Source: Escherichia coli O157:H7 (GTDB taxonomy: Bacteria > Pseudomonadota > Gammaproteobacteria > Enterobacterales > Enterobacteriaceae). From it: a stretch of 64,000 bases of DNA. The DNA is taken from NCBI RefSeq assembly GCF_013167455.1, contig NZ_CP038328.1, one strand, 5' to 3'. The translations under genes were made by a program, and so were the position numbers. A model generated the notes under the pieces. It made no database searches, was not told the origin of the DNA, and worked only from the letters and a program-made list of their open reading frames with translations. Below are positions 1 through 64,000 of the stretch, in pieces. Within the stretch, counting starts at the first letter, position 1. Each line of letters starts with the position of its first letter.

Positions 1-8086: not shown

Positions 8087-9748
8087 TTATATGAAAAAAA
8101 CCTCATACGCTTTCTTTTTCGGTTCCGGATTCAGGGACATCAGGGACACCGCATTGAAGAGCGCCATCAGCGGGTCAATTTTTCCCCGTCCGCTGGCCTG
8201 TTTGGTGATAAGAATGGCGTTACCTTTAGGCTCCACCCGGGCATTACCGACACACCAGGCCATCAGGGGCTGATCACCGTGAATCAGCACCCCTTCAGCC
8301 AGTTTGCGCTCGGTGGTTTTGATGGCCCCGCCCAGCTTCCAGCCCTGGCTTATCCCCACCACACTCTCATCGGGGATCCCGGCTTCCGCCAGTGAATCCA
8401 GAATCTGCCCCACACCTGACGGGTCAATACCGATATGATCCAGTAACTCAGCCTCATGAATACGACGCACATACTCCGCCACTTCCGCCGTGTCATCCCC
8501 GACCCGACGGACAATCGTCATGTCTCCACAGGCCACAAAATCCTGAAACCGGGATGCCTCACTCTTCCGTCTGACCACCGCGGTTTCATGCACCCAGGCA
8601 TGGCCCCAGCCCAGCCATTCGCGGGTTTCCCTGTCACGGCCAATCACGTACATTCCCAGCAGATCATCCAGGCCCCCGCCGTCAATCCCCACCGTCACCA
8701 CATCAGCGCGCTGCAGGATATCGTCCAGGCTGACGCGCCTGCCCTGCTGCTCCCAGAAATCCGCGCCCGCCCAGCGGTCAGAACGCAGGGCAAGACCGAT
8801 TTCCACATTGGCGTGTTTTGACATGAAGCCACGAAATGCTTCCTCACCAGCCTCCCGGGCTTTACGGTACTCCCGGTACAGAAAGGCCTCATCCACCGAA
8901 TAACCGAGATTCGGGTTAACCATGGCGAGGTTTTCCATCAGCAGGTGAGCCCCGCTTTCCACCATTTCAGGAGGATGCTCAAAAATCACCGGCAGAAAGT
9001 GCGGATCATGAATTTTGCCGTCACGGACATCCCGGGCATACTGCAGTTTCTGTCTGAACACCCCGGCGGGCGGTTCATTCGACTGGGTGGTCGTATACAC
9101 CACAAACCCTTCCGGACGGGAGGCAAGCCCGCCGATGGCTTCACGTAGCATGTCTTCCGCCTTGTACTGCTTGCCAAACAGCCACAGTTCATCAATCAGT
9201 GTCCCCACGGACTTGATACCGGACACCGTATTCGGATCGGCTGCCACCACCTTCAGGGTGGTGTCCGTCACCCGATGGGTGATGGTCCGGATATGTGTCT
9301 GCACCTGACAGAGGTCATCCAGATCATCGTCCCGTCGTACCATATCCCTGGCAGGGTTGAAGGCGTTAGCCGCCACCTCCACGGTCGGGGCCAGAATGGT
9401 GTAGCCCGCCGCCTGCCGCCAGTTCAGTAACAGCGCCGTCATCATGATCCCCGCAGCCAGCGTGGACTTACTGTTTTTCTTGGGGATAAGGATAAACACT
9501 TCCTTGATATGGCGAACACCGGTCTGCGCATCGTAGGAGCCAAACAGGGCCGCCACCAGGTCAAACACCCACGGTGCACAGGACTCCCCGAATGTCGGGC
9601 TACCCGGTGCATCCACAATTCGCAGTTGTTTAAAAATCGCCAGTGCATGTGCAGCCTGGTCCGGATAAATCGGAGCCGGAATAATCGACAGCCCCTTTTT
9701 CAGGCGCTCTGCCCAGTCCGGGCAGGCCGTGCTCCACACAGGTATCAT
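8087..9748 (-). CDS. terminase large subunit
   Basis: 553-aa ORF; 4-nt overlap with terS; position and size typical, sequence resembles HK97-type large terminases. Confidence 0.8.
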   Translation of the reverse strand: MIPVWSTACPDWAERLKKGLSIIPAPIYPDQAAHALAIFKQLRIVDAPGSPTFGESCAPWVFDLVAALFGSYDAQTGVRHIKEVFILIPKKNSKSTLAAGIMMTALLLNWRQAAGYTILAPTVEVAANAFNPARDMVRRDDDLDDLCQVQTHIRTITHRVTDTTLKVVAADPNTVSGIKSVGTLIDELWLFGKQYKAEDMLREAIGGLASRPEGFVVYTTTQSNEPPAGVFRQKLQYARDVRDGKIHDPHFLPVIFEHPPEMVESGAHLLMENLAMVNPNLGYSVDEAFLYREYRKAREAGEEAFRGFMSKHANVEIGLALRSDRWAGADFWEQQGRRVSLDDILQRADVVTVGIDGGGLDDLLGMYVIGRDRETREWLGWGHAWVHETAVVRRKSEASRFQDFVACGDMTIVRRVGDDTAEVAEYVRRIHEAELLDHIGIDPSGVGQILDSLAEAGIPDESVVGISQGWKLGGAIKTTERKLAEGVLIHGDQPLMAWCVGNARVEPKGNAILITKQASGRGKIDPLMALFNAVSLMSLNPEPKKKAYEVFFI

Positions 9749-10308
9749 CCGTTGCCCTCATTATCATTATTCACCACCAGGCGGGGTGGTGGTGGCACCG
9801 CAAAACGGTTAGCCGCTTTTTTCGCCGCGTCACCTTTTGCCGATTTTTTACCGGCATCCCCTTTTTTATGGTGCGTGAACTGCGCCAGCTTATAAGCCGC
9901 ATCCAGCGCCAGCCTGGGGTCGGTATTAATGTTCTCCACCAGAAGACGCCCCATCGCTTTCACCGGATCGGGAAGACCATCCTCCATATATTCAATACCA
10001 GGAGACATCACCGCGGACGGTGGCATCTCCGGATTGTTTTCATCCGGCTGTGGTATTGCAGCCGCCTCACGGCGACGGGGTTTATCCTCCTGCTCTGATT
10101 TTTTCTGCCGGTAAACAGGAACCTCATCCACCTCCACCGTCTCGCATTGTTTACGGGCTATAAACGCAAGCACCTCCGGATCTTTTGCCAGCTGCGAGCC
10201 TTTAACCCTGGCGGTCTTCGCCGAATAACCAGCGGCAATGGCTGACGCTGTTTTGTTTTTCCCGGACATGAGCGCCAGCGCAAATTTTCGTTTTTGCGTT
10301 GTCAGCAC
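9745..10308 (-). CDS. terminase small subunit
   Basis: 187-aa ORF immediately upstream of terL and downstream of the cos-like region; N-terminal MLTTQKRKFALALMSGKNKTASAIAAGYS. Confidence 0.65.
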   Translation of the reverse strand: MLTTQKRKFALALMSGKNKTASAIAAGYSAKTARVKGSQLAKDPEVLAFIARKQCETVEVDEVPVYRQKKSEQEDKPRRREAAAIPQPDENNPEMPPSAVMSPGIEYMEDGLPDPVKAMGRLLVENINTDPRLALDAAYKLAQFTHHKKGDAGKKSAKGDAAKKAANRFAVPPPPRLVVNNDNEGNG

Positions 10309-10597
10309 AGCCTCCTCCCGGGTCCAGAACGCACTCAGCCGGGTATGGTTCAGCCCATTTTTCCCGGCGTCTCATGCCGCAAATGTTAACTGCTGCCTGG
10401 TTAACATTTGCTGAAAAAGCCAGTTAACATTTTTTCCGCACAACAAACTGAATAATAAAGATAAAAACCGCAAAAATGCCCGGACAGCCAGTTAACATGT
10501 TAACTGCCCTGAAACGGGAATTTTTTCTCTGCGTGAGAGGGGGGGCGGTGTCCGGGGCGATCGTTTTTTTCGCCGGATGATCCCCCCCCGGGGCGGG
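10309..10597. other. putative cos / terminase recognition region
   Basis: Five GTTAAC-centred repeats (agccagttaacat twice, aaatgttaac…ggttaacattt inverted repeat) followed by a G/C-rich element gagggggggcggtgtccggggcgatcg…gatccccccccggggcggg; lies between HNH and terS. Confidence 0.5.
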
Positions 10598-10963
10598 TCA
10601 CAGTCCGATGATATCGTCTGCCCTGCCATGACCTCCGGACACCTCCGGCAGCGTCGGGTCCGGCATACCACTCGCCGTTTCACTGACTGACTTCTGGCGA
10701 TGGCATTCGGTACAGAGCGTCCAGAGATTCGTCTCCTCATTACCACCACCGAACTGAAGTGCAATTCGGTGATCGAGTTCACTGTCACAGAGGTCAACCA
10801 CACGACCACAGAGACAGCACTGCCCGGCATCCCTGAGCCAGATACGGCGCTTGAGGGAAACCCGGGCACTACCACTGACCCGACGCTGTTCACCCTTCAG
10901 GACATTCACCCGCCGGGTGTTCAGAGTTTTGATTCTGCCCGGTAACGTACGAAGCACAGCCAT
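10598..10963 (-). CDS. HNH endonuclease (terminase-associated)
   Basis: 121 aa; CCLCGRVVDLCDSELDHRIALQFGGGNEETNLWTLCTECH motif; HNH-cos-terS-terL arrangement as in HK97. Confidence 0.8.
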   Translation of the reverse strand: MAVLRTLPGRIKTLNTRRVNVLKGEQRRVSGSARVSLKRRIWLRDAGQCCLCGRVVDLCDSELDHRIALQFGGGNEETNLWTLCTECHRQKSVSETASGMPDPTLPEVSGGHGRADDIIGL

Positions 10964-11004
10964 GTAAAATCCTCGCCATATAACTTGTCACCAGAGGAAA
11001 GAAA

Positions 11005-11232
11005 ATGTCATCGAAAAACCGGACCCGCAGAACAACAACCCGCAACATCCGATTTCCAAACCAGATGATTGAACAAATTAACATCGCTCTTGACCAGAAA
11101 GGTTCAGAAAATTTTTCTGCGTGGGTCATTGAATCTTGCCGCCGGGAGCTGGCAGCAGACATAAAATATGCCCGTCAGTTGACTATAAAAAAGAATGATA
11201 CACAGTATGCTCTGCGATGGCTGTTCATATAA
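11005..11232 (+). CDS. ribbon-helix-helix-like small protein (possibly YlcI/YnfO-like)
   Basis: 75-aa plus-strand ORF opposite to the late operon; RNIRFPNQMIEQINIALDQKG…FSAWVIESCRREL looks like a beta-alpha-alpha fold. Confidence 0.4.
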   Translation: MSSKNRTRRTTTRNIRFPNQMIEQINIALDQKGSENFSAWVIESCRRELAADIKYARQLTIKKNDTQYALRWLFI

Positions 11233-11594
11233 CTATTTCTTTATATTGCTGAATTTATAAAAACTCACAGACATTAGCTGTATTAATTCCGAATTGAAAT
11301 AATCAGCCATATAGAATAAAAATAAAGCATAACAATAATAATCTTCTACCCAATCAGTACATTACTGCTGTGACTCCAACACGGCAGTTTTTTTATTGAA
11401 CAGATTCCAGTTTCTTCCACCATCGCACCGGACGGGCGACCATGAGGGGAGAACGCCGCGCTCCGTTTACGCGGTAAACCCCGGTGTGTATCGTTTTTGA
11501 TTATCCCCGCACACTCTCGCAGAGGAGTCTCCCTGTCGGGCTGCGGTCTCTGTTAATGCAGGAATACGGCGACGATACGGCGCATCAGCAAAAC

Positions 11595-12062
11595 TTAGTT
11601 CAGGCACTGAGTGCGGATATAGTCCTGTGCCCCTTCCAGCTGCTTCTGCATTGTCATCAACCGTTCTCTGAGGATGAAATAATCCCGTTCAGCGGTGTCT
11701 GCCAGTCGGGGGCCGGTTGCATTATCCACGCCGGAGGTGCCGGTGGCTTCACGCACGGTACCGGAGCAGGTGGCGTTGATCCGCAGGCGCTTACGACCAG
11801 CGGCAACATCAGCACGCAGAGTTTCATTTTCAGCTCTCGCATCGGCTAACTCCCTCGAGTATTTTGCATCGAGCGCAGCAACATCACGCTGGCGCACCTG
11901 CATGTCAGTAATGGTGGCATTCGCCTGTTCCAGCTCTCTGGCTTTTTTATCGCGCTGCGCTTTGTAGGTGAGCGCGTTGTCACGGTAATGGTTTGTTGCC
12001 AGCCACAGCGCACCACAGCCAACCGCCAGGACAATAATCACCACACACAGAACACGGTTCAT
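11595..12062 (-). CDS. Rz-like i-spanin
   Basis: 155 aa; N-terminal transmembrane segment then coiled-coil; last gene of lysis cassette. Confidence 0.8.
11657..11842 (-). CDS. Rz1-like o-spanin lipoprotein, embedded in Rz in another frame
   Basis: [34 protein letters not shown]: lipobox VVSAC plus proline-rich body; probable start at 11827. Confidence 0.75.
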
Positions 12063-12215
12063 CTCTCTTTCACCCCACCAGTCCCGATAACGTCAGGACT
12101 CGCCAGGCGGTGGAAAAGAAAATGGCAACCAGCATGACTAAAAATGAAATGCCGACAAGTACACAGAGGCTCTTCACCAGCGTTATGAGTTTATCTGATA
12201 TCATTAGCCACCCCA

Positions 12216-12785
12216 TCAATCCGCCTTTGTTATTTTCCCTTTGCCTGTATCAGCCAGGACAAAATCAATCAGCATATTCGCTTCATTTACCAGCGTACGG
12301 ATTTTTGATACATGCGCGGCTTTAACCTGTTTCCACTCATTCAGCCCGGTAGCAAACACACTGGCAATGTTTTTATCCCGTTTCATGTCAGCACAAGCCT
12401 GGTTGAGTTCTTCCATCACGCTCATTTTACGGGGATTAACGACAAAACCCTTCGTCCAGTACTCGTAAAGAACATCGTCGCACTCTTCCTGATACCGGAT
12501 GACCTTATCGCGGATTTCGGGTTTTACTTTGTTGGGATTAATGGTTTGTAGCCAGCCGGCAAGTTTTCGAAGTGGCATGGACACCATATTGCGTTGTTTC
12601 CCATCCTCAGCAACCATAACGATTTCCGTTATAGTTGACGCAAAACGCTGTCTTAACTTAGCCAACTGTGATTGCCAGGCCAGCCCCATCCCCGCAACGA
12701 CAGGTTTCATGGGAACGTATGGTTCGCCATTATGGTTAACTACATAAAGAGAGTTGCCGTGAAACGGCACGGCCATCATATTCAT
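12216..12785 (-). CDS. phage antirepressor (Ant/KilAC-type) within the lysis cassette
   Basis: 189-aa ORF between R and Rz; sequence family recalled from Stx-type prophages. Confidence 0.55.
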   Translation of the reverse strand: MNMMAVPFHGNSLYVVNHNGEPYVPMKPVVAGMGLAWQSQLAKLRQRFASTITEIVMVAEDGKQRNMVSMPLRKLAGWLQTINPNKVKPEIRDKVIRYQEECDDVLYEYWTKGFVVNPRKMSVMEELNQACADMKRDKNIASVFATGLNEWKQVKAAHVSKIRTLVNEANMLIDFVLADTGKGKITKAD

Positions 12786-13055
12786 CGGTTATTTCCTTTT
12801 AGTGATGAACCTTGTCTCACAGGAATCCAGCCCACAGAAAGGCACCGACAGCCAAACCGGTATCCTCAAGGGTCATCCTGAAAGGTTCTGTGTTGTGAGA
12901 TGCGCGTGAGATGCGCAGAAATGACAAAGGCATCATTACGGTGCCTGAGTGTTAAACAACTGTTTTGACTTTATTCACTTACATTTTGCCAATTTGCAGG
13001 ATTTCGTGTTATCCGTCCATGTAAGCAAACCTCATTTTTCAGCAAAATATTCTTC

Positions 13056-13589
13056 TTATCTGTCGATTCCCCAGCACGCCAGCGCGCTCTCCTGGTCACG
13101 ACGGGATATCTGACCGTAACAGTTGTTTGAACGAATACGGCAGTCTCTGCCACCGTCCTTAATCCACCAGCGAATCGCTTCGCAGGCACCTTTTCGATCA
13201 CCTGCATTAATTCGTCTGTAAAACGTCGACGGGAAACACTTACCGGGACCAATGTTGTACGGACAGAATGACGCGATCCCCGCTTTCTGGGGTTCGGTCA
13301 GCGGCACTTTGATGTTTTTCTCCACCCATGCCAGCGCCTTATCACGCTCAATGGCGTTAACCTGGTCGCATTTTTCCTTCGACAACTTCATGCCCGGGAC
13401 GACAGGTTTACCATCCACCAGGATGGCACCGCGGCAGATGGTCCAGATACCCGTACCATCACGGTATGCTGTGGTGTGGTTACCTTCCTTTTCATCCAGA
13501 AACTGGTCGAGGATTTCAGGCGCAGACGCCCCTGCACCAATCAGCGCCAGAACGGCAGCCGACAGGCCGTATCTGATTTTTGCGTTCAT
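13056..13589 (-). CDS. endolysin R (lysozyme with N-terminal signal-anchor)
   Basis: 177 aa; MNAKIRYGLSAAVLALIGAGASAPEIL… hydrophobic N-terminus, …HTTAYRDGTGIWTICRGA… lysozyme-like core. Confidence 0.8.
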   Translation of the reverse strand: MNAKIRYGLSAAVLALIGAGASAPEILDQFLDEKEGNHTTAYRDGTGIWTICRGAILVDGKPVVPGMKLSKEKCDQVNAIERDKALAWVEKNIKVPLTEPQKAGIASFCPYNIGPGKCFPSTFYRRINAGDRKGACEAIRWWIKDGGRDCRIRSNNCYGQISRRDQESALACWGIDR

Positions 13590-13639
13590 GGATATTTATC
13601 AGGATTTATCGATTTCAAATCCCTGGATATGTTAAGTCT

Positions 13640-13984
13640 TCAGGCCAGCGGTGGAGTCTTCAGAGAACCCGTAATTATTCCCGGTAGTTTTCCTCTGTAG
13701 GTTATCAACACATCCTGCGCCTCTAAAATGATGGGCCGCTTTTCCGGCAACGGACCATCCCCTTCACATAACCCGGCAGCAACATCCATGAAAAACTGCT
13801 TCGCCTGCTTTTTCGCCTCAGCTTCGTAAAACTCCAGCGTGGCACCTTCAGTACGGTCAAGACTAATCGCCACATCTGGCAACAACAGTGACGGATACCC
13901 ACCAATTTCCAGTGCCACAGTAACAGTAATCTTATCCGGGTAATTATTTATCCCTTTAACAACCAGTTCGTATTTTTTCTTCAT
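13640..13984 (-). CDS. hypothetical protein between holin and endolysin
   Basis: 114-aa ORF, same strand as S and R, no recognised motif. Confidence 0.4.
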   Translation of the reverse strand: MKKKYELVVKGINNYPDKITVTVALEIGGYPSLLLPDVAISLDRTEGATLEFYEAEAKKQAKQFFMDVAAGLCEGDGPLPEKRPIILEAQDVLITYRGKLPGIITGSLKTPPLA

Positions 13985-13988
13985 CGCT

Positions 13989-14195
13989 TTACTCTCCCCG
14001 CGCCGCCTTACGCTTATCTTCTTTAATCTTGAAATAAAGGTTTGTCAGATACGTCAGCAGGCCAAACAGCAGACTCCCCAGCACACCTATCGCCACCCAC
14101 TGGGACGGAGAGACTTTGTCCAGCAGCTGCAGTAACCAGTATCCCGTCCCCACCGCTGACGTGGTGTATGACACACCCGTTGTGATTTTTTCCAT
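13989..14195 (-). CDS. holin S
   Basis: 68 aa, [68 protein letters not shown]; two transmembrane segments, basic C-terminus; matches holin of Stx-type phages. Confidence 0.85.
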
Positions 14196-14642
14196 CTGAT
14201 GTATGTCTCCGTCACCGCCGACAGAAAATGAAAGTAAAGGAAAACAAAAAAGCCGCCAGTGTCACCCACTGACGGCCAACGCCGGGAGCCGTGATTATGG
14301 CATTCAGGCTCTGCTAAAAATGCCAGATAACATTCCGGCCTCCCCCGATTCAGGTTATAAATGACACAATATCTTGACAACATCCGTCACTGTCTGTCAG
14401 AAAATGTACTGCCATATAGAAGCAACATGTGAAGTACATCTATCCTTTTGAGCCAGCACCTCTCCACCGAAAGTCAGTGCTGGCTGTTTTTTTCCTTAAT
14501 AAAGCATCTGTAACTGAAACAATCCGCATATTGATAATATATTGACAGGCATCATTGCTGTCTGTGAAAAATAAGTCTCTACAAACATATAAGGCCTTTT
14601 AGCCAGCGTCTTCTTTTTCAGGTCAGTCGCTGGCTTTTTTTA

Positions 14643-16493
14643 TTATGCTGCCGGTGCATTTATCTCCAGCATCAGACTTTCTATCTCAACGCCATACGCT
14701 GCATTTTTTGTAACATCCGTCAGCGTCAGCGCATTCAGTCCCAGTGTCAGACTGTCTTTTATAACCTGGAATGCCGGGCCAGCCACTCCATTCAGTTTCG
14801 GAGTAACCGTGGCACTGCCGGCGGTGAACACCAGCTCCAGCGTCTGCCAGTCGTTACCGTAATCGCCGAACTCCCCCAGCTTCGTGTTTCCGGCTTTCCT
14901 GTGATGCATCAGATTCACTCTGCCGTCAGTGGTCTGAGTGAAGTACGACATCAGGAACGGATTACCGGTACCCGTCATCGCCACACCATCAGGAACGGGA
15001 GCATCCGTATACAGATAAATCCCCAGCCCGAACTGATTGTTGGTCAGCGCGCCTGACAGGCGGAACTTACAGGTCAGTCTGCCGCCCTGTGTCAGCAGGG
15101 TAATTGCGTCATCCACCGGATGCGTCAGGGACCAGGTTTTATTGCTCTGCTTGGTGATCTTAAATACACCATCTGACAACTGAATTCCGCCATCCTTAAT
15201 GCTCCAGCCCTGCGCAGCAGCCTCTCCGGCTGCCGGCAGCAGGGAGATTGTGCGAACGGACGTATCTGCAGACGGACCCGATGGCGTGTTGCCGCCGGGC
15301 GAGGGTTTGATTTCCGGTGCCTTACCACTGATGAAGGCTGAGGTGCGCCCGGCTGCGTTCAGAATAGCGGTTGCCAGACGATCCGGAATAATGCTCCTGC
15401 GCGCCCATGAACTGAAATGTGTCGGGCGGTTTGATGATACCTGGTTTCCATTCGTTCTCGATGCCGCACCGTAATATCCTGATGCCGGAATATCCGGATC
15501 TTCTGCCGGCGCGTTAGTGGCGGTATTGACGCCGTTACCGTCTGTCATGAAGGGCACAAAATAAACGCCCTCACTCTCCCTGTTTTTATACCCGCCGTAC
15601 ACGGTGTCGTACTGGGTAGCGTATGTATTTTTCCAGTAATACGTCGTGTCACCACAAATCCACGGCACATCTGCAGCACTGCCACCATGGCACTGCGCGT
15701 TAAACACGGAGAGGTCAGCACGAAACTGTGTCAGCATGGCTGTAAACAGCGCAGGTTGCTGTGCGTGGGTGGCGGCGCTCATGTCAAACTCTCCCTGCAT
15801 CCAGCACACCGCCAGCAACACATTTTTCGGGTTCTTCTGTAATGCAGCTTTAGTGCGCGCAATCAGGTCCTGATATAACGGTTTACCCACACCCCAGCGT
15901 GCCGAATCCTGGCTGGCCCCCGTGTCCGCACTGAATGTCCCCTCCGCGCCCTGGGTGAATGCAGAACCACCACGACAGCATGGTACCAGCAGGATCCCCG
16001 CGTTATTCGGGATATACGGGAGCAGTTTTTTGGCAATATGTAAGCCCTGGCCGACACAGCCGTACTGCCCTTTGCTCAGGTCTGCCTTCGGATGATTCAG
16101 CGTACTCATATCCTGCACATCATGCAGGCAGTGGTCGGCCGGAATAATATCGTTATATCTGCATGCAGCCCCACCCGGCGTAACTGTACTGCGGCGCGCC
16201 AGCTGTTTAATGCGCGGATCCGGAGCATCGTATGAATCCGGCAGCGGAAGCCCTTCACCGTAAGCCATGGCATTGGACTGCCCGGCCAGTACGATGACGT
16301 AGTACCAATCCGGCTCAGTTGCACCACTGACCACCACATCACCTTCTGCTGTAATCGCCTGCATCAGGGTATAAGGGGTTATGGCCACCGGACTACCAAA
16401 CGGCTGCCAGCCCTCTTTCAGTTTGTGTGTCAGCTTTTCCGCAAGGTCTGACGGCGACGCCGCCCTGACAACATCATAATGTTTAAATGTCAT
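14643..16493 (-). CDS. prophage sialate O-acetylesterase (NanS-p-like; N-terminal DUF1737 plus SGNH esterase)
   Basis: 616 aa; N-terminus MTFKHYDVVRAASPSDLAEKLTHKLKEGWQPFGSPVAITPY…; VIVLAGQSNAMAYG esterase motif; located upstream of S as in Stx phages. Confidence 0.75.
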   Translation of the reverse strand: MTFKHYDVVRAASPSDLAEKLTHKLKEGWQPFGSPVAITPYTLMQAITAEGDVVVSGATEPDWYYVIVLAGQSNAMAYGEGLPLPDSYDAPDPRIKQLARRSTVTPGGAACRYNDIIPADHCLHDVQDMSTLNHPKADLSKGQYGCVGQGLHIAKKLLPYIPNNAGILLVPCCRGGSAFTQGAEGTFSADTGASQDSARWGVGKPLYQDLIARTKAALQKNPKNVLLAVCWMQGEFDMSAATHAQQPALFTAMLTQFRADLSVFNAQCHGGSAADVPWICGDTTYYWKNTYATQYDTVYGGYKNRESEGVYFVPFMTDGNGVNTATNAPAEDPDIPASGYYGAASRTNGNQVSSNRPTHFSSWARRSIIPDRLATAILNAAGRTSAFISGKAPEIKPSPGGNTPSGPSADTSVRTISLLPAAGEAAAQGWSIKDGGIQLSDGVFKITKQSNKTWSLTHPVDDAITLLTQGGRLTCKFRLSGALTNNQFGLGIYLYTDAPVPDGVAMTGTGNPFLMSYFTQTTDGRVNLMHHRKAGNTKLGEFGDYGNDWQTLELVFTAGSATVTPKLNGVAGPAFQVIKDSLTLGLNALTLTDVTKNAAYGVEIESLMLEINAPAA

Positions 16494-16702
16494 TATTCCT
16501 CCCGGCCGGGATAGTGTATTAAATCAGATATGGAGTGGGCTGTAGTCCGGAAGCCTGAATGACACACGGGGACTACAGCCCAAGAAATGAAAAAAGGCCA
16601 CGCAGTTGCGCAGCCTGATAAACCCTGGTTAAAATCCACACGATAACAACACAACAATATCAGTATCTCATGCTATTGCCCGAACCCATTCGGGCATTTT
16701 TT

Positions 16703-16735
16703 TACCCATAAAAAATGCCCCTCCGGAGAGGGGCA
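16703..16735 (-). terminator. intrinsic terminator downstream of TerB-like gene
   Basis: gcccctccggagaggggc stem with U-run on the minus strand. Confidence 0.5.
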
Positions 16736-17065
16736 TGTTTGCATGCACATTCTTTTTCTTGCATGGTGCCGGGTGCCTCCCGGTGAATTCAGTATCAGCA
16801 CCTGAATCCGCGATTATCCCATATACCTGGTTGCTGATCGCCCCTCCGCACAGGGGGATTCACCATGCAGAAGTGTTTTTAATAAACAGCAAACAAAAAA
16901 ATCAAGCATTATGCAGGCTGTTTCTTTTTATCACCGGCCACAGCAATACCACAATGCCGCAGACCAGCACCCCATCCGCCAGCACCGACATGATTCTGCT
17001 GGTGAAATCCACCATCACCACCAGAAACAGCAGGAGTGCAGCCACAGCCAGGCGCAGTTTTACCG

Positions 17066-17497
17066 TCACAGGTGATTCTCCAGACGAAGACCCAGAACAC
17101 CGGCAATCTCTTCCAGCACCTTGCGCTCTTCCGGCTCAATTTCGCCGTCTGCCTCCGCAATGGCCACCGCCACATCCAGCACATCTTCCGCTTCACGCGT
17201 ATCGTGTTTCACATCCTCAATCTCGCGTAACGCGGCACGACGACCAATTTTAAAATTGGTATCCAGCTGACCGATAATGGTTGCGCTAATCGCATTAATT
17301 TCCGAGGTAAACGCAGACAACGCAGGCTGATTACGTAAGACCTGTTCGATCTTCGCTTTCTCGGATGCCTCGCATTCACCATCTGCATAGGCCACCAGGT
17401 ATGCAGCGTTAATCACCGCCTGTGCCAGATCGCGTTTCTCAAACTTTTTAATTTCCGCTGCCGCTCTGCGGGTTTTCTTTTTGAAGATTCCAAACAT
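17066..17497 (-). CDS. TerB-like (tellurite-resistance TerB domain) protein
   Basis: Start MFGIFKKKTRRAAAEIKKFEKRDLAQAVINAAYLVAYADGECEASEKAKIEQ…, acidic C-terminal half; occupies the position between the tRNAs and nanS-like gene. Confidence 0.6.
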   Translation of the reverse strand: MFGIFKKKTRRAAAEIKKFEKRDLAQAVINAAYLVAYADGECEASEKAKIEQVLRNQPALSAFTSEINAISATIIGQLDTNFKIGRRAALREIEDVKHDTREAEDVLDVAVAIAEADGEIEPEERKVLEEIAGVLGLRLENHL

Positions 17498-17666
17498 CGT
17501 GACGTTCCTTTGGGTGGGTGAGCCAACGCCCGGGAGCGATCTGCCCACAGAGAAAGTCACACTGACCACTCCGTAAGCTCACCCCCGAAAGGCTCTGTGG
17601 TTGATATGCGCCGGGCGTGGCGCAGATACAAAAAAGGCCCGCCGAAGCGAGCCTGGAAAATAAGTG

Positions 17667-17743
17667 TGGCGCGTTGTAGTGGAGTCTAACCACTGACCGA
17701 TTGCTTAGAAGGCAATTGCTCTGTCCGACTGAGCTAACAACGC
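17667..17743 (-). tRNA. tRNA-Arg (anticodon UCU)
   Basis: Cloverleaf gcgttgt/acaacgc acceptor, anticodon loop cuUCUaa, unusual T-loop ttagact, CCA encoded. Confidence 0.75.
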
Positions 17744-17756
17744 ATGATGCTGATAA

Positions 17757-17833
17757 TGGACCGCCATCGGGGACTTGAACCCCGCGCAGCCAGCTTCGAA
17801 GGCTGGCGCTCTGTCCCGATGAGCTAATAGCGG
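17757..17833 (-). tRNA. tRNA-Arg (anticodon UCG)
   Basis: Cloverleaf with anticodon stem ccagc/gctgg, loop cuUCGaa, T-arm cgggg-ttcaagt-ccccg, CCA encoded. Confidence 0.7.
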
Positions 17834-17842
17834 TATGTAATA

Positions 17843-17918
17843 TGGTGGCCCTTGCTGGATTTGAACCAGCGACCTGGCGATTATGAGTCGCTCGCTCTCA
17901 CCACTGAGCTAAAGGGCC
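17843..17918 (-). tRNA. ileZ: tRNA-Ile2 (anticodon CAU, ileX/ileZ-like)
   Basis: ggccctttagctcagtggtgagagcgagcgactCATaatcgcc…; near-identical to E. coli tRNA-Ile2 (ileX) from memory; first of three tRNAs downstream of Q. Confidence 0.75.
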
Positions 17919-17946
17919 GAGCCAAAAAATAATAATCAGATGAAAA

Positions 17947-18660
17947 TCAATAATCAAGCCCTTGCCTGGATACATATCTGTCTGGCGGGAAGCCATAATA
18001 GCGGTGAAATACAGAAATAAAGTAGGACCTGCTTGAATAACCGCATTTTTCTGCTATAGCCTGTCCATATCCATGCCGGGAACATAACATATTTACAGCA
18101 ACACGCATCCGCTCTTCCAGCAACAAGCGACTGAACATGCCCCCTTCATTTTTCAGTTTTGTCTTTAACAAACTCTCACTCATATGCAACTGTAGAGCAA
18201 TCGCACCAAGCGTCCAGCTTGCTGATATATCTGTCTGAATTATCGCCCTGACTTTGGCACTTATGCTGGATAAACATCCACTTAAAAACAATGACATCCG
18301 TTCATCTGTTTCAAACAGAGACAGGCAGGCCATCATAAGAAACATATCCGTGGCCTCTCCGGAAAATCCCTGGCTGGTAATTAAAGCCGCAGCCAACGCA
18401 GGATTGTTGGGTTCCAGCAACAGGTAAAGCGGAATGTCAGTCAGACGAGTCCTCGTCAGCTTATGCTGACTTTCCAGATATTGACTTACGACGGATTCGC
18501 TGATATCGACAATTTTAACTTTGCCATAATGCATAAGGAAAAGCTCCCTGATGCATTTGGTGGCCAGAACAACTGAGCCTGGCTTAAGTGACAACGTATC
18601 CTTTTCAAGAAAAATATTAATTGGGGAGCAAACCATGATAACTGAACAGACAACAGCCAT
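17947..18660 (-). CDS. AraC-family transcriptional regulator (prophage moron)
   Basis: 237 aa; C-terminal AraC HTH region …LGAIALQLHMSESLLKTKLKNEGGMFSRLLLEERMRVAVNML…GYSSRSYFISVFHRYYGFPPDRY. Confidence 0.7.
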   Translation of the reverse strand: MAVVCSVIMVCSPINIFLEKDTLSLKPGSVVLATKCIRELFLMHYGKVKIVDISESVVSQYLESQHKLTRTRLTDIPLYLLLEPNNPALAAALITSQGFSGEATDMFLMMACLSLFETDERMSLFLSGCLSSISAKVRAIIQTDISASWTLGAIALQLHMSESLLKTKLKNEGGMFSRLLLEERMRVAVNMLCSRHGYGQAIAEKCGYSSRSYFISVFHRYYGFPPDRYVSRQGLDY

Positions 18661-18794
18661 TATAATTTTACTTTCATTAGCAATTGGTTAGCTCAATTAT
18701 AGCCCCAAAAGGTAAATTATCATCAACACATAAGCAAAGGACTGACAGGTGTCGCCCCCCCACCAGCCGCCCATTCACCACAAATAAAAAGCCT

Positions 18795-18992
18795 TCAGGA
18801 CTGAAGGCGTCTGTAACAACCGCACTGATAGTCTGCCAGACCCGCCATAACAAGCTGGGTCAGTATTAACTGGCAGCGTTCGCGTGAAAGGTAAGTATTC
18901 TGCGCAATCTCCCCGACTGTCGCCGGTTCGGTAACGCTTAATTCATCAAACACAACTCTGGCGGTTTCTGTCATATCCTGCTGTTTCAGCAT
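18795..18992 (-). CDS. small putative winged-helix DNA-binding protein
   Basis: 65-aa ORF upstream of the AraC gene; …TVGEIAQNTYLSRERCQLILTQLVMAGL… resembles small wHTH regulators. Confidence 0.35.
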   Translation of the reverse strand: MLKQQDMTETARVVFDELSVTEPATVGEIAQNTYLSRERCQLILTQLVMAGLADYQCGCYRRLQS

Positions 18993-19116
18993 GTCTTTTT
19001 ACCCTTTCCGGTTAACGTGACATACCAATAACTCTTGTCTAAAAAGCCAGCAAGATAAAAAGCCAGTATTCACGACCACCAGCGTGTTTACTGTACTGCA
19101 CCAGGTTTACAGGTAC

Positions 19117-19140
19117 AAAAAAACCGCTCAGCGGCGGGTT
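19117..19140 (-). terminator. stem-loop plus U-tract (candidate late-operon terminator/antitermination target)
   Basis: Plus strand aaaaaaaccgctcagcggcggg; on minus strand a GC stem followed by U7. Confidence 0.4.
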
Positions 19141-19264
19141 TAAGTTGTGTGGCGAAGTAACCACTCTTAACAGCATATTTGATTTTTTACGATTGTAAAC
19201 GGTTGATTATTCATCTCCAATAAAAATAATTGTGTGGGTATGCCCTTAACAATGGATAAGAAAC

Positions 19265-19711
19265 ATGAATAAAATGACTGTACTATTACTTAGCGCAACT
19301 ATCATTTCAGGTTGTACTTCTTCCGTACCATTGATAAAGAAAACTCAATCAGGAAAACCTGAGGGGGTTTATCAAAATACGACAAAAGATAAAGTCAAAG
19401 ATGCCCTTGTGAATTACTGCAATAGTAGAGGGTTGATAATTTACAACGCGGATAACAGCAGTGTTATATGTGGTAAAGAACTGGAAGGCGGCTCTGCTGT
19501 TTTTGGACAAATGTTAATCGGCAATGCCTATTCAACAACCCCGGTATCAAAAGTCAGATTTACTATCGCTCAAGTTAATAACGATACAAAAGTGTGGGCC
19601 GATATGTGGATGGAAACTCAAATGGCAATGGGGCAAGTACAACAAATGTCTATAACAGACAACGCAAGCAAAAACACTATCCAACAACGTCTTGATGAAT
19701 TAAAACCTTAA
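19265..19711 (+). CDS. AT-rich lipoprotein (moron)
   Basis: 148 aa; signal peptide with lipobox LLSATIISGC; opposite strand to all surrounding late genes; own hairpin terminator at 19726-19747. Confidence 0.6.
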   Translation: MNKMTVLLLSATIISGCTSSVPLIKKTQSGKPEGVYQNTTKDKVKDALVNYCNSRGLIIYNADNSSVICGKELEGGSAVFGQMLIGNAYSTTPVSKVRFTIAQVNNDTKVWADMWMETQMAMGQVQQMSITDNASKNTIQQRLDELKP

Positions 19712-19791
19712 ATAAATTAAATAAAATGGGGAGAATAAATCGACTCCCCACACATTAAACTGATTCAATTACCCCCTCAATAAGAGGTCTT

Positions 19792-20172
19792 CTAACGATC
19801 CATCTCTAGCTCAATTTCTAACATCATTAACATGCCATCAACTACACCTTCAGCCTTTTGCAATAAACGCCCAACCCAGCAATCAGAACGCCCATGTTTA
19901 CGGGCAAGCGCCATAAAAGTCATACCACCTACATAATAATCCACTAATAAATCGTGCAAATCGCTGTTGTTCTTTTTCAGGCGAGCCATGCATCCACAAA
20001 TGATCATCGCGTCATCGTCACAACATTGCGGGCGGGATTTTACTTTTGAAGGGATTAGTCCTTTAAACCCTGCAGCAATAGACGACCAGGTGACATCCTC
20101 GTGATTATTTGCCACCCATGCCCCCCAACGTTCAAGAACCATTTGAATATCACGCATCAACTTTCTCCACAA
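19792..20172 (-). CDS. Q: late antiterminator Q (933W-type)
   Basis: …[60 protein letters not shown]… matches Q of Stx-type phages from memory; alternative start at 20157. Confidence 0.8.
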
Positions 20173-20174
20173 AA

Positions 20175-21170
20175 TCAGGCCAGCACGCCAATTGCCAGCG
20201 CACGATCGATAAAACGAAATATCAGCTCCAGCTGGGAGCCATACTTCTCTTCAAATGCCACGGTATCCGCATGCAGCTCGTCGTGATGCTTTCTGCACAA
20301 AGGCAACACAAAAAGGTCATGCGCTTTTGTTCCCATTCCACCCTGACCGTGACCTATCAGGTGGTGGGGATCATCAGCGGGCTTTCCACAACATGCACAC
20401 GGCTGTGTCTTAACCCAGCGCGTGTACTTTTCATTAACCCAGCGGCGACGTTTTGGGCGTAACATAAAAGACTCCGGCGACTCCGGATCCACTTTCAGCG
20501 CCAGCACCTTTTTCGCCTTATCCTGGATGATGCTGGTGGCAGGAACCGAAGGCACAAGGTCACTTTCCCGGGTAACAGACGGCACAACAGGCTTCGGTAA
20601 TCTCAGTGCCTTACGGGCTGCACTTTCCGGTAAGGCATCCGCCAGATCATTACGAATCAGCCACCAGCACAGTTCCGGCATTGTCACAACGTGACTGTCA
20701 TCAAAACCGAGATCCCGACGCACAACAGACAACACCCAGCGGGCACAGTTATCCGTTGCCATTGATTCCAGCCGTTCCGTGAACTGATCGCGCAGCTGGT
20801 TATCGCAGTGCCAGCACAGACGGATTGCACCCGGAGCGTGTCGCATTGTGGTCATGTTCTCGCTGTGCCAGTCGGAATGAGGCCACTGGCAGCCTTTTTC
20901 ACGAAGTAACCAGCTTTCAAGACATTCCACGCCACCAGCACGACGGATCACTGCCTCATTGCGGAACACGGCCCGAACGGCAGGATCATCCGCCAGCGGT
21001 TGTGATGCCGCCGGAACGGCACCACTGGCGAAAGATGAATAACGCTCCGGCTCAGGCTCCAGCAGGACACGCCCCTGCATAAACAGGGGCATCAGCTCTG
21101 AACCTGGCCTGAACAATACGATCCCCATACGCGGGGCAATTTCAGGGGTCAGTAGTGCTCTCACGGTCAC
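20175..21170 (-). CDS. DUF968-family prophage protein with C-terminal HNH-like Cys/His motif
   Basis: 331 aa; C-terminus …[45 protein letters not shown]…; immediately upstream of Q. Confidence 0.55.
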
Positions 21171-21171
21171 C

Positions 21172-22389
21172 TCAATGAACGGTATCGAGCAGCTTTAACA
21201 GCTCAGGGAATCGGGATTCGAAGAAATGCGGCTGCGTCTCGCGCGGATTTGCGGGACTGGTGATGTTCTTGCCGAACATGCAGCCTTTCGCTGTCAGCGA
21301 CCAGAATTTTTTGATGTTGTTAATCGCGGTACGACTGTATCGTTCGCGCTGCTCGACGATCCCCAGTTTCACCATCTGGTGATATGCCTGATTAGCCGTC
21401 AGGCGTATACCATACTGTTTCAGCAGTGCACTCAGTGACAGTGTCGGGCGACTTGAGCCATCGTGTGCATCAGCAGGAGCATCAATGGCATAGCGCGGTG
21501 CCAGATTCGGTAAGCCAACAGCCTCCTGGAGTTTCTGACAGGCACCAAGCACAGATGAGTTAGACAGGTTTAACTCCCGACGCATAAAGTCCAGCAGAAT
21601 CACACCAGCCTGCATCTTGTCAGCAGCCTGTCCGGATAATTTTTCCGGTGCGCTGGTTACCATGTCGAAAGTACGGATCACCTTAAGATGGAATGACGGG
21701 CTTATCCACATTGCATAGGCATACACCAGTTCCTTGCAGACATACGTTCCCCGTTCATTTCCCCCATGAATCACACTCACCGGGTCAACACCCAAATTCT
21801 GGGTGTTGGTCAATTCATGAACAAGTTCAACAGTTTGTTGGCTGGAAAGAAACTTTCCTGGCTCCTTGGTTCTGGCATTTGCACCAGATGCTACTGCTGC
21901 GCGATGTAGATCGTTCAGGCTGTAACGCCCATAAACATCACGACGAACTTCAATACCATCAATGACCATCAGATTATTCATACTTCGTTTCTCCTCTTGA
22001 TCAGGCGGCTGCACCCGCCGTTTTCTCGTACTTACTGATAGTGATCTCGACCTTCCCTTTCGGGATAACCGGTCCCACTCCACCAGCATTCTTTTCACCT
22101 GACTGTCGTCTTCCCACACACCCGCGTGGGTCAGGGCGTCAAACAGCGCCTTGTTATAGTTGTCCAGATCGCGGATCCTGTTATCCGGAGGAAACAACAC
22201 GATCTCCACTGAAGCAGGTGCCGACGTTGGTTTCGGCAGACGACGTAACTGCTCAATGATGGCGGCACACGCCGCGCTCTGAAATTTTCGCCCCGCCTCG
22301 CTTATCAGGCTCTTACCAGCAAATGCCCCTTTGTTGGGGTGTCGCCAGTACGTGTTCACGCTGGGCGGGAAAGGCAGGATCAGCTTCAT
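21172..22389 (-). CDS. RusA-like Holliday-junction resolvase fused in frame to a KilA-N-domain protein
   Basis: N-terminus MKLILPFPPSVNTYWRH…RDLDNYNKALFDALTHAGVWEDDSQV (RusA); from MNNLMVIDGIEVRRDVYGRYSLNDLHRAAV (KilA-N) with its own AGGAGA RBS; no stop between the two. Confidence 0.6.
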   Translation of the reverse strand: MKLILPFPPSVNTYWRHPNKGAFAGKSLISEAGRKFQSAACAAIIEQLRRLPKPTSAPASVEIVLFPPDNRIRDLDNYNKALFDALTHAGVWEDDSQVKRMLVEWDRLSRKGRSRSLSVSTRKRRVQPPDQEEKRSMNNLMVIDGIEVRRDVYGRYSLNDLHRAAVASGANARTKEPGKFLSSQQTVELVHELTNTQNLGVDPVSVIHGGNERGTYVCKELVYAYAMWISPSFHLKVIRTFDMVTSAPEKLSGQAADKMQAGVILLDFMRRELNLSNSSVLGACQKLQEAVGLPNLAPRYAIDAPADAHDGSSRPTLSLSALLKQYGIRLTANQAYHQMVKLGIVEQRERYSRTAINNIKKFWSLTAKGCMFGKNITSPANPRETQPHFFESRFPELLKLLDTVH

Positions 22390-22712
22390 ACTTTCAGGCC
22401 CCTCTGATGTAACCAGTGGGTTGCACGCAGCCTGGCGTTTTCCTCACCGGCAAGCAGTGAGCGGATAATCCCGACCGCCTCGCTGTCGTCGTCCTTCACC
22501 GCGGTATGAAGCGTGATGCCCCGGGCCACGCCACGCTTTATCGTGATGACACCTTTTTTCTCCAGTGCGCGAAGATGCTCCACCGCTGCATTCACTGAAC
22601 GGTATCCCAGCATGATTGCCACCTCCTGATTGGTTGGCGGGAAGCCACGTTCTTTCTGATAAGAAATCAGCATATCCAGCACCTGCTGCTGGCATTGAGT
22701 TAACGTCGTCAT
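22386..22712 (-). CDS. LexA-like DNA-binding domain protein lacking the peptidase domain
   Basis: 108 aa; MTTLTQCQQQVLDMLISYQKERGFPPTNQEVAIMLGYRSVNAAVEHLRALEKKGVITIKRGVARGI parallels LexA residues 1-70. Confidence 0.65.
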   Translation of the reverse strand: MTTLTQCQQQVLDMLISYQKERGFPPTNQEVAIMLGYRSVNAAVEHLRALEKKGVITIKRGVARGITLHTAVKDDDSEAVGIIRSLLAGEENARLRATHWLHQRGLKV

Positions 22713-23362
22713 GCCGCCATCTCCCTGACCAGTTTTTCCGCCTGCTGGCGAACCTGCGCCAGAAACGCCTCACCACATGCCTCAAGTTCATCGCGCCCGA
22801 TGTAGCTGATTGCCGGTCCCTTCCAGGTCTTATCGAAAACAGCAATAGCACCAGCGAAGAAAGCGCCTGTCGGCACCTGCTTCTCATCCTTCGGGATAAA
22901 CCAGGCAGGCAGTTCAAAACCAATACGCCCGCGAATAAAAGCAATATGGTCCGCATCTTCCGGCCACCACACTTCGCTGGTGGCAGCTTTGATCAGGAAA
23001 ACATAGCGCCCACCCTTATCACGCATGGCACTGGCATGTTTCATGATGTAACGCATGCCGGTGATGTATTGCCCCTCATGCTGACTGGCGCGGCTGTATG
23101 GGGGATTACCAAAGGCAGCCCCTTTAAGCTCCGCAAGACGTTCTGACCAGTCATGCGCCAGCGCGTTGTCTTCCGCCGTGTAATACGCAGCACATTTGGC
23201 GTTATCACCGTCAGTGAACAGATCCAGAACAAACGGGCCAAACAGGGTGTTAATTCCCCAGAAAATGTTGTCCGGCGTGCGCCACTGATCACCCACTTCC
23301 TTCAGTTCATGGGCTGGTTTGTTCCGCAGTTCCACCAGCTCCTGGCAATATTTATTACTCAT
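22709..23362 (-). CDS. phage DNA N6-adenine methyltransferase
   Basis: …AAFGNPPYSRASQ… (NPPY motif); start MSNKYCQELVELRNK taken at 23362, sharing one base with the upstream stop (TAATG). Confidence 0.7.
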   Translation of the reverse strand: MSNKYCQELVELRNKPAHELKEVGDQWRTPDNIFWGINTLFGPFVLDLFTDGDNAKCAAYYTAEDNALAHDWSERLAELKGAAFGNPPYSRASQHEGQYITGMRYIMKHASAMRDKGGRYVFLIKAATSEVWWPEDADHIAFIRGRIGFELPAWFIPKDEKQVPTGAFFAGAIAVFDKTWKGPAISYIGRDELEACGEAFLAQVRQQAEKLVREMAA

Positions 23363-23856
23363 TAAGCCCCCACGTAATTCCCTGACAGATACCACTCATC
23401 ACCCGATACAGCGCGCTTGCTGCTTTTCCGTAAACACTGCTCACGACGCGCCAGAAAATTGTTTCGTTCTGGCTGGGAGTGGCTTTCACGGAATGCCGCC
23501 ATCCACACCGTTGCAGCACGACGGTATAAGCCCCTGGACTCCAGTTCTTCCGCCTGGCGGGTCAGGCACAAAATCACCCGGGGATCGTTAGTGCCGACAT
23601 AGAAATTGCGCACAGGTCTGGTTTCACGAACTGGTTGTGGTTCCGGCTCCTGCGCTCTCTCAGTCAGGCGTGGGAAATGTCTGCGTGTATCTCCTTCACA
23701 ACGGTGAGCCACACGCCCACTCTGACGTAACTTGCTTGCTGACTGCAGAACGCGCTGCCGTGAGTAACCTGCAAAAGCATCCGCAATGTCTCCGGAAGTA
23801 CACCCCGGATGGGCTTCAATGAATTTCTGAACTTCATTCAAAAGACTCATGATCAC
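23362..23856 (-). CDS. putative regulator with PerC/ANR-like C-terminal motif
   Basis: 164 aa; …AEELESRGLYRRAATVWMAAFRESHSQPERNNFLARREQCL… resembles PerC-family proteins (recalled, unverified). Confidence 0.3.
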   Translation of the reverse strand: MIMSLLNEVQKFIEAHPGCTSGDIADAFAGYSRQRVLQSASKLRQSGRVAHRCEGDTRRHFPRLTERAQEPEPQPVRETRPVRNFYVGTNDPRVILCLTRQAEELESRGLYRRAATVWMAAFRESHSQPERNNFLARREQCLRKSSKRAVSGDEWYLSGNYVGA

Positions 23857-24671
23857 CCCCTGAATCCTGCCGGGATCTGGCTGTAGTCCACGTTGTCGTA
23901 ACTGGCTTTGAAGTACGGGTCCTCGCGTCTGGCTGCAGATACCGCAGGAACTTCCCAGGATTCTTCGAAATGACGATCCGGACCAAAGAACGTGACAGCC
24001 TGTTTCACAAATTGTGTGCCGCTGTTACCCATCGCAGATACCCAGCCCGCGTAGCGTTTCACACCTTCCAGCATGGTTTCGGGGTTTACCCCCTCATTCA
24101 AACGGGCTTTCCAGGCTTTGAAGGCTGCAGATTTTGAATTGCCACCAGCACGTTTGGGATATGCCAGCCATGCCTGCTCAAACTCCGGAGAGTATTCCGG
24201 TCGGTTTGAACGAACTCGCACGGACTCATCAACTGATGCACCAACAGCTATTGGTTCATTGACTGGTTCTTTGACTGGTTCAAAAGAGTGACTGGTTCTG
24301 GGTGAATCTCCTGCACTACCCCCTGGTGCAACTCCTGCACTACCTGGTGAATTTGCTGCGCCAGATAGTGAATTATTTGCACTACCCCCTAGTGAATCTC
24401 CTGCACCATCCAGATGAAGGAGATAGATATTACTTGAGTTACCTTTTTCACCTTTCCGGGTGACTTTTTTTACCAGCCCGGACTCACAAAGGGCCGCAAT
24501 ATGATTCATCACAGAACGTTTGCTAATCTCGCACTGGTCAGCAATATGCTGGTAGCTGGGCCAGCACTCCCCCTGATCGCTGGCATTATCAGCCAGCTTG
24601 ATCAGAACCAGTTTTCGCAATGGATTACCCACTCGAATTTTCATCGCTTTAACCATCAGCTCCATACTCAT
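23853..24671 (-). CDS. replication initiator (O-like: N-terminal HTH, low-complexity linker, C-terminal domain)
   Basis: 272 aa; …KLVLIKLADNASDQGECWPSYQHIADQCEISKRSVMNHIAALCESGLV…; middle encodes G/S/A/N-rich linker coinciding with DNA direct repeats. Confidence 0.55.
   Translation of the reverse strand: MSMELMVKAMKIRVGNPLRKLVLIKLADNASDQGECWPSYQHIADQCEISKRSVMNHIAALCESGLVKKVTRKGEKGNSSNIYLLHLDGAGDSLGGSANNSLSGAANSPGSAGVAPGGSAGDSPRTSHSFEPVKEPVNEPIAVGASVDESVRVRSNRPEYSPEFEQAWLAYPKRAGGNSKSAAFKAWKARLNEGVNPETMLEGVKRYAGWVSAMGNSGTQFVKQAVTFFGPDRHFEESWEVPAVSAARREDPYFKASYDNVDYSQIPAGFRG
24240..24420. repeat. two sets of short direct repeats (candidate origin iterons) inside the O-like gene
   Basis: 3x TGACTGGTTC (24262-24299) followed by about 5 copies of a 21-24-bp unit GTGAATCTCCTGCACTACCCCCT-like (24302-24415). 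Confidence 0.6.
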
Positions 24672-24892
24672 GCTGCACCTCCGAGATGCTTCATGTTTTT
24701 TCCGGAGCGAAAGGCTATAAGCGGCATACTGACGCGGTAATTACGGCCCAGCGGTTCACAAATCACCTTCTGACATTCACGGTCAACCAGGCTAACACGT
24801 AGAACATGCCCTGCAGGTGTGGTGTACCACTGACCCGGACGAGGACAACGGAAAGTCTGATTGGTAAACCGTTTGAAAATATTCCGGATCAT
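24668..24892 (-). CDS. hypothetical small protein
   Basis: 74-aa ORF translationally coupled (4-nt overlaps) to both neighbours. Confidence 0.4.
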   Translation of the reverse strand: MIRNIFKRFTNQTFRCPRPGQWYTTPAGHVLRVSLVDRECQKVICEPLGRNYRVSMPLIAFRSGKNMKHLGGAA

Positions 24893-26049
24893 TTGCGCCC
24901 CCTTACCTCTGAAGGGTTCAGCGACAAATTTATGAGGCAGGCCAGCGCCGAAGCATCATTAATATAATCATATAAGCTAACAGCCAGCGGAGATTCAGCT
25001 TTTGCCAACATAGGATAAAGCTGCTGCAGCCAGACCTTGTGGATTACCGACAGGTGGGAGTAAAGCACGCTGGCGTTATCTGCGGCATCGCTCAGCGTGG
25101 ATGGCTTTGAAAGCAGTTTTTCCATCTGGTTAAAGGCATTGATGTATGCCTCTTTGAACCGGGCAGCACGTTTACCCGTGAAACCCATAGCAAGAAACGC
25201 AAAACCGTCTCGTGTGATTTGATAGCAAGGGAGCTTGCGTGTACCACCGTTCGGTTGATTTACCGAAATCGATGTCTCCGCAAAATTGCGGGCACAAAAC
25301 TCAGGGGAACAATCCAGAGTGCGGATCTTTTTCAGCACATCGTCGTGACGCTTGGAGAAGAAGTTGGCAACAGCCAAAGAAGTGGTAACGGCCTGGCCGT
25401 TGTCAATGGTGATTTCAGGTTGAGTGAGGGCTTGGATCGTAGCCATGATGGCAGCCTCCGTTGACAGTGAAAAACTTCCACCACCGGAAACGCCAATTTC
25501 ACTGGTGGTGAACTGGACGGGGTTGGCGTAACCGGCGTCAACGGAGACCGGCGCACCTTTCGGTGCCCCCGCCCAGCCCACCATAATCTGGATGTGAGCA
25601 AATGCGGACGATAAAAAAGACGCTGGCGCGTCATACATCGCCGTTGACAATTTCAGGACGCCAATCCCGGCACCCGCTTTATAAGGTGCCTGAACAGTGT
25701 AACGTCCCGGAATTGCAGAATCAATATGCTGGTGGTCCTTCACACTCAACAAAATCACGCCTGAATTTCCACAAAGGACTAAAGCACTCATGCGGGTAGT
25801 CTTTGCGAAGATAGATAACGCGCTGTGTTTCTGGCTCCCAACGAATAACATGAACATAAAGTCCTCTTCCGTCACGAAACCAGCGGTTAAGTTCCTGCAC
25901 AACTCGCCCCCCACAGTCAGGTAAAGTTCTCTGTGGTTACTTACAGCCAGGTGATTTGGTAATCTGCATTCATGCCGTAACAACAAGTGTTCAGCGACGC
26001 TGACCACCAGCTGTTGCGACAAACGGTTATTTGCCGTTAAACTGTTCAT
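24889..26049 (-). CDS. Rha-family phage regulatory protein with unusual N-terminal extension
   Basis: 386-aa ORF; region MATIQALTQPEITIDNGQAVTTSLAVANFFSKRHDDVLKKIRTL…TRDGFAFLAMGFTGKRAARFKEAYINAFNQME is Rha-like; the first ~190 aa are unrecognised and may reflect a later true start. Confidence 0.5.
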   Translation of the reverse strand: MNSLTANNRLSQQLVVSVAEHLLLRHECRLPNHLAVSNHRELYLTVGGELCRNLTAGFVTEEDFMFMLFVGSQKHSALSIFAKTTRMSALVLCGNSGVILLSVKDHQHIDSAIPGRYTVQAPYKAGAGIGVLKLSTAMYDAPASFLSSAFAHIQIMVGWAGAPKGAPVSVDAGYANPVQFTTSEIGVSGGGSFSLSTEAAIMATIQALTQPEITIDNGQAVTTSLAVANFFSKRHDDVLKKIRTLDCSPEFCARNFAETSISVNQPNGGTRKLPCYQITRDGFAFLAMGFTGKRAARFKEAYINAFNQMEKLLSKPSTLSDAADNASVLYSHLSVIHKVWLQQLYPMLAKAESPLAVSLYDYINDASALACLINLSLNPSEVRGRK

Positions 26050-26630
26050 GCGTTAGTTTCTCCACAACCAGAAGCAATCGACGCCACGACGCCCGGAGCT
26101 GCACACTCGCGGGCGTTACTCTTTTCCGGTGCACAAAAAACACGAAATAACAGTGTTAAATGCTCCTGCCACTTCGCCATTACTTGGTAGCTGTTCTCTT
26201 CGATTTGCTCACGCTCAGCCTGGTCAATAACTCCATCAGCAGTTGCCTTGCGTAAGTACTGGGAATGCTTGCCAATCCATTCTATTGACTCCATCAGCCG
26301 CTGATTAATGTCACCATTGTCAATGTCATCAATGACCACCAGCGGCACAAACACCCCATAACTACGACGGGCTATTGCATCTGTTACATGCCTGGTACCA
26401 CTGGCATCCTGTAAAACCATGGCCCACTCAAGTGGAAAAATTTGATCCCCACCGCTACGCAGTCTGTTATGCAATTGATCTTTTGCTGGGGTGATATCAT
26501 CAGATTTATACAAACCAAGAATTTCTGCTGCTTCCTCATAGCCATGAGGTAAATCAGCAATCGTTCTTCGTATTGCTGCCACCAGCCATGCTGGTTGTTT
26601 ATCAACTTTCCATTCAGGTTCTTTACCCAC
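26046..26630 (-). CDS. early-right operon protein (CII position; possibly YdaT-like)
   Basis: 194-aa ORF immediately downstream of cro; no firm motif. Confidence 0.35.
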   Translation of the reverse strand: MGKEPEWKVDKQPAWLVAAIRRTIADLPHGYEEAAEILGLYKSDDITPAKDQLHNRLRSGGDQIFPLEWAMVLQDASGTRHVTDAIARRSYGVFVPLVVIDDIDNGDINQRLMESIEWIGKHSQYLRKATADGVIDQAEREQIEENSYQVMAKWQEHLTLLFRVFCAPEKSNARECAAPGVVASIASGCGETNA

Positions 26631-26657
26631 GGTTAATTCCTCATTTCTGTGGTGTTT

Positions 26658-26855
26658 TTATGCCGCAGCACTGTTAGTCTTTTGATATAAAGACACGTCA
26701 ACTTTCAGTTTCCCGTTAGTAATTTTTTCTAACTGGTACGCTCGGCCTTCAGGAATAATCTCAGGCCACTCTGAAACAGACGGATGCTTAATACCTAGGG
26801 CTTCGGCGGTTTTACAAACTCCGCCGAAATAATTAATCACGTCGGATTTCCGCAT
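26658..26855 (-). CDS. cro: Cro-like repressor
   Basis: 65 aa, divergent from the cI-like gene across an operator-containing 95-bp region. Confidence 0.7.
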   Translation of the reverse strand: MRKSDVINYFGGVCKTAEALGIKHPSVSEWPEIIPEGRAYQLEKITNGKLKVDVSLYQKTNSAAA

Positions 26856-26950
26856 TTCTGTCTCCCGTTAAATTACGTTAAGCAGAAATGTAGGATATCC
26901 AACATACCAATGTCAAGAATCCTACATAGTCATGTGGTAGGATTGCCTAC
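26856..26950. promoter_or_regulatory. OR-like operator/promoter region between cro and cI
   Basis: Three near-palindromic sites built on ATGTAGGAT…ATCCTACAT half-sites (26888-26905, 26919-26942, 26936-26951). Confidence 0.6.
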
Positions 26951-27604
26951 ATGATGAACATGAGTGATCGTATTCGCCAAAGGCGAAAAGAACTGAACCT
27001 GACACAACAAGCACTGGCTGATTTGACTGGTGTGAACCGTGTCACGGTTACTGGATGGGAAAAGGACGACTACCAACCAAATGGAGCCAACCTTCAAGCC
27101 CTAGCCAACGCACTTAAATGCGATCCTCTGTGGCTTGTTAGCGGAAAAGGCTCGCCTGAACCAAAGATAAATCTAAAACCTGAAATATTCGCAGTTAAAA
27201 AAGTCCCCCTCATCTCGTGGGTTCAGGCGGGTTCATGGACAATGACGGAGCCTGGTGTCAGGAAAGAAGATGCTGAAGAGTGGGTTTATACTACCGCCCT
27301 TGTATCAGAAATGGCATTTGCACTACGGGTCCGTGGTGATTCAATGACCAATCCCCTCGGCTCACCATCGATACCAGAAGGTTCTATCGTTATCGTAGAG
27401 CCAGATATTATTGATACAGAGTGTATTAACGGAAAAATCGTTGTTGCCCATATCAATGGTGGGCAAGAAGCGACACTCAAAAAATTTGTTGAGGACTGGC
27501 CGAACAGGTATCTCGTCCCACTAAATCCTAACTATAAAACTATTGAATGCGGTGAGAACTGCAGAATAGTTGGTCTTGTCAAACAAGTAATAATGGATTT
27601 TTGA
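26951..27604 (+). CDS. cI: CI-type repressor (HTH_XRE plus S24 LexA-like peptidase domain)
   Basis: 217 aa; N-terminal HTH (IRQRRKELNLTQQALADLTGVNRVTVTGWE), Ala-Gly cleavage site (VQAGSW), catalytic Ser (VRGDSM) and Lys (ATLKKF). Confidence 0.85.
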   Translation: MMNMSDRIRQRRKELNLTQQALADLTGVNRVTVTGWEKDDYQPNGANLQALANALKCDPLWLVSGKGSPEPKINLKPEIFAVKKVPLISWVQAGSWTMTEPGVRKEDAEEWVYTTALVSEMAFALRVRGDSMTNPLGSPSIPEGSIVIVEPDIIDTECINGKIVVAHINGGQEATLKKFVEDWPNRYLVPLNPNYKTIECGENCRIVGLVKQVIMDF

Positions 27605-27624
27605 CACATCTTCCTCACTATCGC

Positions 27625-27650
27625 AAAACCGGGGTATCCCCGGTTTTTTT
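27625..27650 (+). terminator. intrinsic terminator after cI
   Basis: aaaaccggggtatccccggttttttt. Confidence 0.7.
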
Positions 27651-27659
27651 ATGAGCCTA

Positions 27660-27720
27660 TCTTTTTATGTAGGATAACCAACATAAACTCTTGACACTCA
27701 CATGTTGGATATCCTACATT
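27660..27720 (+). promoter_or_regulatory. OL/pL-like operator-promoter
   Basis: Operator copies atgtaggataaccaacat and catgttggatatcctacat flanking TTGACA (27691-27696) with a -10-like tacatt 18 nt downstream. Confidence 0.5.
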
Positions 27721-28061
27721 TGTTTTTAGAGTTGTGGTGAATGCGCAGGCTGATGCGCGAAAGACATTGCAGCTATTGCGGAAAAGAGCTGTTCGGCGGG
27801 GCAATTAAACGCCCGTGAGAGTCTGAAATAACCGCAAGCCGGAGATCAGCACCGGTCACCACAACAGCCACTGCTTTGGCGGTACCAGTTTGTACACTTG
27901 CTTCCGGCTGGTACCGCTCTTTTTACAAAACAGAGAAGAGCATCACCGGACGACGGGCTCATAACCCAATCCATCCGGGCGGCTGCCACCGCAGGTGTTC
28001 TTCTCTGTTTTGTGGAGAAACCAACCGACCTTGCAGGGTCGATATGATGAGGAGCAACAAA

Positions 28062-28424
28062 ATGGCTAGCGAACGCAGTACTGATGTGCAGGCATTTATC
28101 GGGGAGCTGGACGGCGGCGTATTTGAAACAAAAATCGGCGCAGTTCTCAGTGAAGTCGCTTCCGGTGTGATGAACACGAAAACCAAAGGTAAGGTCTCGC
28201 TCAACCTGGAAATCGAACCGTTTGATGAGAACCGTGTGAAAATCAAACACAAACTCTCATATGTTCGCCCGACTAACCGCGGGAAAATTTCCGAAGAAGA
28301 CACCACCGAAACGCCGATGTATGTCAATCGCGGTGGTCGCCTGACTATTCTGCAGGAAGACCAGGGACAATTACTGACTCTTGCCGGTGAACCTGACGGA
28401 AAACTACGCGCAGCAGGTCATTAA
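28062..28424 (+). CDS. hypothetical early-left protein
   Basis: ATG 28062 preceded by AGGAG; 120 aa MASERSTDVQAFIGELDGGVFETKIGAVLSEVASGVMNTK…. Confidence 0.5.
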   Translation: MASERSTDVQAFIGELDGGVFETKIGAVLSEVASGVMNTKTKGKVSLNLEIEPFDENRVKIKHKLSYVRPTNRGKISEEDTTETPMYVNRGGRLTILQEDQGQLLTLAGEPDGKLRAAGH

Positions 28425-28489
28425 TATCGTTCTTAATTAACTGATTATTTATCTCATCACTGAATATCTTTATATAGTGAGGACTTATT

Positions 28490-29314
28490 ATGTCTCAGAA
28501 CTTAGACGCAACCGCAATTAATCAAATCCATGCCCTTATTTCTGCTCAGGGTGTTAATGAAATTATCAGTAAGATTGGTGCCGATGCTGTGGCATTGCCT
28601 GAGAATTTCCGCATTCATGATCTGGAAAAATTTAATTTAAATCGCTTCCGTTTCCGTGGTGCGCTTTCCACTGCCAGCATCGATGACTTTACCCGTTATT
28701 CTAAAGATCTTGCAGATGAAGGCACCCGCTGCTTTATCGATGCCGATAATATGCGTGCCGTCAGTGTGCTTAACCTGGGTACTATTGATGAACCAGGTCA
28801 CGCAGATAACACCGCCACTCTCAAGCTAAAAAAGACAGCACCGTTTTCTGCTCTGTTGTCTGTTAATGGCGAGCGTAACTCCCAGAAGTCACTGGCAGAA
28901 TGGATTGAAGACTGGGCCGACTACCTTGTGGGCTTTGATGCTAATGGTGACGCTATTCAGGCAACAAAAGCGGCTGCGGCTGTCCGTAAAATCACGATTG
29001 AAGCAAACCAGACCGCTGATTTTGAAGATAATGACTTCAGCGGCAAACGCTCCCTGATGGAGTCTGTCGAAGCGAAGACCAAAGATATTATGCCAGTGGC
29101 ATTTGAATTTAAATGCGTTCCGTTTGAAGGTCTGAAAGAACGTCCATTTAAATTACGCCTCAGCATTATCACTGGCGATCGTCCGGTACTGGTTCTGCGC
29201 ATTATTCAGCTGGAAGCAGTGCAGGAAGAAATGGCTAACGAATTTCGTGATCTGCTTGTTGAGAAATTCAAAGACAGCAAAGTAGAAACCTTTATTGGTA
29301 CTTTCACCGCCTGA
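28490..29314 (+). CDS. DUF2303-like prophage protein (YfdQ-like)
   Basis: 274 aa [21 protein letters not shown]…; size and N-terminus recall YfdQ of CPS-53. Confidence 0.45.
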
Positions 29315-29441
29315 TTTCATTACTGCAAATGCCCCTGCGGGGGCATTTATGGAAACGTAATTAACTCAATAATCGCCGGATGGTGAGGGCTTCCTTTTAC
29401 CAGAATTCAGCGCGGTGCAGCGCATATACGTGGAGAACAAA

Positions 29442-29978
29442 ATGTCATTTATTAAAACTTTTTCCGGGAAGCATTTTTATTATGACAGGATAAATAAAGA
29501 CGACATCGATATTAACGATATCGCGGTTTCCCTTTCAAATATCTGTCGCTTTGCCGGTCATCTTTCGCACTTCTACAGCGTCGCCCAACATGCGGTTCTT
29601 TGCAGCCAGCTGGTACCGCAGGAATTTGCTTTTGAAGCATTAATGCATGATGCAACAGAAGCGTATTGCCAGGACATCCCCGCTCCACTGAAACGCCTTC
29701 TTCCTGACTATAAACGGATGGAAGAAAAAATTGACGCCGTAATCCGTGAGAAATACGGGTTACCCCCAGTTATGAGTACGCCCGTGAAATATGCCGATCT
29801 TATCATGCTGGCAACCGAACGCCGCGATCTCGGGCTTGATGATGGCTCTTTCTGGCCTGTACTGGAAGGCATCCCGGCAACAGAGATGTTCAACGTGATT
29901 CCACTGGCACCTAGCCATGCCTACGAGATGTTTATGGAACGTTTTAACGAGTTATCGGAGTTACACAAATGCGCATGA
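29442..29978 (+). CDS. HD-domain phosphohydrolase (YfdR-like 5'-deoxynucleotidase)
   Basis: …SLSNICRFAGHLSHFYSVAQHAVLCS…LMHDATEAYCQDIPAPLK… His/Asp metal-binding motifs; ATG 29442 with GGAGA RBS. Confidence 0.65.
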   Translation: MSFIKTFSGKHFYYDRINKDDIDINDIAVSLSNICRFAGHLSHFYSVAQHAVLCSQLVPQEFAFEALMHDATEAYCQDIPAPLKRLLPDYKRMEEKIDAVIREKYGLPPVMSTPVKYADLIMLATERRDLGLDDGSFWPVLEGIPATEMFNVIPLAPSHAYEMFMERFNELSELHKCA

Positions 29979-30319
29979 ATGTTTTCGAAATGGAAGGGTT
30001 TCTTCGCGGGAAATGTGTACCGCGAGATCTGAAAGTGAATGAAACAAATGCTGAGTATCTGGTGCGTAAATTCGATGAAGTACGTGCTGAGGCTCGCAAC
30101 GAGGGTATTAACTATACCGCAAGCCGTCTTGCTGCTGCTTTCAATCACGGATTTATCAATAAGCCTTTGGCTGAAGTTTTCGACGTTACACGCATGATTC
30201 TGTCAGCAAAAGAAGAGTTAGCTAATGAATCGCATCCGATTGATGGCCTGTCCGGTGAATATGCAGAGAAATCCCTTGAAGAATGGGCGGAACGGCTTCG
30301 CAAAGGAGGCAGCCAGTGA
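29969..30319 (+). CDS. hypothetical protein
   Basis: 116-aa ORF overlapping neighbours at both ends (translational coupling). Confidence 0.45.
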   Translation: MRMNVFEMEGFLRGKCVPRDLKVNETNAEYLVRKFDEVRAEARNEGINYTASRLAAAFNHGFINKPLAEVFDVTRMILSAKEELANESHPIDGLSGEYAEKSLEEWAERLRKGGSQ

Positions 30320-30789
30320 CTGGACATGCAGCAATCCTCGACATGTGCTGTGGCAGTCGCATGTTCTGGTTCGATAAGAATGACGACCGGGCGATATTTA
30401 GCGATATCAGAAAGGAAGAGCACACATTGTGTGATGGACGACGCCTGATTATCAGTCCTGATCTGATAGCTGATTTTCGTGCACTACCATTTGCAGACGC
30501 ATCTTTTTCGATGGTTATATTCGACCCTCCGCATCTTGAGCGTGTTGGTGATAACGCCTGGATGGGAAAGAAATATGGACGGCTGAATAAAGATACCTGG
30601 CGTGATGATTTGCGGCAGGGATTTAAAGAAGCCTTTCGTGTGTTGCGTCCATCCGGCGTTCTGATTTTTAAATGGAATGAAACGCAAATACCTGTTCGCC
30701 AGATATTGGTACTGACCGACAGAAAACCTGTTATCGGTCAACGAACAGGAAAAAACGATAAAACCCACTGGATTATTTTTATGAAATAG
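30316..30789 (+). CDS. small putative SAM-dependent (DNA) methyltransferase
   Basis: …ILDMCCGSRMFWF… (motif I-like) and …VIFDPPHLERVG… (DPPH, cf. DPPY/DPPW); GTG 30316 after AAAGGAGG, or ATG 30343. Confidence 0.5.
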   Translation: MTGHAAILDMCCGSRMFWFDKNDDRAIFSDIRKEEHTLCDGRRLIISPDLIADFRALPFADASFSMVIFDPPHLERVGDNAWMGKKYGRLNKDTWRDDLRQGFKEAFRVLRPSGVLIFKWNETQIPVRQILVLTDRKPVIGQRTGKNDKTHWIIFMK

Positions 30790-30935
30790 GCATCCAGTGA
30801 GTAGGTTCGTAAGGTTACAGATACGTATATCTGAATAATTAAATTCAGTTCTGTAAATAAAATTTAATCCTTAACCGGAGGGATTCCTGCACCCTCAGAA
30901 CATCAGGAGACCGCCCGAAAGGGCGGTAATGAAAA

Positions 30936-31403
30936 ATGGCTGAATTAACCAAATGGCTACAAAACACGATTACCGGAATTGAAACGGTAGTAGACGATAA
31001 ATCGTTTGTATGTGATGAAATAGTATTCAAAATCGATGTGGTTAAAAACGTACTTACCGCATTTAAAGTCGCGCTGGTATCGCTGGAAGCCGAACCGGTG
31101 ACATGGCGATATCGCTACGTGAGAAAAGGCGTTACGAACTTTCAGGAGAAGCCGTGGGTTGGTGACTGGAAATATGTACCGACAAAAGAGGATTGCAACG
31201 ACAGGCCGAACTATGAAATTCAGGCGTTATTCACGGCCCAGCCTGTGCCACTGACACCCGAAGGATTGATTAAAGCGGTGCGCTTCTATGAACAGGTTAA
31301 GAGTGAAAATCCGCCAGTCGAAACCGGAGCATGGAAAGACGCTGTTGACTGGGTGCTCAAAGAGGCTTGTCAGGCTGTAAACATTGGCATCAAAGGAGAG
31401 TGA
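30936..31403 (+). CDS. hypothetical protein sharing an N-terminal module with CDS 31599..32333
   Basis: MAELTKWLQNTITGIETVVDDKSF… versus MNTLTKEWLQNTITSIESARDEIPF…. Confidence 0.5.
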   Translation: MAELTKWLQNTITGIETVVDDKSFVCDEIVFKIDVVKNVLTAFKVALVSLEAEPVTWRYRYVRKGVTNFQEKPWVGDWKYVPTKEDCNDRPNYEIQALFTAQPVPLTPEGLIKAVRFYEQVKSENPPVETGAWKDAVDWVLKEACQAVNIGIKGE

Positions 31404-31404
31404 G

Positions 31405-31596
31405 ATGAACGGACAAATATCAATTGTTCGACCGGGAGCATGTGACGATCGCGAGATACGAATGATTATTCGTCTGGCGATGGGGAAAACAATAACAGCT
31501 CTCATTACTCCTGAAAATCTCGCATTAGCATTAACAGGAAAGTCAGACTTGCCAGTAGAGCTAAAGCTGCGAAATGTTGAGATTAAGGTGAAATAG
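31405..31596 (+). CDS. hypothetical small protein
   Basis: ATG 31405 after GGAGAG; 63 aa. Confidence 0.35.
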   Translation: MNGQISIVRPGACDDREIRMIIRLAMGKTITALITPENLALALTGKSDLPVELKLRNVEIKVK

Positions 31597-31598
31597 TT

Positions 31599-32333
31599 AT
31601 GAATACTCTTACCAAAGAATGGTTACAGAACACGATTACCAGCATTGAGTCAGCACGGGATGAAATACCGTTCGGACTCGATGAAGATCAAAACAACATG
31701 CTTACCGCATTAAAAATTACACTGGCATCACTGGCAGCAGTATCGGATGAACGAGCAGCCTATGAATTATTTATGGAGAAGCGTTTCGGGGAATCTGTAG
31801 ATCGCCGTAGGGCAAAAAATGGCGATAGAGAATACATGGCATGGGATATGGCGCTTGGCTGGATTATCTGGTGTCACCGCGCCGCCATGCTTCAGGGTAG
31901 CCAACCTGTAAGCCAAACTTACAACTTGCCAGAATTAATCGAAGGCATGGAAGTTTCCATTGATATAAGCACTTGTGATGCTGATTTAGGTAATCGCTAT
32001 TTCGGCACCGTCACCGAAGCGTTAGAACTTGATACAGCCAAGAATGGTTACATCCTCTTGGTTCAGGACGCAGAGCCAAACTTCGATGTAAATGGCAACT
32101 CTCCGGGAACTCCGGATAGTTGGATAAGCTGTAGTGATCGAATGCCTGAAAAGGGCCAGAACGTGCTTATTTCAGTGAATTTCGATAGCTCTCTGGTTGA
32201 ACCGCTAATATGCTCCGCACGCTATACCGGAAGCACCTTTCGGCGCGGAGATGCAACGATTAAGCCGGGTAATGGTATTGAGCAAGCAACTCACTGGATG
32301 CCGCTACCGGAACCGCCGCAGGAGGTGAAGTGA
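31599..32333 (+). CDS. DUF551-like prophage protein
   Basis: C-terminus …ISCSDRMPEKGQNVLI…ATHWMPLPEPPQ typical of DUF551. Confidence 0.55.
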   Translation: MNTLTKEWLQNTITSIESARDEIPFGLDEDQNNMLTALKITLASLAAVSDERAAYELFMEKRFGESVDRRRAKNGDREYMAWDMALGWIIWCHRAAMLQGSQPVSQTYNLPELIEGMEVSIDISTCDADLGNRYFGTVTEALELDTAKNGYILLVQDAEPNFDVNGNSPGTPDSWISCSDRMPEKGQNVLISVNFDSSLVEPLICSARYTGSTFRRGDATIKPGNGIEQATHWMPLPEPPQEVK

Positions 32334-32905
32334 TGAACAACTTAATGATCGACCTTGAGACGATGGGGAAAAATAAGGATGCACCGATCGTTTCCATTGG
32401 CGCGGTGTTCTTCACTCCAGAAACCGGAGACATCGGACAAGAATTCTATGCGGTTGTCAGCCTAGACAGTGCTATGAAGCAAGGAGCTACACCTGACGGC
32501 GATACCATCCTGTGGTGGTTGAAACAAAGCCCTGAAGCGCGAGCTGCAATCTGTATTGATGATACTTTGTCGATCAGCGATGCTCTCTCAGAACTAAACC
32601 ATTTCATTAACCGGCACGCAGACAATACGAAATATTTAAAAGTCTGGGGTAACGGGGCCACCTTCGACAACGTAATTTTACGTGGAGCTTACGAGCGAGC
32701 AGGACAAATCTGCCCGTGGGCGTACTGGAATGACCACGATGTACGCACGATCGTTACGCTTGGGCGTTCCATCGGATTCGACCCCAAAATGGACATGCCT
32801 TTCGATGGCGAACGGCACAACGCCCTGGCTGATGCCCGTCATCAGGCAAAATATGTTTCCGCTATCTGGCAGAAATTAATTCCTGCCACCAGCACAGAAT
32901 TATGA
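32330..32905 (+). CDS. DEDDh-type 3'-5' exonuclease
   Basis: LMIDLETMGKNKDAPIVSIGAVFF (Exo I), …WGNGATFDNVIL… (Exo II), …HNALADARHQA… (Exo III). Confidence 0.65.
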   Translation: MMNNLMIDLETMGKNKDAPIVSIGAVFFTPETGDIGQEFYAVVSLDSAMKQGATPDGDTILWWLKQSPEARAAICIDDTLSISDALSELNHFINRHADNTKYLKVWGNGATFDNVILRGAYERAGQICPWAYWNDHDVRTIVTLGRSIGFDPKMDMPFDGERHNALADARHQAKYVSAIWQKLIPATSTEL

Positions 32906-32914
32906 TTTTCCCGG

Positions 32915-33223
32915 GTGCAGCCGGTTTTGATGGAGAAAATTATGAACACCTTGTTTTTACTGATGGCTGAATTCAATACCCCAAACATTGAACTCTCAGC
33001 AGTTAGCCAAAAGTACTTTGGTATGAGTCCAGCCACGGCAGAAGCAAAAGCAAACGCTTGTAAGTTGCCCGTTCCAACATATCGCATCGGCACATCACAA
33101 AAAGCAAAACGTTGCATCAATATTCAGGATCTTGCGGAATACATAGACAAAAGGCGAGAAGAAGGACGTATCGAGTGGGAACAGGTCAGAACAGTCAAAC
33201 AGAAGGGCAAAGAAAATCACTAA
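32915..33223 (+). CDS. small DNA-binding protein (PrtN/excisionase-like)
   Basis: Last plus-strand gene of the early-left operon; …KYFGMSPATAEAKANACKLPVPTYRIG… HTH-like; probable start at 32930 or 32942. Confidence 0.45.
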   Translation: MQPVLMEKIMNTLFLLMAEFNTPNIELSAVSQKYFGMSPATAEAKANACKLPVPTYRIGTSQKAKRCINIQDLAEYIDKRREEGRIEWEQVRTVKQKGKENH

Positions 33224-33231
33224 AGAAAAAA

Positions 33232-33258
33232 CCCGCCTGAAGGCGGGTTTTCAAAAAG
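33232..33258. terminator. bidirectional intrinsic terminator at the prophage/island junction
   Basis: aaaaaacccgcctgaaggcgggttttcaaaaa: GC stem flanked by A-run and T-run. Confidence 0.7.
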
Positions 33259-33270
33259 CACCAGCTATGA

Positions 33271-33444
33271 TCATGCTGCTTTGAGACGACGAAGCTTACC
33301 CTGCTGCTCTTTACCAGAGACAGTAGCGTGAGTGAACGCATTAGGAGCAGCCTTCATCAGAACTTCAACAGCAGCACCCATACCTACGAATGCTTTCATT
33401 GTGTCGAACTTAACCTGTGGCTTGGTTGCTTTTTGATCTTCCAT
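33271..33444 (-). CDS. small protein (57 aa), third gene of the junction cassette
   Basis: Below the ORF-track size cut-off; ATG 33444 preceded by GGAG; MEDQKATKPQVKFDTMKAFVGMGAAVEVLMKAAPNAFTHATVSGKEQQGKLRRLKAA. Confidence 0.45.
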   Translation of the reverse strand: MEDQKATKPQVKFDTMKAFVGMGAAVEVLMKAAPNAFTHATVSGKEQQGKLRRLKAA

Positions 33445-33483
33445 AGAAAACTCCAGAAGTTATACCGAAACAATTCCTGTTGT

Positions 33484-33903
33484 TTACTCATCATCAATAG
33501 ATGATACGCAATATTTATTTTTAAATTTAAGGTTCTTTGGCGTAACTTCATCAGAGATATCAAAACCGTCCAGAATTCTATTGAATGTAGCTTCTGGCAT
33601 ATCATCATGAACAGAAATCTCACCCGATCGCTGCTTTCTAACCATGTTATCCACTCGCCAAATTATAGCTTCAGCGTAAACAACATAACTTGGATGCTTG
33701 ATAAAGCGATGATCACCAGAATTCAAGACGCAAGACGGATCGTGGGGGACACCATCCTTGATACTAGAAATATTAACAACTAAAACACAATAACAATCGT
33801 TAACGGGGTAATAAACAGGATCATTACAAATCACATGAAGATGATTGCATGGTCCAGTTGGGGCAAGCACAGTTCCTTTCCTGTATGGCTGATAATCCGT
33901 CAT
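33484..33903 (-). CDS. hypothetical protein (candidate toxin/effector partner)
   Basis: 139 aa, Cys/His-rich (…CNHLHVICND…HDPSCVLNSGDHRFIKHPSY…); ATGA overlap with the upstream gene. Confidence 0.55.
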   Translation of the reverse strand: MTDYQPYRKGTVLAPTGPCNHLHVICNDPVYYPVNDCYCVLVVNISSIKDGVPHDPSCVLNSGDHRFIKHPSYVVYAEAIIWRVDNMVRKQRSGEISVHDDMPEATFNRILDGFDISDEVTPKNLKFKNKYCVSSIDDE

Positions 33904-34472
33904 GATAATTGCAAAGAAAATTCCTTAAGTTTCTGAGATTCTTCCATTTTGCCAATTATGCGATTAGCCTCATCCTCGCTTTTACCCTCACTGATCAGCA
34001 TTTCTTTCAGGTCTATAGGCTTACGAGAATTGCCAGGATCGTGCCACTCTGGACAAACGCTTTCTAAATGCGTCATATTTGCGAGATCAAATCGGTTCAT
34101 ATGCCCATACCGAGAATAGATTTCATCTAAAATCCGGATATCTGCACGACTCAATTCATCAAAGACCTCGTCTGCATCCATTTCCCTCGGATCTGAACGC
34201 AACGATACATTATGCCCGTTCGTCTCTATCAAGTTGTACCAGTAGTCACCAATGCCTTCAGCCTTACCGCGAATCAAGTTCAGCGTATTCGACATGACTG
34301 GTCCAAATTTCATAGAGTAAAGGCTATCTTCGCCGATCATCCTGCCATGCTTCAAAATCGACTGGCGGTTAGACAGATAGAGCAGCTTCATCAATTTCAG
34401 ATATGCCATGCGCCCACCTCTCTTAAGAAGTAGGTATGCAGCCATTTGAGCTACTTTTTCTTCGCAAAACAT
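33900..34472 (-). CDS. Panacea (DUF4065/SocA-like) antitoxin-domain protein
   Basis: 190 aa; N-terminus MFCEEKVAQMAAYLLLKRGGRMAYLKLMKLLYLSNRQSILKHG resembles the N-terminal signature of Panacea-domain proteins (recalled); AT-rich. Confidence 0.5.
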   Translation of the reverse strand: MFCEEKVAQMAAYLLLKRGGRMAYLKLMKLLYLSNRQSILKHGRMIGEDSLYSMKFGPVMSNTLNLIRGKAEGIGDYWYNLIETNGHNVSLRSDPREMDADEVFDELSRADIRILDEIYSRYGHMNRFDLANMTHLESVCPEWHDPGNSRKPIDLKEMLISEGKSEDEANRIIGKMEESQKLKEFSLQLS

Positions 34473-35191
34473 ATAAGAAACCTCAAAGATAGTGAACTTT
34501 ATAATTATTCTCGATACTTCATGGGTTGCTTCATCACCAACATGAGCTTCTTATGGTGTGCCCACTTGGGCCTAAGCAACCAGTTACCTCGTTTGTCAAG
34601 TTTATAGCTGGCTTTAACCATGGTCAATTGAAGTGATGAGCAAATGATGCTTTCTAAGAATAACAGGTTCCCAATAGGCTCCCACAAAGTGCATAACTAG
34701 TTGTTTTTCAAAAACGGTACATCCTATCGAGCATTGGTGCAACGCTAAACCGACCACTCCAGTGAACGTCAGTTTTTTCAGGCATTGCGCTGGTTTGGTT
34801 GATTTTTTGCATTTCAGAATTACCGTGCATTTTCAAATGTAGAGATTATTTTATCGATATATCATGTGGTTATGTTATTCAGCATCACTGTTCAGGAGGC
34901 TCAATAACGGGGTACTATACCATAACAACAGGAAGCGCCTGTCTCATTGCAAAAGAAAATTGAGATCCTCTCAAGGCATGAAGCTCTCACGAAGTGAATA
35001 TCTAATCTTATTAGATGTTAGCGTTGTGAAAAGCAATGATAAACAATACAGATTCGACGATAAATAAAAATCACACATTAAACTCCGGTGATATCTCTCC
35101 CTGCTAATAGCACTGATAGAGAAAAAAAGAACCCAATAAACATTGGGTTCTTTTATGTAATACCTTTCATACCATCGAAGAACTTCACATA

Positions 35192-45995: not shown

Positions 45996-46916
45996 TTACC
46001 CCTTGCCTTTTACACTGCTGATAAAGGTGGAACGGGCAGATGTCGATCCCAGGCGTTCAGCTTCATCAAGCAGTTTTAACGCCTTATCAACATCACCTTT
46101 CGCGACAGCGTTTTTGATCGCGGTATTAAAATAACTTTCCGTGTCGTTGAGCATCGGCTCGCTTTTCTTCACCGGCACCGGAGCGGGTGCAGCCACAGCT
46201 GGTGCCGCCGTGTTGCCTACCGTAACCGGAGCTGGAGCGGAAGAACCAAATAAAGGCCCGACCAACACGCTGGAGCTGGAGTTCGTTTTCACTTTCAGTT
46301 TCAGTAAGCCATCGGTGGTATGACGAGCAACCGGATCGGGAATATCCGGGATCGAGTTACCAACGCCTTTGGCATAGGCTTTAGCCGGGTCGAGCAGTTG
46401 GGTCGTCTGCTGGAGATCTTTTTCCGTGGTAAAGACCAGAACATAAAGTTTTTGCTGCCCCAACGCCGGTGTCAGGCGCATAACGCCTTCCAGCCGATCT
46501 GCACTCATCACGCCTGGTTCCTGGTAGGTGAAATAACTGCTGGGGAAGAAGGCTGATGGGGTCATGTTCTGATCAAGAATCAGCACGTTCGGCGCAAAAA
46601 CGCTGGTTTGTTTGTTCACTTCGCTGGTCAGCGTCAGGGTCAGTTCGCCAATGTTTGCCGGGACGCTGTACGCAGCAACCGGACCACTGATGCCGGGAAC
46701 GTTCAGTTGTTGGCCGCCGGTCGCCAGTTGGGTGGTCTGGGTTTTAGATTGATCGACCGGTGTCCAGGTGAGTTGTTGCAGCGCGGCAGATGGAATGGCT
46801 GGCGCGTCGCTGGTGTTTTGCGGTACGTAGTTAACATCGGCAAGGCTGATTCCAGGCGCGCTTGCCAGTAACCCTGCTGATAAACAGAGGGCGATGAGAC
46901 TTTTATTCATTTTCAT
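45996..46916 (-). CDS. malM: maltose operon periplasmic protein
   Basis: MKMNKSLIALCLSAGLLASAPGISLA…. Confidence 0.95.
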   Translation of the reverse strand: MKMNKSLIALCLSAGLLASAPGISLADVNYVPQNTSDAPAIPSAALQQLTWTPVDQSKTQTTQLATGGQQLNVPGISGPVAAYSVPANIGELTLTLTSEVNKQTSVFAPNVLILDQNMTPSAFFPSSYFTYQEPGVMSADRLEGVMRLTPALGQQKLYVLVFTTEKDLQQTTQLLDPAKAYAKGVGNSIPDIPDPVARHTTDGLLKLKVKTNSSSSVLVGPLFGSSAPAPVTVGNTAAPAVAAPAPVPVKKSEPMLNDTESYFNTAIKNAVAKGDVDKALKLLDEAERLGSTSARSTFISSVKGKG

Positions 46917-47009
46917 TGTTTTCACCTCAAAATCTGGAGCTCAGCGGTAGCCAGGCAATAGCGCGCTAAACCCGATAATCAGAGGGGCTTTCGCCCCTTT
47001 CAGATAATG

Positions 47010-47062
<53 letters not shown>

Positions 47063-47066
47063 GCTA

Positions 47067-48437
<1,371 letters not shown>

Positions 48438-48478
48438 TCACATCACCTGTGACAGGCTTTGTGTGTTTTGTGGGGTGC

Positions 48479-49594
48479 TTAAACGCCCGGCTCCTTATGC
48501 AGTCGACGACATGCAGTGCCATCCTCACGGAACAGATGGCAACGCTCTGGCGGCAGGCCGATAGCGAATGTGGCACCTTCTTCTACCAACACCACGTCGT
48601 TCTGGCGGTACACCAGGTTTTGACGAATGGAAGGGATCTGGATATGGATTTGGGTTTCGTTGCCGAGTTGCTCGACGACCTGAACTTCACCCTCAAGGAT
48701 GACGTCAGCGATATCACTCGGCAGTAGATGTTCCGGGCGAATACCCAGCGACATATTGGCTCCAACCTGGACATCACGGCTTTCAACTGGCAGCCAGACT
48801 TGCTGACGATTTGGCATCGGCAGCTCCACCTGCACTTGATCGATTGCGGTGGCGGTCACTTTTACCGGCAGGAAGTTCATCTTTGGCGAACCGATAAATC
48901 CGGCGACAAAACGGTCTGCCGGATAGTGGTACAGCTCCAGCGGTTTCCCAACCTGCGCCACGCGACCGGCGTCCAGCACCACGATTTTGTCGGCCAGCGT
49001 CATCGCTTCGACCTGATCGTGGGTGACGTAAATCATTGTGCGGCCCAGGCGTTTATGCAGACGGGAGATTTCGATACGCATTTGCACACGCAGTGCAGCA
49101 TCGAGGTTGGAGAGCGGTTCATCGAGCAAAAATACGCTTGGCTCGGCCACCAGCGTACGGCCAATCGCCACACGCTGACGCTGACCACCGGAGAGCGCTT
49201 TCGGTTTGCGATCCAGCAAATGCGCCAGTTGTAGCACTTCCGCCACCTGGTTGACGCGTTGGTTAATCACCTCTTTTTTTGCGCCTGCCAGTTTCAGGCC
49301 AAATGACATGTTTTCTGCTACTGACAGGTGGGGATAGAGCGCGTAGGACTGAAACACCATACCAACGCCACGTTCTGCTGGCGGAGTGTCATTCATCCGT
49401 TTCTCACCGATGAACAGGTCGCCGCTGGTGATCGTCTCAAGCCCGGCAATCATGCGCAGTAAAGTCGATTTACCGCAGCCAGACGGTCCGACAAACACCA
49501 CGAATTCACCTTCATGGATATCGAGATTGATATCTTTCGATACCACGACCTCGCCCCAGGCTTTCGTTACATTTTGCAGCTGTACGCTCGCCAT
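48479..49594 (-). CDS. malK: maltose ABC transporter ATPase
   Basis: [44 protein letters not shown]…; 371 aa from the internal Met. Confidence 0.97.
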
Positions 49595-49684
49595 GCCCTT
49601 CTCCCTTTGTAACAACCTGTCATCGACAGCAACATTCATGATGGGCTGACTATGCGTCATCAGGAGATGGCTTAAATCCTCCAC

Positions 49685-51149
<1,465 letters not shown>

Positions 51150-51151
51150 TG

Positions 51152-51285
51152 CTGTGAAATGCCGGATGCGGCGTGAACGCCTTGTCCGGCCTACAAAACC
51201 GAAACGTATGTAGGCCTGATAAGACGCGTCAGCGTCGCATCAGGCAGTTGTTGTCGGATAAGGCATGAAAGCCTTATCCGTCCTG
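51152..51285. repeat. REP/BIME cluster between malE and malF
   Basis: Several gccggatg…ccggcctaca / gtaggcctgataagacgcg…cgcatcaggc units. Confidence 0.85.
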
Positions 51286-51302
51286 GAATGAGGAAGAACC
51301 CC

Positions 51303-52847
51303 ATGGATGTCATTAAAAAGAAACATTGGTGGCAAAGCGACGCGCTGAAATGGTCAGTGTTAGGTCTGCTCGGCCTGCTGGTGGGTTACCTTGTTGTTTT
51401 AATGTACGCACAAGGGGAATACCTGTTCGCCATTACCACGCTGATATTGAGTTCAGCGGGGCTGTATATTTTCGCCAATCGTAAAGCCTACGCCTGGCGC
51501 TATGTTTACCCGGGAATGGCTGGAATGGGATTATTCGTCCTCTTCCCTCTGGTCTGCACCATCGCCATTGCCTTCACCAACTACAGCAGCACTAACCAGC
51601 TGACTTTTGAACGTGCACAGGAAGTGTTGTTAGATCGCTCCTGGCAAGCAGGCAAAACCTATAACTTTGGTCTTTACCCGGCGGGCGATGAGTGGCAACT
51701 GGCGCTCAGCGACGGCGAAACCGGCAAAAATTACCTCTCCGACGCTTTTAAATTTGGCAGAGAGCAAAAACTGCAACTGAAAGAAACGACCGCCCAGCCC
51801 GAAGGCGAACGCGCAAATCTACGCGTGATTACCCAGAATCGTCAGGCGCTGAGTGACATTACCGCCATTCTGCCGGATGGCAACAAAGTGATGATGAGCT
51901 CCCTGCGCCAGTTTTCTGGCACGCAGCCGCTCTACACACTCGACGGTGACGGCACGTTGACGAATAATCAGAGCGGCGTGAAATATCGTCCGAATAACCA
52001 AATTGGCTTTTACCAGTCCATTACCGCCGACGGCAACTGGGGTGATGAAAAGCTAAGCCCCGGTTACACCGTGACCACCGGCTGGAAAAACTTTACTCGC
52101 GTCTTCACCGACGAAGGCATTCAGAAACCGTTCCTCGCCATTTTCGTCTGGACCGTGGTGTTCTCGCTGATCACTGTCTTTTTAACGGTGGCAGTCGGCA
52201 TGGTTCTGGCGTGTCTGGTGCAGTGGGAAGCGTTGCGCGGCAAAGCGGTCTATCGCGTCCTGCTGATTCTGCCCTACGCGGTGCCATCGTTCATTTCAAT
52301 CTTGATTTTCAAAGGGTTGTTTAACCAGAGCTTCGGTGAGATCAACATGATGTTGAGCGCGCTGTTTGGCGTGAAGCCCGCCTGGTTCAGCGATCCGACC
52401 ACCGCCCGAACGATGCTGATTATCGTCAATACCTGGCTGGGCTATCCGTACATGATGATCCTCTGCATGGGCTTGCTGAAAGCGATTCCGGACGATTTGT
52501 ATGAAGCCTCAGCAATGGATGGCGCAGGTCCGTTCCAGAACTTCTTTAAGATTACGCTGCCGCTGCTGATTAAACCGCTGACGCCGCTGATGATCGCCAG
52601 CTTCGCCTTTAACTTTAACAACTTCGTGCTGATTCAACTGTTAACCAACGGCGGCCCGGATCGTCTTGGCACGACCACGCCAGCCGGTTATACCGACCTG
52701 CTTGTTAACTACACCTACCGCATCGCTTTTGAAGGCGGCGGGGGTCAGGACTTCGGTCTGGCAGCAGCAATTGCCACGCTGATCTTCCTGCTGGTGGGTG
52801 CGCTGGCGATAGTGAACCTGAAAGCCACGCGAATGAAGTTTGATTAA
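51303..52847 (+). CDS. malF: maltose ABC transporter permease
   Basis: [40 protein letters not shown]…; 514 aa. Confidence 0.97.
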
Positions 52848-52861
52848 GGGAGATAACAAAA

Positions 52862-53752
52862 ATGGCAATGGTCCAACCGAAATCGCAAAAAGCACGTTTG
52901 TTTATTACTCACCTGCTACTGCTACTTTTTATCGCGGCGATTATGTTCCCGCTGCTGATGGTCGTCGCTATCTCACTGCGCCAGGGGAACTTTGCGACCG
53001 GCAGCCTGATCCCGGAGCAAATCTCCTGGGATCACTGGAAACTGGCATTAGGTTTTAGCGTGGAACAGGCTGATGGTCGCATTACGCCACCGCCATTCCC
53101 GGTGCTGCTGTGGCTGTGGAACTCGGTAAAGGTCGCCGGGATTTCCGCGATTGGCATTGTGGCGCTCTCCACCACCTGCGCCTACGCTTTCGCCCGTATG
53201 CGCTTTCCAGGCAAAGCGACGCTGCTGAAAGGAATGCTGATTTTCCAGATGTTCCCGGCAGTACTTTCACTGGTCGCGTTGTATGCGTTGTTTGATCGTC
53301 TGGGTGAGTACATTCCATTCATTGGCCTGAATACTCACGGCGGCGTAATTTTCGCGTATCTGGGTGGGATTGCGCTGCACGTCTGGACCATCAAAGGCTA
53401 TTTCGAAACCATCGACAGTTCGCTGGAAGAAGCGGCTGCGCTGGATGGTGCGACACCGTGGCAGGCCTTCCGCCTTGTCCTGTTGCCGCTGTCAGTACCG
53501 ATTCTGGCGGTGGTATTCATCCTGTCGTTTATCGCTGCCATTACTGAAGTTCCGGTCGCGTCGCTGTTACTGCGTGACGTAAACAGCTACACCCTGGCCG
53601 TGGGGATGCAGCAATACCTCAATCCGCAAAACTACCTGTGGGGTGACTTTGCCGCCGCTGCCGTGATGTCTGCATTACCGATCACCATCGTCTTCTTGCT
53701 GGCTCAACGCTGGCTGGTCAACGGCCTGACGGCAGGTGGTGTGAAAGGTTAA
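52862..53752 (+). CDS. malG: maltose ABC transporter permease
   Basis: [39 protein letters not shown]…; 296 aa. Confidence 0.97.
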
Positions 53753-53821
53753 AGATGTTGTTCTGCCAATGTTATGCCGCTGCACCCTCAACTTACGTTA
53801 TCCCAACTTGTGACTGTTATT

Positions 53822-53850
53822 CGGCGCTCCACGGAGCGCCTTTTTTTCTT
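53822..53850 (+). terminator. intrinsic terminator after malG
   Basis: ggcgctccacggagcgcctttttttc. Confidence 0.7.
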
Positions 53851-54123
53851 TCGTCTGCAATCTGAATCGTTCGCCGGTTAATATTTCCATCATAGAGCTT
53901 ATTATTTTTACGTTATTTGTTTTCCCACTTACGATAATTCTCTTTCGTGCTCTGAGTCACGGCAATAGTATTGTTTTTATCAATTTTGGATAATTATCAC
54001 AATTAAGATCACAGAAAAGACATTACGTAAACGCATTGTAAAAAATGATAATTGCCTTAACTGCCTGACAATTCCAACATCAATGCACTGATAAAAGATC
54101 AGAATGGTCTAAGGCAGGTCTGA

Positions 54124-55599
54124 ATGAATACCCAGTATAATTCCAGTTATATATTTTCGATTACCTTAGTCGCTACATTAGGTGGTTTATTATTTGGCTA
54201 CGACACCGCCGTTATTTCCGGTACTGTTGAGTCACTCAATACCGTCTTTGTTGCTCCACAAAACTTAAGTGAATCCGCTGCCAACTCCCTGTTAGGGTTT
54301 TGCGTGGCCAGCGCTCTGATTGGTTGCATCATCGGCGGTGCCCTCGGTGGTTATTGCAGTAACCGCTTCGGTCGTCGTGATTCACTTAAGATTGCTGCTG
54401 TCCTGTTTTTTATTTCTGGTGTAGGTTCTGCCTGGCCAGAACTTGGTTTTACCTCTATAAACCCGGACAACACAGTGCCTGTTTATCTGGCAGGTTATGT
54501 CCCGGAATTTGTTATTTATCGTATTATTGGCGGTATTGGCGTTGGTTTAGCCTCAATGCTTTCACCAATGTATATTGCGGAACTTGCTCCTGCTCATATT
54601 CGCGGGAAACTGGTTTCATTTAACCAGTTTGCGATTATTTTCGGGCAGCTTTTAGTTTACTGCGTAAACTATTTTATTGCGCGTTCCGGTGATGCCAGCT
54701 GGCTGAATACTGACGGCTGGCGTTATATGTTTGCCTCGGAATGTATCCCTGCACTGCTGTTCTTAATGCTGCTGTATACCGTGCCAGAAAGTCCTCGCTG
54801 GCTGATGTCACGCGGCAAGCAAGAACAGGCGGAAGGTATCCTGCGCAAAATTATGGGCAACACGCTTGCAACTCAGGCAGTACAGGAAATTAAACACTCC
54901 CTGGATCATGGCCGCAAAACCGGTGGTCGTCTGCTGATGTTTGGCGTGGGCGTGATTGTCATCGGCGTTATGCTCTCCATCTTCCAGCAATTTGTCGGCA
55001 TCAATGTGGTGCTGTACTACGCGCCGGAAGTGTTCAAAACGCTGGGGGCCAGCACGGATATCGCGCTGTTGCAGACCATTATTGTCGGAGTTATCAACCT
55101 CACCTTCACCGTTCTGGCAATTATGACGGTGGATAAATTTGGTCGTAAGCCACTGCAAATTATCGGCGCACTCGGAATGGCAATCGGTATGTTTAGCCTC
55201 GGTACCGCGTTTTACACTCAGGCACCGGGTATTGTGGCGCTACTGTCGATGCTGTTCTATGTTGCCGCCTTTGCCATGTCCTGGGGTCCGGTATGCTGGG
55301 TACTGCTGTCGGAAATCTTCCCGAATGCTATTCGAGGTAAAGCGCTGGCAATCGCGGTGGCGGCCCAGTGGCTGGCGAACTACTTCGTCTCCTGGACCTT
55401 CCCGATGATGGACAAAAACTCCTGGCTGGTGGCCCATTTCCACAACGGTTTCTCCTACTGGATTTACGGTTGTATGGGCGTTCTGGCAGCACTGTTTATG
55501 TGGAAATTTGTCCCGGAAACCAAAGGTAAAACCCTTGAGGAGCTGGAAGCCCTCTGGGAACCGGAAACGAAGAAAACACAACAAACTGCTACGCTGTAA
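54124..55599 (+). CDS. xylE: D-xylose:proton symporter
   Basis: MNTQYNSSYIFSITLVATLGGLLFGYDTAVISGTVESL…; 491-aa MFS sugar transporter. Confidence 0.97.
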   Translation: MNTQYNSSYIFSITLVATLGGLLFGYDTAVISGTVESLNTVFVAPQNLSESAANSLLGFCVASALIGCIIGGALGGYCSNRFGRRDSLKIAAVLFFISGVGSAWPELGFTSINPDNTVPVYLAGYVPEFVIYRIIGGIGVGLASMLSPMYIAELAPAHIRGKLVSFNQFAIIFGQLLVYCVNYFIARSGDASWLNTDGWRYMFASECIPALLFLMLLYTVPESPRWLMSRGKQEQAEGILRKIMGNTLATQAVQEIKHSLDHGRKTGGRLLMFGVGVIVIGVMLSIFQQFVGINVVLYYAPEVFKTLGASTDIALLQTIIVGVINLTFTVLAIMTVDKFGRKPLQIIGALGMAIGMFSLGTAFYTQAPGIVALLSMLFYVAAFAMSWGPVCWVLLSEIFPNAIRGKALAIAVAAQWLANYFVSWTFPMMDKNSWLVAHFHNGFSYWIYGCMGVLAALFMWKFVPETKGKTLEELEALWEPETKKTQQTATL

Positions 55600-55642
55600 T
55601 CTTCCTGTCCAGCACGCCGCGCCAGTTCGGCGTGCTGTCTTT

Positions 55643-56053
55643 TTACTCCCGCTTCAGCCGTTTCGAATTACACAGCCACAGGGTGACCACCAGTAACAGG
55701 ATCGCAGCCGAGTAGATCAACACATCCAGTGGCGATTTATGATCGACGATGATCAAGCGCACAATGGCGGTGATCCCAATATAGACAAAGTAACGTAGCG
55801 GGAAGTGAAAACCGGACTGAAAGTACTTCACAATCAGCGCGATAAATTCGAAATAGAGAAAGTAAACCACCAGTCCTTCTACCAGCTCATATTTGCTGGC
55901 TTGTTCTGGCGCGAACAGCACATCAGCCAGATGCACCGTTTCTTTGCCGAGGAAGACAACCAAAATAAGGCCGAGGCACAGCAGGCCAAGATTGAGTACG
56001 GTCTGCAAAATGGTGGAGATAAACTCCACGCGCGGACGAGAGAGTGACGTCAT
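55643..56053 (-). CDS. psiE: phosphate-starvation-inducible protein
   Basis: 136 aa, [40 protein letters not shown]…. Confidence 0.95.
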
Positions 56054-56159
56054 AGCAGTACCTCCTTCACAGTGGCGAGCTTCCTGTATAACGCAAAAAT
56101 GTGACGGAGATCTATATTTTTTGTGTATGTTTTGTTCAACCTGGATTTGGAGCGCGCCT

Positions 56160-56235
56160 CCACCAAAGCCGGATATACCTACCCGTAGGCCGGATAAGCC
56201 GCGCCTGGCGGCGCATCCGGCAAGACAAACCGCAC
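56160..56235. repeat. REP-like element
   Basis: gtaggccggataagccgcgcctggcggcgcatccggc. Confidence 0.7.
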
Positions 56236-56352
56236 CAAAGCCGGTAATTCAAAAATCACCCATTCAGGTGATTCCCAGCCACCAGCAATGCGCGAAAAAT
56301 CGACAATGTTCCTCTGGAACAAATGAAACGTAACCTGATAAAGGTGGTAAAA

Positions 56353-56601
56353 ATGAAGCCTTATTTTGCTGCTTTGATGTTATCAGTCTCTGCTCTTCCT
56401 GCTTATGCTGGTCCGCTCGGTACTGCTGATAAAGCCGACCTACCGCAAAGCAATGTCTCCAGCCCAATGATGGCCCAGTCGCTCAGGCAACCAGACCTGC
56501 AACCGATATCGACGGACAGGAAGACAGAATGTTTTCGCCTTTACACACCAGATCGCAAACCGGGGGTGAACTGCGTTCCTGATGGCTCAACAGGCCATTA
56601 A
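56353..56601 (+). CDS. small secreted protein (YjbT-like?)
   Basis: ATG 56353 after AGGTGG; signal peptide MKPYFAALMLSVSALPAYA, 82 aa; opposite strand to its neighbours. Confidence 0.5.
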   Translation: MKPYFAALMLSVSALPAYAGPLGTADKADLPQSNVSSPMMAQSLRQPDLQPISTDRKTECFRLYTPDRKPGVNCVPDGSTGH

Positions 56602-56647
56602 GAATAAAGGTGCCAGTGATTGCGAAAACTGGCACCTTTCCCATGAC

Positions 56648-58744
56648 TTAGCGGAAATTGACGCTACGGTCGCTGGTCATGTCATACAACTGGAACTTAC
56701 GCCCAAGTTGCTGACCACCGTCACGCGTCAGCGGCGTCCAGCCAATCGCCGCACGGCTGCGTGTCGGGCCAGACGAGAAGAGATCCAACGGTACAGAGAC
56801 ATACACGCCTTTGGTGAAGTCCCCTTCGCCGTACTCCTCTTTCGAAACGTTGGTGATCGTGGCATAGCCGCCCACCACCACGCCGCTGTCAAAGCGTTTA
56901 GCGATCTCCAGCGTGCCGCCTTTATCCCCTGCCAGATACTGCCCGACGCTGGCTTTAACTAACACATCCTGAGCGAAAGATGGCGTCCAGTAGGCGGTCA
57001 GATGTCCGGTTTTCACGCTGTAGTCGGTGAATTTCATCATATCCTTTGCACTACGCCAGTCGCGCTGTTTAACGTAGTTGGCATCCAGACCAAACGCCCA
57101 GTTGCTGTCCAGCGGGCGATACAACACTTCTGCCCCCGCACCGCCAAACATGGTTTCGAGATAACCTCCGTAGACCTGACCGTAGAAGCCGTTGCCCAGA
57201 TGCTGGAAGTAGTTGGCTTGCAGGTTATTCACATAGACATCGTTCTGCACATACTCGCGCACATGGGTACGCACGCGCGGTAAGTGCGAGTCCTGCGGCG
57301 GATTGGTGTAGTTAAACTTGTCGTAGTTGTTGGCAAGATTTGCAAACAGGCTGCCGGTGGTCAGCAGATGGTCCGTCAGCCACAAATCTGCCGTTCCCAT
57401 CACGCCCAGCTGATACATGTAAAAGTTTTCCGGGCCACCGACCGACTGGTTCAGCACCGGATCGATATGGAAATCAAAGCGCGATTTGTCGATATACCAG
57501 CCCTGCTCGGTGGACTTCGGAACCACTGGCTCGACGCGTTTTTGCGCCAGCTTCGTTTCGTGGCCCAACGGCTCTCCGGCGAGATGATTTTTCAGGCTGG
57601 CGACATCCGTTTCCGTCGTCACCTGCGGCATGTTAAGGCGATTTTCCGTAACGCGGATCGTCTTGATCCCATCCGGCAGATCATTCATCACGATCCGATT
57701 AGCACGAACGATCCCTTCGCGCGAATCACGATATTTCACCTGCTCGCCGGTAACATACAGCGTATCGCCTTTCGCCTGGATCTGCGGATCGGCAAGTCCG
57801 GCATTGTATTTCAACAGCGTTAACTGATTCGCCACCACCGAATGCTGCAAAATGGCATCCTGCGGCTGCGGTTGATATTGCGGGCGGGCGTTATCGTTGT
57901 AAGACGGGCGCAGATCGTTAAAGTTGGTGCGCAGCGTGACGCCAAACATAAAGGTGTTGGCACGTTCATAGCTAAGGTTAACGTCGGCCCAATCGGTAAC
58001 GCGATAAATCGCCCCGACGTTAAACTTACTTTTTTGCTCCAGCTTACCGGCAAAATCCTGCTGATAATTATTGCCTTCATACTCCAGTTTCAGGCGCAGC
58101 GGTTGCCAGGGCGTCTGGTATTCCACGCCGCCAAACAGTGAGGCAGGACCGTGGAACATCTGGCTACCGTCGATAGATCCCGCCTGTTTGTAGCTGTTAT
58201 CGCGATAGCAATATTTATCACTGGCTGAACAGAGCGGATTTTTCACATTACCGCTTGTGCCCAAATATCCCCAGCCCAGGCCAAGCGTAAAATCGAACGG
58301 CCCCCAGGCTTTGCTGGCAACAAGATATTCCGCATCAAACAGCCCCGTACCGCCGATATCCCGCGCACCAACCGCCACTTGCGGCAGCCAGTAACTCTCT
58401 TCCCACAAACGCAGTTTGAGATCGAAGGCTTTATCTTTATACGTTTGATCGCCAGAGAACGCTTCGACGCTGCTGTACTGCCGGGTGCGCACGTCGGTGT
58501 AGCGCAGCGTTGTTTCCAGCCACGGGAAGAGTTGCACTGAAGCTGAGTAATAACGGTACTGATCGTTATCGCGATAGTTCAGACTCAACTCCCCTTCCCG
58601 CGCCATGCGAGCCGTGGGCGTTTGTAATAATCCTACGCCACCGAAATCCGACTGCGACGGACCAATGGGCGCAGGATATGTTTCGCCGTAGCAAGCTGTG
58701 CTAATGCCCAGCGCCAGTAAGCTAAGCAGATGTCTTTTTTTCAT
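56648..58744 (-). CDS. yjbH: outer-membrane polysaccharide export protein
   Basis: 698 aa, [36 protein letters not shown]…. Confidence 0.9.
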
Positions 58745-59481
58745 TATTGAGGTATCCGCTGCGTCAGAGTCTGAAGAATGTCGGCGTTAAGGGCATCAGG
58801 CATCTCACTCCAGACGGAGTCCGCGAGGCCAACATAAATAATGCTGCCGGGCATCGGCTCTACGTGACGCTTGTTCCAGTAAGCCACCGGCGCTTTTTGT
58901 GTGCGTCCGTCCGGGTAAACCACCCACGCGTAGCTACGATCCGCACCGCCAAGCAGACTTTGCCCGGAGAGATAGCTCGCCACGTCGCGACCGGGAGTGA
59001 ATGGCTGATTGCCAGGACGGCTGATAAGCCCGAACAACGTGACCGTGGACGGTGGTGGTCCGACCCACAGCGTGTAGTTGCCCTGCAACGGCGGGTTAGC
59101 GCGTTCAGCAACGCGGACGATATCGGGATCAAGATTGATTTTTTGCCTGCCCGTCACCTTCAACGCCTGAATTTGCTGGCGTAAGGCGTTAATCGCAGCG
59201 GCATCGTCGGCGCTGGAATCTGCGCCCTGTTCTGCCAGCCGTGTCAGCAACGCCTGCTGCTGACGCAATGCTGCCGCCGTTGCCAGCTCTTCGCTAATCA
59301 CCGCACCAGGCCACCAGCTGTTTGCCAGCCGCGGTTGGCCTACCAGATCGATTAAATGCTCTGCGCCCGTTAGCGTTTTGGCCTCACTGCTGCCATTGCT
59401 GAACACCTTGACGGTTCCTGCCGCGAAGACCGATGACGCTCCCACACTCAAAAGCAACGCGACAATAGTTTGTTTAATCAT
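58744..59481 (-). CDS. yjbG: periplasmic protein of the yjbEFGH operon
   Basis: [30 protein letters not shown]…; start taken at the internal Met giving 245 aa and an ATGA overlap with yjbF. Confidence 0.88.
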
Positions 59482-60146
59482 TGTTTTGCCGCCTTGATGA
59501 GAGTGGTTTTCACCGGGAAATAATCCGCGCCGAGATACTGTTCCGACTGGCGAATTTGCCCTCCGCTGTCGATCCAATAGCGGTTATGCCAGCGCGCCTG
59601 GTCGGTGGAGACTTCTTCGTCCAGCACGCGAACCGCGGTTTCATCGCTGCCGACCTTAACGGTACCGGTGCCATCCCATTTGAAGACTGAGCGTGCGGTG
59701 GCGTAGCGTACCTGCTGGTACTCGGTCCAGCCCATCGTGCGCATCCAGGTTGCGCCATCAATGATTTGTGCGGGTTTAATCAGCGGGTCGGCGGCAAGGT
59801 TATTCACTTCAATCAGGTTGTCGCCGCCAAGCAAAGTCTTCACCAGACGACCATGTTGTGTGACGAGAGTGGCCTGATCCTGAGTGACCCATTTTTGTTG
59901 TCCGTCTTCAGCGAAGGCCAGCACCACAAACAACTGCGGCCCACCATTAAGCTGCATGTACTGGCTGGCGTAGGGCATATTTTGAATATCATCGTCCGTC
60001 AGCTGTACGCCTGGCGTGCCGAACAGACTGTCCCACAGTGAATTGCCCAGCTCTTTAGTCGTGGCTGAACAGGCCTGTAATAGCAGGCAGATAAGAATGA
60101 ATGCAGGTCGCTTCACGACTCTTCTCCAGAGGGGCAGAATAACCAC
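59478..60146 (-). CDS. yjbF: lipoprotein of the yjbEFGH operon
   Basis: Lipobox ILICLLLQACS; true start may lie about 10 codons inside the ORF. Confidence 0.85.
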   Translation of the reverse strand: MVILPLWRRVVKRPAFILICLLLQACSATTKELGNSLWDSLFGTPGVQLTDDDIQNMPYASQYMQLNGGPQLFVVLAFAEDGQQKWVTQDQATLVTQHGRLVKTLLGGDNLIEVNNLAADPLIKPAQIIDGATWMRTMGWTEYQQVRYATARSVFKWDGTGTVKVGSDETAVRVLDEEVSTDQARWHNRYWIDSGGQIRQSEQYLGADYFPVKTTLIKAAKQ

Positions 60147-60229
60147 ACCGGAGTGTGGTTATGGTAAATCCCTTCATACTTCTAGCCACAGATGCAATGA
60201 CTCGAATTATTTTGGGGATACATACTTTA

Positions 60230-60472
60230 TTACTGGGTACTGGTGGTCGTGGTTGTGGTGGTCCCGGTATTAGAACCATCACCGCCACCGGTTGCCGCGA
60301 GCGCGACACCCACCGCCGAGCTTACGGTGCTGACGCTGGTCGCGGAGGAACTCCCCGCCGAAACCGACGTTGCTGCCGACCCTGCCGCTTCGCCCACCTG
60401 TACAGGTGCAGCCCACGCAGAAGTCGCCGCAAGCGCAGATATGGCAAAAATGCCATACAGAACTTTTTTCAT
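60230..60472 (-). CDS. yjbE: small secreted Thr/Ser/Ala-rich protein
   Basis: [21 protein letters not shown]…[15 protein letters not shown]; 80 aa. Confidence 0.9.
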
Positions 60473-60855
60473 AACAATTTCCCTTCATTGAATGAATGGA
60501 GATTTACCCAAAAACATTTCGGGCGGGATCGAGTATACACAACTAAAGCATGCGAATTACGGCGCGGGGAATTAGAGATGGGGTTTTAGGATAATTGGAA
60601 TGAATATCAAATATAAGCTACAACCTATATATAAATAACATTAAAAATCATAGTGTTAAAATAAAAGTAAAAGTAATTAATCTGAGTATTTTCCGAAATC
60701 AATCACGATTAAAAATCTATTTTAGGATTAACCTCACGGTATGATTTCCGTTAAATCACAGACAAGGGGATTTATCTGATAAAACAATGCCGACTTATAG
60801 TCGGCATTGTTTTTAAGGTTATTTAATTAATCGTGCTATGCATTAATTGCCGAAT

Positions 60856-60965
<110 letters not shown>

Positions 60966-60984
60966 CATCAGGCATGAACGATGA

Positions 60985-64000: not shown

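Follow-up and report, generated by a model that had tools for sequence, protein, structure and literature searches.

What gene, if any, lies on the plus strand between psiE and yjbH in Escherichia coli O157:H7, and is its product likely to be made, exported, and put to use? A sequence-only reading of the window (the whole 64,000-nucleotide stretch of DNA analyzed here) had described an 82-amino-acid (aa) open reading frame (ORF) with a ribosome binding site at positions 56353 to 56601 and had named K-12 yjbT as its possible counterpart, with low certainty. Both statements proved correct. The ORF (plus strand; 82 codons and a TAA stop at 56599 to 56601) has the sequence that was quoted, with a product that starts MKPYFAALMLSVSALPAYA and an AAGGTGG motif 5 nt ahead of the ATG. 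It is nested in frame within a longer ORF of 92 aa, which the ORF listing and the raw sequence both place from ATG 56323 to the same stop. Database comparison identifies the protein as Pfam family PF17089, whose description is "Uncharacterised protein family YjbT" (215.2 bits, E = 8.8e-65, residues 1 to 92 of the 92-position model, where the curated gathering cutoff is 27 bits). The K-12 record carries yjbT (b4620, "PF17089 family protein YjbT") at the syntenic site between yjbH and psiE. The order xylE-psiE-yjbT-yjbH is identical in the two genomes, the nucleotide alignment of yjbT with K-12 is nearly identical, and the 82-aa product differs from K-12 YjbT by one residue, A14V, in the signal peptide. 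Apart from the length of the database protein, which is 92 aa as opposed to the 82 aa favored by our comparison, there is no difference of substance. The window DNA at this locus is 100% identical to O157:H7 genomes. The ORF is therefore yjbT, an already annotated E. coli gene that RefSeq labels either "hypothetical protein" or "periplasmic protein." As such, this re-identification matters little. What we add is modest: a probable correction of the start codon, a constrained Cys loop at the C terminus, and a conserved promoter/leader cassette. YjbT is among the core E. coli proteins still without an assigned function, and its gene was presumably annotated too late for inclusion in the standard knockout collection. 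We hold it probable that yjbT is a genuine monocistronic core gene with a start codon at 56353 and a Sec-exported, 63-residue product of which the C-terminal loop is the working part.

The gene had also been called antisense to its neighborhood. The flanking genes psiE (55643 to 56053) and yjbH (56648 to 58744) are indeed both on the minus strand, but the next gene out on the left, xylE, is on the plus strand like yjbT, and because the yjbT ORF has zero overlap with neighboring genes, the term is valid only loosely, in the sense of opposite orientation. The length of the ORF alone is no evidence of a gene, because the window contains 112 ORFs of at least 82 aa that begin with ATG and shuffled copies of it contain on average ~32. 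The ORF stands out from chance by virtue of its Pfam match, its near-universal presence in E. coli, and an excess of synonymous differences between genera, the last of which is described below. The yjbT locus is found in 5,415 of 5,426 complete E. coli genomes, with identity never below 95%, and one of the 5,415 to 5,418 matching places sits on a record labeled as a plasmid rather than a chromosome. In a scan of one genome per species (100,044 species), relatives were detected in four other Escherichia species and in Kluyvera georgiana, and two protein searches covering billions of sequences add only Pseudocitrobacter, Buttiauxella, Shimwellia, and a few unnamed metagenome lineages. The orthologues with names are thus from Escherichia albertii, Escherichia whittamii, K. 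georgiana, Pseudocitrobacter, Buttiauxella, and Shimwellia. The YjbT family is a small one, restricted to some of the Enterobacteriaceae; conservation in close relatives, on which the sequence-only reading had staked its case, extends across Escherichia species and four other genera. RNA sequencing (RNA-seq) of K-12 has detected transcription of b4620 in 7 of 7 conditions (PMC3734233). Databases also hold "YjbT" variants of 60 to 97 aa (P0012, P0013, P0006, and P0014), several of which are frameshifted versions. At one such locus (L007) the neighboring xylE and yjbH are fragmented too, which suggests assembly indel errors rather than biology; P0014, from Shigella flexneri, is possibly a real pseudogene.

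Which of the two in-frame ATGs serves as the start codon? The comparisons indicate that translation most likely starts at ATG 56353 and not at the annotated ATG 56323, so that the start codon in the databases is probably 30 nt too far upstream. We favor the 82-aa start because the corresponding Met, preceded by the same Shine-Dalgarno sequence, is where every orthologue outside Escherichia starts and because Kluyvera has no in-frame ATG farther upstream. Those orthologues are 75 to 85 aa long, and all of them start with M-[KTR]-x-Y-[FW], aligned to the second Met. Kluyvera, Pseudocitrobacter, Buttiauxella, and the metagenome lineages share an almost unchanged GATAAGGTGGTAAAA-ATG block, even where the gene copy sits in an unrelated context, and the Shine-Dalgarno block (AAGGTGG, 56341 to 56347, plus strand, read from the sequence) is kept in 8 of 8 lineages examined, Shimwellia included. 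Kluyvera also has a 1-nt deletion relative to E. coli inside the supposed extension, and ATG 56323 is found only in Escherichia. The ten extra codons of the 92-aa annotation (MKRNLIKVVK, 56323 to 56352, plus strand) are probably 5' untranslated region (UTR) containing the Shine-Dalgarno sequence.

If the databases were right, translation from ATG 56323 would yield a precursor of 92 aa whose n-region is long and highly basic (MKRNLIKVVKMKPYF...), and the mature product would not change. We judge this unlikely, although some initiation at ATG 56323 may occur in E. coli. The ATG and the frame are intact in 6 of 6 Escherichia sequences, of the two substitutions within the ten codons, one (CGT to CGC, E. 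albertii) leaves the amino acid unchanged, 4 of 7 RNA-seq-assembled 5' ends fall 7 to 22 nt upstream of ATG 56323, and this start is the choice of both PGAP and the K-12 curators. On the other hand, ATG 56323 has no good Shine-Dalgarno sequence ahead of it and stands 1 nt after an inverted repeat that could form a stem-loop (P2, see below), while the second ATG is the one behind the strongly conserved Shine-Dalgarno block. The extension is missing in all non-Escherichia orthologues, with the Kluyvera indel breaking the frame, and the 82-aa form is already the annotated product in some O157 records. In the K-12 LB sample, one RNA-seq-assembled 5' end corresponds to window position 56347, which is downstream of ATG 56323. 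The mature protein is identical with either start codon. In some O157 GenBank records the 82-aa form (P0049; E. coli TW14301 and related strains) bears the name "tat-linked protein quality control"; it contains no twin-arginine motif, and the label looks like an annotation error.

The claim of a clear signal peptide is supported by simple sequence rules, which are what our signal-peptide call consists of, for the E. coli product and for its orthologues. A Sec-type signal peptide of 19 residues is predicted at 56353 to 56409 (plus strand), with cleavage after A-Y-A. The YjbT N terminus has a net charge of +1 and a 10-residue Kyte-Doolittle maximum of 2.13, with A-Y-A before G20 supplying the −3/−1 positions, so that it shows the features of a signal peptidase I substrate, namely, a positive n-region, a hydrophobic h-region, and small −3/−1 residues. 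The charge and hydrophobicity pattern is present in every orthologue, and small −3/−1 residues are readable in all aligned sequences. The lipobox [LVI][ASTVI][GAS]C is absent in E. coli and six other orthologues; Shimwellia has a lipobox-like IAAC at residues 9 to 12, which is probably spurious, being too near the N terminus. Signal peptidase I would thus cut the 82-aa precursor after Ala-Tyr-Ala, leaving a periplasmic polypeptide of 63 residues and 6.8 kDa. YjbT shares with generic Sec/signal peptidase I preproteins a basic N terminus, a hydrophobic core of ~12 residues, and small −3/−1 residues, but its predicted mature form, known here from sequence features, is unusually short and apparently unstructured. 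The description "small secreted protein" agrees with these features, with export itself standing as a prediction.

Judging from its composition and comparisons, the product is likely a mostly disordered periplasmic polypeptide of 63 residues, with a pI of 6.75, of which 54% are Pro, Ser, Thr, Gln, Gly, or Asp. Its first part is a fast-evolving, Pro/Ser/Gln-rich middle segment of 38 codons (56410 to 56523, plus strand), which has a pN/pS of 0.56 to 0.85 between genera, a pLDDT of ~50, and indels in the family alignment and is probably a disordered spacer. The remainder is a conserved C-terminal module, TECFRLYTPDRKPGVNCVPDGSTGH (56524 to 56598, plus strand), with Cys codons at 56530 to 56532 and 56572 to 56574. 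The family alignment gives for this module the pattern T-x-C-[FY]-x9-P-G-[VIL]-N-C-[VI]-P-D, and columns T58, C60, P70, G71, N73, C74, P76, and D77 are invariant in 13 of 13 family sequences. YjbT therefore displays the family signature of an N-terminal hydrophobic signal and a C-terminal C-x13-C with P-G-x-N-C-x-P-D. Over the final 25 codons, the comparison of E. coli with Kluyvera gives 14 synonymous differences for 18.3 sites and 1 nonsynonymous difference for 56.7 sites, and that of E. coli with the L003 lineage gives 18 synonymous differences for 18.7 sites and 0 nonsynonymous differences for 56.3 sites. Synonymous sites in these 25 codons are saturated, compared with zero or one nonsynonymous change, a pattern indicative of very strong purifying selection on the last 25 residues. 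Because of this substitution pattern between genera, we conclude from the aligned sequences that yjbT is truly protein coding.

The two module Cys residues, 13 residues apart, are the sole Cys residues of the mature E. coli protein and probably form a disulfide loop, which would close in the oxidizing periplasm. We propose that this loop is the working part of YjbT and would serve as a small epitope for binding a partner in the envelope or outside the cell; the 25-residue module is a concrete target for mutagenesis. An AlphaFold model based on the 13-sequence family alignment has a mean pLDDT of 54.8 and a pTM of 0.14, and its sole secondary structure is the signal-peptide helix (residues 3 to 10). 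This fits a largely disordered chain, although the low model confidence may reflect the shallow alignment of 13 sequences and not true disorder. A profile search of PDB sequences with the YjbT family gave no match at E values up to 10, and neither NCBIfam named families nor the PADLOC antiphage defense HMMs matched at E values up to 1. Separately, a metagenome scan with a degenerate DNA pattern for PGVNC[VI]PD without Escherichia codons returned 71 stretches, all of them chance matches and none of them YjbT-like.

The literature search found no study of yjbT; the mentions are limited to a table of SELEX results, where it appears as a neighbor, and a machine-learning table, where it is one of the features. 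In the latter, YjbT is a feature predicting strains that inhibit E. coli (PMC12746109). We read this association as a taxonomic marker effect and not as a function.

Could the neighborhood of yjbT reveal its role? In Escherichia, Kluyvera, Pseudocitrobacter, and one metagenome lineage (L013/L014), the gene order is psiE-yjbT-yjbH. Between the convergent yjbT and yjbH of the window lies a 12-bp stem-loop (56606 to 56639) with a folding energy of −19.6 kcal/mol (z = −4.9) on the plus strand and −19.4 kcal/mol (z = −4.8) on the minus strand. It is a probable bidirectional terminator, and the yjbT transcript would end at this hairpin, which it would have in common with yjbH. A simple terminator scan did not call the stem-loop, because the U-run on the plus strand is short. 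Every orthologue has its own hairpin directly 3' of the stop codon. In Buttiauxella, Shimwellia, and L003, yjbT adjoins csbD/epimerase, DUF2767, NUDIX hydrolase, or glycoside hydrolase/phosphotransferase system (PTS) operon genes. Linkage of yjbT to yjbEFGH is thus not conserved, and the neighborhood is no reliable clue to function.

These arrangements weigh on the proposal that YjbT assists the adjacent YjbEFGH exopolysaccharide system as an accessory factor in the periplasm, a proposal that we regard as improbable. It would explain why yjbT adjoins yjbH in convergent orientation, with a common hairpin, in Escherichia, Kluyvera, Pseudocitrobacter, and L013/L014. However, the gene and its promoter cassette occur in unrelated neighborhoods in the other three groups, yjbT lies on the strand opposite to the operon with its own promoter, and even in Kluyvera an acetyltransferase gene intervenes between yjbT and yjbH. 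In addition, exhaustive profile searches place the family in five enterobacterial genera only, and yjbEFGH is much more widespread than the yjbT family, occurring, for example, in Salmonella. The intervening gene of K. georgiana (L012, 5377 to 5832) encodes a 151-aa hexapeptide-repeat acetyltransferase and is absent in E. coli. Kluyvera is also without xylE between malG and psiE.

Upstream of yjbT, an inverted-repeat search identified both P1 (AATCACC-N6-GGTGATT, 56254 to 56273), a conserved upstream element, and P2 (TGTTCC-TCT-GGAACA, 56307 to 56321, plus strand). Both are kept in 7 of the 8 lineages examined, the exception being Shimwellia, which has a partial P1 (ATCAC only) and no P2. In the lineages that have both repeats (Shimwellia excluded), the P1-P2 distance is 50 to 52 nt and the distance from P2 to the start codon is 30 to 32 nt, and this spacing holds in the unrelated neighborhoods of Buttiauxella and the L003 lineage too. 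Among Escherichia sequences, conservation begins abruptly at ~56247, with P1 marking its 5' edge: the stretch from P1 to P2 (76 columns) is 87% invariant and free of gaps, whereas the REP-containing DNA just upstream of P1 is 43% invariant and has gaps in 49 of 141 columns. yjbT and its promoter/leader cassette, which includes both inverted repeats, move together between genomic contexts.

The conservation boundary and the RNA-seq ends together suggest a weak promoter, with P1 centered near −42 and P2 at the 5' end of the mRNA. The 5' ends of K-12 transcripts fall at window positions 56301 to 56316 in four samples (PMC3734233), where the ends are imprecise RNA-seq assemblies and the positions were converted by a coordinate offset from the K-12 record. 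This paper was the sole source of approximate yjbT 5' ends among the supplements of transcription start site mapping and ribosome profiling studies. The predicted sigma-70 promoter (56272 to 56300, plus strand) has a −35 element TTCCCA at 56272 to 56277, a 17-nt spacer, and a −10 element AAAAAT at 56295 to 56300. It agrees with the consensus at 8 of 12 positions, short of the scan threshold, and a consensus promoter scan found nothing above threshold at yjbT; Pseudocitrobacter has GATAAT at the position aligned with the −10 element. Transcription would start ~45 to 50 nt upstream of ATG 56353 and place the P2 stem-loop at the mRNA 5' end. The P2 loop varies from 3 to 5 nt, the outer pair of P2 is G-C rather than U-A in L014, and a G·U pair occurs in L098. 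We infer that P2 behaves more as an RNA hairpin than as a fixed-spacing operator, and it is probably a stem-loop at or near the mRNA 5' end, while P1 is possibly an activator site or UP-like element. The resemblance is to stabilizing stem-loops of the ompA 5' UTR type, since there is likewise a short conserved hairpin where the yjbT RNA-seq 5' ends fall; the comparison differs in that the yjbT start position is one we infer, and P2 could instead be a protein-binding palindrome.

Other assignments for these elements were tried and rejected. By eye, a sigma-E promoter fails since GGAAC and TCTGA are 5 bp too close together, and a sigma-54 promoter fails for want of TTGC at the −12 position. A CRP/FNR site at P1 would have the opposite half-site order, and comparison of P1 with known E. 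coli regulator consensus sequences gave no convincing match. Rfam returned for the yjbT leader only noise and a weak REP-related naRNA4 match (E = 0.003, below the gathering score).

A longer leader of ~110 nt would allow a different use of P1, in which AUCACC (56255 to 56260) pairs with the Shine-Dalgarno GGUGGU and blocks translation and the P1 hairpin is the permissive alternative. When the 125 nt upstream of the start codon were folded, the minimum-energy folds of several orthologue leaders did pair AUCACC with GGUGGU. The adjacent helix varies in sequence yet stays complementary, being UCAGGU:ACCUGA in E. coli, UCAGGCGA:UCGUCUGA in L003, and CAAAGCA:UGCUUUG in Buttiauxella izardii, with four G·U pairs in Pseudocitrobacter, and cognate duplexes are more stable than noncognate ones (permutation P of ~0.02 to 0.03). 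These comparisons involve only eight lineages, which are phylogenetically related, and the element has no Rfam match. The L098/L099 lineage has three uncompensated disruptions of the pairing, the RNA-seq-assembled 5' ends are downstream of P1, and the REP-derived, indel-rich DNA upstream of ~56247 leaves no room for a conserved promoter before P1. Since the RNA-seq ends, the conservation boundary, and the uncompensated changes in L098/L099 all argue that P1 is outside the mRNA, we downgraded this switch to a slim chance, and we prefer the short leader with P2 at its 5' end.

The architecture of the protein itself invites the analogy that YjbT is a pre-propeptide, which would be exported and have its middle segment removed, freeing the 25-residue disulfide-looped peptide as a diffusible signal or effector. 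Its three-part layout of signal peptide, fast-evolving spacer, and strongly conserved Cys-containing C terminus, and a precursor length similar to that of heat-stable enterotoxin precursors, would accord with this. In architecture, which is all that is compared here, the STa and STb precursors are both short and likewise have a signal peptide followed by a spacer and then a C-terminal peptide that contains Cys, and in all of these proteins the C-terminal peptide would need periplasmic disulfide formation. Nevertheless, YjbT has no detectable sequence similarity to STa or STb and could form one disulfide rather than two or three; it is encoded by a chromosomal core gene as opposed to a plasmid or transposon gene, and processing or secretion of YjbT is conjectural. 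Nor is there similarity to known peptide families in the PDB profile, NCBIfam, and PADLOC searches, a conserved processing site before the module (the preceding residues are RK, RR, HV, HR, RV, LN, and YN), or any linked processing or export gene. We consider release of a free peptide very doubtful. The broader proposal that YjbT is a self-contained, horizontally mobile "peptide cassette," with its own promoter/leader, a Sec signal, a disposable spacer, and a strongly conserved, disulfide-looped 25-residue ligand that is periplasmic or secreted, seems to us equally speculative. If true, it would represent an undescribed kind of enterobacterial signaling or inhibitory peptide whose expression may be controlled via the conserved P1 and P2 elements. 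We favor instead the simpler reading of a periplasmic polypeptide with a C-terminal loop. Finally, the suggestion that the ORF is untranslated and owes its conservation to a different kind of element, for instance an RNA or regulatory region, has virtually no chance of being right, because apart from the general fact that ORFs this long are common by chance it has nothing in its favor, and it is effectively already refuted by the substitution pattern, in which synonymous differences between genera far exceed nonsynonymous differences in the C-terminal module, as well as opposed by the retention of frame, Shine-Dalgarno sequence, and signal-peptide features despite ~50% protein divergence.

The psiE-yjbT spacer contains several further features. 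REP-type palindromes lie between psiE and yjbT at 56168 to 56221, where the subthreshold naRNA4 match is found; a full naRNA4/REP match is present elsewhere in the window at 51213 to 51283 (minus strand; 68.4 bits, above the gathering score). On the minus strand, RefSeq annotates a 47-aa "hypothetical protein" (WP_000487766.1) at 56179 to 56322 in O157 genomes, which is not annotated in K-12. Its ORF overlaps a REP-type inverted repeat (56189 to 56221) and the yjbT promoter region, and Escherichia species differ in this region by indels that are not multiples of three; by its sequence, it is probably a spurious gene call. A supplement lists a 61-nt RNA on the forward strand of K-12 in the yjbT-psiE spacer (old coordinates 4238095 to 4238155; PMC3734233). 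This RNA converts to window positions 56246 to 56306 on the minus strand, approximately from P2 to P1, where P1 appears as a hairpin followed by UUUUUGAAUU, and is possibly a short divergent RNA that terminates at P1. At the psiE-proximal end of the spacer, positions 56095 to 56126 are conserved from Escherichia to Kluyvera and contain TGTGACGGAGATCTA and A/T-rich inverted repeats, which are presumably the psiE promoter and regulator sites.
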